Assembly (NCBI GenBank): GCA_000182565.2
Contig: KQ257467.1
Source: Spizellomyces punctatus DAOM BR117
Lineage: Eukaryota
Direction: 5' to 3' (one strand)
Length of the DNA: 64,000 bases
In this document: positions 1 to 64,000 of the stretch, one piece after another
Position numbering within the stretch: the first letter of the stretch is position 1
How the letters are laid out: every line of letters starts with the position of its first letter
Notes under the pieces: model-generated
The model's database searches: none
What the model was told of the DNA's origin: nothing
Seen by the model: only the letters and a program-made list of their open reading frames with translations
Program-made: the position numbers and the translations under genes

Positions 1-1316
1 TCATCAACATCCAATGCAGCAACATCACTATGCATCCTCTCTAGACTCGAATGCCCATATTTTGTCTCAATCCGCACCTCCTGTTCATTTCACCGCCTTG
101 CGCAACAAGCACGAAACACACCACGCCGGATCCAACTATTCGCAAAGCTACGCACGCCAATCACAGCAGCATAACCATTCTCAACACACGCAGCACCAAC
201 AACCACATCCAGAACCGCAACGTCCTCAATATCAGACCCACATGAGGCAGGAGAGCTCCTCGCATCCCGCGACTACTCAGCAGCCCCCTCTGCCCACGAC
301 TAAAACTAAAAAGGATTGGCGCTCAAAGAACACTGTCGACCCAGAAGTTCTCAAAACTCAAATCGAACAAATGCTTAATGCTCCTCCAGACCCTCCACCT
401 CAAGCCGATCGGGTACCGCCCCCGCAAAATCATAGAGGTTTCGGAGCCAGTGCAAGGCAATACAATATGGACGGTTCAGCATATGTGTCTGGTATGTAAT
501 GCCTTGACGTGCACGGTGCGATACAGATTCTCATATAACACTTTTTGTTTTCCAGAGTTTCGAAGAACCTGGCGGTGTCGATGGTGTTTATGCTCTGGGC
601 AGTACACACCCGCACTACGCAAGGGACCATTGGGTGCAAAGACGCTTTGTAACGCATGTGGCATGTGGTATAACCGTCACGGATATCTCCCAAAAGACCG
701 ATACCGCGAGCATGCCAACGATGATATGCACCTTGTGTCCTCGCCATCTAATGAACACCTTGCATCACAGCACCGGTCCTTGGGTGCATCGGTACCAGTT
801 AGCTCCTCCCTTGGTGGATATATGGAAGAGAGAGCTACTGTGGTCAAGGAGGAAGAGACGCATCCTTGGGTATACAACGAGTCTGTCACCACAGCAAGCA
901 GGATGGATACCAAAAGAGAACCTTCCCAGTTTCATTTGAATACTACCGCTGACATACCGCGTGAGGAGGTATCCCACCAAGAGTTTCTGCCTGCATCGTT
1001 GCCAACCAACAGCACCTTTATGATGCGGCACACCTCTCATCCGTCTCAGGACCAATCGAGTCATCAACGATTTCGTTCCGAGCAGCAAAAGCCCTACAAT
1101 TTCCGGCCTTTTCATCAAACATTTACACCATCCCCTCCATCAAGCGGATCGCCGCAGACACAACTGTCCTCTATAGAATTTGATATGGATCTTGATATAG
1201 ACCAGAACGCTCTCGGAACGACGAGTTCGATACCCACTGGGTTCTTTTACCAAGAATGGGACAATAGAATGGAAGACAAGGGGCATGGTTTGATAGACGT
1301 GTTTGCAGTGAGATGA
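1..1316 (+). CDS. GATA-type zinc-finger protein, 5'-truncated by the window edge (possibly the C-terminus of an Sfh1/SNF5-like chromatin-remodeller subunit)
   Basis: Q/H-rich frame open from the window start; intron 492-555 (GTATGT..TTCCAG) joins AYVS-E-FRRTWRCRWCLCSGQYTPALRKGPLGAKTLCNACGMWY, a C-x2-C-x20-C-x2-C GATA finger; stop at 1314-1316. Confidence 0.8.
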
Positions 1317-1831
1317 GCGGGTACACTTTTAGACGTTTTTTTTTGTGTAGATAGAGTTTTTGTTTACATTTGTCGTCGTCGTCTTTAGATCAGTATGTAG
1401 ATCGTCCATAGTCTTTAGAAATTTGAGAGAAAGAGCTGTAGGGCAGCCTTTCTTTTTTGCCTTGTATCTGTGTATCAATATATTTGAATGCAAACTTCAA
1501 AGATAAAAAGGTCAACCAGCCCATAACACACACAGAAAGGCCCAAAAGGCGGAACACTTCACACTCTTTTAGTCACCGTGCCGCTCTTGTTGCTATGGCA
1601 ATTGTGCACGAGTCGACTTCCATCCGGCGCGGGGGGGCGAAGGATAACGAAGGGTCGGGGGTACTTTGCTATTGTTTTTTGCCTAGCGGGTGATTTTTGG
1701 GAGATTTTATTCCTCGACTTTTTGTGGGGATACCATCTTGGTTTGGGCAACTTTTAACATTTCTATATTATCCCCTTTTTGTTTGCTTTTTTTTGGTTTC
1801 TGCATACACAATCATCACCGTATCGAAACTG

Positions 1832-4800
1832 ATGACCGAACCCACGCTGGGTATTGCTCCCCAAGCACACCATCCACCACAGCAAACCCAGGCACAACAG
1901 CATCAATCCCAACAGCAGCAGAGCTCCTCTTCTTCTCCCTTTCCTGTCACGCCGGCAGCTGCTCCGGCAGCCGGACCGGTCCCTTCCCGCGCGTCTAGCG
2001 CTAGCACGTCGCCTACGTCGGGGTCACACTCGAACGGTATGATGAATATTGGACTTGCGAACGGTGGAGACTCTGCGAGTCAGAGCTCGGATAGTTTGGC
2101 CAATTCTCGTGAAATGTATGTATGACTTGGTTTTATACAGTTTTTGGGAGGGGAGTTTGGAGGAATGGAATCTCGGCATGATTGCCCTTTTTTTTTGACA
2201 CACTGGCTGCTTTGAGTCTGGCAATGACGGGTCCCAATCAAGTGGATTTGGATCTCGATGGGGATTGGGAATGCTACGCATGGATATATCACACGAGATG
2301 TCTAAAGACTTCTTTTATTGCCCCTTATCACACTAGGTTGCACGTATACATACAGGATTATCTAGTAAAGAATGGATATAAGGACACTGCCCAACGATTT
2401 GCCATGGAAGCGCAAAACGACTTTCCATCAAATCGGTCTGTTCCAATTGACACCCCTCAAGGATTCTTGGTAGAATGGTGGACTGTTTTCTGGGATATTT
2501 TTGCGGCCCAGCATCCATCTTCGCGAGATGGAGATAAGCTAAAGACAGTTCCTTCGGACGAGGCTAGAATTTTTGCGCAGGTTCGTAGGGATTCGTTCGA
2601 GTTTTGGTGCTCCTGACGGTGGATCCAGTATTCCAACATTTGGCTGTATCGTTCCAGGCACAGAGAGAAAGAAGTGATCCACAGTATGCTCAGCGCATGG
2701 CTATCATGCGACAAGAGCTTGCACGCCAGCAACAAGCTGCTACTGCTCATCAAGAAAGTCAACAAGGAGCACCACTGAACGGCATCAATACCAGTTTAGA
2801 TACTGCCCGATCTCAAGCGGCCAATGCAGTTTCACCTCCCTCGGTTAATCCACTCAACCCTCATAGTAGTCCTGGTATGGTCATTTTGTCCCTCAAGGGC
2901 CCTCCAACAGGTCATTAACTTGATACATGGTTCTCAGCGCCACCTGCCTCGGATGTATCCCAACAATCACAAATCCCCGGACCATCTCCTCGGATGCCTC
3001 CTCATCCGTCCCCGTCCATTACAATACCACCAGGTTCTGGACGAATTCCTCCAACCCAAGCCTTTGCAGCACCGCAAACGTCACCACAGCAGGCCTTCAT
3101 TCACATTGCGAAACAAGTATTCCCAGGCCGCGACTTGAACACCTTGACAAAGCCTGAGCAAGAACAGGTTCACAGCATCATCCGGCAACGGTGCGTGAAT
3201 AATCTTTTTTATGAGATGATAGTGTTACAGTTGAATAACATTCGTGTCTCTTGTAGGTTTCACCGTCAACAGCAGGCGGTCCAACAACAACAGCAACAAC
3301 AGCAGCATGCATTGATGATGCAGCAGCATCAACAGCAGCAGCAGCAGCAGCAACAACAACAGCACCACCAACAACAATTGCTCCGGCAGCAACAACTCCA
3401 ACAGCAGCGGGCTGCTAACGGTATGAATCCGGTATTACCCGTAAGTGTTCCGACGGTTTGCAGTCAAACCCCCCGGTACAATTCTCATTTGCGCTCTACT
3501 TGCAAGGATGGCGATGTATCTCAACAAGCGCCACATCAAGGTGTCACAGATCTTAGTGGCATCACACCTATGGCAAAGCGTGCTCGTCATAATAGCTACA
3601 GTCCTGTCGTAGGTCCAGGACAGATTCCCCAGCAGGGCCTTCCGGCTCAAAGCCCCAATATCCCCCCTTCGCAGACGCAAGCAGGGATGCAGCAAAGTCC
3701 TGTCGTTCAGAACGGTGAGTCAACATAATATTGCGATCATTGGAAACCGCGGTATTCGATATCCGAGAGTCTGATGGTCGATATGTAGGTATGATGAATC
3801 CGCAGATTCAACAAGCCGCGTATGCGCAAATGTTGGCAGCGCGAGGCGATGTTCCATTAACGCCTCAGGTAAGCCCTCCGTCCCTCTGTTGGGAGATATA
3901 GGGCGGACGTTAACTCACGCTTCGTGAATGTAGCAGCAGCAGCAGTTGCATATGCAACGTCGCATGAGTGCGATGCAAGGAATGGCGCAGCCTGGAATGG
4001 GAGCTCAACTTTCACAATTGAGTCCACATGGCATGGGGATGAATCCTGCGGCCATGAGACATCCAGAAGGATTACAGAATGGGCAATCTGCTGAGGCCAT
4101 TATGCAGCAGAATCAAGCCAAGCAGGTAGACAATTGTGGAGAACGTTCGGAAATGAAACCTTTTGACTCATTCTCAATTTTGGTCATTTAGCAACAACAG
4201 CTTATGCTCCAGCAACAGCAACGGATCAACCAGTATCATCAGGCGGCTGCTCAATCCATTGTACAACGAAGTCCCCAAGTCGCCCAAGGACAAATACCTC
4301 CGACTACTGCGGGTTTGAAGCGGAAAGCCAGTGATATGGCACAGGAAAGCCCGATGCCGCATGGACAAGGCATGGTCACACCCACGTCCGCGCAGCAAGC
4401 GCAACTACAGGAGCGAATGATGCAACTTCAGCATGCACAAGCCGCGGCTGCCAGTATGGGAATGAACGTACCGCAAATGGGCGTCCACCCAAATGGTATG
4501 ATTCCGGGCCAGATGCCACAAGACCCGCGAACGGCGCAGGCGTTGCGACAACAGCAAGCGCAAATGATGCAAATGCAGCGATTGCGCATGGCACAGGAGC
4601 AACAGCAGCAGCAAGCTCAAGCACGAGCGGCGCAAGCTCATCAAGTGCAAGCACACGCTCTTGCTCAACAAGCACAAATGCAGCAAGCTCTTGCTCAAGC
4701 TCAACAAGCTCAACAGGCCCAACAAGCACAGCAGCAGGCGCTAGTGCAGCAAGCACAGCAGGCTCAAGCTCAGGCACAAGCTCAGGCACAGGCCCAAGCG

Positions 4801-6973
4801 CAGGCACAAGCTCAATCCCAGCAACAAGGTCAAGGTCAACCTGCTCCTCAAGGACAGGTTCAAGGAGCTGCCAATGCTGGCTACCGGACTCCAACTTCGC
4901 GTCCTGGACCTGGTATGGTTCAACAGCATGCAAAGGTATGTATCGGCTACTTTCAAGGTTGGCAAAAGAGTGCTTACATTGAGTATTGCAATCCCATAGA
5001 TGGCAACACCAGGCGTTCCCACATCAGTTACAGATGGCGCAATGTCTGGTCCCCCTGCAAAGCCGCCGACTCCGGCCCCAGTACCAGGATCAGCTGCACC
5101 GACGGCCCAAAAGTTTGCAGTCCCACAAAGCATGATGCCCTCAGCTTCGTCGGTAACGGCAATGGACGCGCAATCTGTCTTGGCCGGCTCGTCCCAGCCG
5201 CCCAGCACTGATTTGGCACTACCGACGACTGAAACGGACGATTTTGATTTAGAAAAGATGCTTGGAGAAGACTCTTTGCAGGATTGGATAAATAACTCTA
5301 GCGTCATGCCCGGCGGCGATACAGGTGATCCTTTCGATAGCCTGCAGGATTTTTTCATGGGCTCAGCCCCTGAAGGGCTGAGCCATCCTGACAGCAACAC
5401 CAACCAGTCGGGAAACGGGGTGGGGACTAGCGGCCAAGCAGAATCTTCCAGCGCCGAAGGTTCCGATGGCGCCGTCGATCGTGACGGTGCCCCGGCTAGT
5501 CTCCAAACGTCCGTAAAGGCGCAAAGTTCAGTAAGCGGGAGTAACTCGACAAGTGTCACCCGCCTGAACCAGAATATACCATTGCACGAGGGATATTTAA
5601 AGCCGCTCGCCAATCTGAGCGGGCACAACGACAAGGTGATGACATGCGCGTTTCAACCGTCTGGAACGATGATGGCATCTGCTGGGCGTGATCTAAAAGT
5701 TCTTGTCTGGCATGTGGCACCCACTGAGAATGGTGTGACCGATGGGAATAGCCTTGGCGAGCCAATGAAAATTGCGCAATTGGATGGGCACACTGCTCAG
5801 GTTACCAATGCCAGGTTTATGAGTTTGGCAAAGATTTGTGGACCAGAGGCCAAATCGATTGTCCCGGATGATATCCCAGTGTTACTGGCGACGAGCAGCG
5901 CAGACAGTACTGTTCGAGTATGGGATCTGACTCAAATCAAGGATAAAAAGAGCGAGGATGGGACTGGGGTTGCGGAATTGGTGATGACGTTTACCGGCCA
6001 CCAGCGACAATTGACGAGTGTGGATTTTTGTCCGGTGGCGGCTGCCCCTGTAGGTGGAGTGGCGGGGAATAAAAAGCTCATGATGTGGGCTGCTAGCTTG
6101 GATGCGGAAGGTAATATTTGTGTTTGGGAGGTTTGGACGGGCAAGGTTGTCAAAACTTTTGAGTTGGTATGTTGCTGTGGTCTTTTTGATGAAATTGGAA
6201 TGAATAATGCTCATTGAAAATTTTTTATCATTCAGCCAACGGCGGGGAAAGCATCAAAATATTCCGCCTACAATCCGCTGCGGTTCCGGCATAACCCAGG
6301 TCAGAACTCAAATCCCATCTTGGCAGCCGCATTCGGGACGTCCATCTACTGCGTGGAACTTCCCATGTCAGATACCGCAGGGATGGCTGGCCAACACAAA
6401 CTACATACACTCGAGACACCCCATCAAAAGAACATTATTAGCCTCGACTGGAGCGTCGATGGCAATTGGCTGGTAACAGCCTCAGAGGACAAGATTGTTC
6501 TCTGGGACGCACGAAGTAGCGGGGCCATCAATATGGGCATGGTTGTTGGGGCCGTGAAAGTCGAACCCTTCCGCCTCTTTTCGCAGATTCCGACTCAAAG
6601 CGGCAAAATCTCCAGCTGCGGCTTCATCCAAACCCCCTTATCAACTCCCACTGCCGCTTCACCTACTAGTACCAACCATACCCACCATTTATCCGACATG
6701 CCACCGTCAACACCCCGAACAAACCCTCTCACCCTGCCACCACGCGTGGTGTTTGGAGAGTACGAAACAATCTACGTATGGGACGCCCCTGGCGATGTCT
6801 CTACCGGCGGTGGTCGGGCGTGGCATGGAGGTGGTCTCAAGGTCGTTGCCCTAAAGAGCTGTCAAGCGGGTGTGGTCAGCTGCGTTGCTAGTGGACGGTG
6901 GGGAGACTTTTGTGTGCTTGCTAGCGGAAGTCAGAGCAAGGAAGCCAATTTGAAGGTTTGGAGAGTTGGATAG
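1832..6973 (+). CDS. LEUNIG-like transcriptional corepressor: LisH/LUFS domain, Q-rich middle, C-terminal WD40 repeats (multi-exon)
   Basis: ATG 1832; intron 2116-2336 creates [28 protein letters not shown]...[19 protein letters not shown] (LUFS); polyQ and QA tracts; WD40 repeats such as [55 protein letters not shown] and [28 protein letters not shown] 6971-6973. Confidence 0.88.
3266..3410 (+). repeat. CAG/CAA polyglutamine tract (coding)
   Basis: Imperfect (CAR)n run encoding QQQ..HQQQQ within the LEUNIG-like gene. Confidence 0.9.
4600..4830 (+). repeat. Gln-Ala repeat (coding)
   Basis: CAGGCACAAGCT-type units encoding [15 protein letters not shown]. Confidence 0.85.
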
Positions 6974-6999
6974 AAAACAAGTGTGGTGCGCGGCTTTTG

Positions 7000-7780
7000 T
7001 TACCCATTTTTTTTTTTGCTCTACGGACTTTAGTCTGGTTGTACAAGGAGCATGGACGGAGCGAGTTATTTAGCACAATTGATGATGTGGGGGGGAACTC
7101 TGTTACCGACCTTGCCCTCTCCGAACCCTTTTATTTTCATTGATTCTTTTTTTTTTTGTCATGGACATTTTCCAAAGAAGTTGTGGTTTTTTTTCAATTA
7201 TTTTTTCAAATGTATCGGTTTATTGTTTTTGTTTTTTGTTATTGCTGGGGGTTTTGGAGTAGTAGTATTTTTTCTTTTTTTTTTGGTTTATTAAAATATC
7301 AAAAAGTTTTATTTTCTTTTTTTAAAATGTGGGTGTTTTGTGTGTTGCATCCTTTTTTTCTTTTTTTCTATTCTGTATATATTTTCTGTTTGTGGATCGT
7401 ATCTTGCATTTTTTTGTTGGTTTTCGTGATATTTCTATCTACGGGCTTCACAGAATAGGGTTTTAGATGGCGCCAGTTCAGATTATTGCAGCAGTAGGAG
7501 TGTTGAGGGGTACATTTAACAATGATACGTAAGCTTGTTTTGTTTCTGAAGGGGCGGTATGAGCAAGTGCCTTTTGTTAAAAAAGGAGTTGTGAATCAAG
7601 ATAAGGTCAAACTTTCCTTTTTTTTTGGATGAAAGTCGGTTGTCATAAAACATTGGAAGATACGGGACAAAAGCGATGGGCACTCACAAAAACAAGAAGC
7701 AAAGAAGAAAAACAGATATAATCATAAACAAATCAAAAAAAAACTGCTATGGTACAAAAAAGAAAAAGAACATTGCTTTG
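7000..7780. repeat. Low-complexity T-rich then A-rich intergenic region between convergent genes (overlapping 3' UTR/terminator zone)
   Basis: Dense poly-T runs 7130-7430 and poly-A runs 7680-7770 between stop codons at 6973 (+) and 7789 (-). Confidence 0.6.
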
Positions 7781-7788
7781 CCCCCATT

Positions 7789-10700
7789 CTACCCGACTGC
7801 ACCCAACTTGTGTGCCCCACCCGCACCCCCCAACTTGATCAAAGCACTCTCATACTCTTTTTTAAAAGGTCCAAAGCGTGCAACCAAACAATGATAATTA
7901 TGTCTCAAATGGGGTGGGATCATGGTTAATGTCAAGCAATCGGGGGACGGAAGGCGAGGTGGTGGTGGAAGAGAAGAATCAGTTGGATCAAATTGCATAG
8001 AATGACGAACCAGTTCTCCTTGAAGGACTTGAAGGTACTCTTCGGCTTTCATGACACCGAATCGTTTTTCTAGTGCTTCGCGGCCACCGGGTCCTCGGGT
8101 ATCATTTGAACCTTCTTCTTCGACGTGGGTGGTGGTGTTGGTATAGGGGTGGGTATCTTTTAGGCGTTCACGGCCTTTACGTTGTCCCATGATGATGTGT
8201 TCGAGGTGGGTGGGGTGGGAGGTACGTACTTCTTGGAGGTGTTCGCGTTCAACGCGGTCCATGATGAGAGCAAATGTTCGCATGGTGATACCGGTGGGGT
8301 TAAGGTCGTTTGAGCTGGCGTAGGACCATAAGAGTGTGCCGTGGTGGGTGTTCCATTCTCCGAGAATAAATGCGACCATGGTTCGGTCGTTTTCGAGTGG
8401 TGGTGTTGTAGAAGGGTTTTCGTGAGGGGAGGAGCCTTCGGTGCTTCCGTCGGCGCTGTTGGCTCGAGATGGACGTTTGGTTTTATGTCGACGGGGTTTG
8501 GATGCTGCAATGTATGCGCAAGCTAGGTATCGTCTCACGTGTCCTTGCTCGGTCTCGGCGGCGGGTGGGGTCGCAGAGGGTGTACTGGATGGCCATTCGG
8601 TGCGTCCGACAATGCGTTCGCAAACTTCTTCCCAGAGTTGACTTCTTTTCATTAGTTTCTCCCAACTCCCAATGTCCTCTACTTGCTCCATGTATCGAGG
8701 GGTGGCTAGTACAACCAGCTTTCCTTCGACATAAAGTCCTTTGACATTTTTGAGAATGCTGTCGACCGTTGATTTGGGATGCTGGTCAAGCAGCTCATCA
8801 GGGACGCGCCAAATGTCGAATTCAAATGGTCCATTGCCGAGACGAATGTGGGGGAGGAGGCAGGTTTTGCGGCTGGATGCAAACAGTTGTATCGGGCGCC
8901 ACTTGCCAGTTCGATGTTTATTTCCTCCTCCGCATTCGGTGCAAAAGGCGTACTTTGCCGTGCATGCTATAGAAAATATTAAAACATGATTTTAACCTCA
9001 ACGGAATGCTAGCAGGAAAAGTTCTTTTGTTTGTGGTGTGGATAAACAGAAATAAAACATACCTGGACAAATGTACTCTGTGCCAAAAGCAGGTTCAATC
9101 CACTGTCCACGGACAGACACTGTATGTTCAGAGCCATTGACTGTCGTCTTTGTCACCGGCACACCAATCTCATCACCCACTAATCGCATTCCCCCGACTC
9201 CAATATCATTTTTACAAACTTCGCAGTGGATAACGCGTTCCCTAGGATTTCGCCAGACCCTTTTACGCCTATTTTTAAGAGCAGGCTCGTCGGGCGCGGC
9301 ACCCCTTTTGGCCGCACATGGTAAACAGACGACATCAGATGCGTATGTAGCTGCTAGTTGATGTTCGCGCCCAAATATATGGGCACGGGCAATGTTCACG
9401 GAGCATTGAGTGCACAGCACTTCTTCCTCTAGGAACATACGCCTTTTGCATTGGGATGATTTCAACAATGTAGCTTTACGTGGGTATATGTGAACTGTAC
9501 GAGAGCCGGACGATGCAGACGGCGACGTCTCCGTAATGTCCTTGCTTGCAATATTGCTTGTTGGGACAGTCTCCCGCGGAGAGTGTGACTTCCCGAGGGA
9601 TGGTGTGACATGCGAATGTTTACGCACGTGAGGCGGTGACTCATCGGACCTTACCCTCCGAACGTTAATTTCTTGTGGTTCCGACTCAGCCAGGAACTCA
9701 ACAACATCCTTTCCAACAGCTGAGCCAGGACTATCGTCCATGCGAAGGGATTTCAATGTGCATTCACTCTGCTGAGAGGTTGGTGAGTGTACCAGCGGAT
9801 CATCTACATCGATCTCCGAGTTCGCGCGACTAGAGCGGTCTCCGCCTTTTGGGGAATAGTTGACATCCAACCACGACATGGCTCGTTCAATTTCGTGCAG
9901 GGGCTTTGGCGCATTACTAGCATCCCATCGACTTGTCGCTGACTGCTTCAACAAATGAAATTTTGAGTTGGAATTGGGCATCAGTCCAGGTTATATATAT
10001 GATGTTGTACAAAGCGTATTTCTTTGCAGCAGCGAGCATGTACATGTAGACACATTCGGCAAGATTGGTTACATACCTGGCCAGTGGTCCGAGGTACATC
10101 AAAGTCCATGATACACGGCGCGGATGCCACAGCTTGTGACTCCGTCGCAGCTGTTGTCACAGTGTCGTTGATGAAAGCAAGGTACTCTCCCACTTCATCC
10201 ATCACCTGCCGACAGGATGATTCAAGACCCAGTCTTTGAGGCCCGTGAAGCGTTGGATCCACAAGATTGTCCAGAACAGCTGTATCCTCTTGATCAGCAG
10301 CGTATTGAGATCCCATTGTGTCCAATACGGCGCCATTGGATGGTCGAGGTGACGAGAAGGCGGCAGGTCTATTGTAGGTGGTTTGCGGCCAATATGGTAC
10401 GGACGATGGAGTCCAGGTGCCCAAAGATTGCCATGGCGCATGATAAGGTTTGTCGAATTGAAAGTGCGGGAAGGTACTGGTGACCGTGTTACTGACAGGT
10501 GTATATGATGGTTGATGCGTTTGTTGCGATGGGTTAAATTCGGATGAATGATGCGAGTGGAGATGTGGTGGATGGCTGGACAGCGGTCGTATGGACGGAG
10601 CGTATGGCGGTGCAGTGTCCGTATCTTCAGGAAAGTAAAAACGCATAGCATGGGCAAGAAACAGAGAGAAACCAAAGAATCAGTTAGCCTTTTAACCATC

Positions 10701-11337
10701 AATGACAGAGAAAACGGATGGCTGCAAAAGGCCCTTGGTGAAATACCAACAAAAAAAAAAAAAAAAAAAAGATGAATGACTACGTACAATGCGGCGGAGG
10801 AAAGCCCCTTGGCGGTCCAGGAGACTGCCGAGCACCATCATACGATAAAGCTGACACATTTACATAGCGAAGACTGGGCGAATCTGGTCCAACAGAGTAC
10901 TGCCCGGAAGCAGAACTGCGGTCTGCCATCAGATCGTAAAGATCGGCAGAGTATACGTTGGAGGGAACAGATATGAACGGTGCCATATAGCGCATTGTAA
11001 AAGCATCTCCGTGATCATGAAGCGCAGGATTTCCAGCGATCCTACTCTGATCCACTTGAGAAACACTGCTGCTCGAGTCCACACGATGGCTTTCCGCTGA
11101 TATCTCACGATGTGTAGATTGTGTTCCTTGCGGATATACCTCGTCCCAATCTGGGCCGTACGGAACCCATTCTCCAAGCGATCCAGTCAACATGTTGGCC
11201 TCCGTTGTTGCTTCCGTCGTCGTTGCCGCGGTACTGCTCCTTCCGATGTTGTCGTCGTTGTTGAACGTCACCAAATAAGGTTGTGAATACATCGGAGGGC
11301 CCTGGCTGCACGTGTCCTCGCCTTTGAACCCAGGCAT
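7789..11337 (-). CDS. Uncharacterised multi-CxxC zinc-binding protein with GNAT-like C-terminal domain (paralog A, about 1051 aa)
   Basis: Exons 11337-10788, 10624-10077, 9942-9063 and 8966-7789 join in phase via GT..AG introns (3156 nt); motifs CTQC, CLPC, RRKR, CEVC, CPAC, FCTECGGGNKHRTGKWRPIQLF, TCLLPHIRLG; clearly paralogous to 37084-39629. Confidence 0.78.
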
Positions 11338-12174
11338 TTTTCCTACTCACTCTATTCCTTTCTTGCCGCCCTCCGCCCCGTCGTCGTCGTCGTTGTCGTC
11401 GTCGTCAAAAGTTCGTAAATCCAAAAGTTTAAACCAACAAAAACTCAAAACTAGGTAAAAATAAAACGTGAAAATGGGCAAGGCTTTGTAATAAGTGCGA
11501 CAAAAGGGCAAAGCGTTCTCCAAACATGCGATCTATGTGGCACAGTCACAATAGCGAGTCTAGAGCGTAGAGTCAACGGGACTTTCTTCTCCCCGTTGTG
11601 GCGGAAACGATAAACAACAGTATTTTGTTGATGACGAAGCAAATCCTTTTTTTAGATATTTTTATAATGTTGGGATACTTTAAAAGGGCTGTAGCGTTTG
11701 CTGACCCGATTTTAGGTTTTTGTTTGGGGGAGATTTGCAAGTGTTGCTTTCTGTGCCATAAGTGTGAGGGTGTGCTTTTTGGGCGGGGTGTGCAATGTGG
11801 TGGTTGTGTGCAATGTGGGTGTGTTCAGCCAAAGATGGCGGGGGCGAGAAACGCCCAAAATCCAAGGTACCGCGTTCTACCACGGTATTTGAAGTGTTAT
11901 TCCCGCCCATTGAAAACTAAAATGGGCCAGAACGGGCTTTCTTTTTCATGTGCAGATGCAGGTTGCGGGTCATCTGTAAAAGTCCGCTAAACGGCATCAC
12001 ATGGGCAATTGTTGAGTGGGCTTCAAGTCCGACCACGAAGAAATTCCATCTCCCCATTTTAGACCCTGGTTTATCTCAGCAAGAAGGGCACTGGGCGATT
12101 CGTCGATTCGTAACAAGCATTGTGCTTAATCTTAGTCAGACATTGATACATGAAGCGTGCGCATGTTATTCAAT

Positions 12175-12248
12175 GGTCTCGTGGTGTAGTTGGTTATCAC
12201 ATCAGTCTAACACACTGAAGGTCTCCAGTTCGAACCTGGACGAGACCA
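12175..12248 (+). tRNA. tRNA-Val (anticodon AAC)
   Basis: GGTCTCG/CGAGACC acceptor stem, TCAGT-CTAACAC-ACTGA anticodon arm, GTTCGAAC T-loop, followed by a T-run (Pol III terminator). Confidence 0.96.
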
Positions 12249-13226
12249 TCACCGTTTCTTTTCTTTTTTGCACGATGGCTGAATGATCTCATCTCAGGAC
12301 GGGAAGGAAATGGAGCATTTATCATGAACAAGGACTCTTGTCTGGAACCAGGACCAGACTGAAAGCCATGGAAATGACATTTTGTGTTCAGCTACCTAGG
12401 CCAGGGCGTTGTTTTGCGAACTCACGCTCGATGGTCCTTTTCATTTGACCCTTTTAGCAATTCCACGTATAATCTCATTCCGCATCTTGGCACTTTTATC
12501 CTATAGAGATTGGATTCACAAAGGTAAAATCTTTTTTGTTGCTTGTCCACCCGTCATGCTTTTGAATCCAGCTTGCTAAGCTGAACGGTGCATGAGAAAG
12601 AGACCCATCTATAACAAGCGCGTTCATACTCTAAAAACCAACACGAGTTGTTGTTTGACCATCGATCACACTTGTCCCCATACAGTGCTCGAAATGCTTC
12701 TGCTGATCAAGCAGAATCGACATATGCCCATAATACCAACCCCGAACATGAGTACACACACATTCTGGACTATTTGCCCTCCCCTCCGGTCGATCATTCC
12801 AAAATAAACAGCTCTCATCATTCAACCAACATCCAACATCTAAAAATAAATACATCCTTTTAAACCACAAGCTTATTTTTAGTGAATTGAAATGCCCTTC
12901 CAAGCCTCCCACCAGAAACAAAAGTTTAGTGTGACATAAGCCCTATGCGCCACAAATGATGTAGTACCAAATTACAAATATATCCATAAATAGTAAATGA
13001 CTAAAGTGTGATATTTTTGAAGTGTTCAATGTTTATTGTTTATTTTGTTTATTTTGGGTTGATTTTCTGGGGCGTTACTTTGAGCGACGATGAATGACCT
13101 TTTTTTTTTTGCTTTTGTTTCCAATCCCCCAGAAGACAAGGGTGTGTTCTCGTGTGTGATGTGTGTGCTCCATTGGAGAGAGAGCAGAGTAAAGATAGAC
13201 TTGATATTTTCCATTCAGAGGACCGT

Positions 13227-13302
13227 CACCAGCGAGAGACAAAACCAAGTAGGGGAAATCAAGCCAGCAACCGTTTTTTTAATTCCACCAGCGAGAGACA
13301 AA
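13227..13302 (+). repeat. 17-bp exact direct repeat CACCAGCGAGAGACAAA (two copies, 59 bp apart)
   Basis: Copies at 13227-13243 and 13286-13302, upstream of the PH-domain gene. Confidence 0.8.
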
Positions 13303-13555
13303 GGAAGCTCCTTTTGTTAAAACAACCTGCTTTTTTTTTGGAGTTGATTTGAACAAACACACCATTAGACAACAAAACCCAAGCACACAAAACTTGTTCG
13401 CCACACGTTCGGCTTTCTTGGACCACAACCCGAAATCCGTTGACCAGACTGATATCGTTGCTTACTTCTTCGTCTTCGTTTCTGTCGCTCTCCTTCTCTC
13501 TCTGTTTTTTGTTATTTTTTTTGTAAAGAAAAAAGGGAAGGACAATTGTAATTGA

Positions 13556-15412
13556 ATGGGAAGAACTCTCGAATGGACATCGCGCACGACAATGACAAAC
13601 TCAACACACAGTGTGAACATGCTGCAGCATGAAGCCTTGAGTGATAAACCGGGGGACGAGACTGGCTCGACAGAACCCGAAACGGGACTCGTTGTTCCCA
13701 AGGGCAACATGCGTCGTGAAGTGTCTTGTTATTCGCTCCTTTCTGCCTATCAAGCTGGCTCGAGTGGTGGAGAGGAGGAAGAAGACGAAAAGGACGCAGT
13801 GCTACCGCTTACTGAATACCCTCCTCCTCGCCTGCTTCGCACGGTGAAAAACACAAACGGTTCGCGCGCTCACTTGCAAAGTCTCTATGCGACACTGGAG
13901 GAAGTCATGGCCGTCAAGGCCCGTCTCAATCGAACGAGCACAATGGCATGGTCGGCGGACGACATTACCTCGCGGTCCAGCAGCACAGGCATGGCATCCA
14001 ACTCATCCGGTAGCACCTTGTTTGAGGATGGGGAGCATCCCGCAGTGCCGGCCAGTATGGACACCCTGTGGTCGGACGACACAAACGAAAAGAAATTAAT
14101 AAGCATATTAAACGATGAACGTTCCATCGGTTGGTCTCCTGCCGTGCACCCTCGGTTGGGACCTTTACCCAAGCCGCCTCCGCGTTCACCACTCCCCGTA
14201 TCACCCACCTCATCTCTTCCCACTCCGCCTCACAGTCCACTCTCCCGCAATCTATCGCCACCACCTCCACCTCCGGTTAGCCCTCCCACCGATTCCGACC
14301 AGGAAAACTTGGTTTTTGACTCGCGTCCAAACGTTGCAAACACAAAGGCCTTGAAAACTCTTGGAATACTCTCGTCAAAGGAAGCTGACGCGGCCAACGG
14401 AGCAGTGCAAGGCAACTCCAAGGCATTCAAAATGCTGGGCATTTCTGCTGATGATGCCATGAGCACTGCTGGTAGCCAGAGCGGCCCAAGTTCCCCTACT
14501 GGCTTTAGAGCACTTGCTCTTCGTCTGTCAAAGAACGAGGCACAAAAAGCGAGACGGGCCATATCGACGGGAACTCTCCAGTCACCCAGTGAACCAAATG
14601 CTCTTCCCGCTCTCCATACCATCACCCGTCTCTTTAGTGGCCCTTTACACAAACTCTACCCTGCGGCAGTGTTCCGACCATGGAAACGACGCCATGGTGT
14701 TTTGGCACCGGGACGGATTTACATTTTCAAATCGGACTCGATGCACGAGCGGGCGGTAGATTGTTTGCCTGTGCAGGTGGATACGGAGGTGACGACGGGA
14801 CTGGGGGGCGAGATGGACAAAAAGGGCGGATTCACCGTGCGAACTGGGTCTCGCACATGGTTTCTGGCTGTTGATCATGCGGATGTGGAAATTGGATTGG
14901 AAAGGTGGATTAAAGCGATAAAGGATGCGGTATTAAGGGAGAAGTTCAGTGTTGCTACATTACCTCCACCTCCACCCCAGTATGAGGACGTGCTGTCTGA
15001 CGAAGAAGAGCAAGACCTTCCTCAACTACCAGAAATCAGATCCATTGTACCTACCCCCGTACGCATCACATCCATCCCCACATCACCCACGTCCCCATTG
15101 TCTTCAGATTCCCAGCTGTTCCGTAGCGATTCAGGAGTGAGTACCCTGTCATACCACAAGAGACCTCCACCTCATTACCGCGGATCGATGGGTCCACCAC
15201 CACCGATGCCGCTTCCAGAGGTACCACCCGCATTCTACAGACTGTCTGTTCTCTCCTCGACATCTTCACATGCATCGTCTGGATCCCAGTTACCGGAGCA
15301 GATTGATGAAGCTATAAAGACATTGGATCACCTCTTGGAAGATGGAATACAAGCCGCTGGACGGGGTACCTTTGGAAGGGATGGGAAGCGATTGCAAAGT
15401 GTTGTAGGCTAG
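13556..15412 (+). CDS. Proline/serine-rich PH-domain protein (single exon, 618 aa)
   Basis: PH signature FSGPLHKL..RPWKRRHGVLAPGRIYIFKSD...RTWFLAVD...LERWIKAIKDAV flanked by poly-Pro tracts. Confidence 0.8.
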   Translation: MGRTLEWTSRTTMTNSTHSVNMLQHEALSDKPGDETGSTEPETGLVVPKGNMRREVSCYSLLSAYQAGSSGGEEEEDEKDAVLPLTEYPPPRLLRTVKNTNGSRAHLQSLYATLEEVMAVKARLNRTSTMAWSADDITSRSSSTGMASNSSGSTLFEDGEHPAVPASMDTLWSDDTNEKKLISILNDERSIGWSPAVHPRLGPLPKPPPRSPLPVSPTSSLPTPPHSPLSRNLSPPPPPPVSPPTDSDQENLVFDSRPNVANTKALKTLGILSSKEADAANGAVQGNSKAFKMLGISADDAMSTAGSQSGPSSPTGFRALALRLSKNEAQKARRAISTGTLQSPSEPNALPALHTITRLFSGPLHKLYPAAVFRPWKRRHGVLAPGRIYIFKSDSMHERAVDCLPVQVDTEVTTGLGGEMDKKGGFTVRTGSRTWFLAVDHADVEIGLERWIKAIKDAVLREKFSVATLPPPPPQYEDVLSDEEEQDLPQLPEIRSIVPTPVRITSIPTSPTSPLSSDSQLFRSDSGVSTLSYHKRPPPHYRGSMGPPPPMPLPEVPPAFYRLSVLSSTSSHASSGSQLPEQIDEAIKTLDHLLEDGIQAAGRGTFGRDGKRLQSVVG

Positions 15413-15738
15413 CTTGCAAACCGACGGGTTTTGTGCTATTATTCCTCATGAGACGTTTATGGATGTTCTGATGTGAATATGAGACGACGTAACGTATTCT
15501 ATGAAGGTATCTATGGTGGTCAGTCATTCACGGGCGAGATCCTTTTTACGGCGTAGCGCATTGTGCTCTTTATCTAGTCGTTTTTTTGTTGGCATCGTCG
15601 TCAGTCTTTTGTACAATTCTTTTTGATTCTCTTGATATGCGTAGTGTTGTCCTGTTTTTGTTTCTGGTGCTTACTGACAAGAATAGAATATACAAAAAGA
15701 TGCAAATAATGTCACTTTTTATTGATAGTTTCAATTTG

Positions 15739-16470
15739 TTACAAAAGCTTGCTCAAGTACTCTTTCCATTCCTCTACACCCCACGATGACGATACACTAT
15801 TATCAACCAGTCCGTTCACCAATACCGTCGGACTAACGTGAACAGAGTTTTGCCTAGCGATTTTCAAATGAACCTTCAAAACGGGTGTAACAGCGTTCCC
15901 TTCATTGGTCGCCTTGGGCGTCAACAACTTGAACACCTCCTCCTTGTCAACACCGACACCATCCGACACAATCCCCACCAACTTTTCATAAATGTCTTTC
16001 CGACTGAGCTCATACGTCTTGGCGTCATCAAACTGGGTTTGCACGTCAAACAAGAGTTTAGACGCATCCCAGAATTTCTGTGGGGCGAGTGTGTGCACTG
16101 CTATAGCTGTTTCGTGCAGCAAGGTCCCCTGTGGATGCCATGGTTGGACTTGATGGCGGAATGTAAACGATATGGATGGATACTGTGGATGAATATCCTG
16201 CAGGATGCGAGAAAAGATCTTTTTGGAAAAGGGGCACTGTCGACAAAGTATTCATATGAGATGAAAAGTCAGAGAGGAAAGTTGATGGAAAACGACAGTT
16301 ACATACGAGGTAGTCTAGGTAGACTTCAAATTTAGTGGACGCTGAGGGTGAGCCCAACGTGTATCCTATCATCATTTGAATGACCTTGAGTGAGGCTTTA
16401 CGTCTAACCACATGAGTAACTAGACGATAGGCGAATCTTGCAAACCTGTAAAGTACTTTGCGGAAGCCAT
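15739..16470 (-). CDS. DsbA-like thioredoxin-fold protein (monothiol CPFS)
   Basis: Three exons give MASAKYFT-GYTLGSPSASTKFEVYLDYL-CPFSKKIF...QVQPWHPQGTLLHE...ARQNSVHVSPTVLVNG; stop at 15739. Confidence 0.85.
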
Positions 16471-17575
16471 CTTTCTTGGATTTCGATGATTTGTGTATTC
16501 AATAACTGTTGAAAAAAGTACGCACGATCAACGGCGAGCCTTTCAAGACTCGATATCTGTTTCCATTCCAACCGGATTAAAGTGCTCGCCTTTCCATAGC
16601 GATATGGCGCACCGTTGCGGACCCTGGTGTGAAAAGCTCATGGAGAGATGGGTAAACAGTTCACTAAAGGACCCAAGTCATCGTTGGTTGATGCAGGTGA
16701 TTGTTCTGCAGTACTCTCTAGGAAAAATGTCGGCGATGCTCGATTACAAGTACGAATGCCCCAATTATGCCGGTCCTAGCCAACATGTCGCTGCAAACGT
16801 AAACTGTTGATCAAAATTGTATGCATTGTATATGACGAATAATAAAGAGGTGACTGAGAATATTATAGTGTTGAAACTGCCATTTCCAAAGTTTGGGACT
16901 TGGCAGTCACTACATCCTTGGAATTCCTGTAGCGCCAGTGGGATATTAAATGTTATTTCTGGTGCAGGTCAACAGTTATTATTCAAGCCGAGCGCTGCGT
17001 CCCAGGTAGGTCGTTACTGATGGCGATCACCAACATGTATACCCTTTTTTAATACTCGTAGTCGAGACAGTCCTTGTTGAGCTGTGAATCATGTCATGGT
17101 TCCGTCTTTACAGATTCGGAGCCAAAAAGACTCAAGGTTCCGCGCAAAAGCTCTGGCAGTAGGGCAATGCCATGAACCATAGCAGTTTTTTTGGGGGATT
17201 GACCATGGAGGGGTAGCGATCCTTGTTTGCTCTGAATACAAGTAGACCACCCTTTGTTTACTTGTTAGCAAGATGCCACACTACCCTCAAATCCCACAAT
17301 AACAAGCATGAACAAAGGTCTTGCTCTCGTTTTTGCAGTCGAAAGTCTTTTTAAATTTTGGTTGCCGCCGCCTTTACCATTTCCGTCTCATTTTTTGAAA
17401 GTCCTTTTCTTTTTTTTGCCTTTGCCCTCCGATCCCCACCCGGGAGATTCCCCTCCAAAGGCCCTTTTGTCTTTTCTAAAACATTATTTGACTCTTGCCA
17501 AACACAGTCGCTCGTTGTTGGCATTTGACACAACATACCTCATACCACCTACACTACGCGGACCTCTTTTTTTCA

Positions 17576-19778
17576 ATGGCGGATACGATTTTGGATGCCA
17601 GTCCATTCGCTGGAGAGGCAAAATGCGGGACTAGTGGATGCCCAACGGCCTGGGATGTGGAATGGCGATTTGTTGGGTTTGTATTGGTCGTTATGTTTGT
17701 AGGTGCACACAAGACTACTGGACGCGATTAAGTTTGACATGTATTCGCCTTTGACTTTCCAGACTCGTCACACTCCTTGTTGCCTTTGTCGGCTTGGCAC
17801 ACCTTCGCCTTCAATCAAAACTCGCTATTGATGGCGGCAAACGTCGTGGGGTGCCAAAGGAATCGGTGGGTATCGTAGTATTATACGTCAATAGTATCTA
17901 TTTTTAAACATAGACATCCTGACTGACCTTGGAATAACTCCCGTTAGCCTCGGGAAGAACTCGAAAAGCTTCAAGCAAAATGCGCGGACCTCGCCTCCGA
18001 TGTCAGACAAACTATCGTCGAGGAATTCCCTTCCACTACCACTACCTTAAAAAACGGTGTTCCTGACGTGGACAGCGAAGGAATCGAGCAAGTCGAGCTT
18101 GCTGACGTCGGCCAATTAATGACATGCTATAGTCCGTCCTGCAAGGATGGGCAGACATGTTATTCCCCTTCTTGCGTGCGAGGTGCGAACCGGATTGCTC
18201 CAACCGTTGCTAGAGTGGAAAAGCCATATGAAGTGAGGCATCCAAAGCGCGAGAGGAAGATGTCACTGTTCTCCCAGATTTTGTCGCACAAATGTGGAGC
18301 GTTCCCGACAAAGACGGGAATTCCGGTATGTCTTTTAATACGAGTATAGACGACCGTCATGTATGTAGTTTACTCATATTGCTACCATTCGCAGCCTACC
18401 ACTGTCCACAGCGTCTTTTACCTGGAAAAGCTCCCGACAGTAACCCAACTCAAACGCCTTTTGGAAGAACGTATTCTGAGCCGATACCACCGTTTTAGCG
18501 CCATCCCAATTGAAAGTCAGGATGGCACCATTAGTTGGCAGCCGTATGAAACCGTCGACACTGACGCCCACATTATTCGCAAAACCATTTCCTCCGAATC
18601 CGAGATCAAGACTTATGTTGAAAGCCTATTTGGTCGCATGTGGGATGTCAGCAAACCTCTCTGGTTTGTCCACTTGTTGCAAAACGACAATAACGGAAAC
18701 TCGGCCATTGTATTTGAGATACACCATGTGTTGGGTGATGGATTGAGTCAGATGCAGATTTTGGGAGACTTTGTAACGAATGAGAATGGCCAACCGCTCA
18801 CTATGGATGAGAAAAAGTTTAAGAAACTCCAGAGCCGGCGACCCAAACCGTCCCTTTTGAGTCGGGTTTGGACAAGGACGGTGTTGTTTGCAAACACTGG
18901 GAGGGCGTTCGTCAAGGTTTTGGGATTGCCTATCCTGAGAGGAGATTCGGAGACGGCTGTAAAGGTCCGTGTCGGGTGATCCGTGCTTTCGGCATTTTGT
19001 TGGCCATGGCTCATGAGATCTCATCTGTTCGTTTTTGACTGGAACTTTATAGACCGCGGTTTCTCGCTTTGCCAGCAGCAACCGAATCCTCATTACTGTC
19101 CCACCTATTTCCCTCCAATCCATCAAGCTTATCAAAGACAAGCTTCACGTAACAGTCAATGATGTCCTATTGGCAGCCCTCGGTGGAGCAATGAGAATGT
19201 ATCTCCAATATCGCAGCGATCCCAACATCACAGATCCATCCCTCCGATCCCGCGTCCGCCTCCGAGCCTTGATGCCCTACTCTTTCCCTCGCCCTCTAGA
19301 TGACCTCCACAACAAATGGACCATGATCTCTGCCGAGCTTCCGGTCCGTCAACCTGACCCTTTGTCCCGCGTCAAGTTTGCCAAGCAGACCATGGACGCT
19401 ATCAAGAGCTCTCCAGAACCCCTGGTTGCTGTCCAACTCCAGCAACTTGCTTACAAAGCTCTTGGGCATGAACTTAGTGCTCAAACGAATTTGGACCTGT
19501 TTGCCCGCCATACTTGCATATTCACCAATGTCCCTGGGTTCCAGGAACGCATTTATATCTGTGGACAACCTGTGTTGGGCATGCAACCTGTTGTCTCTAA
19601 CGCCTTGTTGCAGGTCAGTGCTGTCAGCTATGACAATTTCATCTGGATGAACTTTGTTGTGGATGGGGAGACTGTGATTCAGCCTGAGCGGTTGGCTCAG
19701 TATATGGTGCGCGAAGTAGAGGAGTTGGCTCGGGCTGCTGGTGTTTCGGCAAAGATTTTGGATACGAAGGACGAATAA
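17576..19778 (+). CDS. Wax ester synthase/diacylglycerol acyltransferase (WS/DGAT) family with predicted N-terminal TM helix
   Basis: Catalytic HHVLGDG (HHxxxDG), SKPLWFVHLL, VTVNDVLLAALGGAMRMYL and C-terminal FTNVPG; 5' exons 17576-17676, 17763-17865 and 17948 onward join in phase. Confidence 0.87.
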
Positions 19779-20547
19779 TCCTGAGATCTTGTGGTTATGA
19801 TATAGATGGTGATCTCTGGTAGACTTGTTTATTGTATTTATTTTGCCATTATATATCCAGATAGCTTACAATCTCCTCCGCAAAACCTGTAGAACATTTC
19901 GTTACAATGAGGATGACGCTCAAAGGCAGTTGCGGTTGCTATAAATTTCGACCATCTTTTATATCTCCTTAATAAGGACTCCAAGCAAGAATTTAAAGGC
20001 TGGCATGGAAAACATTTTCCCAACTGTGTTAGCGGGTGAAGAAGCGTTGTTTGTTCGGGGAGTAAAGAGATGTGGCATCGGCATTATCTGCAATAAAGGT
20101 AATCGCTCCCGCGCAAATACCACTGCATCCTCTTTTTACTTCCTTGTGATTCATGTTATTTCTGGAAGCACGGACGGGTGGTCTGTGTGGCAATACAAAG
20201 GTGAAGTTGGATCATGCTGCCACTTCTGCTCCTTTTTGTTTTTGTCTGACGGTACTGCGCCCACTCACTACACATGACAAACAAAATATCTGCCATAGGA
20301 TACTGTAAAAGAGTCGGAACTGGAAACCTTTTGGAACATACCATGCCATATGTTCCATAGCCTTTGTTGCAATGTACCTTTGTCCAAAGCAATTTAACGT
20401 TGGCTGTCCGTTTTTCCGCACTTAACACATTCCGATCAGTTTACGTAAGCTTGTCACATCATCTGCTCACACGGAGATCCGTCTCCTATTTTTTAATGAC
20501 TTGCAGTCTTGACCTTGTTTGTTATCCCCTTCACGACGACATACAAT

Positions 20548-22083
20548 ATGCCACCTCTCACTTCTGCGACATGGTTCGACTATGACCATTTCTCTCGGAA
20601 TCTCAACATTTGCAGTAACCCAACCCATCCAATCCCATTAAACGACCTCCTATATACCGGCGACCCGATAGCAGACGCTGCCTACACGTCAGTCAAAAGG
20701 AGTGGGCCGCCTTATAGGACTTTTGACGATATTCTTGTCAAACGGGATTCAGGCAATCATGAACTGACAGGGGCCGAGCGTGCTTTTCTACGGGAGGTTG
20801 AACATGTGCCTGAGTGGGTTGATTGGGATAAGGTCAATAGAGGGCGAGACGTTTTTTGGAGGAATATGGGGGCGATTCAAGTTGTTCTATTATACGCAAG
20901 TCTGGCGGGTGAGTTTGTGCTTTTATTCTCTTACTGGTGCGTTATTCTAATCAATGTCCATCCTTTTCTGAACAGGCGGATTCTCCATTCCCCGCGTTAA
21001 CGACGTTCTCATCAGGACAGGATATCTGTCCAACCCTCGCCATATTAATCGTCGGCTACTTGAAACCGGCCAAGTAAGATACCAGTCCCATGAATCTAAC
21101 ATCCTACCATTCAATCCCCATATTCGAACTCTAGATGATAAACGACATTATGCAACATGGCCTCCGACCTGGATCGGACGGATGGAAGTCTGTCTTGCGC
21201 GTTCGGTTCTTACATTGCGCAGTGAGGAGACGACAACTGCCCGAAAAAACAGAAGACACTGTTAATTCCAAAAAGGTCATTCCCATTAATCAAACCGATT
21301 TGGTAAGTTCTGCAGAGCCCGCATACAAATGTGTTTTTTAATCTTAGTAACTATGACCCGCAGATTGGAACCCTCCTCGGTTTCCAATGCTCGGTCATTA
21401 CCGGGTTAACCTACCTATGGATCTACCTCACACCATCTGAACGGGATGACTATACACACCTATGGCGCTACGTGGGATACCTCATCGGCGTAAAGGAAGA
21501 GAATAACCCTTTAGCACACGGATTCGAGGCTACATGTGCTTGTCTTAGAGACTACTTGGAATTATGTAAATACTCCATTCATCATCTCTAAAAGAAAATG
21601 AAATTACTAACCTCGTAACACACCATATGAACAGATTTCGTTCCAGACCACACATCCACCCAACTCTCACAAACCCTTCTCAAAACCGTTTCCTCATCAG
21701 ACGGATCCAAATCAAATCGACCGTCTTATGAATTGAACGTCTCCATCACACGGAGATTTCTTAGCCCGGAACTAGCGGATGCGCTTGAACTGCCCTTGCC
21801 CACCCTGAGATACAGATTGCTGGCACTCTTGTTTTGTTGGGTTGTCTGGGTATTTGGACTATTGGGTTACTTACCTGGTATTGGAGGCCGTGTTATCGAG
21901 GGTCGAAAAAAGAGGATGGTAAGTGTACCCCATTTTCCTTTGGTTCAAGCTCTCACTTGAGCGTACAGGCTTTACTTAAGCGTCCCAATTGTGGTGTTTG
22001 GCTAGGCGAGAATTATGGAGGCGATCAACAGCAAGTCTGGTCAGCCTTCACCTGAACGCGGTGTGGTCTCGAAGGATGAATAG
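20548..22083 (+). CDS. ER-bound oxygenase MpaB / rubber oxygenase Lcp-like heme protein (DUF2236-type)
   Basis: TGDPIADAA, PEWVDWDKVNRGRDVF, RRLLETGQ, VLRVRFLHCAVR, IPINQTDL and YTHLWRYVGYLIGV across several GT-AG introns; last exon choice (stop 22083 versus 22055) uncertain. Confidence 0.85.
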
Positions 22084-22407
22084 CTTTGAGTGGACTTGTT
22101 GTGGACTGTTTTTGAGTCATATTTTGACGACGGCAATGAGTTCTATAGGAGTAGCCGATTCATGCATAGTATCTGTAGTTATGAACTATTCGTTTCTCTG
22201 TTTTCTAATTAGGTAGTTATAATGAGGACATTTTGTGTTTATATGACCATGCAATTCTCTTTTGATGGTCGCAAATGCTTCAGTGCAGCGTGCTGACCGC
22301 TAGCAAAAGAACCATTGGTCTTCTTCAAGGTAAAGTCTCTTCGTTTCTATAAGCAGAAAATGTTACAAGCCGGATATAAAAAAGCTGTCCACACACGAGC
22401 CCGGTAC

Positions 22408-22481
22408 TGGTCTCGTCCAGGTTCGAACTGGAGACCTTCAGTGTGTTAGACTGATGTGATAACCAACTACACCACGAGACC
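22408..22481 (-). tRNA. tRNA-Val (anticodon AAC), identical to 12175-12248
   Basis: Exact reverse complement of the first copy, with a downstream T-run on the minus strand. Confidence 0.96.
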
Positions 22482-23015
22482 TTATTAGACATTGAAGCCC
22501 AAGGACATTCATATCATTATATAAACTCGTAGCACTTAAAGAAAACAGTTGAGCAGAACGACATTAATAGTTTATTCATTTATCATGTTGAATGTAAAGC
22601 GGGCTGTCTTTTTGGCAGCGGCGAATACGGGTGCTTTTAAAGTGTAAACCCAAGCAATTCCAACCTTCATATGCATAGCTTGAGTGAAAACTGAAGGGCA
22701 AGCGGACACCTTCTTCTCATCGTACGCAACCGATACCAGCGACAAGAAGATCGATTCGACATGTCAGTTGGGACTGGTAACAGATCATCAAGGGTCGCTA
22801 AATTGCCTACCCTTTTGCCCTTCTCTTTGAAGCCATAATCAGGTATAAAACACTGTTGGCAAAAGACCCCAAGCAACGCTCCACAAACTCAAAATCTCAA
22901 AAATCATACTCTTATTTTTAAAAAATGTCGGGTATAGGTAACCAAAAAAAAAGAAAAAAAAAATCTTGTGTGCGATTAACTACGTCGCACTACTGACAAA
23001 ATAAACTTCTCTATC

Positions 23016-26000
23016 CTATCCACCGCCAGCTTCGCCCATCTCCACTTTATCCACTCCATGATCCGCATTCCGGTTCCCTCTCCACCGATGAAACCATGAC
23101 AAAGTCCCACCCTTTTTGGTTTCTTCCAACAGGATGTCGGTATCGGATGGGAAAAAGTGATGGAAGAAGCTGATTTAGAAAGGAAACAGTTAGAGTTAGT
23201 CACCAGTCAGTTAAAGAAAAAGAGATTCAAAAATACTCACTACTTGAACACCCAATCACCCAACATACACCCTCCGACAATCAGCAGCCCGACTAACCAG
23301 AACCCAGGTAGGACATGCACCCACTCGATCGTCCCCCGTTCAATAAACTTGGCCCACTCCACCACAAACATGACACAAACGTTGAGTGCAAAACTCAACA
23401 CCAGCACTCCACCTGTGATCCACCCGAATCGCCCTACCCAGACATTGGCGTTCATGGCCGCCTTTGTCAGCACAACGGCGAGCATAGGCGCCGAAAAGAG
23501 GTAGCATTGAACGTAATATCCAGCGCTGTATCCAGAGGGATCCAGAACGTTATCCCAAAACGCTAGCCAAACGGCACCAAAGATAAATAGACTATGGATC
23601 AACGAGGAAACTAGGGTGGTGATCATGTGGCGGGGTGACCAGTAAAGTCCGGATTTGACTTGCTTGTAAAGGGGAGGAGTCGCGAGGAGGAGTTTATCGG
23701 GTGCGTCGTAGTCAAAGATGGCAAAGAAAAGCGGTGGCAGGGATGTGAAGAAGACGTTGAAAGCCGTGAAGAAGATTTCCTCATAGACCAGCTGCGAAAC
23801 GAGGACAATGAGTACAACCAAGATAACGAAAACAAAGCAAAGTAGAAAGAGAGAGCGGTAACATACCTGTCCACTCCACATACACAAGAACCCAAACCAC
23901 CATTGCACCGTAATAAACACGAAATTCTTGTAAAAACTATAAAACACCAATCCACTCAACCGATTGCGACTCCACCGACCATGTACCCCACAAAGCCTCG
24001 CCAAGAACCGAAATTCTCCAATCGCATAATCGGAAGCCCGGACAGCCTGCGTCCCCTCTCGTCCGACGACGCCCACACCTACTGTGGCAGCCTGGATCAT
24101 GGACACGTCGTTGGCACCGTCTCCGATCGCCAGTGTGACGCATTTGAGGTTTTTTTGAACGAGTTGGACGACAAGAGCTTTCTGGAGGGGTGTAACGCGG
24201 CAACAGATGACTGTTGCGCAGTGGGAGGTGAGGGCAAGTAGATGAGGTGGGTGTGGTGAGTTGGGGAGGAAGATGTGGTGAAGGGTTGCGCCTGGGATGA
24301 CGAGGGCATAGCGCCGGGGTGTGGTACGGGTTGTGATGTTTCGAACCGCTTGGTCAATTTGTGAGGAAATCTCCTTGTCCGTTACACCATCCAATATGAT
24401 GGTGTCCATGTTGGGTGAAATGAGTCGAGAGGATGCACCAATGTTGATCGCGGTTTCCATTTTATCCCCTGTCAAAAGCCATACTTTCATTCCAGCTTCG
24501 AGAAGGTACTCGATGGTCTCTGGGACTTCGGGCTGCAGACGGTCTTCGATCGCAGTACATCCCAGAAATCGCAAATCCCTTTCAACAGTCTCGCACGCAG
24601 CAGCAATCATTTGCTCCCGATCTTCGAGACTCGTTTCAGCCTCGTCATATAAGACGCGGAAGGTCTCATATTCTTCTTCAGTCAAGGGTTTGTATGCAAC
24701 CACAAGGGTACGCAATCCCTCCTCTGAGAAATGCTTGAGCGCCCCCTCGGCAGCGTCGATTGCCCCCCTTGGGTTCCATTCGCTGTTCTTATCTAGCCGG
24801 TCGATAACAATGTTATCGGCACCTTTGCAGAACAGCATAATACCATCCGCTGTCCGCACAATGACACTCATCCGTTTTCTATCTGATGTAAAGTCTAGTA
24901 GACCCAGTTGCTCCACAGACATGTCTTCTCCTAAGCACTGGATGTTGACTCGATCCTTTGTTCGTGAGAGAAGAGTAAATCCAGATGCTTTGACACCATA
25001 TAGAAGAGCGGACTCATCCGGACTTTGCGACTCGTAAATTAGGTTATTTGTCTTGGGATCCACGGACGGTATAACGCTATGACAAAGTGCCAAAGCCAGG
25101 CCAAACTTGATCATCACATCGCGGACTGCTGGGTCCAGCCCCGGCTCCTCCAGAGCCTTTCCTATAACTCCAGGCTCCTTCATCTCATCCAAAACTTTCC
25201 CTCCGACATACCAAGAACTGGGCCGCATATCATTCATCGTCAACGTCCCAGTCTTGTCCGAAAATATGTACTCGACAACACCGAGATCTTCGTTTAGGTT
25301 ACTGTTGTTGGCCTTCATTTTGACTTTTGTTATGGATCCATCAGGGTTGACTCGGTTGACACGCATCTCCGCGTCCCACATCATGTACTTTGCTTGGATT
25401 ACTCGGACGATTTCAATGGTGACAAACAGGGATATCGGAATAACATAGGTGTACATGCCAAAGAATGAGATGATAGTAAATAGGACGTGCTAGAAATGTG
25501 TTGATAAGTGAAAAGTTATGAATATGTCGCACTGGACGATCAAGACTTACTCGCGAAGGGTTATCATCAACCGGTCCCAGATACCAATTCACTGGATAAT
25601 TTACCGGATCAGTCGCCTTGCTCGCCATTTCCCGATCATATGCTCGTTTGTATAACCTCCACTCTAGCCAGACGCTACTAATCAACAAAGCCGCGTTATA
25701 CACAAAAGCGCCCATAACAAGCCAATTGAGCTGTCGTTCGAGAGTAGAGCTTTTTGGCTTGGGCTTTTTGAGATTTTTAATGATTTTGGTATTGGAGCCG
25801 GTGTAAATGACGATTGCGTAGGCAAAGTCCGTGTTGCGGAGGACTGCGCCGCGGAGCATGAGGTTGGTGAGAGAGAGGGAAAGGGTGATGTCTTCGCCGG
25901 TAGCTTGGCGGATGTGGACTCGACCTTCAAAGGCAGTGAGTCTGTCGTTGGGTTGCTCGCATTGTATTTGGCCGCGGAGTCTCGATACGACCTAAAATAA

Positions 26001-27062
26001 ATTCGTGAGTCCCAGATAACTATGCCGTTTCAATCATCGGTGCACACCTCATCCGTTGTTAAACCACATAATTGTGGTACTGCACTCCGTCGCTTCAAAT
26101 TCGTCTCCCCATCCAACTCGGCCGTCTCTATGAAACACGTCCCGTCTTCATATGACGTGCTCAAGAGCATTGCATCTACCGGACACTTGTCGCCTTTTTT
26201 CAGGTACACGATGTCGCCAGGTTGAACGTATTGGCGAACCGTCTCAACCCGTTTCCCGTTGCGAAGAAGGGTGATAAGTCCAGTATTTGCGGCCTTGTCG
26301 GCTTTGTAGCGGTGCTATTTGAAAATTCATATTTAGTACTGCGCCTGGCGACGTGGTCAAGACGGCTAAAAACGAGACTCACATAGTCTTCATACGCTTC
26401 TTTGGCTAGCGAGAAGGCAAGCACAATCACCAGGGGAAGGATTTGGGATGCAGGGGAAAGACTAGACACTCCGACGGCAACTGACAGAGCACCAACAAGA
26501 AAGTAGATATTGTAGAAGCGGCGAAACTGGTCGTTCACAGTGCAATCTGTCAGTCAATGTTTAAAGGGAGCCTCGCGATCCATCACGACAAACCTGATAG
26601 TACAAGGTTTTGGGGAAAAAGGACAATAAGGTATATTTGGTGGTCCGGATGTAATTTGACTTTTTGTGATATGTTGAATCAGAGGCGGGAAAGTCGACTT
26701 CCCAAGGACCTTGTGGTTGGGTATGCTTTCTATGGAATTTGAAGGGTTTTTTGGAGGGTAAAGAGTGGATCGTGACTATTGGGACATCAGAAGACACTGA
26801 GTCAATGTCAGTCTTCCCGCTGACAAAAGTAACAGACGTAGAATAACCAACCGTGATCATTTGGCTTCCCAGTGCCATAGCCGCCCATTCCATCTCCATT
26901 CAGCTGGAGCGGCTGCTGCTCAAGTGAAGGCGGTTGAGCAATACCTTCAATCGGTGTCTTTTCCTCTGCTCGTCGGGCAGCAGGCGATGATCCGCCAACC
27001 GGCGAATTACTACCAGAAATCGAGCGCATGGATGGTGGTGGTTGTGTCCCTCCGGCCGCCAT
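23016..27062 (-). CDS. P4-type ATPase (phospholipid flippase, Drs2/Dnf/ATP8-11 family)
   Basis: SNYIRTTKYT, ETAELDGETNLK, IPISLFVTIEIV, FSDKTGTLT, SPDESAL, KGADNI, LTGDKMETA and AIGDGANDVSMIQ; last exon ends YFFHHFFPSDTDILLEE...GGG* at 23016; start ATG uncertain. Confidence 0.93.
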
Positions 27063-28981
27063 GTCCAACGCGTGCAAGGATCGGTTGGAGCCGCCTTCCG
27101 ATGGGAAAGGCGTATTTGGCGGGTATACGCTGATGCTTGTGTGGGACGATGGAGACAGTTTGGGGAGTCTGCGGGGGCGAGGTGAGAGGCGTGTCAGTTC
27201 GCAGACTCGTTTTTGGGTGCAGTCGCAGTAGAAGTGTTGCGTCAGGGGAAACGTTTGTGAACGCCTTGTGGTTTCGGCGGCTCACTGGGAACGGCTGTGA
27301 CCGTCGGTGAGTCTAGCGTGTTGCTGGATACGAGGATAACGACTTGTAGTAGTGTTCACAACCTAAAAGCCGAGATGACAAAGGATCTTTTTTAGAGATG
27401 GTACAGAGTAGGATATGTCGATGATGAACACCCAAATTTTGAGAGATTTGTTTTTCCGATATCGAAATGTGCTTACCCCATAAATCCAGCCTGGTTTGTG
27501 AACAAAGTGCCGAAACGACAGTTGTTTGTCTATTAAGGTTATAGGCGACAAGTGTGCTAAATGGTTGCGGCTGTGAAATCGACGGCGTATGGGCTGAGCC
27601 AGTTCGGACCTATGCACGCACGAGTGCCATGGCAAAAAGCCCAAAAGAAAAACAACAAAAAAATCAGCGACACCGTTTTAAAGTAATGGCAACTGCTCAA
27701 GTCGGCCGAGGGAAGGAAGAAAAAAAGAGCCTAGCAGAGGATCTTGCTAAAATGGCAAACGGCCATGGCTTCTCCATTTTCCCATTATTTTCGTGTTCCT
27801 TTTTTTGCTTTTGGGGCCGTTCAACTTTTTGTCAAAACGCTCCAAATCCATAAAAAGCTAAAACCCCGTCGAGGAAAACTGTTCGTAGCCTTCTAGCCAG
27901 CCCCCCACGTTTGCCGAAATCACCAAAACCACAAAAAACCGCAATACACACAAAAACAGAAATCCGCAGTAGGCCGATTGGAGTCGTACAAAATCCCGAC
28001 TTTTACAAGGCCCCAATTGGTGCAAAAGAAACGCACCTTGAGTGTGTGTGTGTCGTGTATCTGTATCGTTTGTTTGGTATGCCGTCGTGTAAGCTTTGTG
28101 CTTTTAGCGAACGGTTTGTCGGCAGATGCGAGTGTTGCAAAAAGAAGGGCTATGGTGGATGCATGAACCCATTGACGGCTTTTCAAAGTATCCTCAATAA
28201 TGATTCGATTCAAAGTTTATTCTCGGACTCTTCGCATCGGCCCACATCACATGATGTTTTCCACGTGTGGAGCTTATCGGCTTTAAGGCTTCTTGAGGCA
28301 TTTTGTCATGATGCTCAGCGTTTTATTCCCTTTTTTTTTATGTGCACTGCTCAATATTTGTCAAGCGCAAGCGCATTTGGTTTTAGTGATTTGCACTTTT
28401 GTTAAAGATGGAAACATGGGAGGTTTCTATTGCTCGTCATCCGTTTCATCCTATTGTCTCGTTGGCTATCCACATTGCATACCATACCGATGCACGTTAC
28501 AACCATGTCGCAAGTGCCCCGCCATGGTGGGCTGAACCAAAAAAAAAAAAAAAAAAAGTGTTCAAACCGCAGTGATGACGGCATCGTAATCCATGAGTCA
28601 GCAGCGACGTGTTGGTCGGAGTTTTTCATTTCAGAGTCTGTTGTGTTTGTTTTTAACAGCTGCCCCCCACAATACGCACAATCCCAAATGCATGACCCAA
28701 TAGCGCATAATCATAATAGGAGGAATCCCCATGCGTGGCGGCAAACCCTTGCTACTAGAATACCTCAAGGGTTGTTCGCGGTATGGCAATCTCAATACTG
28801 AGCCTGGGGGCTAGACGTCTCCGGGAGCCTGGATCCTTGGATACACCATCACTTTTGTATTTTCATGACCCTCAAGAGTGAACAATAACCGAGGACAACT
28901 GTTTCCTAGAAGAAACGGAAATTTTAAGATTTATGTGAGCTCATCACCCCTTTGTTCAGCCTTGGCTGTCCCGGTTCCAAA

Positions 28982-29866
28982 ATGTCCTATAGAACTCCCT
29001 GGCGAAATATTCAAAACAGTATTCTCGTACATGCTCTCGGAGCTTACAAAAATTCCAATGTCTGGTCCAAAGCACCTTTTCTCGTAAAACTGCGCATCAT
29101 GATTTTTTCCTGGCTCGTCCCCTCTACACCGGTACGAGTAGCGTTCATGTACGCAATGCGGTACTACAAGCTACGACATCACGAGAGAGCAAACGTCCTT
29201 GCGTGTTCGCCTGTGGATGGAGTGCTTCCTATTGTGGAGATGAGCGAGCAACTGACGGAAAAGGAGCGGGAGTTGGGAAAAGTCAGTTCAGCGCTGGAGA
29301 GTCCACATTTTATCGTCGACGCGAGCGTTCGGGCAACCTATTTGGAAAAGACGCTCGTGTTTATTCAAGCCGGAGCGCTGGTCCTAGCATTTGTCGGAAG
29401 GATTGCGTGCCATCAAGACATTCACCACATTGATGTGATGACGACTATCGGGGCCATGTGCAATGTTATTGTTTGCATATGTACACTACCCCGCCCGTCG
29501 CTCAACATACCGGTACGGATGCGACGACCCAAAGTGGAGCTCCCACGGTGGCTCGAATATTCAGCCATCATGTCGACCGCTATGGCAACATTGGCTCTGT
29601 TCATGTACGCAAATTTGCGACTTTTAGACGGCATATCGCGAATGATTGCTATACCTGCGGGGGCAGTCTATTGTGTAGGGGTTGTGATTGAAGCGTTTTA
29701 TGCCGATGGGAATGTGGATTGGAGACAAATGGGCATATGGCGAAGGGTGAATATGGTGATGACGTCATTGATGCTGCTACTTGTGCTTAGCATATCTTAC
29801 ATGGATACCATAGTGAAGGGAAATACCGAGCAAATGTGTTGGCAGTCTATACTACCGATGCTTTAA
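28982..29866 (+). CDS. Intronless uncharacterised multi-pass membrane protein
   Basis: About 294 codons from ATG 28982 with several hydrophobic helices; LEKTLVFIQAGALVLAFVGRIA...DVMTTIGAMCNVIVCICTLPRP resembles, from memory, a widespread uncharacterised fungal membrane family. Confidence 0.55.
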   Translation: MSYRTPWRNIQNSILVHALGAYKNSNVWSKAPFLVKLRIMIFSWLVPSTPVRVAFMYAMRYYKLRHHERANVLACSPVDGVLPIVEMSEQLTEKERELGKVSSALESPHFIVDASVRATYLEKTLVFIQAGALVLAFVGRIACHQDIHHIDVMTTIGAMCNVIVCICTLPRPSLNIPVRMRRPKVELPRWLEYSAIMSTAMATLALFMYANLRLLDGISRMIAIPAGAVYCVGVVIEAFYADGNVDWRQMGIWRRVNMVMTSLMLLLVLSISYMDTIVKGNTEQMCWQSILPML

Positions 29867-30435
29867 TAAAAACTAATGTAATACCAGTCAATCCTTGCTT
29901 GCTATGCTTTTGCTTTCCTAACGGCTACGTCGGTACACAGACACCTAGACATAGCGATGATGATGATGATCACGATAATGACATGCTTCTCGCCAAAGAC
30001 TTTAATGATGACGAATGTCGATCGTTCATCACTTCCTGAAGAAAGCGACGACAAGTGCCATCCTTTCAGCGGTTGTCGTCGTTGGTCGTCGAAAGTCCGT
30101 AGCTCTGGACGACGTACGCGGCAAAGTCACTGCAACGGCAAATTGCGCAGAGAGTTCGAAACTCGAGGCGTGGAGCAATCGATACTTTTTAGGGATACAA
30201 CTTTTCCAGAATTCAACCGATATATCGCCAACCCTGAACGCAATTCGCTGCTGAAAGGCAATAAAACCATAGAATTTTGCTCAGGGAAATTAATGACCGC
30301 CTGAAAGTTAAAAATTGCATTCTAAAATCTTTTGGATAAAAGATATAAAATATTATTGAAAATGAATCGGATGAATAATCAACCCTCCTGCCCACGGTTA
30401 GTAATTAACTGTATGGCGCAGTGTGGCGTAGGAGG

Positions 30436-30453
30436 ACGGGGAAATAACCCCGT
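30436..30453. promoter_or_regulatory. Palindromic CGG-N10-CCG element (candidate Zn2Cys6 binding site)
   Basis: ACGGGG-AAATAA-CCCCGT about 125 bp upstream of the MCT ATG. Confidence 0.35.
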
Positions 30454-30578
30454 GGATAAAGTGTTCAAAAAGAAGCTGGATTTAAAAAAGGCCAGAGCGC
30501 AGGAGTAAATGTCCCTTGCATCTCCTCGACATTCAGCAATTTACGCTGTTTTTTTATTTATAAAATCCAGCCATACAC

Positions 30579-32424
30579 ATGGAGCCTTCCATTCAACCTG
30601 CGCACGACACTGAAAGTCATATAACGGATAGTGACATCACACTGCATTCCAACACGATTGAGAATAGCGTCTCCCTCAAGATGGACCTAAAAGATGACGA
30701 TTATTCCGCAAAGAGGCTCTCCAAAGCTTGCTCAGAAAGCGTGGAATCTCTGAGAGCGTCGGTGGATATCGAGGAAGTGGATCCCAAAGACGTGGCTGCA
30801 TACCTGAGTTCACCTCCAGATGGAGGATACGGTTGGGCTTGCGTTTTGGTACGTTATCCAATCATTCTTTTGGGATTCCGGGAACCCTATGAATATTTAC
30901 ATGTCGTTATTAGGCATCGTTTATGGTTCATGTGGTGACGATTGGCGTGCAGTCAGAATATGGTGTCTTTCAGCAGGCATACAAAGACACTGAGGAATTT
31001 GGATGTAAGGCTATTCTACAATATTCTATCCCATACGCGTATATCCTAAAAAAATGATTTGGTCTCTAGCTGTCTCCAATTTGGGAATTGCATTCGTCGG
31101 GTCATTGAGCGCAGCCATGATGGGTTTGGGAGGCATACCAACCGGATGGTGAGTTCCTCAAGAGTCAATGAGACATACAGACTGCTGAATACTCACACGT
31201 CACCAAATAGGTTGGCCGATCAGTATGGCTACAATGCGGTTTGTGCCGTCGGAGGCATCATTGAAATGGTCGGACTCTTACTGGCATCCCTATCCACCGA
31301 ATACTGGCATCTCGTCCTTACCCACGGATTCCTGATGGGTATGGGTGTGTCCGTGGCGTATTATCCCGCTCTCTCTGTTGTTTCCCAATGGTTTGAGAAA
31401 CGACGAGGTATTGCGCTGGGAATTGCGGTGTCTGGCTCTGGGATCGGTGGAATGATTCTCGCACCTTTGACTCGGAAACTTATTGCCCAGCTCGGTTGGA
31501 GGTGGTCGCTGCGTATTACGGCTTTTATCGTGGGGGCAGTTGTTTTGGCTGCCTCTGCCGTGATCCGGGTTCGGTATAGCGCGCCTAGGAGTGGATTTGC
31601 GGGCGGTTGGAAGGTTGTCAAGGTATGTAGCTTGGGCATGTCTTTTTGCGAGTTGACAGACACTGATGCGTCCTGGATACGTAGGACGGTGTTTTCCCAC
31701 GTATTTTTGCCATTGGATTGTTTGGGTCCTTTGGATACTTTGTACCTTTCTTTTTCATTCCATGTAAGTCACTGTCGCGGGTCTTGTCGCTGTCATCATT
31801 TGACGTCTGACATTGTTTGTTCTTTACAGCCTTTGCAGCAAGCCACGATCTCTCTGCATCTTCCGGCGCTCTCCTCGTCAGTCTCCTTAATGGCGCGTCC
31901 GCTCTCGGACGCCTAGCCTGGGGATTTGGCGCCGATACCTTTGGACATGTCAATACACTCGTCATGTGTATAACCATGTCCGCCCTGTCCATGCTCGTAT
32001 TTTGGCCGTTTGCAACCAATTTTGCTACCTTGATTGGCTTTGTCCTTGTGTATGGCGCATTCAGTGGAGGGTTTGTGTCCCTTCTCCCAAGTGGTGAGTA
32101 ATCTTTCAATCTTACACTGATTGAAACCAATGAGTTTGTTAACATTGGTCTCTTTTGCCAGTCATTGCGCAATTCTACGGTAAAACTGGGCACATTGCAA
32201 CCATCACCGGCATGATCTACTCTGCATTTTTCCTCGGTAACCTCCTCGGTTCTCCCATCGCGGGAGCCATGATGGACCGCTTTACAACGCATCCCACACC
32301 GGATACGAAACATATTGACTTTCTGCCATCCATTTTGTTTGGAGGCTTTATGATGGTCACTGCGACTGTATTTTCGTTTTCGGTCAAGTTTGTACGGAGT
32401 CGGCGGTTGCTGACCAGGGTGTAA
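30579..32424 (+). CDS. MFS monocarboxylate-porter family transporter (Mch/MCT-like)
   Basis: PPDGGYGWACV, SQWFEKRRGIALGIAVSGSGIGG, LGWRWSLRI and NGASALGRLAWGFGADTFG; multiple GT-AG introns; TAA 32422-32424. Confidence 0.92.
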
Positions 32425-32978
32425 AAAAAGGACTTTTTTGTATTTATTCACTTTTTGTGTATATAGTTATATAGTAGGGATACGGATAGCTGTTTAATGG
32501 CCAGGAAACGGTTCTTTAACAAGAGTCATTTATGTACAAAGTAACGATGACGCTGCCCTTCACAAAAGGAGCAAGGCTTTGGTGCCTCTGGAGTTAAGAA
32601 ATGTGCGTATCTTAAAGAAACCAAAAAAACACAGTGCTGAACTGCATGATCATTGCAGTTGCAGGACAGGGCTGTCTCGCATCTTTTATAACCCAAGATC
32701 AACCGGGAGGTCAAAAGCAAAAAGAAAAAAAAAATATATATATATATAACACTTTCCAAGTCCAATCTTAGCTTAGCCACGCGAAGCTACCGTAAACTGA
32801 GATGGTGGAGGCTCGGACTAGGGTAGGCTCAACGGGGTGGCTCAACGGATTAGGCTCAGCTTGTCTTCTTCAGTTGACCTAGTGAGAATTTCCTTTATTT
32901 CCATTATTGCATCCCATTCCTCCAACAGAACATCACTACAGCAAAACTCTGCAGACCAGCCGACAGATTTATCAAACA

Positions 32979-33422
32979 ATGACCATTGCCAACGGAGGAA
33001 AGAGAAAACGTCAAAAAGGTAGTCACTCAAATACACCCAACGTTTACATTCTATCCACCCAATGTCGAGATTGGGTAATTTGCGCTCCCGCTGCCTGCCT
33101 TTCAGGTGAACGTCAACAAGCTCCCCAGTCACAAGAAATCAACAAAGTCAAAAGGTGGACAGAAGAGAAACGAGAGTTCTTGCGCAGTCTTGTCCGCAAA
33201 CACGGTGAAAGAGGAAAATGGAATGAAATTACTGCGGAATTCAATCAGGTCTTTGGGCATTCCCGTAGTCAGCTTTTCGACTATTGGCGGAAAGTCCTCA
33301 AACGTCAGCCTGTTACGACGATGGATGAGGACCTGGATGTGCCTGTAGGTACCAATAACCAAGTCGGACAAGAGGACGATGATGTGCAAGAAGACGGAGA
33401 AGTGGAGGAATATGAAGAATAG
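32979..33422 (+). CDS. Small single-repeat Myb/SANT-domain protein with basic N-terminus and acidic tail
   Basis: MTIANGGKRKRQK, probable intron 33019-33105, then KRWTEEKREFLRSLVRKHGERGKWNEITAEFN..RSQLFDYWRKVL (three spaced Trp). Confidence 0.7.
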   Translation: MTIANGGKRKRQKGSHSNTPNVYILSTQCRDWVICAPAACLSGERQQAPQSQEINKVKRWTEEKREFLRSLVRKHGERGKWNEITAEFNQVFGHSRSQLFDYWRKVLKRQPVTTMDEDLDVPVGTNNQVGQEDDDVQEDGEVEEYEE

Positions 33423-34117
33423 TCCGTGTTAAAATGGAACTACTTGCGAGATTTTTGCATGGCAGGAATAGCGTTTGCAATGTCTATATTCCCCATAGCC
33501 TTTTGTATAAATTCTCTGTATGGCAACATGAGTGCGACGGGAATGGACCTTGATTTGCACAAAAGACGAGGTTTTCTTGTTCAAAGCTTTCCTTATCCAT
33601 GACTGCGTTACCCTGACATGAAGTTTAATCTCAGACGTCAACTCTTGGCATGGGATTGTTAATACGCGGAAAGTCTTGTTTTAAAAACAAAGCCCCCGTC
33701 TTGCCGATGCTGAATTAAACCTGCAGCATAAAAGCATTTTATTCATTCCAACTGTAGATAGATAAAGCAAACGGATAACTTACGACGTCCTACAGCAACC
33801 TATGCAACGTCGATCAATCGCCATACGCAAAGGAAGCGTTCGACTCCCAAAAGCCGCATTTCCGCAGGCTCGATTTTTGGATGCAATTTTCTTTATCATT
33901 TGATCCGGATCCATTCAGTTCCTCAACGACCGACTGCCCACGGCAAAGGATTGCAGGCACCCGTTTGCAAATCAGCGAGCAGCTGAAAACAACTCGGTCC
34001 CCGCCCTGTTGATACACCCTTGCACCGTTTATAACAAGGGGCCTTTCACACGCTTTTCGTCTATCCTCAAACTTGCTGCCGGATCTCGGCTTTTTTTGCG
34101 CTTTCCTAGTCGCCACA

Positions 34118-36751
<2,634 letters not shown>

Positions 36752-37083
36752 TTGGAAGAACGTGGGGGTTATTCGTGTTTGTAAATAAAAAAAAAGGATT
36801 TTTACAAGGCTTCTGGCGCAAGTTTATCAGACGGAGCAAGCTGCACAAAGCGCCTCTGGTTTTTTCCTTTTTTTCAAAGGGACCGGAGAATGCTGTTTTT
36901 TTTTTCCATTCTATTCCACAAATGTACGTTACTCTGCATCCGTCCACTCTGATACATTCTCTTCCAGTCCATCCATCCGCTGGAAACAGACAGATGCAAC
37001 ATACCAAAATACTTGCCAAAAACATACCCGTTTGAGTCCACACTTTATGTCAAAAACCCCAAACCCCCAACATGAACAGAATT

Positions 37084-39629
37084 CTACCTCCAAACCCCTC
37101 TATACCCTCCACCTATCCCACATCCCCCAACACCCCCATTCCTCTCCCTCTCCCCCTCCCTCAAAAACTCATGCACAGAACAAACAAAACATCTAAATAA
37201 ATCCCTGGGAACATGAACCTCCCTCTCAAACAAACTTTTATCTACACCAGGGTTCATCCTCACATACTCATCCAAAGGTTTGAACCCCATTCGTTCTACA
37301 TACGATTGAACACGGAGGTGATCTCTTCTCGCGAGCATCCAGACGTGTTTGACGGGGACAGGGGCTTGGACGGTTGCAGAATCTGTTAGACATTGTCGGA
37401 GGAGGCGTTCGTGCATGCCGCGGAGGATGGGGAGGGTGGAGACGGTTGTGGTTCGGACATAACCGTTGGCGAAGAGGACGGTACCGGTGCTAATATCCCA
37501 TTCGGCGGATCCGTAGGCGACTTGGATACGAGGGGAGTCGTGATCGGGTGTAGTTGCTGTGCCGGATGGTGAGGAGGATTCAAAGGAAGGAGATGCGGAG
37601 GGAGTTGATGTTGACGATGGGGTGGTTTGGGGAGGAGGTAACCCCGGACCAGTGGAATGAGGGTTTTTGGCATTCGCTTTGATGCGTTTGATCGTTGCAC
37701 CCCTGACGCGCGATTGGGGTTTCTCAACGTACACAACAGCCAGGTACCGTCTTAATCCGCGAGTCTTTTCCACATCCTCTCTTAAAAGGCGTTCGGCCGA
37801 CCTCCACCCCTTGTTGGCCCATTCTTCCACTTTTGCGTACGATTCCAGTTGGGTGATGGCGGCTTCAATGACCTCGGGCGTGGCGTATAGCCCATAGAAT
37901 CCGTCCATGTGAACTTCGCGGGACTCGTTATACAGCGATTCGCATACGTTGGTGGGGGTCAAGTAGACTTCATAGGTAACAGGGGCGCCACCGAGACGGA
38001 CGTGGCTCAAGAGGCACGTACGGCGGTTAGATGCAAAGAGTTCGACAGGCCGGTACTTGCCCGTGCGGAATTTACCGCCGCCTCCGCACTATTCAAAGTT
38101 CCACCATCAACGTCTGCATGATCAAAGCAACTTGGTGAAAACGTACACTACTCACCTCTGTACAAAATTTGTATTTTACCCGACAAGAAGCACAGATGGG
38201 TTCCACTCGGAAATCCATAGCCTCTTCCACCATGGCTCCGTCTTCGTCCCGCACCTTTCCGCCAACACCAATAGCTTGGAGCTCTCGCTCTTCGGAAAAC
38301 TTGAACCCACCACTTCCTATCCTCCGCTTGCAAATCTCACAATCCATGCCATAATCGTCATGTAAGCGCTTGCGACGCCCGGCTAATACCATGGACGTAT
38401 CATCCACCTCCAAAGAATCTTTGCGGCCTTCACAGGATACGCACAAAATGTCGACGGCAAAATTGAGTGGAGGAACATTTTTGCTCTCGGGATGTAAAAG
38501 GAAAGTTGCAATTTCGTTTTTGCAGCGCTTGCAATGGACAGTGTGGTCAATGATCTTTTTGCGACCGCTTGTGTCGCGGGTAGATTTGTTGGGAGTGGAG
38601 GGACGGGCAGGAGCGAATTTGGCGGAGCTTCGGCGCTGTTGGGTGGATGAGTCATGTTGCGCAGACCGTTGGTCTGGTTGAGGGATGATGGAAAACGTCA
38701 AGGAATTCGGCCCTTGCGAGGTCATTGGACGGGCTGTTGGAGTTGATAACGTCGAAGGTGGCAAGTGTTGCTGGGTGTTTGTTCCAGTGTGCAGTATTTG
38801 GGATGGCAGAGGAGGTGACGGCAAATGGTATGGGGGAAGAATTGAGACATTTGGAGATGATGCGCGTACATATTGCGGGGTAGGAGGTGTCGGAAGTCCA
38901 GCCGTGTTCTCTGCCAATGGTAAAGGATTCCATTGATCCGTAAAAAAGTCTTCAATGTTCTGATATGCAGGTAACCCGGCCTGCAAGGTTTCATCATACC
39001 GGAACTCTGCCGGTAGGCCTTGTGCTGGAGAGAACTGCCCCATGTTCTCGCTGAGCGGGCGGCGAATCAAATGCCGCCGAAGAAGCAAATTCAGGAGATT
39101 GGAAAAGTTCGTCCAGAGGCATGGGAGTCTGCAGATCGTGCAAGAAATTTGTGTAATCAACAAACGAAGAGGAGATGGGGACGGGAGTAGGTTGCGCCCA
39201 TGTTGAAGGAGGAGCAGAGAATTGTACGGGAAATTGGAAATTTACAAGGTTGGTGAGGGTGACTGGAAGTTCTGCTTGCGATACTGGGGATGGATCCTTG
39301 ATCGGCGGCGGAGGTATTGGATCTACAATGTTTAGAGAAAAGAGCGGAATTTGGTTCAGTTTTCCTCTAGTGTTCCAAAATCATTTCTGGACCCAACCTG
39401 ACGAAGTTGGAGTATGGCCAGCACCACTCCCACAGACGTCCGCTTTTTGGATACTATCCCTCAATCTCAAAATTTCCAATTCCAGTTCCTTTGTTTTTCG
39501 AATTTCCTCCTGTCTCTTTCGTTCTTCTTCCAAGACTCTTAGGACGAGTTCGAGCTGCGGCCCGACTTGACGGCCCTCATGCTGATCTTCGAGGGGCTGT
39601 CGCATGAGGGAAGGAAGAAATTGGTCCAT
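37084..39629 (-). CDS. Uncharacterised multi-CxxC zinc-binding protein with GNAT-like C-terminal domain (paralog B)
   Basis: Intron 38155-38089 joins ICASCRVKYKFCTE to CGGGGKFRTGKYRPVELFASNRRTCLLSHVRLG; also CKRC, CVSC, RRKR and CEIC; C-terminal VKHVWMLARRDHLRVQSYVERMGF; 5' introns 39397-39323 and 38999-38960 are tentative. Confidence 0.78.
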
Positions 39630-41428
39630 TGCAGGCTGAAAAGCCAGTAACGTGGAAGGAATAAAGGTGCGAGACTTGGAGCAAAAAGGATTGGAGGCCC
39701 AGGTTTCTTTACGTGCTCCCCGTCGCTTGGAACGTCATTTGAAATACAACCAAAAGTTCCTTTGCGGATTCGAATGCTCCCGTCCAACCTCTTCCAATAC
39801 CCGCTTCCTCAACTTGCTTTGGCTATCTGTTTTCTAAATTCTAACTGCTGGGATTGCTTGAACAAAAAAAACAAATCTCGTTAAAAAAGCAACTTGCCTT
39901 TTCCTTTTCCAAAACTTGTTTTGAGCCCTCCAAAACGACCGTGAGTGGCTTAGTATCATAGCGTGACTCATCCAACATCTTTGACTTGCAATTGGAACAG
40001 TTTCATCAATCATCATTAAAAGCGATGGGATTTTGGAAACGATGTTTTTGTTAAAAGAAGAGTTGGGGAAGTGATATATGGGCAGGTTGTTTGATGACTT
40101 GTTGCATTGGTACAGTTTCGATGGAATTTGGAGATGTGTGCTAAAAAGGTTGATCTTGGCATGAAGATGAACACATCCATGGAGGTGGATTGTTATCTAG
40201 TCCAGTCAAACCAATCAGACCTTTGGAACAAAACAAAACCGTTTTTCACAAATGATATTGTTGGCCAGCTGGGTATCCATTTGCTATCAATGCTAAAAGT
40301 TACGTATTTCAAAGCAAAAGGTCACTCAGAAACATCCTTCTGTTACGAATCCAAAAAAAAAAAAGTGACGCACCCTTGCAAGTGTGTCAACAAACCTCTT
40401 TTAGATTGGTGCTGGCCCATGGTACTATCGCATTCATAGGCAAGTGATCAACGAACCGACCGTCTGCATCGGCTGCTTGCACGAGTATAAAGGTCATTTG
40501 GAACCTTTGGGTGAAACAAAAACGGGCTTGAATCACTTTTAAGACTTGTAGCAACCTGCATTGTTGCTAATTGTTTATCCATGGGCACAATACGTCGCGC
40601 TGGGACGTTTGAAAGAAGCCAAAAGGAATAGCGAGTGTATCAGGAATTTGGTAAGAGGTTTTCTCCTTTCCTCGCCCTTGTCGAGCGCTCCGCTACACAT
40701 GCACCCGATGGCCGTTGATGTCCCAACCATCTAATTCATTTTGATAGTCTGTTGGTCGTGACCCGTACGGCCACAAGCGCACTCACCTGTAGCGGACCTG
40801 TGGACTAGCGTATGTGCGTTTTTGGGTTTGGCATCCATGTCATCCTTTGGGGATTGTTTATAATTGTGGTTTGCCATCTCCTTTACACGTGCTACTGTTG
40901 CCTTTGAGTCTTGGATCAAATGGAAAAAGGTTCATTGTGGGCATTCTTGAATGATTTGAAATCGCCCAAAAGGACCACATCCCAAAACAACGTTCGTTCG
41001 CCCGCCCATGGCGCCGTGCGATCGGTTTCATGAATGGTGTTTTGTAGAAGGACAGGGCGGGGAAGGCGCTTGCAAGTCTTATAGCCAATATGGCAAGTCG
41101 TTTTTGGCCAAAATGTCATTGAGCTGAGGACATTTGTCAGCTCAGAAGTTTAAAACAAGAGTCAGCTCTTAGCTTTCAGAAAATACTTCTTTTTTCGTGT
41201 CCGATTCGCTCGGATTTCCGTATTTTTATTATTGGCGAGTGCAATGGGCAGGCATTTTCGATGAAGGGTGCGCTGTGCAGCATCATTTGTCAGCTGGGTT
41301 TGATATGTAGGAGAGATATCTATGCAATTTCTATAAAAGCTGGCGATATGCATTGCTTTCCCTCACCCATTGACAAGTGTGCATAACCTACATACTTTAC
41401 ACATAATTCCTTATACCTTTTTCACACC

Positions 41429-42487
41429 ATGAGCACAAGCGAGCAGGGTGTTATTGCTGTTGCTGGAGGAACAGGTGGGCTTCAGACGCGCTACAGGTTT
41501 GTAAAATCGATGCTTGTTCTTTACACTCTTTTTTTTTGGAACAGGGGGTTTGGGACGCCACATTGTTGAGGAGCTTGTTGAAGACTGCAAATACAAAGTC
41601 GTTGTCCTTTCTCGAACGGTGAGCAAAGCCTTGCAAAGCTTGCGTGTGTTCTGAAAACTTACAAAAAAAAACGATGATAGCCCAACCCATCTCTCACCGC
41701 ACTCGGAGTGGATGTTCGGCCCATTGACTACACGTCTCACACATCCATTGTCAAAGCCCTTGAAAATGTCCACACACTTATCTCATGCATTGCAGCAGGA
41801 GGGGACGCGTTGGCAGATGTACAAATCAAACTCTTACGCGCTGCCGAGGCGGCCGGCGTGAAGCGATTTGCACCGAGCGAATGGGCAAGCGACACGCAAA
41901 TCAACACGAATATCGAGGGCTACTTTCCTAAGAAGGCGGTGATTGAGGAATTGCAGAAAAGTAAACTCGAATGGACATTGTTCATGAATGGCGTGTTTAT
42001 GAATTACCTCGCTTCACCACGCGGGACTGGGCACCTGCAACCTCTTAAATTCGTGATCGACACAGAGAACCGTACTGCCAACATCCCCGGAACAGGCAAC
42101 GAGCCTGTCGTTATGACAACTGTTCAGGATGTAGCGAAATTCGTGGTGGGATCCTTATCCCTTCCCTCCTGGCCAGAGAAATCCGGCATCATTGGAGATC
42201 TCACGACCTACAATCATGTGGTGAAAGCAGCCGAGCGCATCACTGGAGAAAAATTCAAGGTCGAATACAGATCTTTGGAGCAGTTGAACAAGGCCATCCA
42301 TCCGGATGCCCAGAGTATCATGGAAAACTTTTACACTCAGGTTTGCATTGCGATCGCGGAGGGTGCCAAGGGTGGATTTGTGTTTGAAGGGACGCTGAAC
42401 AAGCTGCTCCCCCATATAAAAACCGTGAGCGTAGACGAGTTTCTGGCACACTGGTGGACACCGTCGGGCATAGGGAAATCGAAATAG
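41429..42487 (+). CDS. NmrA-like / isoflavone-reductase-like NAD(P)-binding oxidoreductase
   Basis: MSTSEQGVIAVAGGT-GGLGRHIVEEL (GxxGxxG across an intron), AAEAAGVKRFAPSEW and TTVQDVAKFV. Confidence 0.9.
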
Positions 42488-42997
42488 GTCGTTTATGATT
42501 ATGTAATAATTCTGCTGCGCATAGTCACGTGATAAATGTCAATATGACGTAAGAGACTAAGCAAGTGTTCCAAAACCTTATCGTTTTGTTTATTTTGGAT
42601 GCAAGTGTAAGATTGTAATAATGAGCAATACGTTAGGAAATGAAGAGTGAAGGGAGGAAACACTCAAAAAAAACAAAAAGAAATCATGACGATTGAAAGC
42701 GAATAGAAATAGATCTTGGATCGAGAAAGCAACACGGAGAGGAGGGAGGGGGGGACACATCCGCAAAGCATTACTGTTGAGACGCCCTTTTGACCCAACT
42801 CTGATGTCATGAAAATAGGAGGAGGAGGGGGGGGGGGCTTTGGGCTATAAAGATCGTTATAAAGAACGAATTTCATTTTACTGTCCATCCCATTGCACAC
42901 TACTGTACTATTCATTTGGCAGAAACGGATTTTTTATTTCTTTTCAAAAAGCAGTCCCTATTCTTGCATTCTTGACCATTCAGACCCCGTACCATAG

Positions 42998-45900
42998 ATG
43001 AGCACCTACAATCCACTGTATGGTCCTGATCCAATCCTCAACCCTCCTGACGCACCGCCGCGGTCAGCATCAAAGGGCATTCTGCTAGAGACCGAGGAGC
43101 AGATTCCACCTCCCACTGTGACTGTGGATGGGCTGAGCCAAAAGGCGGCAGAAGCGGAAGGAGGTCATGTCGAAGGGCAAGGGATCTCCAAAAGACTGGC
43201 GGGTGCAACATTACAAGGTGTGTATTTGAGTTGGGGGCAAATTAACCTTCTTTGCAAAAATGTGCCCAGTGATTATTGATCCCGGAATTTTTGCCCAAAT
43301 ACAGGAGTCGGGGATCCTGTTGCACCTCCCAATGAGGCGGTTGAGAATCTGACAAGGTTATTTGCAAAGGATGATACAAAAGACCCTACTGTCCCCATCG
43401 TCGATATCCATCCTGATGGCGCTGCGACCGTTGAATGTATCCCTAGTATGGAAGGTCTGGAGGCAGAAGAGTCAACTTCCTCTCCTGCATCTGTTACAAG
43501 GGTGCATGAGGCACCGTCTGTGGATATTCCTCCCAGTACGGCACCCTCCAGTAGAGGCGACACTGCACGCGCCTCACCGGATGAAAGCACGCTGGCAGAG
43601 TCCCAAACATCAGAACACACCGTACCTGGTGAAAAAGTCCACTTGACGCAAGCCGAACGGGACACCGCTCTCCCTCCACCCCCCGAGTCCGAATCTGATC
43701 TAGCCAGCGCAACGACAGCAGCAGGAGTTCACCCCGCTGAAGCCAAATTACAAACTGAAGCTTCGCAAATACCTTATGCATTCTCCAGAGCGGCAGCATT
43801 GCAAGAGAAATTCAAAATCCTCGAATCACCCATATCGGGTATACCGGGGACAAAAGAGAACCCTACCCCGACAGAAGAATCGCTTTCCGGGACTTACAGA
43901 AGTGCTTCAAGGAGCCACAAAGAGATGCAAGAAAAGATTTTACCCGGCCTTGCACAGTTTCTGATGACGTTTGACCCGTAGGTGCCCCTGTAGCTGACGA
44001 TTGCGGGTGATACCCGGAATCTTTGACCTTGTTATTTTTTTTCTTTACAGGTTTATAAACATTGCTGGTGTAACAGCAATGGGTCTCGCGGGCTGGTTGA
44101 TTGGCACATGGGGTTGGAGCTGGATTTGGACGATCATGGCTGGCATTTGCCTAGCCCTCTACGTAATCAAGATTCGAACAACCATGTCCCGTGCTGTAGA
44201 TTTCGAGAGGAAGCGGAATGAAACGACATTGCATGTGAGTTTTTGTGAAGGTTTGCAACTTGTAGGGTCTGAATATTAATACGAGAGATTGCCTTAGTTG
44301 GGTGATAATGTAGAGACAGCCGAATGGGTCAACTTTTTCCTAGCCCAATTATGGCCCATTATTGATCCTGCATTATTTACTGCGGCGATTGATACCCTTG
44401 AGGACCAGTTTGTTGCTCAAGCCCCGTCTTTCATTGTATGTGTATTGCAACTATCTCATCTGTCGATACCCAAGACTGACTTTTTGGTTGTTGACAGACT
44501 CGTATCCGCATTGCGGATTTTGAGCTTGGACCTCGAGCGCCTAGGATTACGAGCTTGCAGGTGTACCCCCAAGCTAGCGGTGAAGATGCAATCGTAAGTC
44601 GTCAAACATTCTCATACAGAGAACATTTATTCCAAGTATGGCTAACGACATGTTATTGTTCACCAGTTAATGGACCTAACGGTAGCCATGCACCCGTCCC
44701 CACAAGAGATTGCCTCCCGAACTCGCCTAAACACGCACATCCTGGTCGAAATCCACCTCGGCCACCCAAAGCTCGGGTCCGTCACTGTTCCCATTATGGT
44801 CGAAGAAGCTGGATTTGAAGCGCAGATCCGAGTCTGGTTGAAGATGACCAGCAAAGCGCCTTTTGCAAAAACGTTAAAATTCACATTATTGAACAAACCA
44901 CAGTTGGACTTTTCGATTCGGCCGTTGAAATTGGGGAACATTATGAACGTAAGTTGAGGTTGGCTGGTTTTTCCGGGATGAGGCTGATCTTTTGACACTG
45001 CTCTTTTGTTGTTTAGATGCCACTGATTTCGCAGTTTATCATGACCGTTTTGGATCAGACGGTAAGTTTGAGGCAGTCGTGTTCCATCAGTGAAGTATCA
45101 CATTAACGTGATGATTTCGATGTTAGATCCAAGATATGCTCGTTAGCCCCAAAGTGATGGCCCTTGAACTTGATCGTCTTTTGCTAGGGGACGCCGCTAT
45201 AGCCGATACCCGTGCAATCGGTGTAGTCAAAATCGTTTTCCGCGCGGCCAAACACCTTCGTGCGGCAGACTGGACGGGCACTTCCGACCCGTACGCTACT
45301 CTCTCTTTCGGAAACTCTACACACTTTTTATGCCGCACACGTATCATTCCCAAAGATCGTCACCCGGTTTGGAACGAAACCCACTATGCTGTCATTACCG
45401 AGGACGATGTCAAGAATGGGTTCCCGCTTAGTGTCAAAGTTTGGGATTTCGACGCCATGAGCAGGAACGATGTGTTGGGACAGTTTGATATTCGCACGGA
45501 AGAGGTTGTGGACTCTGACGGAATAGTGTTTGATGGGTACGTCTCCAGATTTGCATTATTTTCTAATCATTGTAATGGACATTGGACATGCTTATTTTTG
45601 GGAACTTTACTTGTAGATGGAAGACGCTCCTCAGGAAAAACACCACAGAAGACGGAAAAGATAAAGAGGAAAAGCTGGCCAGAAATGGAAAGCTGAACTT
45701 TCAGATTGGGTTCTACCCCAAGCTGGAAGCCAAGAATAGGAAAGAGGATGCACAAAAATACAGTTAGTACCAATTTTGGTGACCTTGTTGTCGGGTGAAC
45801 GAAACTCATCTAGATACATTGCAATTATAGCGTCAGGGATTCTCGCAGTCCAGGTGCACCAAGCTCTGGATCTGATTCTCCGACCCAAAGACCGGGACGG

Positions 45901-47495
45901 TGTCTATCCATCCCCTTACGTCCATGTAAGTCTCCATGATGTTTGCATCTATTCCTCAAGTAGATTCAACTCACAGTCAAATTCAGGCCTACGTGAACGA
46001 CCAACGCGCGTTTTCGACTCGAATCAAGTTCCACAACCCGTCTCCAGTTTGGGCAGGCAGCAATGAATTCTTTATCCGAGACTGGAAAAGCGCCGTCTTC
46101 CGCCTTGTCGTGAAAGACGCCCGTCAACACGAACATGATCCTGTCATTGGCGTTGTTGTGCTTCGTTTGGCGGACGTGTTTAAGAACACGGATGATATGG
46201 TTGCGTCTTCTTGGTATGAGTTGAAAGGCGGTATTGGATTCGGGAAGGTTAGGATGAGTATGGCGTTCAGGAGCGTGAAACTGCAAGAAGAGAGGAATAT
46301 GAAGGGATTCGGCGTTGGAGAGCTGGAGATTAAGCAGCTGGGCATTCGTGGATTGGATGCTGTGACAAAGTGTACGTCAACTGCCTACAGTCTTGCATGC
46401 AGGGACTTGCGAGCTTATAATGTTTGCTTTTTTGCTACAGCGGACACACCTCCACCCCATATTTGCATCAAAGTCCGTTCTCCGCTCACCACACCCAGCA
46501 AGGTTACCACGCACATCAGCAAGGAAGCAACTTTTGCACCAACATACGATGAAACCTTCAACATCAAAGTAAAATCTCGATACCAATCATCTCTCCGCTT
46601 TGAAGTACACCAAAAAGGCATGTTTGGATTCCGTGATAAGGTTCTCGCCATTGGAAAAATGTATCTGCAAGACCTTGTAGACAATGAGGAACGTCAAGTT
46701 GTTCTTGCATTGAAAAAATGGCGAAGGAATAAAGGAAAGACGGATTTGGATCTTGAAGATCATATGGGAACGACCGACAAGACAGTACTGGCACAGGAAA
46801 GCGAGAAAGAGACCAAATACGTTCCACAGGGAGAGGAAGCTGTTAAACACGGGCTTGCAACCGACATTAGTGGAAACAAGGAAGAGGGCACCGGCATTGC
46901 TTCACCGAATCCTCATCAAGGTCTCGATGAGAACGATCTTGCCCCAGCAGCAGATGGTAAAATGTCTCCACCTAAATCTCCGGACACAGACAGCGAAAGC
47001 GACCCCAATGAAGTCATGATTGACGACGATTCAGATGCATCCTCCACCGCTTCCTTTTCTATGGACGAGACCGACTCTTCCTCCATCCACACTGCCGACT
47101 TTGAATCGGTTACTTCAGTCACATCGCCGGAACTTTACTTTACCGCAGTCTTCCGTCCTGGACGGCGATGGATTGATAACCCCCGGGAAGGCGAAGACCT
47201 TGAAATTGATCTCTTGCAGCCAAGCTCTCCAAGCGAAACTGAGGAAACCACAGGAGAAAAAGACCAAACGTCCAAAAAGCTTTTTACGCTTGGCGCTGCG
47301 ACCACTTCCAATGTGAGCAACGAAAAAGGTGGCAAAAAGTCGGAATCCACCCGAGAGGATTCAAGGCTGCCGGGGAACAAACTGACGAGGACGTTGGAGT
47401 GGAGCAAAGATACAGTTATTGAAGGAGTCAAGAGTACACGGTTGTGGAAGAGGAGTTCAAAAAAGAGTTTGGTGAACGAAGGCACCGAATTTTAA
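42998..47495 (+). CDS. SMP plus multiple C2-domain membrane-contact protein (tricalbin/Mug190-like)
   Basis: TM hairpin, SMP start ETAEWVNFFLAQLWPIIDP, C2 motifs AADWTGTSDPYATL, VWDFDAMSRNDVLG, SGILAVQVHQA and HEHDPVIGVV...GGIGFGKVRMS; many GT-AG introns. Confidence 0.88.
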
Positions 47496-49031
47496 AAGTT
47501 TGATATGTGTGCGATGGTTCCAACATTTTTTTTTTTTGTGCATATACAGGCAGCTGTTTGTTTTGTCGTGTAAAGTTTTGTTTTAGTTCTAGTTCTTGTA
47601 AATGTCGAATGCAACATATCTTTTCAAATACTTTGATGCATTGACTAACGTGGTTATTCTGTGAAAAACATGAACACAGTACTTTCCGCATTACGGCCCC
47701 GAAGATCCGGTAGCCAGAACTGACCATATTACACTCATATGTCATCACCCATGCATCTTTTCCGTACCAGTCATTCAGGCGCAACAGGCCTGGTGGGGTA
47801 TTCAGATGCATCAAACAAAAAAACCCTGCTGATACAGCACTGCCAACATTATATGAAAGTGGATCCAATATCTGAAATCGGGTATTTGATTGCGCCTTCA
47901 GCATTGCCCCCAGCAAGAGAGATTATGCTTTGGCAAGTGATAAAAAAAAGCAGGGATAAAAGCACCTGAGCGATGATGCGCTGCGACAAAACGTCAAAGC
48001 AAGATCCCGCCCTGGACGCGACCAACTCGACGAAACCCTTTCGCGACGCGAACACTTATGTAATCTGTACACGTGACTTTATTGATGACGTAACGGGACG
48101 GGCGAAGTTCCGTTCAGTGGAGGGCAAGTCCAGATGAGTCGGAGGACGGAGGTCTGGTGGGATGGGAAACGATCGTTGGGGAATTGGGTTTTTCTTTAAA
48201 GCGGGTTTTTGCGGGGCTTGATTCTAATTGTCGATAAAATTTGGGGAGGGGGTTTTTTTTGAAAGGGTTCTCTTGGAAATAAAGGGCAGGTTGCGGGTGA
48301 GCTTTTGGGGGCCAAAAAACGTAAATGTCAGTCAAAGTTTTTGGAAAATAATTTGAAATTATAAAGATGAGCAAAGTTCAGAAGGGAGTAACTTTTCCTG
48401 ATTCAACCTTCGTCCTTGTGTGTACTTGTATTTGTTTTTGCTGAGTGAGTCCAAAAGGACGGGAAGAAACAACAGATTTAAGGATAGCGTGGAGGGGTCA
48501 AAAAAAACAAGGGATCTCGGTCCTGCTAGAGTTATTTAACTTGATCATTCTTTGTTGCAATCTGTTGATTTTTTATTTTCTTTTTTCTTTTCAAAAGACC
48601 TGAGTTACCAAAAAAACAAAACCATCAACGAGTTGGAGGGAGGGGGGGCTCGGTCGGCCTCGAGAGGTTATTATATTTTTTTTTGCGGATGCCACTAGGA
48701 TCCTATTTCGTACGGGTGAGTCCGATCTTGTGGTGTGTCTCCTTTGTCGCTTGAGCTTGGATATATGCTCCGGATTGCCCTTGAAAGTCTCATCAGTTGT
48801 GTGCAAACTGCTCCCTCCAATGGGGGGGTTGGGGGACGGTCGAATGTTAAGCGATTTGAACAAAAACGTAGCATTTGCCGTGCGTGTCCCCCATTGAATA
48901 TTCCCTTTCCATTTTCTTTTTACCTAACAGGATCCTTTTTTGTTCCAACTCGTTTTCGTTTTTTCCAAACGAACCGATCGGTTGCTTTTTGATCCTACCC
49001 TGCTATTGACGCGGGAGGCACAAGCCTGGCG

Positions 49032-50884
49032 ATGCACGCAACATACCAGAATGCTTCTCCTTACCGTCCTCAGAACCTGGAATATGGGGTCTCCGTTTCA
49101 CAAAGCTCGAATCAAGCAGCCTCTTCCAGTCAAGAACAAGCACACATCTCTCTTCAGCCAACGGGCGACTTGAAATTGGAGCCTTCTGCCATGGCTTCGC
49201 AGTCGCTCGAGTACGCGTCAACTGATCCCTTCTCGTCGCAGAGTAGATCTTCATCGCTATCGTCCTCATCTTCGTCTTCGTCTCTTCCAAGTGGGGCCGT
49301 CAATATTTCACCAATGGAGGTGTCAAACTCGTTAGATCCAACAACGTCGTCGTCGCTTCCTGCTTTCGATCCTGGAGTGTTCTCCAAGGCCAAAAGCGTG
49401 CCGTCATCGTTTGTTTCCTCATACGAAGCGATACCTTCCGTTTACCCTCTGTACTCCAAAACCTCGTCGACGCAAAATACCGACTCGTCTGCTCCTCCAA
49501 TGTCCACCACAAGCGGTGAAGCCTATAACAGATCCCACACTGGCGGGACATACGATCTGCTTGCCTTCCCGCCAGCAGCTGAGAGATATACTTACCCACC
49601 AGTACTACCGGCTTATTCTCCTCCTGCCCCATCTGGTACAACCTCAGACACAAATAGGCAGCTGACTTCTTTTGGGCAAGATCTTCGACCATCCAATATA
49701 TATAGTCGGTACGACTACAGTGGTGCGCCATCGGGAAAAATGCAATCTTTTGGAAAAGGATTGGAGCTCGGTGGAATCGAGACGAGTGAAAAAGTCTATT
49801 TACCTCCTTTGACAGCACCACGGCAGTTCGACGGACGGACACCGCAGATTCAGGTGCCTTCTCCCCCACAGAGCATCGGAAATCGCAGATTCAGTGCAGA
49901 GGTATCAGCAAAGTGGGCGGGGGAAAGTCACGTACGCACCAGTACTGCATTTGTGAGGACGGGGGCAGATTGTGCGGGCACGGCTAGCATGACCCTGAGC
50001 AGACAAAACGATTATGGGCCCGTGGGCGACCTTCAAAATGAACAACCATCCAGTGATTCAGCTCATTCAAGCATTTTCCGATGTATTCATCCCGGATGTA
50101 AGTCGTTTCGCCTTCTGCTACTATTCAGCCAGATATGAGCATTTCATTCATCCAAAAACATGATATCGCAGGTTTAAAGACGTTCAAAAAGGCGCATTCT
50201 CTCAAATCGCATTCCAAATGTCATGCCCCACGCACCTTCACCTGCCCACACTGCACAGCTCAGTTTCGCCGCAACCACGATCTTCGACGTCACATGCGCA
50301 GTTTACACAGCAACGATGAGGGAAAACCTCATGCATGTGATGTTTGCGGGAAGAAATTTGCTAGGAGCGATGCACTCCGGAGACATGTCAAACGCGGATG
50401 CGGCAATGCCATGGGCGGTCACAGTAATGAGGAAGATTTGGATGCTAATACCATAACATGGCCAGCGGATGGTCCTGGGGACGCTGTCAGTAGTGCCTTG
50501 TGTCGGGAGGTAGCCGGCGACGGATCTAGTAAAGGTCCACCCACGCTTGAACGCGATTCACCATACTCTCGAGCATCCAACATGATGGACAATAACTCAC
50601 CTCAAACGCCGTACACCCAGCGACATGCCAAGTTTGATGCAACCTCCCCGATTCCATACACATCATACCACTCACCCAGTTATGTCAAGCCATCTCAATC
50701 ACATGTAGCAGCACCAACGCATAGTAGCACGCACAACGTTCCACCTTCAAGGACAACCGCCATACCTCTCCCTCCCCTCGACCCCACGTTCGCCCCTCCA
50801 ACATATGTCTACCAACTGTACAAACCAGAGTCAACACGACCTCCCTCCGGTTTGGACCGTCTCTACTCTGCACATCAAATGTGA
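49032..50884 (+). CDS. C2H2 zinc-finger transcription factor, three fingers (Crz1-like)
   Basis: Intron 50098-50171 completes FRCIHPGCLKTFKKAHSLKSHSKCH; then FTCPHCTAQFRRNHDLRRHMRSLH and HACDVCGKKFARSDALRRHVK; Ser-rich N-terminus. Confidence 0.88.
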
Positions 50885-52143
50885 CGAATGGATACCCTTC
50901 AGTGAAATGAACAAGATCGGTGCTCATCGGTGCCTTTTGTATTTAGTGGGTTGCTTCTGAATACGGGTATCTTGTTCTTGGATTAGGCGGCCCTGTGTAT
51001 AGCGAATGGCGGGCTACGTACCTGTATGATTTGTTAAGTAATCTCTGTAGATTAACGCTTGTTTTAAGGAGTCTTTTCTTGGAAAGTATGCTAGGGCACA
51101 ATACAAACAGCAGTATCCATTCCGTATGCCCGACTGTACCTTGTTGAGTTGTAACACTGTTGAACATTGCTGAGATGTCTCCCCAATTCAGACCCTGTAG
51201 TAAATAAACCTTGGCCATTGAACGGCGAGTGTACCAGTCCGTATAAAACTCTGGATCTCTGGATATCGGTATAGTGATCGTTTCCCACAGAAATTAGAGT
51301 AACCGTAACCCCATAACCCTACTCTGATCCTGTAACCATTTGTCTGCCCGAAAGGTATCTCACGAACAATGTTAACCCTTATCACCTAGCTTTGGAACGG
51401 GGCGTAACACGACGATGACAGTGAACATATTGGAAAAGACTGATCATGCAAAAAGGATACCACCGCTGCTGGCCGCTGGCGTACCATTGTTTTTTCAATA
51501 GGGGGAAACCCCTTTGAGCCAGGTAGTGTTAATTTCCAACTCCGCCGTGAGGATGATTAATCCCAATGTCCGAATGTGTCCGAATGCAATTCAATTCGCG
51601 CGTCGCGCGACTGGGAAGGGGGGGCGGTCGAATATGGCTGGCGCGCAACCAAACCTTCTCTGCCAGGGGAGGGACTCCTCAAACTCCGGTCAACTCCTTT
51701 GAACTCCTCAAGGGTCAGGCGACGTGACCTCGGTAAATGAATATGTGGAAAAGCTTCTCTGACCTCTTGACCAACAAATTCGGCATTCTAATGACGAGGT
51801 GGGCAAAAGCAAACCAGTCTTAGAATGGAATGAAAATAGATTCATCATTTGACGCCGAGTCACGCTGTTGTTTCCCCTTGCTTTTCTGGATTGTCGGAAT
51901 TCCAATCACCGGTTCATGAGGGAGGTGATTTCATTTGTTCCTGTGGCTTTCCGCCCTATTTTATTTGAATCGTTGTCTTCATTTCCCCTCTGGGATTTCT
52001 CGCATAAAAAGTCGAACCCTCTTCAGCCCCGACGCCTCCCTCCCCAACCCTTCTCCTTGTTAGTAACGTCCACGCCGTTGTCATTTTTTTAAAGCTTGTT
52101 GGAGGACTGTCCAGCTTTATAACGCTACTCTCGCCCTTCTTTC

Positions 52144-52253
52144 TCGCGACGCGTTCAACGCTGCCGCTTAGCAGCGCGTTTTGCACGCTTATCCTATACG
52201 CGTTTACGACAAACTCCATTGGCGACCTTGTCGTCGTCGCTGCACCCTCGCGT
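52144..52253. promoter_or_regulatory. Cluster of MCB/SCB/E2F-like CGCG elements
   Basis: TCGCGA 52144, ACGCGT 52149 and 52198, GCGCGT 52174 and TCGCGT 52248: five CGCG cores in 110 bp upstream of the 52395-55196 gene. Confidence 0.5.
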
Positions 52254-52394
52254 TACCGTTCGTTGCCTTGACGATATGCTTGGCTCTGGCAGGCGCTGGG
52301 ACGCCAAAGCCAACGCAAGTTTAAGAAAGGCAAATACTTCCCGGTCTCAGAGTGGACAGTAAGTTTTACTGTCGCTATTTTTGACCTTGCGCAG

Positions 52395-55196
52395 TGTCTC
52401 AACAATGATTCCAGCACGGACAATTATGCAGCTCAAGATCAGCTTCATCGCCAGTCGCTTTCCCCTCTTGCCAGTGGACAGCCATCCAGGGCATCTGTTG
52501 CACTAGGAACACGTCCGACGCACTTGGTTTCGCCTCCGCGGGAGACGACAGACAGTCAGTACCATGTGCTGTCGACACCATATCAAGGTACTGGAAGCTG
52601 CGCTTCCACGTCATCGCCTTGGTAGGTGCTCTCAACTTGCTTTTGGGAAAGTGGCGATAGCGTTCTAAGAAAGCCTTGCTGTAGTGATTCTGCTATGAAA
52701 GATCCATCTGGTATTGTCGCGACACAAGCTACAATGCCTGATACACCGGCTAGAAATACTCGCTCCAAGTATGTATCTCATTCTTGTCTATCTTTATCTC
52801 ACCCTAGTTTATCTTTTGGCTCAAATGCGGCACAAACTAATCTGCTTCCTGTACGGTCCAGATCCTGCATCAAAGAACGGGACATCCATGATTTGATGTT
52901 AAGAGACGCACAGCATACACGAAAAGGTGGTCCAAAGACTTCAAACAAAACATCCACAAAGGACAAGGACAAGAGCATTATCGATGAAGGCCATAGCAAG
53001 CCTATCAATTCAACTGAGGCGAATCATGCACGCACTAGTCAAACCATTATCGCACCTACGACTACAGAGTGTGCATATAACGCTACAGAGACCGTTCACA
53101 CACTCGCCACTACTGAGACCAGGACGGTAGAAGAGACTCCAGGCACCAATTTAAGTCGCATCCTTGGAGGCATGGCCCTTGCCAGTGTCCAAAAGTCCGG
53201 CACGCACGCCGCACGCCCTGGCTCAGCTCCAGCCAGCAGACCGGCCGAGACGCCTCTATCGCGTCGCATCGGAAGCACTCGTCCTACTACACCCGGGGGA
53301 CCAACGCCTCGTTCCTCCCTTGCCGATGCGTTCGGCACCATGGGACTCCGCACACCAGGCAGTTACACGGGAAATTACCGCTTCACCCGGGACGCTGATC
53401 GCACCCCCCACCGAAACCGTACACCCATCTTGGATGCATCAAGCCCCTTCAACACTGGGAATATAACTCGCTCAGTGACCTCGGCATCTATGAAAAAGCT
53501 GTTTCCATCTGATCCTCGTCCTCGCACGGGGAGCGCTCCCAAAAAATCGGGCATGTTATTCTCGGGCAAATCCATCCCGGAAAAGTTTGCTCCTTCGTTG
53601 CAGAGCGTGCCGAGCTCGGCAAGACGTAAACTGATTGACGAGTTGAAGGCTTGTTCACCTGCGACAAGTAGTACACCAGTCTCGCCATCCAGGCAACGAC
53701 CCCCCAGACCCCCAACATCAGCACTGGGCACACCCAGTTCGACAATGACGGACAACCCATTCCTCGTAGAATCCCCCGGGGATTCGTCCCCGTTTGTCCT
53801 TGAAGGCACTACAACTCCTGTCACACCCTCAAATCACGGCAAAGAGAGAGCGGAGGTCGTGACACCTCCTGATCAAATACGAGACCCATCGCTCACACCC
53901 ATTCCACCCACTCCCATGGTCCCTAGGTCTTGTCACACTCCAGTAGATGATCACCTTCCAGATTCTCCTACGAGCGTCGTGACGAGGTCCATCAAAAAGC
54001 CTCGTGGATGGAGATCAGGGTCTCCCGCAAGGTGGCATAACGACGAAAAGCAGCACACGGACGACGTGGATAAAGGGAGTCAGCGAATGTGGCCTAACAC
54101 GAAGAGAGATATTCGCGGGTATAAAACCGCTCCCTCATCATCCTCCGCAGCTTTTCCCAAAGGGATCTTTGCGCCAGAGTCAAGTCCGACTCCAGGTCCG
54201 AATGTGGAATCCAAATACTCTCCTGATTCAAAAAGCCCAAGGTCCGGTGAAAAACGACAACATGTCGAAGAGCCCGACCCAAAGACCACCAAAATGGGCC
54301 GCCACGATATGCGACGGTACACGGATGTTCCCAAACACCACGACTTTGACATTTCCGACAGCAGTGATGAAGACAGCGATCAAGAGATATACAATCAATA
54401 CAATGGCAACGTGAATGTCTTCATGGTCACACACCTCCCCACTCCACATCTGCCAGAATGCTACGAGAGCGTAGACTTTTGGAATAAAGAAAACAAGGAT
54501 GTTATTTCACGGATTTTCACACCCCTCGACCCGACTCGTACAGTTCTCGGGGAATTGAGTCTGAACAGTTTTGCGGAATACAACGTCCGGGATTCTGATG
54601 AACCTGTTACGGTCGATTGCGAGTACGCGGATAAACAATCCATTACGCCCAGCAGGAAATTGTCTTCCCCTTCACCAACCGGGCGAACGGCGCTCACGTG
54701 TAAATCACACTACAGATATTTGAGCAAATCTCACGGTGTGTACTTGGTGGAGGAAAGGAGAGCATCACTTCCTGTGGCGTTCGGGTCCAGCTCACCGAGG
54801 TTTGCTTACCCATACTGCCCTCGTGAGCCGTCTCCACTGAAGCAGACACTGTCAATAAGACGGGAGTTTGTCCGCCGCACGCCCTCAAAGTCTGATCCAA
54901 TACCACCAGTTCCCGGAACGCCCATAGACAGTGATGAATCAAGAAGCGGCAGTGCCTCAACCCTCCAAAAATCGCCCAACATATCAGCAGGTACCAGCCT
55001 CAAACATGTCAATACCGATAGTTCCCGTTCACCAAGCCCCATTAAAAACCATTCAAAACATCCGAGGTCACCCACGCTCGACATTGTGAAAAGGGCTCAC
55101 ACACCGACTCAGAGCCCGTATCCCAAAAAGCATCGTCCCAATTCGCCCTCCCCCATCAGAACTCCCCGACGCGCCGCTCGCGATCCATGGAAATAA
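52395..55196 (+). CDS. Large disordered S/T/P-rich protein with KEN-box and D-box module (Acm1-like); 5' end unresolved
   Basis: 856-codon ORF 52626-55196; in-phase upstream exon 52395-52621 with introns 52622-52684 and 52769-52861; many SP/TP sites; NKENKD and RTVLGELSLNSF. Confidence 0.7.
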
Positions 55197-55520
55197 GAGC
55201 TGTTACTTCATACACTGAAGGATATACACCGACAAGTGCAGATAAAAAACGTTTTCTTAAACTGAACTACCTTATAGATCGCCATGTGCGAAACAATGAG
55301 GGGAGGCTATAGTAGAATCTTCCCCCTATATTTAATGCTTTCTATCCCTGCGTGTAAATTGTTGCTTTGAAGATGTTCTATCCCCTCCCCACCCAGCTTC
55401 GATATTAAACTTGTATAAATTAACAACAGAAATCAATGGTATGAATGTGCAAATTGCTTTCTCATCACCGCCGAAAAGAACAAACGTTTGGGAGTGCGTC
55501 AGTAGAGACTTTTTGTGGAA

Positions 55521-56512
55521 TTATCCGTACATCGGATCCCAATCCTCTTCCTCGTCGTCTTCAAGTGGTGCCGTAGTAGCAGAAGCAGCCCGTTCTGCCT
55601 CTTTCTTTTTCCTTTCGTACTCTTCGTCATCGGTCGGATATTCTCTCCGACATATCGGACATGTATTGTGCTACAACACAACCGAAGCAGAATGTGTGAA
55701 CGGCCATGCCCAAAACAAACTCTTGCGACTTAACCTACCAGTTCCAGCCACGGCACGATACACTCTGCATGAAATCGATGATGGCATGGAAGCTGCTTTG
55801 CGATCGCTCTTGAGGTCGGTGCGGTCCCCGTCGACGTGTGATGCGAAAAAAACGATTCAACGCAAACGGAGCATGTTGCATCTGTTCCAAACGACATGAT
55901 CCACGATAAGTTCGAGGCTTCTCTTTTGAATTCCTATGAGGAAAAGTCCCACCAGTTTTCTCATCATTAATCTCCACAGTGGGAAGATTGTGAATAAATT
56001 CCTTCGATGCTGGGGGTTTGCCTTTTCCACTGTAATCATGGACAGAGTATCAATATCTTGTGGATTTCCTCGGGACAGGCGAGATACGTCGCACTCAGTA
56101 TTACAACTCACGGCGACTTTACCTCGCGTTGGCCTCTTCCAATAGCTGAGATATGAGATTATCTAGTAGGGTTTGCTGTGCTTCGTTGTCGGCTAGGTAA
56201 GGGCGGTCACGGATAGAACCGAACAGACTATAGGAGTTTTGGTTAGATACGCCGTGATTTATCTCACATATCCATCACAACACCCAACCTCGCTACTGCA
56301 AGCATATTTTCCGCCTCACGCATTTCATCTGCAAATGTCGACGTACGAGGCTCATCCGTAATAAAATCGTCAATATTGGGGTTGAGAGCATTGCCTCTAG
56401 GCCTACGGCTCCTTCCAGGCTCCGGAAGATTATGATCCTCTGCGATAAAGTACTCGTTAGGGGCTTATCAACCCATGATGCTATAAAGATCAGACCTACG
56501 AAAATACGACAT
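55521..56512 (-). CDS. RING-H2 E3 ubiquitin ligase, RNF181-like
   Basis: Spliced: MSYF-QDHNLPEP...GKPPASKEFIHNLP...CSVCVESF...[37 protein letters not shown]...WDPMYG*. Confidence 0.85.
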
Positions 56513-56714
56513 CGTGTGTGGGGAATTGCGTGCAGAACGGCAATTGGCAAGGCGGACCCTCGCCGTTGGATTATCATGCCAAGGTGAGTCATTGCCCAGA
56601 CATGACGTGGTTATTTCAGCGCTTACGTCTAACGCACACTGTTTTAAAGTTTGGTCTTGAAAATATTAAAAGACCAATAAGGTGATATTTTATTCTGCGA
56701 CACAATTATGGTAT

Positions 56715-58231
<1,517 letters not shown>

Positions 58232-58717
58232 ATTGACAAAAGAAATCAGAAATCCGCTCCGAGGGGTTGAGGAAGGCAAGAAGAATATCCCGATGGCAAA
58301 GGAAACGCAGATGGCAAACGACGCGCGGTCAAAGCAATCCCCTCCTTCAAGAGTCCTTTTTTGAATACCCACCAGTTTTCTTTTCCGAACGCCCCGATGG
58401 TTACGAGATCTGAAGATGGCCTCAGCCAATGACAAGCCTTTAAGATGCATTTGATCCGGATCAATTTCAGATAAGATCTAATTATATCCGATTAATTGTA
58501 TATTACAGATCTTTACAAGGCTCAAAAAGCAAATCGCAAGCGACGCAAGCTCACAGCGCCAGAGGTCGTCTTTTTGAAGCAGACGGAGGAGCATTAGATG
58601 ACAGATATTATCCTTGGTGAAGGTGGCAGGAACAATTGCGCATGACCGGGCATGCTATTATAGGAAGGGAAACCGGCCTTTTGAACTTCTCATATCTAGA
58701 TGGTAAATTGGGAATAT

Positions 58718-61650
58718 TCAGCGGATGGTTTGTGTAGGAGGCAGCTCTAGGTTATCATCTAGTTCATCAATTCGTAGGCTCAAGGGTCGCTTTGGCGCGT
58801 TGTGTAGGGTTGTAGCGTTCTTCTTCTCATTTGCCAAGAGCCGTTTCGCGACAGTCACCCAATGTTCACAGTGGGTTCTATATGAGCATTGTCAACCAAA
58901 GGGGCGCCAAGAGGAACTCACGACGAGGCTCGACTTACTGAACAATCTCTCGCAAATCGCGTCCATCTTCTGACAGAGTTTGAATCTCTGCAGCATCTCG
59001 CATAAGGTTAGCGTTGAAGGACGCCAGCTACAAGAGGGAAAAGTCGACCTTAGCCGTCACTGGTACATGTATTGCGATCGCCAGTGAGAGGTGTTTTTGT
59101 ACCTCTTGAGTCAATTGAGCGAATTCATGGTCCCAGGCATCTGTTGGTTTCTCCCGGCCTGCTCTTACCAGCAGGTGAACCATCCAACTAATCATGGTCG
59201 TATGTAACTTTATATTCTCTGTTGTGGCAAGGAGAAGTGAGGACACTGCCCAACTGAATGACGGTACTATACTACCCACCTTCGTTTCTTATATCGGTGT
59301 CGGTATTCAATTGATCGAGTAAGCGAGAGAGCCAATTCTCTACATGTAGAGGAATCTTATGTTGTTCCTTTTCCGTAGTGTTGGACAATGTATCTAGCGA
59401 GAGGAAGTACATTCGTTTAGAATTGAGGACATAACCAGTTTGAATCAATTGAGGAATCTACACTCCGGAGGAAGAATCTCTGCGCGGGATCACAGGTAGT
59501 ATAATCTGGGAGTCTCACCGTTTGATCCTCCGAGATATGTGATCAAAGGGTGGTGGTTCACACATTATACTACCCTTTGCCCGTACGGATTGCATCTTCT
59601 CCGGTGCATCTTCTGAGAGGAACGTACCAATGAGATTCTTGCCAATTTGGGCGCTCCAGTTGGTAAGTGAGTCCCGAAGCGACTGTCGCTCGGAAAATGG
59701 TAATGGCTTGTCAAGGTCCCGCGCACTGTAGGTCGTGTATCTACAAGAAAGAACTAGTCAGGTTATCCACTTGACAGCGAACCTTGAAAATCAAAAAAAA
59801 AAACTACCTATCCTCCAATTGATTTTGCAAGTTAATGACATTACTGGCAATTCCATCCTCTCCTGACACACGCATTTCCAGTTTGGTTAGCCATTCTTGG
59901 ACTTCCAACCCGACTCTGCTCAGTATTTCTGTCAGAGGAAGATAGTCCTTCCCATTCGTATTCTTCTCATTTCGTCTCAGCAACTTGTATCCTCCTTCTA
60001 TCCAGACCTCCGTTTCTTTCCGGATTTGCGATATGTCCTCTTGAAATGCCAAGTCTCTATCGCTCGTGAACCTAATGGCTACTGATGTGATCTGTTCCAC
60101 CCATTTCATCAAGTGTTCGGACAAACTCTTGACATCGTGTATTTGGAAAGCTTTGAGCAAAGGGTGCTCTACTTCAAGGGTATCAACTTGATCTCCAGTG
60201 TCGAGATTGCGGAGAACCATATCCATATCTCGTTGCATTTTAGCCAAAGTCTCAATATTATGCTGATCTTCTTCGACAACAGACTGGGACAATCGGATAA
60301 GTTTTGACCTCCATTCCTCAATCTTTCGTTCGATGTTGTGGAGTTGCGAATCGTTAGTGTTACTGATGATGACTGTCATGTGGTTTGTAGCTCGAAGTCG
60401 GGCATGTTCGTACTTCTGAAGAAGAACTATATCGGCAATGCCGTGCTCTTGACCGATTCGGAGAGCCAAGGCCGTCGCTGCGTCAACCCAGATGCGTTTC
60501 TCTTGCTCTGCCAACCGAACGGCGTCCTCCAACCGATCACGTTGCATTCTGTAAAGCTTGTGATACTCTTCCAATATCTCTCCCGTATTGTCCGACTGTG
60601 TCAATACAGATACTAGCTTTTCCTGCGCATCTTGGGCTTGTTTCGTAACATCCAAATCATGCTTTCGGATGATCTCAAGTTCCCTTACCAAATCCGCCAC
60701 GGTTTCCTTGGACCGTAATAACTCGTGTGATAGTCGTCTATTCAATTTCCTCTGAGCCAGCAATTCCGTATGTAAGTGCTTGACGTGTTTTGGGATCTTG
60801 GTGAACATGTTGGCGTATCTGTTTCGAATTTCGGCTAAAACTTCCCCGCGCTCGATCATGTTGACCGTCACCTGTCGTATCAGCTCTTGGAATACCGCAT
60901 CATAAATCTTTTGCTCTTCTTGAATGATGGCTAAAAATGCATGCATTTCTGTTGGGTATTCCTGATCCATTTCTGCACCAATTTCTTTTATTAGTGCTTC
61001 CATTGTATGCTTGAGGAGAGCAACTTCTTTGCGAGTGGTGGGTCGCATCGCAGCCAGGTTGAGTTGGTGCTCGGAAGAAGCGGGTACGTTGGAAGACTGC
61101 TTGCAGACAAAACCCAGTAAATCAAGATGTTGTCCAGATGATTAACTCTTATTTGCTGCTCACCCACCCCATTGGCGCCAACGCCAGGCGCAACTATATT
61201 CATACTGTCGGCAGTCACCGATCCAGCTCTGTCGCCTGGAAAACTTTGAGTGCGCCCTCTTTGTCCACCTGTGTCTCGACTGACATCCTCTGATTGCTCC
61301 GCGTGAAAGTTACGCTCGTGTCCAGCATCATATATGAACGACAAATCGTCGTTAATTCCAGGCGCCTGTCGAGAGATTTGTGCCACTCGCGAAGCTGGTG
61401 TTCGTTGTATTGTGCTACGGGATGCTGGACTAGCTGTGTATGCGCCTTTTTGTACATGTGCTGTCGGAGTCGATTGGGTTGAAGGAGCATCGAGACCAGT
61501 ATTGGAAGCGATGGCCTCGGGCAGAGGGTCGGCTTTCGAAGACGTGAAGGCCTTGGCCCTAGTTGAGGTTTTTCTAGCAGGAGTTGGCTTAGGACCCTGT
61601 GTGGAGAGTCTTGAAAGGTCGGAAAGAAGAGCAGTTGGAAGGTACGACAT
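58718..61650 (-). CDS. Axonemal dynein light chain domain-containing protein (AXDND1-like), coiled-coil
   Basis: RPTTRKEVALLK...EEQKIYDAVFQELIRQVTVNMIERGEVLAEIRNRY (axonemal dynein light chain motif); 414-codon core exon; last exon IVQ-THCEHWVTVAKRLL...TIR* at 58718; internal 3' exons approximate. Confidence 0.78.
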
Positions 61651-61909
61651 AATATTCGATGTGGTGGTGAACTACCACCCACGAAGGATCTGCATGCAAA
61701 GGCTGTCCGTACGCGTTGCTGACTAAGATGTATCACGTGGATACGACGGGTACTGTTCGGCTGCCTTTGCTGCAAGTCTGTGGAAGGTAGGTATCCAAGG
61801 ATGATGAAGAGGGGCTACACCGGAACATTTTAATACCTACTAGATGCACAGCTCGCAAACGCCTTTCATCCTCGTTATAGCAGCGGAAATGAGCTAATAT
61901 TTTTATTTC

Positions 61910-64000
61910 TTAAATCCAAGTTGCGGACCTCACTTCGTAGGTCGCGCCAGCAAAGAAGTTGACCTTTGTTATCTGACCTTCTGGAAAGGGTAGCTTACTT
62001 GCAAGGCTAAATGGGGAAGCCATTCCGTTATCATCGTGCTCCTTTGGTAATCCTAGGACAGGCAGAATCAAAGCGCATGGCAGTGGCCAGTCTCCATACT
62101 GGATCCTATTGATTTTACATTGCACGATCGACAGGACACGATGTACACATTTAGCCAGGTGACGATATTTGTAAATTCGCCAGTGCGTCCCTCATCTCAA
62201 GGCCAAGTTGTGGATCTACATATTTTCAATTGTTAGTGCATATCTGTGGTATCTACGATTCAAACCAACTCACTTCGCCGCATATCCACCAAACAAGCCA
62301 GCTTAGGATTCTGTGATATGGTAGAGGCCGCGGCTGAGATCTTGATCATGCAATCTTTGAAAGCAGCCACCGCTATAAGCCAAAGTTCCTTAACTTCCTC
62401 CCATGCTTGCTGGTCCTTGCCAAGCGATGCCTTGCAACCATCGAGTATAAACGAAAGACCTTGTTCAAGCAATCCTTCCACAGTCAGACGATTACTCTCA
62501 ACTTGATCAGAATTGAGCTCGCGCAGGATCATCAACGAAAGAGTCGTCATACTAGCCCGCAAAGTGAGCCCATCCTGCTTCGCGCTGTGGTCAAATTCCA
62601 CGAGATCCCGCAGAAGTAACCGGGTCGCGTCTATGAACTTCCTGTCTGCCGACACCGCTTTACGATTGGTAGCAACAATGTTGAGAAGGATGCTAACAAG
62701 TGTGAGCCTCAAAGGCGACTGCGAGTCGAGAATGGACCAAAAATCGACCACCATGGCACAGCCGCCTTCATCCACAAATATGTTTCCAATCTCTGGGTCC
62801 GTGGTTATATTTACAAAAGCAGGACCGAGAAATTCCATAGGATGCACGCCAACAGAGTTCATTCTGCAACGACAGCAATAAGCTACATTATAAATACTTA
62901 GTCGTCACAACCTGCTTACCGTCTTCTCCCTGCTAGAACAAGCAATGGAACAATATGCCGGATCTCGTGTGGAGAGAGGGTATCATCTTCAGCCAGCCAT
63001 GATGATAGCGCCCTAAGACACGATGCCGTGACTACATTGTCCAAGACGCCTATATCGTTTTCGGATCGATACTCCGCCTTTCCAATTGCAAAGGTCAACA
63101 GCTGAACAGTGTATGTAGGGACTAAGGTAAATGGCTCACCATTTCTTCAAGCAGATAAGCACTGATAGCGGTAAATGCTTCATGCAAAGCCTCTCTGATT
63201 GAAAGCAAGACGTCGACGGAGATGGATATAGGACCGTTCTCTTCCACAAGCCCGCGCATGGAATAATCGACAATTTCACAACATACTGGCGTTATGGCCA
63301 CAAATTGTGATTCTGGCGTCGTAACGCTGTTGACGGGCAGGTCGTCGAGCAGGACACGGAGCTCCCCGCACGCCACGTGAATCAGCAACGCTACAAATTG
63401 TTCAACCGAAAGCCGAGACGTTCTTGCATTTTGAATCTGCTGATCGGTGAAACCCCATCTTGAACCAAATCGCCGAAACATTGTCGCTGCTAAGATTAAA
63501 GACATATCTCTCTGGCTTGTGCCTGAACGAGAATTAGCGATTCGTGGCACATGAGGTGCAGATAAGAACTACAACATACCAATCTTGCTTCCGTACACAT
63601 CCTTAAGCCCCTCCCGGATTTCTAGCGCCCATAGTGGTATAGCCTTATCCGTTTGCTCTTCGGGTAATGCTGAGCACAGTTCAATCAACAGGCTACCAAC
63701 ATCAAATTTGAGCTGCCCTTGATTATTAGAAAAGACGGCGGCAAGCGTGGGCAATATCCCGAAAAGCGTGCTGTCAATCATTGCAGAACCGGTCGGATCT
63801 TCAGTACCTCGATAGGCATTCGCCTGCCGCACATACGTCTCAACAACCGAAAACGCCAGTTTCGTGATAGATGCTGTTTAATATGAGCTTTAGTCAATAA
63901 AAAAGGTCTCATAAGAGCAAGTGGTTATGCTTACAATTAGCATCACGCGAGTCAAGTGCAGTAGACACTACTGTCTGTAGCACAGGACCGAGATGATCTA
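61910..64000 (-). CDS. Neurochondrin-family (ARM-like) protein, 5'-truncated by the window edge
   Basis: HVACGELRVLLDDL, LLSIREALHEAFTAISAYL, ASCLRALSSWLAEDD and EFLGPAF across GT-AG introns; stop at 61910. Confidence 0.7.

Follow-up and report, generated by a model that had tools for sequence, protein, structure and literature searches.

Gene structure

One spliced reading frame occupies positions 1832–6973 on the plus strand of the window, the whole 64,000-nt stretch of DNA that was analysed. It starts with an ATG at 1832 and closes with a stop codon at 6971–6973, which are exactly the ends given by the initial annotation. As computed from splice sites and open frame, the coding region is made of 11 exons separated by 10 introns and amounts to 4311 nt (1436 codons plus stop) for a product of 1436 residues. 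All ten introns run GT..AG; intron 1 measures 221 nt, and the others 63–77 nt. As the 11 consecutive frames are open only if they are spliced at canonical sites, the gene model does not stem from chance.

Exon 1 (1832–2115) encodes residues 1–94, a low-complexity N-terminal extension rich in Ser, Ala, Gln and Pro, and ends in the first two bases of codon 95, which intron 1 splits. The LUFS domain (residues 95–176) is encoded by exon 2 (2337–2580). Exons 3 to 9 follow on the same strand at 2658–2874, 2938–3190, 3257–3440, 3507–3714, 3789–3868, 3934–4125 and 4192–4935. Exon 10 (5000–6166) and exon 11 (6236–6973) are separated by intron 10 (6167–6235), which interrupts the N-terminal half of the WD40 propeller.

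Domain organization

The initial annotation had described a protein with a LUFS domain, a Q-rich stretch and WD40 repeats in a fungal genome, and the spliced frame and its domain matches bear this out. Exon 2 is matched by the Pfam LisH family (E 1.5e-7, at about 2347–2412), and its only PDB matches at E ≤ 1 are four distinct SSBP2/SSDP LUFS-domain chains (E about 1e-7, ~60 residues aligned), without TBL1. The LUFS string first quoted for this locus corresponds to the exon 1/2 junction, its first Met being created by the split codon. In chytrid orthologues, the LUFS domain likewise begins near residues 86–98.

The middle region (2658–5548, plus strand; residues 177–985) spans exons 3–9, extends 183 codons into exon 10, and is presumably disordered. 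Its 809 residues comprise 22% Gln, 14% Ala and 10% Pro, with Gln runs of 11 and 8. No Pfam family scores above the cut-off in this region and, once low-complexity stretches are masked, BLAST detects nothing shared with relatives past the LUFS domain.

The Pfam WD40 family matches exon 10 (E 1.3e-16) and exon 11 (E 1.5e-7). The N-terminal half of the propeller, with blades 1–3 and a linker (5594–6259, plus strand; residues 1001–1199), is delimited by the match of the F_N profile, and the best Pfam WD40 stretch lies there at about 5600–5710. The C-terminal half with blades 4–7 (6260–6970, plus strand; residues 1200–1436) is delimited by the F_C and A3 alignments and contains a Pfam WD40 stretch at about 6401–6508. 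The alignment with plant LUG, from which the count of seven blades is taken, is collinear across all of them to the C-terminus and gap-free over the exon 10/11 junction; the protein stops directly after blade 7. Five blade motifs that the initial annotation had listed for LEUNIG occur in the same order in the plant LUG/LUH sequences fetched for this alignment.

Occurrence of the architecture

A search with the LUFS domain retrieved 482 relatives at E ≤ 1e-3. Among the 150 best matches, 16 combine LUFS with a WD40 propeller, and 15 of these bear names: ten are from plants (LUG/LUH or otherwise unlabelled), three from chytrids, one from a mucoromycete and one from a breviate. The non-plant carriers are Synchytrium, Irineochytrium, Quaeritorhiza, Bifiguratus (Mucoromycota) and the breviate Pygsuia. 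Two further fungal-type members were found beyond those 16. In BLASTP, the propeller is 37.6% identical to that of Synchytrium over 399 residues (E 4e-72) and 34.8% identical to that of Irineochytrium over 485 residues.

Word-indexed searches were less productive. With the LUFS exon, 14 candidates were returned, none of them significant, a result that is uninformative given the 482 LUFS relatives found otherwise. With blades 1–3, bacterial multi-WD40 proteins swamped the list and no orthologue was returned; 120 multi-WD40 matches of this second search served as controls for the profile tests described below.

Descent of the propeller and of the LUFS domain

The likeness to LEUNIG could reside in architecture and not in descent, if a fungal Flo8-like LUFS/Q-rich protein had gained an unrelated WD40 propeller, for example from TBL1/Sif2. 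The propeller is indeed very divergent from that of plant LUG. With the P_N profile of the N-terminal half it ranks below 96 of the 120 controls, and with both C-terminal-half profiles, built from plants or from plants plus Pygsuia, below all 120, so that, searched from the plant side, no likeness to plant LUG can be detected. A phmmer search of the PDB with exon 11 gave 36.7 bits for TBL1XR1, 35.9 for Rsa4 and 26.6 for Tup1 (1erj), compared with 29.7 for Pygsuia in a local search, where no plant LUG appeared among the 40 best matches (lowest 20.8 bits). Under the fungal full-length profile, TBL1XR1 reaches 84 bits over two blades and plant LUG 61.8–82.0 bits over the whole propeller, scores that do not discriminate. 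Two look-ups in the ESM Atlas returned generic WD40 clusters only (WSB1, a TBL1XR1 fragment, RACK1 and STRAP), and LEUNIG was not among them.

Canonical multi-repeat proteins dominate whole-protein bit scores, which do not measure kinship; for this reason best single-domain scores and trees were used. The similarity to TBL1XR1 is local (36.7–84 bits), covering one to two blades that do not correspond. In the reverse direction, with fungal profiles of blades 1–3, plant LUG proteins (63.8, 50.4 and 50.2 bits) score above all 120 controls (best 43.9); Arcella Tup1 obtains 22 and 17.8 bits on fungal profiles. The protein P0296 is clearly plant-LUG-like in blades 1–3, with 123.4 bits under the plant plus Pygsuia N-terminal-half profile, where the best of 235 controls reaches 99.4, and clearly of the fungal type in blades 4–7, with 153.6 bits under the fungal C-terminal-half profile against 24.1 for controls. 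P0296 is an intermediate that joins N-terminal blades of the plant type to C-terminal blades of the fungal type. In phmmer searches, it matches liverwort LUG with 119 bits in one collinear stretch, and WDR5 with about 100 and Apaf-1 with 105 bits, each a sum over three stretches; Tup1, TLE and TBL1XR1 are absent among its 60 best PDB matches (lowest 85 bits).

A first propeller tree gave a 100/99 split that tests little, because it included only one kind of outgroup. It was superseded by a more careful maximum-likelihood tree (IQ-TREE; 32 rows, 301 columns), in which a 100/100 branch separates all 16 LUFS-WD40 propellers, from fungi, plants and the breviate, from the outgroups, these being 15 generic multi-repeat WD40 propellers and one Tup1 only, with TBL1, HOS15, Groucho/TLE, TOPLESS and LIS1 left out. 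Arcella Tup1 falls among the generic controls. A phylogenetic check had been called for at the outset, and this tree places the propeller with LUG/LUH and away from Tup1 and generic WD40 proteins. On the LUFS-WD40 side, propellers of the fungal type are united in a clade of their own (100/99), separate from that of plants (99/93).

A quick tree of LUFS domains puts four fungal LUFS-WD40 proteins not beside plants but as the sister group of a 32-member clade without WD40 (SH-aLRT 85). It is built on 89 columns, leaves 30 of 64 forks open and places the LUFS domain of the window on a long branch without resolved position. Nine members of that clade are named; all nine come from basidiomycetes, one under the label 'Transcriptional activator flo8'. 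This adjacency to WD40-less basidiomycete proteins would also fit a convergent fusion, and the single weak node behind it is the one indication for the derivation of Flo8 by loss of WD40 that the initial annotation had envisaged. The resemblance to Flo8/Som1/SomA of Dikarya is apparent in the LUFS domain itself, which is 40–55% identical to proteins of Mixia, Testicularia and Rhodotorula. In contrast to the full propeller of the window protein, none is found in the dikaryan LUFS proteins that were checked (0 among the 16 WD40 carriers of the 150 best matches), as had been expected of them. Dikaryan LUFS proteins are described as activators that act with Mss11/Mfg1/PtaB, and the LUFS protein SomA of A. 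fumigatus as binding physically to PtaB (PMC4631450).

Nevertheless, the acquisition of an unrelated propeller is unlikely. Against it stand the common branch of the propellers, as opposed to Tup1 and generic WD40 proteins, the dual character of P0296, the non-corresponding blades matched by TBL1XR1, and the domain order shared by plants, the breviate and fungi, including the end of the protein right after blade 7.

Integrity and origin of the gene

A reading as two adjacent genes is formally possible at intron 9 alone (4936–4999, plus strand; 64 nt, GTATGT..TAG), because exon 10 opens with an ATG at 5000. The frame that enters this intron meets no stop within it, so that a LUFS/Q-rich gene would read on as far as the stop at 5211, and a separate WD40 gene would start at 5000. 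In an RNA run of the same species, 57 of ~26.4 million reads match, mostly at 6768–7100 and none across a splice junction, a coverage too sparse to test for a single transcript; three further runs consist of genomic contigs that are not spliced. The two genes would, however, have to overlap; intron 9 is like its neighbours in canonical ends and length; and the GC content remains at 0.45–0.57 throughout 1501–7000 and falls to 0.33 only past the stop codon. Single proteins running from an N-terminal LUFS domain to a C-terminal WD40 propeller are annotated independently in four other fungal genomes (1418–2331 residues), and the Logan protein P0298 likewise unites both parts. The label of the Pygsuia homologue GCRY01006103.1.p1 describes a complete ORF (len 756). 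The style of its accession, together with the ORF tags, suggests a transcript, in which case LUFS and WD40 would be carried by one mRNA. A split into two genes is thus very improbable.

That a fungal ancestor acquired a LUG/LUH gene by transfer from some plant or alga, one of two origins envisaged in the initial annotation, is scarcely credible, for although some plants match or beat chytrid orthologues in the LUFS search (Ilex 104 and Cochlearia 69 versus Irineochytrium 60 bits), the Ilex score is that of two LUFS copies (two stretches), the fungal-type propeller clade is highly divergent and lies outside that of plants, the family covers chytrids and a mucoromycete, the breviate too has the LUFS-WD40 architecture, the LUFS domains of the fungi fall with LUFS proteins of basidiomycetes, and the gene contains 10 host-type introns.

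At this locus, a chytrid-like fungus probably carries one nuclear gene for a LEUNIG-type co-regulator. Its product belongs to a fungal-type clade comprising chytrids, a mucoromycete and two further assemblies. This clade probably descends from a common ancestor with plant LUG/LUH and the breviate homologue, so the architecture would have been inherited vertically from an early eukaryote. The presence of the same architecture in Bifiguratus and Pygsuia favours ancient retention, that is, the other envisaged origin, an ancestral LUG-like corepressor kept in early-diverging fungi. The evidence is best read as vertical descent from a LUFS-WD40 co-regulator of ancient origin.

A wider scenario is put forward tentatively. 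The LUFS-polyQ-WD40 co-regulator may predate the split between plants and fungi, animals and breviates, and would therefore be close in age to eukaryotes themselves. Flo8/Som1 and SSDP, devoid of WD40, might then be truncated descendants, the LUFS-LDB/SEUSS pairing might originally have delivered a WD40 corepressor, and zoosporic fungi might still run a 'plant-like' LUG-SEUSS repression alongside Tup1.

Comparison with known co-regulators and possible mode of action

Plant LUG/LUH, which are co-regulators of the Gro/Tup1 type, have their domains in the same order as the window protein: a LUFS domain comes first, a Q-rich region follows, and seven WD40 blades form the C-terminal end. The LUFS domains are 47–49% identical, and the propellers stand on the common branch (100/100) of the maximum-likelihood tree that compares them with generic WD40 proteins and one Tup1. 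Differences are nevertheless marked. With 1436 residues, the window protein is nearly double the size of its plant counterparts (about 680–830), because of a Q-rich linker of ~800 residues and the 94-residue extension that precedes the LUFS domain. Propeller identity is only 22–26%, blades 2, 3 and 6 carry long inserts, and plant-derived profiles do not separate this propeller from generic WD40 proteins.

Animal SSDP/SSBP, the LUFS partner of Chip/LDB1, provides the sole solved structures that match exon 2; unlike the window protein, the matched PDB chains are short LUFS constructs of 68–95 residues. Full-length SSDP is not known to carry a WD40 domain, and its tail is Pro/Gly-rich, not Q-rich. 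Tup1/Groucho and TBL1/Sif2/HOS15 follow the same general plan as the window protein: a disordered linker connects an oligomerisation domain at the N-terminus to a seven-blade propeller at the C-terminus. A LisH motif likewise stands at the start of TBL1. However, no Tup_N or TLE_N Pfam match is present in the window protein and the Tup1 propeller sits among the controls, whereas with respect to TBL1/Sif2/HOS15, marked by a LisH plus F-box-like N-terminus, the N-terminus here is of the LUFS type, exon 2 matching SSBP only in the PDB.

By analogy with plant LUG/SEUSS, fungal SomA/PtaB and animal SSDP/LDB, the LUFS domain would self-associate and bind an adaptor of the LDB/SEUSS/PtaB type, and this adaptor may tether the complex to DNA-bound transcription factors. 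The Q-rich linker could provide multivalent contacts. The propeller would dock chromatin modifiers or Mediator, and target genes would thereby be silenced or, in certain contexts, activated. For plants, the interaction with SEUSS is reported to be mediated by the LUFS domain (PMC13395540).

Implications

LUG/LUH are treated in the literature cited here as plant co-regulators, and a 2026 study gives LUG/SEU an age of at least 800 million years. A literature search found no paper on fungal LUG-type proteins, although supplementary trees, for example those of PMC13395540, could hold non-plant sequences. With full-length homologues present in chytrids, a mucoromycete and a breviate, the origin of LUG would shift much deeper, the protein design appearing far older than plants. 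A link would also arise between three LUFS systems investigated independently of one another, namely plant LUG-SEUSS, fungal Flo8/SomA-PtaB and animal SSDP-LDB. In kind, the finding concerns evolution and annotation; the proteins are already public under the labels 'hypothetical' or 'LisH domain-containing'. Tractable zoosporic fungi would serve as a test bed for the role of the ancestral complex. The host of the present gene looks zoosporic itself: chytrids harbour the nearest relatives of the protein, and an axonemal dynein light-chain ORF also lies within the 64,000-nt window.

Gene model and domain organization

On the plus strand, stop-to-stop reading frames between positions 1694 and 6973 make up a chain of open frames, which canonical GT..AG joining converts into a single frame of 4311 nt encoding 1436 residues. 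Ten introns separate the 11 exons; intron 1 measures 221 nt and the other nine 63–77 nt. In this spliced model the ATG lies at 1832 and the stop codon at 6971–6973, exactly the ends given in the initial annotation. Exon 2 contains a LisH match (Pfam, E = 1.5e-7), and its only matches in the PDB are the LUFS domains of SSBP2/SSDP (four distinct chains, E of about 1e-7), which are thus its solved relatives. SSBP2/SSDP proteins are partners of LDB. Residues 177–985 consist of 22% glutamine, with runs of 11 and 8, and WD40 repeats (Pfam) are matched in exons 10 and 11. None of the family-specific Pfam propeller models scored above its own cut-off on the encoded protein. As the LisH/LUFS match, the Q-rich middle and the WD40 repeats were all found in one spliced frame, the LUFS, Q-rich and WD40 build first described from the sequence is confirmed.

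A pair of adjacent genes would require the upstream frame to end at a stop at 5211 and a second gene to start at the ATG of exon 10. The first codon of exon 10 is indeed ATG, and the upstream frame stays open through intron 9 as far as that stop, but intron 9 resembles its neighbours, the alignment of orthologues is gap-free where exon 1 meets exon 2 and where exon 10 meets exon 11, and a single protein runs from LUFS to WD40 in the independent models of Synchytrium (1418 residues), Irineochytrium (1453 residues), Quaeritorhiza (2331 residues) and Bifiguratus (1632 residues, apparently merged with an alpha-galactosidase). P0298, a protein from a Logan assembly, shares this organization, and so does a Pygsuia record that bears the name of a complete ORF of a transcript-style entry. 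Two genes are therefore considered highly improbable. A same-species RNA run gave 57 reads on the gene, mostly in the last 300 nt and with 0 junction reads, too thin a coverage to bear on transcript structure; the other sequencing runs compared with the gene are unspliced genomic contigs.

LUFS relatives and occurrence of the propeller

An exhaustive phmmer search of 1.84 billion representatives with the LUFS exon returned 482 matches at E ≤ 1e-3, the best 150 of which were retrieved. A propeller profile detected WD40 repeats in 16 of these 150. Fifteen of the 16 were identified: ten from plants (LEUNIG, LEUNIG_HOMOLOG or entries without a protein name), three from chytrids, one from the mucoromycete Bifiguratus and one from the breviate Pygsuia biforma. 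Among the same 150, LUFS proteins without WD40 occur in basidiomycetes, including Mixia, Testicularia, Rhodotorula, Abortiporus, Marasmius, Exidia, Kalmanozyma, Naganishia and Tulasnella, the last with a protein labelled "Transcriptional activator flo8", and also in Eremothecium, Coemansia, a green alga and the holozoan Pigoraptor. The propeller encoded in the window is 35–38% identical to those of chytrids (E from 4e-72 to 2e-56) and 22–26% identical to those of plants (E from 3e-16 to 7e-8).

A search with a profile of the C-terminal blades added two fungal-type members, the N-terminally truncated P0296 and P0298, together with a Tup1-family protein of Arcella. Within the fungal-type clade P0298 is compact (645 residues), with LUFS, a linker of about 230 residues that is not Q-rich, and a propeller; the large Q-rich middle is therefore not constant in the fungal-type family.

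Several models deserve comment. LUFS was found and a propeller was not detected in P0231 from the chlorophyte [Myrmecia] bisecta (642 residues) and P0186 from Pigoraptor, a unicellular relative of animals (506 residues); outside land plants, loss of the propeller may be common, or gene models may often be incomplete. The plant proteins P0121 from Ilex (320 residues) and P0123 from Cochlearia (831 residues) each carry two tandem LUFS copies and for this reason score too high in the LUFS search. The Bifiguratus adelaidae protein P0134 is named "Alpha-galactosidase" in UniRef and was aligned without most of blade 2. Its precomputed Pfam list holds PF16499, PF17801 and PF00652, all absent from the other LUFS-WD40 relatives, and its propeller ends near residue 1143, so that this model is probably two merged genes.

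Kinship of the propeller

A propeller tree was computed with IQ-TREE (LG+C20+F+G4 PMSF, careful settings) from 32 rows and 301 columns: 16 LUFS-WD40 proteins (eight plant, seven fungal-type including that of the window, and Pygsuia), 15 generic WD40 controls and Tup1. The aberrant or truncated plant models P0160, P0170 and P0220 were excluded, as was one control with a window of only 104 residues. A 100/100 branch placed all 16 LUFS-WD40 propellers on one side, and Tup1 fell among the generic controls, in agreement with the proposed grouping of the WD40 region with LEUNIG/LEUNIG_HOMOLOG (LUG/LUH). Support was 100/99 for the fungal-type clade and 99/93 for the plant clade, the bootstrap being not fully settled (correlation 0.986). 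The row nearest to the window propeller is Quaeritorhiza (51% identity over 202 columns). With an outgroup made up of generic WD40 proteins and one Tup1, the tree rejects these rather than every family, such as TBL1/HOS15, Groucho/TLE, TOPLESS or LIS1. With these caveats, the sequence comparison identifies the propeller as LUG-type.

Raw scores are no help in deciding this kinship. The window propeller scored below 96 of 120 controls with the plant profile of blades 1–3, and below all 120 with both plant-side profiles of blades 4–7. Plant LUG repeats are very canonical, so the plant profiles strongly favour generic multi-repeat proteins, along with WDR5 and its like, over the divergent propeller of the chytrid type. 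Exon 11 alone matched TBL1XR1 (36.7 bits), Rsa4 (35.9) and Tup1 (26.6) at scores comparable to that of Pygsuia (29.7), and plant LUG was not among its 40 best local matches (lowest 20.8 bits). LUG does stand out in the reverse comparison. With the fungal profile of blades 1–3, three plant LUGs (63.8, 50.4 and 50.2 bits) exceeded all 120 controls (best 43.9); with that of blades 4–7, Pygsuia (25.7 bits) exceeded all controls by a narrow margin (best 19.1). The Pygsuia propeller reached 120 bits on the plant-only profile versus at most 75 for the controls, and is clearly of the LUG type.

The decisive link between plant-type and fungal-type propellers is P0296, which combines plant-type N-terminal with fungal-type C-terminal blades. 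It scored 123.4 bits with the plant and Pygsuia profile of blades 1–3 (best of 235 controls, 99.4), and 122.2 and 153.6 bits with the fungal profiles of blades 1–3 and 4–7, respectively (best of 235 controls, 48.4 and 24.1). As a single query it matched a liverwort LUG in one collinear stretch (119 bits), and WDR5 (about 100 bits) and Apaf-1 (105 bits) each as a sum of three stretches. Its 60 best matches in the PDB (lowest 85 bits) included no Tup1, TLE or TBL1XR1.

Descent

The fungal-type propeller clade, comprising the mucoromycete, four chytrid-type sequences and two further lineages, lies outside the plant clade. In a quick, poorly resolved LUFS tree (67 rows, 89 columns), four fungal LUFS-WD40 proteins (SH-aLRT 89) adjoin a 32-row clade without WD40 (SH-aLRT 85), all nine identified members of which are basidiomycete Flo8-like proteins; the LUFS of the window sits on a long branch without resolved position. 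Taken together with the breviate homologue and its LUG-type propeller, these results favour vertical inheritance of an ancient LUFS-WD40 gene, that is, the ancestral LUG-like corepressor retained in early-diverging fungi that the initial annotation had proposed. They argue against its other suggestion, transfer from plants, as far as a recent event is concerned. A derivation of Flo8 through loss of WD40 would fit these results by way of one weak node of the LUFS tree, and ancient paralogy would fit them equally well.

Proposed mode of action and novelty

In plants, the LUFS domain mediates SEUSS binding and LUG connects transcription factors with histone deacetylases and Mediator (PMC13395540); the Aspergillus fumigatus LUFS protein SomA binds PtaB (PMC4631450). 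By analogy, the LUFS of the fungal protein would oligomerise and bind an LDB-type adaptor, the long Q-rich linker would provide multivalent contacts, and the propeller would face chromatin or Mediator factors.

No description of a fungal LUG-type protein was found among the papers retrieved on LEUNIG/LUFS and fungi, judged partly by titles and abstract openings of the best-ranked ones. A 2026 MBE study sampled streptophyte algae and land plants, and a PNAS 2022 LisH survey entered LUG among plant corepressors. The LUFS-WD40 proteins themselves are already in public databases, annotated as hypothetical or by their LisH domain. The locus is unremarkable as a gene, yet informative on the age of the corepressor design.

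Genomic neighbourhood

The GC content is 0.45–0.57 over 1501–7000 and 0.33 directly downstream. This segment right after the stop codon (7001–7500) also has a strong T excess on the plus strand (AT skew −0.44), and is probably 3′ UTR and intergenic region common to the gene and the minus-strand ORF 7789–8991. Just upstream, the plus-strand ORF 246–1316 has a sub-threshold GATA-type zinc-finger match (24.0 bits against a Pfam cut-off of 26.8, E = 2.9e-5) and is probably part of an intron-containing gene for a transcription factor. Large exons elsewhere belong to ordinary eukaryotic housekeeping neighbours, namely a P4-type phospholipid-flippase ATPase (23240–25489, minus strand), a Cef1/CDC5-type splicing factor (Myb_Cef; 34653–36494, plus strand) and a C2-domain protein (45930–47495, plus strand). 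An axonemal dynein light-chain match (PF10211, E = 2.9e-7) in the ORF at 59804–61141 on the minus strand fits a flagellated, zoosporic organism.

What the first reader, a model, noticed from the sequence alone, without database searches (positions are those of the whole stretch)
7789..11337. Undescribed zinc-cluster plus GNAT-like protein family, paralog A
Seen only after splicing four exons: disordered N-terminus, then CxxC-CxxC-(RRKR)-CxxCxxxIGxGG-CxxCxxKYxFCTECGGGxKxRTGK[WY]RPxxLFxxxRxTCLLxHxRLG, followed by ATP, RRYLA and VA...EW...GT motifs and ending LEKRFG. Five CxxC pairs plus a C..H pair suggest three zinc ions in a pattern I cannot match to RING, PHD, LIM, GATA or ZZ. Inference: a nuclear protein coupling a novel zinc-binding (DNA or chromatin) module to an acyltransferase-like or ligand-sensing fold, i.e. 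a possible lineage-specific regulator class.
Basis: partly seen in the sequence, partly recalled or inferred. Interest (0 to 1): 0.85.

Follow-up and report, generated by a model that had tools for sequence, protein, structure and literature searches.

The report
Three-zinc module fused to GNAT fold
This is a real four-exon chytrid gene from a large fungal protein family nobody has described, in which a cysteine-rich module with ligands for three zinc ions and no known structural relative sits directly in front of a divergent acetyltransferase-type (GNAT) domain.

Summary
A minus-strand gene of four exons (11337-7789) encodes 1052 aa: an S/P/T-rich N-half, five CxxC pairs plus a Cx3H pair, then an alpha/beta domain. 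The window is Spizellomyces punctatus DAOM BR117, because paralog B reproduces SPPG_07993 exactly.

A profile of the core finds 465 representative proteins at E<=1e-3. Every named one looked up is a chytrid or a basidiomycete and is called hypothetical.

A nuclear or DNA-binding role remains untested. I rate it a new variant of a known kind, of moderate to high interest.

The parts
7789..11337 (-). Gene A, start codon to stop codon (1052 aa after splicing)
   Evidence: The ortholog P0001 is 74-93% identical region by region.
10788..11337 (-). Exon 1 (aa 1-183 plus 1 nt). The true start may be a downstream ATG.
   Evidence: The P0001 annotation begins at the equivalent of M49.
10077..10624 (-). 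Exon 2
   Evidence: junction colinear with P0001.
9063..9945 (-). Exon 3 (NAGNAG acceptor; may start at 9942)
7789..8966 (-). Exon 4 including the stop codon 7789-7791
   Evidence: Query (86% identity to P0001 over 99% of its length).
9463..11337 (-). S/P/T-rich N-terminal half (aa 1-527) with no family match; presumed disordered
   Evidence: Composition S 14%, P 10%, T 8%. 0 Pfam families. 79-82% identical to P0001, against 92-93% in the core.
8836..9438 (-). Tri-zinc module (aa 536-704; contains intron 3 at 8967-9062). Ligands: C544/547/573/576, C607/610/659/662, C669/672/696/H700.
   Evidence: AF2 models. No structural match.
9259..9270 (-). RRKR basic cluster in the linker between zinc knuckles C4 and C5; candidate nuclear localisation signal (inferred)
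   Evidence: A basic cluster is present in this linker in 131 of 139 members. K/R are >=90% conserved.
8893..8943 (-). Family signature CTECGGGNKHRTGKWRP (third zinc knuckle plus a Gly-rich basic loop)
   Evidence: The most conserved stretch of the family.
7792..8832 (-). GNAT-fold domain with three disordered inserts (aa 706-1052)
8284..8301 (-). NPTGIT, at the place of GNAT motif A (Q/R-x-x-G-x-G/A) between strand 4 and helix 3
   Evidence: In the model, helix H368-390 starts here.
7731..7788 (-). Probable 3' UTR
   Evidence: RNA reads pile up at 7731-7861 (depth 26.2, first mate on the minus strand) and fall to 1.15 below 7731. The library's strand convention is not known.
37084..39043 (-). 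Paralog B (SPPG_07993, 630 aa): exons 39043-38156 and 38088-37087, then stop 37086-37084. Same tri-zinc + GNAT-like architecture.

Best explanation
What it is (shown). Gene A is an expressed, intact member of an undescribed fungal protein family found in chytrids and some basidiomycetes. The family is defined by a roughly 170-residue module with 12 conserved zinc ligands, joined without a linker to a GNAT-fold domain.

Anatomy of the zinc module (inferred). From ligand order and model secondary structure, the module looks like two tandem copies of one zinc-ribbon or treble-clef-like unit followed by a third finger. Each copy is a CxxC knuckle on a beta-hairpin, with a second CxxC at the start of a helix. 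The third finger is a C2-CH finger whose loop carries the invariant Gly-rich basic signature GGGxKxRTGK[WY]RP.

How it most likely works (inferred). The zinc module is the most constrained part of the protein. It carries seven conserved basic residues, so it probably binds a polyanionic partner, most likely nucleic acid or chromatin. The conserved RKR linker cluster would serve nuclear import. The GNAT domain keeps its fold, but most members have lost the canonical acetyl-CoA motif. It would therefore act as a weak or specialised acyl-CoA-binding, regulatory or effector domain rather than a robust enzyme. The variable disordered N-half would supply paralog-specific interactions. [quoted passage not shown]
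For: - Real gene with relatives: (465 / 382 / 227 representatives at E<=1e-3 / 1e-10 / 1e-30).
- Pfam: of 157 family proteins scanned, P0104 hits Acetyltransf_1 at 29.5 bits (gathering score 20.7) and P0070 hits weakly.
- Homology of the C-domain: an HMM built without those two proteins finds them at 4.9e-38 and 9.4e-38.
- Constraint sits in the zinc module. All positions that are invariant or >=90% conserved lie there, except one Gly of the LGF motif. Identity between window A and P0001 is 93% in the zinc module and 79-82% in the N-half.
- Conserved basic residues in paralog B numbering are K63, R64, R142, K145, R147, R156 and R165; the only conserved acidic residue is E119.
- Motif A is canonical in 2 of 104 aligned members. 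Window A has NPTGIT and window B has STLPIL.
- Internal repeat of the first two zinc units: same strand-knuckle-strand-strand-knuckle-helix order in the model, and hhalign P 0.01 with both CxxC pairs in register.
- Several paralogs per genome with divergent N-halves: at least 4 in S. punctatus. This is typical of regulator families (inference).
- Precedent: Spt10p is a sequence-specific zinc-finger DNA-binding domain fused to a Gcn5-like domain with no demonstrable HAT activity (PMC1807970, passages).
Against: - No experiment or computation here shows nucleic-acid binding, nuclear localisation, zinc binding or the lack of catalysis.
- Motif A is loosely conserved even in proven GNATs and binds CoA through backbone amides. 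Window A keeps the central Gly (NPTGIT) and its ortholog has NPTGIA, so gene A could be a working acetyltransferase.
- Zinc modules of HATs such as Eco1 and MYST serve substrate recognition rather than DNA binding (PMC5349539, passages).
- The grouping of ligands into three sites is inferred. Model coordinates could not be inspected, so a cross-braced arrangement is not excluded.
- The conserved basic loop could instead contact CoA phosphates or an acidic protein.
- The hhalign support for the internal repeat is weak.
Confidence: 0.5

Rival explanations
1. It is a working protein acetyltransferase (histone, N-terminal or other lysine). The tri-zinc module would be an integral substrate-recognition or stabilising element packed against the catalytic domain, as the zinc fingers of Eco1/ESCO and MYST enzymes are.
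For: - The nearest structural neighbours are Gcn5 HAT domains, NatD/Naa40 and other N-terminal acetyltransferases, and the histone-modifying KKT23.
- Some family members (P0104, P0070) have textbook motifs A (QSQGIA) and B (NFAMQRFSEKYGF).
- Window A keeps G-x-T at motif A, and a helix starts there in the model.
- The zinc module abuts GNAT strand 1 with no linker, and the two-domain model has pTM 0.78.
- Eco1's zinc finger enhances its activity (PMC5349539, passages).
Against: - Only 2 of 104 members have a canonical motif A. Paralog B has none.
- Within the GNAT domain only one Gly reaches 90% conservation. The candidate catalytic E and H are kept in 67 and 70 of 104 members.
- The window protein itself hits no Pfam acetyltransferase model at E<=1.
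Confidence: 0.3
2. It is a GNAT-fold enzyme of another chemistry, with a Cys-rich N-terminal metal domain. Candidates are aminoacyl-tRNA-dependent transfer (ATE1- or Fem-like), N-acyl amino acid or AHL-type synthesis, or small-molecule acylation.
For: - Foldseek lists human ATE1 at E 0.07.
- From recall, not from any call here: ATE1 also has an N-terminal Cys-rich metal-binding region.
Against: - These rows rank below many ordinary N-acetyltransferases.
- No Pfam ATE_N, ATE_C or autoinducer-synthase hit in 157 scanned members.
- A long disordered N-half and several paralogs are unusual for metabolic enzymes (inference).
Confidence: 0.07
3. The four-exon model is an annotation artefact or a decaying pseudogene, and the motifs are joined by wrong splicing.
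For: No read spans an intron. The ortholog P0001 is itself only a predicted protein.
Against: - The reading frame is open through 1052 codons with canonical splice signals.
- The core is 92-93% identical to the sister species, against 74-82% in the flanks.
- The spliced junction rebuilds an invariant CxxC that is contiguous in 139 proteins.
- The intron of paralog B lies at a different place yet gives the same signature.
- The AF2 model is confident across the junction.
- Reads pile up next to the stop codon.
Confidence: 0.02

Closest known systems
Spt10p of Saccharomyces cerevisiae (zinc-finger DNA-binding domain fused to a Gcn5-like putative HAT domain)
   Same: It combines a zinc-dependent binding domain with a GNAT-fold domain whose acetyltransferase activity could not be demonstrated. 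It acts as a regulator rather than a classical enzyme (PMC1807970, passages).
   Different: The domain order is reversed: GNAT then a single His2-Cys2 finger in Spt10p, against a three-zinc module then GNAT here. The zinc modules are unrelated. No sequence relationship was detected, and the window protein gives 0 Pfam families.
Eco1/ESCO and MYST acetyltransferases (zinc finger next to or within a GNAT-type catalytic core)
   Same: A zinc finger lies directly N-terminal to a GNAT-fold acetyltransferase domain and contributes to activity or substrate recognition (PMC5349539, passages).
   Different: Those enzymes have a single C2H2 or C2HC finger and a conserved acetyl-CoA site. Here there are 12 ligands and a mostly degenerate motif A. 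No hit to their Pfam models in 157 members.
Gcn5 HAT domain (PDB 9ynv_N, 1ygh_B, 6cw3_F)
   Different: Sequence identity is 10-12%, and these rows are tied within 1 Z with many generic GNATs. The window domain has three long disordered inserts and no bromodomain.
LIM and Stc1 tandem zinc fingers
   Same: Sequential CxxC knuckles with a short spacer between the end of one site and the start of the next. Stc1 was a sub-threshold feature lead in both Atlas calls (0.78 and 0.80). Stc1 is a fungal/algal LIM-like protein (PMC2875855, passages).
CDCA7 zf-4CXXC_R1 cysteine-rich domain
   Same: It is a eukaryotic Cys-rich, multi-CxxC zinc domain that binds DNA. I saw only the search listing and abstract starts (PMC11343032, PMC11343034). 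That it binds three zinc ions is my recall; the listing shows only that 'three zinc' occurs twice in PMC11343032.
   Different: No hit to its Pfam model in any scanned member. It does not appear in the fold searches, which does not exclude similarity.

Membership tests
GNAT superfamily (fold level) | Mixed alpha/beta fold b1-a1-a2-b2-b3-b4-a3-b5-a4-b6-b7 | tested here: met
GNAT superfamily (Pfam Acetyltransf_1 and related) | Sequence match above the Pfam gathering score | tested here: not met
   Window exons give 0 families at E<=1. The feature is met only in homolog P0104 (29.5 bits against 20.7); P0070 hits weakly. That is 2 of 157 scanned family proteins. Homology of the window domain to these two is shown by an HMM at 4.9e-38.
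GNAT acetyltransferases | Motif A Q/R-x-x-G-x-G/A at the b4-a3 junction (acetyl-CoA pyrophosphate site) | tested here: inconclusive
   Window A has NPTGIT: the central G is kept, while the first and last positions deviate. Its ortholog has NPTGIA. Paralog B has STLPIL. The motif is canonical in 2 of 104 members. The motif is known to be loose (own knowledge).
GNAT acetyltransferases | Acetyl-CoA binding and acyl transfer | not testable with these tools
   Needs ITC or DSF and activity assays.
Eco1/ESCO | ESCO-type C2H2 finger plus ESCO acetyltransferase domain (Pfam zf-C2H2_3, Acetyltransf_13; names recalled) | tested here: not met
   No such Pfam hit in the window exons (E<=1) or in 157 members.
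LIM / Stc1 tandem zinc finger | Match to the Pfam LIM or Stc1 model | tested here: not met
   No hit at E<=0.05 in 81 members or at E<=0.01 in 76 members.
LIM / Stc1 tandem zinc finger | Structural superposition on solved LIM or Stc1 domains | tested here: inconclusive
RING, PHD, GATA, ZZ, zf-4CXXC_R1 (CDCA7), GRF | Match to the Pfam model | tested here: not met
   No hit in the window exons at E<=1 or in 157 members.
EAPP C-terminal domain (PF10238) | Match above the gathering score (25 bits) | tested here: not met
   3 of 81 members hit weakly (20.3, 15.1 and 14.4 bits), mostly over the basic stretch upstream of the first knuckle.
Three-zinc protein | Three Zn per chain, bound by the 11 Cys and 1 His | not testable with these tools
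   Twelve conserved ligands are present. Their grouping into sites is inferred from ligand order and model secondary structure.

The most novel reading that the evidence does not exclude
The tri-zinc module is a new kind of sequence-specific nucleic-acid-binding domain. The family would then be an unrecognised class of transcription or chromatin regulators, expanded in chytrids, whose GNAT-derived domain senses acyl-CoA or acts as a built-in effector. That would link metabolic state directly to gene regulation in early-diverging fungi.
Probability: 0.2. Interest if true: 0.8.

Novelty: new variant of a known kind. Interest (0 to 1): 0.55.

Why it matters
Chytrids are poorly annotated, and their regulators are largely unknown.

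This family is large. It has 465 representative clusters at 50% identity. At least four copies occur in S. punctatus, and homologs occur in Batrachochytrium dendrobatidis, B. salamandrivorans and rust and yeast basidiomycetes. No Pfam model covers the whole family, and none of the three looked-up locus tags appears in any paper text I could search.

Its defining zinc module is predicted with high confidence yet matches nothing solved. It is therefore a good target for structure determination and binding assays.

If the module binds DNA or chromatin, the family would add a second example beside Spt10p of a binding domain hard-wired to a HAT-like domain. It would also give a handle on gene regulation in a transformable chytrid model.

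Tried and rejected
- Sequence searches of solved structures found nothing meaningful. With the core profile A1 the best E was 0.65. With the zinc-only profile A3 the best hits were bL28 at E 0.097 and ZPR1 at E 1.6. With P0104 the best E was 0.2. With A2 only low-complexity hits appeared.
- NCBIfam gave nothing.
- Both ESM Atlas calls were uninformative. The Atlas models were poor (pLDDT 0.36 and 0.39), and all feature scores were <=0.83, which is lead level only.
- A BFVD fold search of the zinc module gave a best E of 0.73.
- The EAPP lead was dropped: its matches are below the gathering score and lie mostly outside the knuckles, and the paper search was unhelpful.
- LIM and Stc1 were not supported by HMM or by structure.
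- The whole-genome search failed because no genome is held for this window.
- Earlier scan notes held nothing.
- Reads could not test the splice junctions. The RNA run gave 126 reads and no joints. Runs X4-X6 are unspliced, DNA-like contigs.
- Extra domains in a few homologs look like merged gene models in draft genomes and show no recurring partner. They are an amine oxidase in P0009, an alpha/beta hydrolase in P0116, WD40 in P0061, DOMON in P0138 and SNF2 in P0071.
- A C-domain-only profile search of the PDB could not be made, so the nearest solved GNAT by sequence was not obtained. The fold search covers that question.
- Paper searches found nothing on such a family. One search was badly posed (a noisy term) and was repeated cleanly, which found 0 papers. 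Supplementary files were not searchable, so expression tables that list these genes may exist.
Full report

The region 7789-11337 carries four long minus-strand open frames. They join through three GT..AG introns of 163, 131 and 96 nt. The donors are GTACGT, GTATGT and GTATGT, and branch-like CTAAC/ACTGAT boxes lie upstream of the acceptors. The spliced CDS is 3156 nt and encodes 1052 aa.

There are three corrections. The protein continues 88 residues past LEKRFG. The second acceptor is a NAGNAG, so one residue is ambiguous. The start codon is unverified, because the ortholog annotation starts at the equivalent of M49.

Read evidence is limited. One RNA run with the same species label gave 126 reads. 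Depth is 26.2 at 7731-7861 with the first mate on the minus strand. It falls to 5.9 and then 0.4 towards the gene body, and drops to 1.15 below 7731. The simplest reading is a 3'-tag pile at the end of this minus-strand gene, about 60 nt after the stop codon. The library's strand convention is not known to me. No joint was reported, so the reads do not test the introns. Runs X4-X6 are contigs identical to the window that run unspliced through introns. They behave as DNA.

The junctions rest on comparison with other proteins. The predicted ortholog P0001 is colinear across all three junctions. Junction 3 rebuilds the invariant C7xxC8 knuckle. Paralog B carries its single intron at a different place, between FCTE and CGGGG. 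Its model reproduces the annotated 630-aa protein SPPG_07993 letter for letter. That match also identifies the window as Spizellomyces punctatus DAOM BR117 (taxonomy).

**2. The family**

All four exons give 0 Pfam families at E<=1, and NCBIfam gives nothing. Exon 4 finds four long relatives, all 'hypothetical protein' from chytrids. The best is 86% identical, from Spizellomyces sp. 'palustris'.

A profile of the conserved core (A1) was searched against 1.84 billion representative proteins. It found 465 at E<=1e-3, 382 at E<=1e-10 and 227 at E<=1e-30. Only the best 150 were listed.

Names were looked up as follows:
- A first spread of 10 clusters: all chytrids.
- A second spread of 10 clusters: 7 chytrids, 1 basidiomycete (Dentipellis; taxonomy) and 2 unnamed.
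- The 10 nearest BLAST neighbours of the Dentipellis protein, chosen for that reason: 9 basidiomycetes and 1 unnamed. The basidiomycetes are Tulasnella, Calocera/Dacryopinax, Phakopsora, Rhodotorula, Rhodosporidiobolus and Sporobolomyces.
- A search with the signature region: 45 hits, of which 26 are named. Of these, 25 are chytrids, including Batrachochytrium dendrobatidis and B. salamandrivorans, Rhizoclosmatium, Polychytrium and Gorgonomyces. One is Microbotryum.

At least four paralogs exist in S. punctatus: window A, SPPG_07993 (window B), SPPG_07003 and SPPG_08619. In a FastTree of 104 full-coverage cores, the looked-up basidiomycete sequences form one clade inside the chytrid paralog radiation. 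That tree was midpoint-rooted and its support values were not examined.

So the family is old and broad within fungi, not specific to one lineage. I cannot say whether it occurs in other phyla.

Automatic names show that pieces have been noticed in two homologs. P0070 is called 'N-acetyltransferase domain-containing protein'. P0107's name starts 'Zinc-ribbon domai...'. None of three locus tags or two UniProt accessions occurs in the searchable paper texts. Supplements were not searchable.

**3. The C-terminal domain is a GNAT fold**

Of 157 family proteins scanned against Pfam, two hit GNAT models. P0104 hits Acetyltransf_1 at E 9.8e-7 and 29.5 bits, above the gathering score of 20.7. P0070 hits at E about 3e-3. 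An HMM of the C-terminal domain built without these two proteins finds them at 4.9e-38 and 9.4e-38, and the match covers the Pfam-positive stretch. The window domain is therefore homologous to a recognisable GNAT.

An AlphaFold2 model was made of the ortholog core with a 105-row alignment. The ortholog core is 93% (zinc module) and 92% (GNAT region) identical to window A. The model has mean pLDDT 77.9 and pTM 0.78, and the low-confidence parts are confined to loops.

The last strand and helix of the fold come from the tail after LEKRFG. This supports reading exon 4 through to the stop at 7789.

**4. Is the GNAT domain an enzyme?**

The canonical motif A (Q/R-x-x-G-x-G/A) is present in 2 of 104 aligned members. 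The central Gly is present in 16 of 104. Window A has NPTGIT, its ortholog has NPTGIA, and window B has STLPIL. These counts depend on the alignment.

Within the GNAT domain only the Gly of the LGF motif reaches 90% conservation. Other positions are kept less often, out of 104 members:
- P of ATP: 89
- W of EW: 89
- Y of RRYLA: 82
- Y after the LGF motif: 81
- H of EHxW: 70
- E of EW: 67

The fold is kept while the usual cofactor site has drifted in most paralogs. Gene A is among the better preserved, and catalysis cannot be excluded for it.

**5. The zinc module**

Twelve ligand positions are invariant or at least 90% conserved. The full pattern occurs in 139 of 189 stored proteins. The spacers are:

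| Spacer | Range | Median |
|---|---|---|
| C2-C3 | 22-45 | 25 |
| C4-C5 | 18-100 | 38 |
| C6-C7 | 20-91 | 31 |
| C8-C9 | always 6 | 6 |
| C10-C11 | 22-25 | 23 |

H follows C11 by three residues. A basic cluster lies in the C4-C5 linker in 131 of 139 members.

A model of paralog B's own module was made (residues 163-331 of P0006, with a 103-row alignment). It has mean pLDDT 85.8 and pTM 0.79. Its secondary structure repeats one plan twice. The plan is a beta-hairpin with a CxxC knuckle at its turn, a third strand, and a second CxxC at the start of a helix. A shorter C2-CH unit follows, carrying the GGGxKxRTGK[WY]RP loop.

I infer three sequential sites: C1-C4, C5-C8, and C9, C10, C11 with H12. 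I could not inspect coordinates, so a cross-braced arrangement is not excluded. An hhalign comparison of unit 1 with unit 2 aligns both knuckles in register at P 0.01. That is weak support for an internal duplication.

The module has no detectable relative:
- Zinc-only profile against PDB sequences: best bL28 at E 0.097 and ZPR1 at E 1.6.
- Foldseek against the PDB: best E 1.8. LMO4 LIM is at E 3.0 and Stc1 at E 4.6.
- BFVD: best E 0.73.
- Pfam hits to Eapp_C in 3 of 81 members, all below the gathering score.
- Atlas leads to Stc1, LIM and GRF, all below the level at which they count.

Small multi-knuckle zinc domains are hard for structural aligners. This shows that no relative was found, not that the fold is new in principle.

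**6. How it most likely works**

Constraint is concentrated in the zinc module. It carries seven conserved basic residues and one conserved acidic residue. It abuts GNAT strand 1 without a linker, and the two-domain model has a high pTM. The N-terminal half is S/P/T-rich, matches no family and evolves faster. Each genome has several paralogs.

I read this as a binding module for a polyanionic partner, most likely nucleic acid or chromatin, hard-wired to a HAT-like domain. The conserved RKR cluster is a likely nuclear import signal.

The closest functional precedent is yeast Spt10p. It is a sequence-specific zinc-finger DNA-binding domain fused to a Gcn5-like domain whose HAT activity could not be shown, and its authors expected more such proteins (PMC1807970, passages).

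The main rival is an Eco1- or MYST-like arrangement, in which the zinc module helps a true acetyltransferase recognise its substrate (PMC5349539, passages). Both readings are inference. Nothing here tests zinc content, localisation, binding or catalysis.

**7. Novelty and verdict**

The GNAT part is a known kind. Coupling it to this three-zinc module, and the module itself, are undescribed as far as my searches reach: Pfam, NCBIfam, PDB by sequence and by fold, BFVD, and papers. I rate it a new variant of a known kind, with interest 0.55.

'Lineage-specific' is too narrow. 'Nuclear regulator' is plausible but open.

Noticed in passing
window 37084-39043 (-): Paralog B is identical to the annotated SPPG_07993 (630 aa). 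Its only intron (38089-38155, 67 nt) splits the family signature between FCTE and CGGGG, a different place from the intron of gene A. It is about 26% identical to A over the core.
   Followed up: yes
window 35948-36330: A run of 383 N lies inside a plus-strand gene whose product hits Myb_Cef (a Cef1/Cdc5-type splicing factor; E 1.5e-29).
   Followed up: partly
window 9943-9948 (-): The acceptor of intron 2 is a NAGNAG (AAG|CAG). The ortholog annotation is one residue shorter here, so either acceptor may be used.
   Followed up: partly
window 10740-10760: A run of about 20 A on the plus strand (T on the coding strand) lies inside intron 1. The read-laying tool skipped it as a repeat.
   Followed up: no
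window 9961: One contig of run X5 lacks one base at 9961, inside intron 2. It is a possible strain or assembly difference of no coding consequence.
   Followed up: no
window 246-1313 (+), 5000-6970 (+), 13556-15409 (+): The neighbouring open frames hit a GATA zinc finger (below the gathering score), WD40 repeats and a PH domain (below the gathering score). No functional link to the finding is apparent.
   Followed up: partly
proteins P0009, P0116, P0061, P0138, P0071 (homologs, not in the window): A few family members carry extra domains: amine oxidase, alpha/beta hydrolase, WD40, DOMON/CDH-cyt and an SNF2 N-terminus. No partner recurs, so these are probably merged gene models in draft assemblies.
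   Followed up: partly
proteins P0140, P0151, P0122, P0139 (basidiomycete homologs): The basidiomycete branch has a variant signature, GGG[SG]xRxGxGKWR[CS]KELF, with one extra residue and Cys or Ser in place of the Pro.
   Followed up: no

What the first reader, a model, noticed from the sequence alone, without database searches (positions are those of the whole stretch)
37084..39629. Second, anciently diverged member of the same zinc-cluster/GNAT-like family, paralog B
Seen: the same ordered motifs (CKRC, CVSC, RRKR, CEICKRRIGSGG, CASCRVKYKFCTECGGGGKFRTGKYRPVELFASNRRTCLLSHVRLG, ATPE, RRYLA, VAYGSAEWD..GT), on the same strand about 26 kb away, with an unrelated N-terminus and a different intron position in the core (after CTE, phase 0, versus within CPAC, phase 1). 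VKHVWMLARRDHLRVQSYVERMGF resembles GNAT motif B (..YxxxGF). Inference: two old paralogs in 64 kb imply a large genome-wide expansion; the shared invariant residues mark the functional core.
Basis: partly seen in the sequence, partly recalled or inferred. Interest (0 to 1): 0.8.

Follow-up and report, generated by a model that had tools for sequence, protein, structure and literature searches.

The report
Unnamed fungal zinc-module GNAT-fold protein family
This chytrid gene belongs to an old, unnamed fungal family that joins cysteine-rich, probably zinc-binding units to an acetyltransferase-type (GNAT) fold whose usual acetyl-CoA loop is missing in this copy, so what it does remains open.

Summary
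Window 37084-39629 (minus strand) is SPPG_07993 of Spizellomyces punctatus. It shares its ordered motifs with a second gene at about 7789-11193: 25% identity, E 3.5e-31. The two introns in the core lie at different places.

Residues 327-601 of the model are a complete GNAT fold. The best solved match has Z 14.4, and all 50 listed matches are GNATs. No Pfam model reaches threshold for this protein. The acetyl-CoA loop Q/RxxGxG/A is absent here. It is canonical in only 7 of 79 aligned relatives.

Before the fold lie five near-invariant CxxC pairs plus Cys/His. I read these as three inferred zinc sites. Two of the units are an internal repeat, and the module has no solved structural match.

The family has 273 cluster representatives. 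Every name I looked up is a chytrid or a basidiomycete "hypothetical protein". S. punctatus has at least four old paralogs, which is a modest family and not a large expansion. The annotated start codon is probably too far downstream.

My verdict is a real, unannotated variant of the GNAT superfamily. It is moderately interesting, and its activity is untested.

The parts
37084..38088 (-). Last coding exon of paralog B (SPPG_07993), residues 297-630 plus the stop at 37084-37086. It starts with CGGGGKFRTGKYRP.
   Evidence: Open frame. 100% identical to P0001.
38089..38155 (-). Intron of 67 nt, GT..AG, phase 0, after the CTE codon.
   Evidence: Sequence. The motif CTECGGGG is contiguous in 15 of the 23 relatives then held, by one strict pattern.
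38156..39043 (-). Coding exon from the annotated ATG (39043) to CTE. It holds a disordered N-terminal part and zinc units 1 and 2.
39399..39629 (-). Upstream conserved exon (MDQFLPS...LELEILRLRDSIQKA), helical by its heptad pattern, missing from the database model. Its donor site and its link to the next exon are unresolved.
   Evidence: 5 of 8 orthologues match 39456-39635 at E 5e-12 to 7e-10. 194 stop-free splice combinations are possible.
38429..38551 (-). Zinc unit 1 (residues 165-205: C171, C174, C201, C204).
   Evidence: Cys conserved in 71-73 of 79. pLDDT about 90.
38174..38350 (-). Zinc unit 2 (residues 232-290: C235, C238, C284, C287), an internal repeat of unit 1.
   Evidence: hhalign of unit 1 against unit 2: probability 88.5%, E 2.7e-6. 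Cys in 76-78 of 79.
37990..38173 (-). Third Cys/His site and the Gly-Lys-Arg loop (residues 291-329: C294, C297, GGGGKxRTGKxRP, C321, H325, R327). This is the most conserved part of the family and it spans the intron.
   Evidence: C297, G298-300, T320, C321, H325 and R327 are invariant in 79 of 79.
37141..37989 (-). GNAT-fold domain (residues 330-612).
   Evidence: AlphaFold2 pLDDT mostly above 90. VIA-align Z 14.4, rmsd 3.3, 160 aligned to 3fix_A; all 50 listed rows are GNATs.
37537..37695 (-). Disordered Ser/Thr/Pro-rich insert (residues 428-480) between strands beta2 and beta3 of the GNAT fold.
   Evidence: pLDDT 44-51.
37372..37482 (-). beta4-alpha3 region, where GNAT motif A should be. 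It reads VRTTTVSTLPILRG, with no glycine.
37279..37347 (-). beta5-alpha4, motif B-like (KHVWMLARRDHLRVQSYVERMGF).
7789..11193 (-). Paralog A. Last exon 7789-8966, intron 8967-9062 (phase 1, within CP|AC), upstream exons up to about 11193.

Best explanation
SPPG_07993 is an intact, transcribed member of an unnamed fungal protein family. Its parts, in order, are:
- a short helical N-terminal exon;
- a long disordered region;
- two repeated four-cysteine units (inferred zinc sites 1 and 2), separated by a disordered linker with a conserved RKR;
- a third Cys2-Cys-His site that holds an invariant Gly-Lys-Arg-rich loop;
- a complete GNAT fold with a 53-residue disordered insert.

Shown: the architecture, the fold, the conservation, the paralogy and the taxonomic range.

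Inferred: the ancestor was an ordinary acyl-CoA-dependent N-acyltransferase, because one clade keeps textbook motifs A and B. The zinc module, which is folded with high confidence alongside the catalytic domain in one model, would hold or select a macromolecular substrate, most likely a protein and perhaps in the nucleus.

In paralog B the glycines of the pyrophosphate-binding loop are replaced (STLPIL where the canonical clade has QSQGIA). It therefore either binds its cofactor in a changed way or has weak or no transferase activity. I put about 0.4 on B being an active acyl-CoA transferase.
For: Identity and intactness: 100% match to P0001 over 334 aa. The orthologues P0002-P0006 are 47-58% identical over 93-96% of the query.

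Transcription: in RNA run X5, reads whose first mate lies on the minus strand pile up just downstream of the stop (depth 78-158 at 36900-37101). Sparse reads of the same orientation cover the gene body, with none of the other orientation from 37102 to 39626.

Fold: pLDDT is above 90 for most of 161-427 and 481-615. VIA-align gives Z 14.4 to 11.1 for the 50 listed chains, all GNATs, and 199 chains reach Z>=8. All the Foldseek top rows are GNATs, with best E 1.2e-3.

Family link to true GNATs: PF00583 is above its cut-off in 2 of 49 relatives (P0033 at 22.1 bits, P0048 at 23.6 bits; cut-off 20.7) and just below it in P0010 (18.0 bits). The same clade carries QSQGIA-type motif A at the beta4-alpha3 position in 7 of 79 rows.

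Metal ligands: 10 Cys and 1 His are present in 71-79 of 79 rows.

Internal repeat: hhalign probability 88.5%, E 2.7e-6.

Constraint on the altered loop: R-x4-[ST]-[TN]-[LF]-x-I-L-R is kept across the B clade.
Against: No Pfam GNAT model hits B itself, even at E<=1. A family profile finds no GNAT among PDB sequences at E<=10. No Foldseek match reaches E<=0.001. B has no Q/RxxGxG/A at beta4-alpha3, and Pro and Leu sit where Gly and Ala/Gly should be, which argues against canonical acetyl-CoA binding. Zinc binding, cofactor binding, substrate and localisation are all untested, and I had no model coordinates to check ligand geometry. The RNA evidence comes from one run read at about 6%, most of whose reads fit only partly (518 of 563), and no splice junction was seen.
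Confidence: 0.55

Rival explanations
1. Paralog B is a pseudoenzyme. The GNAT fold survives only as a binding or scaffolding module, for example partnering an active paralog or reading a modified substrate, and no acyl transfer occurs.
For: Motif A glycines are lost in B and in most of the family: only 7 of 79 rows are canonical at that position. The family's invariant residues lie in the third Cys/His site and its loop, not in the GNAT core. Four old paralogs coexist in one genome.
Against: Motif B-like alpha4 (H..V..Y.ER.GF) and the alpha1 block LYAxPxxxE remain conserved. The altered loop is itself conserved across the B clade, which fits a working pocket as well as a dead one. Some active GNATs deviate from the motif A consensus (recalled, not tested here).
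Confidence: 0.3
2. The protein is a DNA- or RNA-binding regulator. The cysteine module and the basic loop bind nucleic acid, and the GNAT-like domain senses a small ligand.
For: There are many Cys pairs, a conserved RKR and a K/R-rich invariant loop, long disordered regions and an N-terminal helical exon. A weak, sub-threshold resemblance exists to Sgf11 and TFIIS-type zinc elements.
Against: No match to any DNA-binding zinc family. There is no Zn2Cys6 hit at E<=1. The zinc module has no solved structural neighbour: best Z 3.1, best Foldseek E 1.7.
Confidence: 0.1
3. The protein is a small-molecule acyltransferase, for example acting on a polyamine or another amine, rather than on a protein.
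For: The nearest solved structures are small bacterial and archaeal GNATs of unknown or small-molecule substrate. One relative's gene model (P0029) runs into a flavin amine oxidase domain.
Against: That fusion is 1 of 49 scanned relatives. It overlaps the end of the family core and sits on a 9.6-kb draft contig, so it is probably two merged genes. The Z scores for histone and N-terminal acetyltransferases (12-13) tie with the rest. A large zinc module and disordered regions are unusual for metabolic GNATs (general knowledge).
Confidence: 0.08

Closest known systems
GNAT (GCN5-related N-acetyltransferase) superfamily. Nearest solved examples here: Ta0374 (3fix), 2q7b, 8osp
   Same: Complete beta1-alpha1-alpha2-beta2-beta3-beta4-alpha3-beta5-alpha4-beta6 topology. 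Z 14.4-13.7, with 158-160 residues aligned out of chains of 164-174. Motif B-like helix ending in GF. Some paralogs pass the Pfam PF00583 cut-off.
   Different: B fails every Pfam GNAT model and lacks the Q/RxxGxG/A loop. It has a 53-residue disordered insert between beta2 and beta3, and about 170 residues of cysteine-rich module are fused in front.
Eukaryotic protein acetyltransferases of the GNAT fold: Gcn5 (1ygh, 6cw3, 9ynv), NatD/Naa40 (4ua3), Naa50 (4xnh), KKT23 (9evq)
   Same: Fold match at Z 12.1-12.8. Eukaryotic proteins with long disordered regions.
   Different: These scores tie with dozens of unrelated GNATs, so no specific kinship is shown. There is no bromodomain, no Ada2-type partner signature and no sequence similarity (6-15% identity).
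Eco1/ESCO cohesin acetyltransferases and MYST acetyltransferases, which combine a zinc finger with an acetyltransferase core (recalled from knowledge, not tested here)
   Same: The idea of a zinc-binding element packed next to an acetyl-CoA-dependent catalytic core.
   Different: Those have one C2H2 or C2HC finger. This family has five CxxC pairs plus Cys/His (three inferred sites) and an invariant GGGGKxRTGKxRP loop. Neither appears among the 50 rows listed, which does not exclude them.
Fungal Zn2Cys6 binuclear 'zinc cluster' (Gal4 type)
   Same: Fungal and cysteine-rich. C284-x2-C287-x6-C294 recalls the first half of the Gal4 spacing.
   Different: The rest of the spacing does not fit. There is no Pfam Zn_clus hit at E<=1. 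This is not a member.

Membership tests
GNAT superfamily (fold level) | Mixed alpha/beta fold with the order beta1-alpha1-alpha2-beta2-beta3-beta4-alpha3-beta5-alpha4-beta6 | tested here: met
   The DSSP elements of the model follow this order. Z 14.4, rmsd 3.3, 160 of 165 residues aligned to 3fix_A, and all 50 listed rows are GNATs.
GNAT superfamily (sequence level) | Motif A Q/R-x-x-G-x-G/A at the beta4-alpha3 turn (the acetyl-CoA pyrophosphate loop) | tested here: not met
   B reads VRTTTVSTLPILRG, with no Gly. The motif is canonical (QSQGIA type) at this position in 7 of 79 aligned relatives. Five more rows match the pattern elsewhere in the stretch.
GNAT superfamily (sequence level) | Motif B: beta5-alpha4 helix ending ..Y/F-x-x-x-G-F | tested here: met
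   HVWMLARRDHLRVQSYVERMGF lies on beta5 (544-550) and alpha4 (554-562). G564 is present in 67 of 79 rows and F565 in 64 of 79.
Pfam Acetyltransf_1 (PF00583) | Score at or above the gathering cut-off of 20.7 bits | tested here: not met
   No hit for B's exons at E<=1 or for P0001 at E<=0.01. Met by 2 of 49 relatives.
Active acetyltransferase | Binds acyl-CoA and transfers the acyl group | not testable with these tools
   No coordinates, docking or assay were available.
Fungal Zn2Cys6 zinc cluster (PF00172) | C-x2-C-x6-C-x5-12-C-x2-C-x6-8-C and a Pfam match | tested here: not met
   Cys positions are 171, 174, 201, 204, 235, 238, 284, 287, 294, 297 and 321. No Pfam hit at E<=1.
Zinc ribbon / treble-clef type zinc modules | Structural match of the CxxC knuckles to a known zinc fold | tested here: inconclusive
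   For the model of residues 132-296 (pLDDT 81), the best VIA Z is 3.1 among 48,161 chains and the best Foldseek E is 1.7. Units this small are hard to match. The knuckle-plus-helix pattern resembles a treble clef by eye only.
EAPP C-terminal domain (PF10238) | Score at or above 25 bits | tested here: not met
   15.7 bits for B's exon. 20.3 bits for 1 of 49 relatives.

The most novel reading that the evidence does not exclude
The duplicated four-cysteine units and the invariant, metal-tethered GGGGKxRTGKxRP loop form a new kind of module with no solved counterpart. In most members, B included, this module has taken over cofactor or substrate-phosphate binding from the lost GNAT glycine loop. 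That would give a new mechanistic class of GNAT-fold enzyme, or a pseudo-GNAT reader, restricted to chytrids and some basidiomycete lineages.
Probability: 0.2. Interest if true: 0.65.

Novelty: new variant of a known kind. Interest (0 to 1): 0.45.

Why it matters
Chytrids are poorly annotated. This is a conserved multi-copy family, with at least four old paralogs in a chytrid that can be genetically transformed (recalled, not checked here), and it has no name, no Pfam model and no mention in the searched literature.

The family offers a natural series running from canonical to degenerate acetyl-CoA loops on a single scaffold. That makes it useful for asking how GNATs become pseudoenzymes or change cofactor. 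It also offers a cysteine-rich module with no solved structural counterpart.

The work also corrects a gene model, which probably lacks its conserved first exon.

Tried and rejected
Whole-assembly paralog count: no genome is held for this window, so the count of four is a lower bound taken from protein databases.

Sequence-profile search of PDB with the 79-row alignment: 12 sequences at E<=10, all low-complexity or tiny zinc-finger matches, and no GNAT.

Protein-language-model look-alikes:
- The GNAT part gave GNAT clusters at only 0.82-0.86. These are leads, below the 0.9 level.
- The zinc part gave generic small zinc proteins at 0.76-0.79, which is noise level.

Profile search of the 5.8-billion-protein set: only the 8000 candidates sharing most words were scored, and 21 hits came back, so it could not list all S. 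punctatus members.

RNA:
- No RNA holder was listed by the index.
- The one raw-read RNA run that I laid (X5) gave a 3' pile and sparse body reads but no joints. It settles neither the intron nor the 5' exon link.
- Runs X2-X4 are contigs colinear with the genome, intron included, and of unknown kind. They are not informative.

Resolving the 5' gene structure from splice signals: 194 stop-free one- or two-intron models link the upstream exon to the annotated frame, and none stands out. An assembly indel is also possible.

Fusions as functional hints: P0029 (amine oxidase), P0162 ('cytochrome c') and P0081 ('TOM40') look like merged neighbouring gene models.

Literature: four full-text searches, of which I saw only the listings. 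There were no hits for the five locus tags searched (SPPG_07993, SPPG_07003, SPPG_08619, DACRYDRAFT_23169, RHOSPDRAFT_35569), and none of the listed titles is about this family. Supplementary tables were not searched, so a mention in an expression table cannot be excluded.

Complex prediction was not used, because no binding claim is made.

Full report
WHAT IS THERE

The window is from Spizellomyces punctatus DAOM BR117. The last exon of the flagged gene is 100% identical to the database protein SPPG_07993 (P0001, 630 aa; taxonomy).

On the minus strand the coding parts are:
- a last exon at 37084-38088, with the stop at 37084-37086;
- a 67-nt GT..AG intron at 38089-38155;
- an exon running up to the annotated ATG at 39043.

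The intron falls in phase 0 between CTE and CGGGG.

THE SECOND COPY

tblastn of the core against the window finds one other locus, 8158-9441 on the minus strand, at 25% identity over 460 columns and E 3.5e-31. The next hit has E 0.37.

That gene, paralog A, runs from about 11193 to 7789, as shown by its 74-89% identical Spizellomyces 'palustris' orthologue P0022. It has a 96-nt intron at 8967-9062 inside the Ala codon of CPAC (phase 1), and no intron after CTE.

THE GENE MODEL IS PROBABLY TOO SHORT

Five of eight B orthologues (P0002-P0006, but not P0024, P0007 or P0008) have an N-terminal segment that matches window 39456-39635 at E 5e-12 to 7e-10 and 48-85% identity. The segment is a heptad-patterned helix (LELVLRVLEEERKRQEEIRKTKELELEILRLR) with no Pfam match.

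Linking it to the annotated frame needs at least one intron and a change of frame between about 39400 and 39046. There are 194 stop-free combinations, so I cannot say which is used. An assembly indel is also possible.

EXPRESSION

The index listed no RNA run that holds the stretch. One raw-read RNA run of the same species label (X5, read at about 6%) puts reads just downstream of the stop. Depth is 78-158 at 36900-37101, with the first mate on the minus strand. It also puts a thin scatter (0-1.4) of the same orientation across the gene and the upstream exon, with none of the other orientation from 37102 to 39626.

This looks like a 3'-biased library that detects this mRNA. The evidence is weak: 518 of 563 laid reads fit only partly, and no splice joint was seen.

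THE FAMILY

phmmer of the last exon against 1.84 billion cluster representatives gives 273 proteins at E<=1e-3, 111 at E<=1e-10 and 10 at E<=1e-30.

Every name I obtained is a 'hypothetical' or 'uncharacterized' protein. There are four exceptions: one UniRef label, 'N-acetyltransferase domain-containing' (P0010), and three likely merged models. The named organisms are chytrids (about 25 species) and basidiomycetes (Rhodotorula, Microbotryum, Sporobolomyces, Pseudohyphozyma, Meredithblackwellia, Phaffia, Calocera, Dacryopinax). The assignment of these genera to phyla is from my own knowledge, except for the three I looked up. Only about 60 of the 273 proteins were named, so the range is a minimum.

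Four literature searches found nothing on the family (I saw the listings only).

HOW MANY COPIES, AND HOW OLD

S. punctatus has at least four members: A, B, SPPG_07003 (P0165) and SPPG_08619 (P0040). The three named proteins are 27-31% identical to one another. All carry the same five CxxC pairs and the core motif, shown for A through its S. 'palustris' orthologue P0022. They lie on contigs of three different lengths. S. 'palustris' also has a member of a further clade (P0033).

In a FastTree of 140 full-length cores, B sits in an 11-row clade (local support 99) with Phlyctochytrium arcticum, Fimicolochytrium, Powellomyces, Geranomyces, Polychytrium, Cladochytrium and Quaeritorhiza. The A orthologues (P0022 and P0023, pair support 99) lie elsewhere. 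The window's own A row failed my full-length filter and was left out, so P0022 stands in for it.

The A/B split is therefore older than these lineages. 'Anciently diverged' is right. 'Large expansion' is not shown: this is a modest, old multigene family. In P. arcticum, A and B lie on different contigs, so the 26-kb linkage is not conserved there.

THE C-TERMINAL HALF IS A GNAT FOLD

AlphaFold2 with the 79-row alignment gives pLDDT above 90 for most of 161-427 and 481-615. Residues 1-155, 428-480 and 616-630 are disordered.

VIA-align against 48,161 PDB representatives aligns residues 327-601 to GNAT enzymes. The best is 3fix_A at Z 14.4, rmsd 3.3, with 160 of 165 residues aligned. All 50 listed rows are GNATs (Z 14.4-11.1), and 199 chains reach Z>=8. 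The Foldseek top rows are also all GNATs, but none reaches E<=0.001; the best is 1.2e-3.

At the sequence level B is invisible to Pfam, and the family profile finds no GNAT in PDB. Three of 49 relatives touch PF00583, two of them above the cut-off. These three belong to the one clade that carries a textbook motif A (VMQSVQSQGIAKR) and motif B (N..M..F.EK.GF).

MOTIF A IS MISSING IN B

At the beta4-alpha3 turn, B has VRTTTVSTLPILRG. Aligned to QSQGIA it reads STLPIL, with Pro for the first Gly and Leu for the Ala/Gly. Only 7 of 79 rows are canonical at this position. Five more match the pattern elsewhere in the stretch. Paralog A keeps NPTGIT, and deeper B-clade members keep a Gly (TTLGIL in Cladochytrium). 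The altered loop is conserved within the B clade, so it is under constraint, but canonical pyrophosphate binding is doubtful.

THE N-TERMINAL CORE IS A CYSTEINE-RICH MODULE WITHOUT A KNOWN COUNTERPART

C171, C174, C201, C204, C235, C238, C284, C287, C294, C297, C321 and H325 are present in 71-79 of 79 rows. C297, G298-300, T320, C321, H325 and R327 are invariant.

Units 165-205 and 232-290 are an internal repeat (hhalign probability 88.5%, E 2.7e-6). In each, a CxxC knuckle sits between two strands and a second CxxC opens a short helix.

I infer three four-ligand sites: 171/174/201/204, 235/238/284/287 and 294/297/321/325. The pairing and the identity of the metal are inference, because no coordinates were available to me.

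A separate model of residues 132-296 (pLDDT 81) has no solved neighbour. The best VIA Z is 3.1 and the best Foldseek E is 1.7. That is weak evidence of novelty, since small zinc units match poorly.

It is not a Zn2Cys6 cluster. Sub-threshold Pfam touches on Eapp_C and Sgf11 are not membership.

HOW IT MOST LIKELY WORKS

The canonical clade indicates an ancestral acyl-CoA-dependent N-acyltransferase. The zinc module and the invariant Gly-Lys-Arg loop are modelled as one confident unit with the GNAT domain (pTM 0.68 despite about 200 disordered residues). They most plausibly position a macromolecular substrate.

A conserved RKR in a disordered linker, long Ser/Thr/Pro-rich regions and an N-terminal helix fit a nuclear regulatory protein. 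This part is inference only.

For B itself I give about 0.4 to real transferase activity and about 0.3 to a pseudoenzyme role. The nucleic-acid-binding and small-molecule readings are minor rivals.

VERDICT

This is a real, conserved and unannotated family, a new variant within the GNAT superfamily. Its interpretation is mostly right on paralogy and GNAT likeness, wrong on 'zinc cluster' in the Gal4 sense, and overstated on expansion. Interest is moderate.

Noticed in passing
window 34653-36751 (+), N run 35948-36330: The convergent neighbouring gene is a Cef1/CDC5-type splicing factor (Pfam Myb_Cef, 103.6 bits). A 383-base assembly gap interrupts its coding frame.
   Followed up: partly
window 39043-39629 (-): The database model of SPPG_07993 starts at 39043 and omits a conserved upstream exon beginning at 39629. 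The connecting splice pattern or frame is unresolved.
   Followed up: partly
window about 8080-8160 (-), paralog A: Compared with its S. 'palustris' orthologue, paralog A carries an extra stretch of about 26 residues (HPYTNTTT...GPGGREA) inside the motif B region of its GNAT domain. I did not check whether it is a real insertion or an unrecognised intron.
   Followed up: no
P0029, P0162, P0081 (relatives, not in the window): Three family members are annotated as fusions with an amine oxidase, a cytochrome c and TOM40. In P0029 the family core overlaps the start of the oxidase domain, so these look like merged gene models.
   Followed up: partly
P0002, P0023, P0050 (Phlyctochytrium arcticum): NCBI taxonomy files this species under Chytridiales. 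Yet its B protein is the closest relative of the S. punctatus protein, closer than those of the Spizellomycetales genera Powellomyces, Geranomyces and Fimicolochytrium. This hints at a misplaced name.
   Followed up: no
window 36900-37200: RNA run X5 piles reads only in this stretch, and most of them fit the window only partly, with ragged loose ends of low agreement. This suggests a 3'-tag type library or adapter remnants.
   Followed up: no
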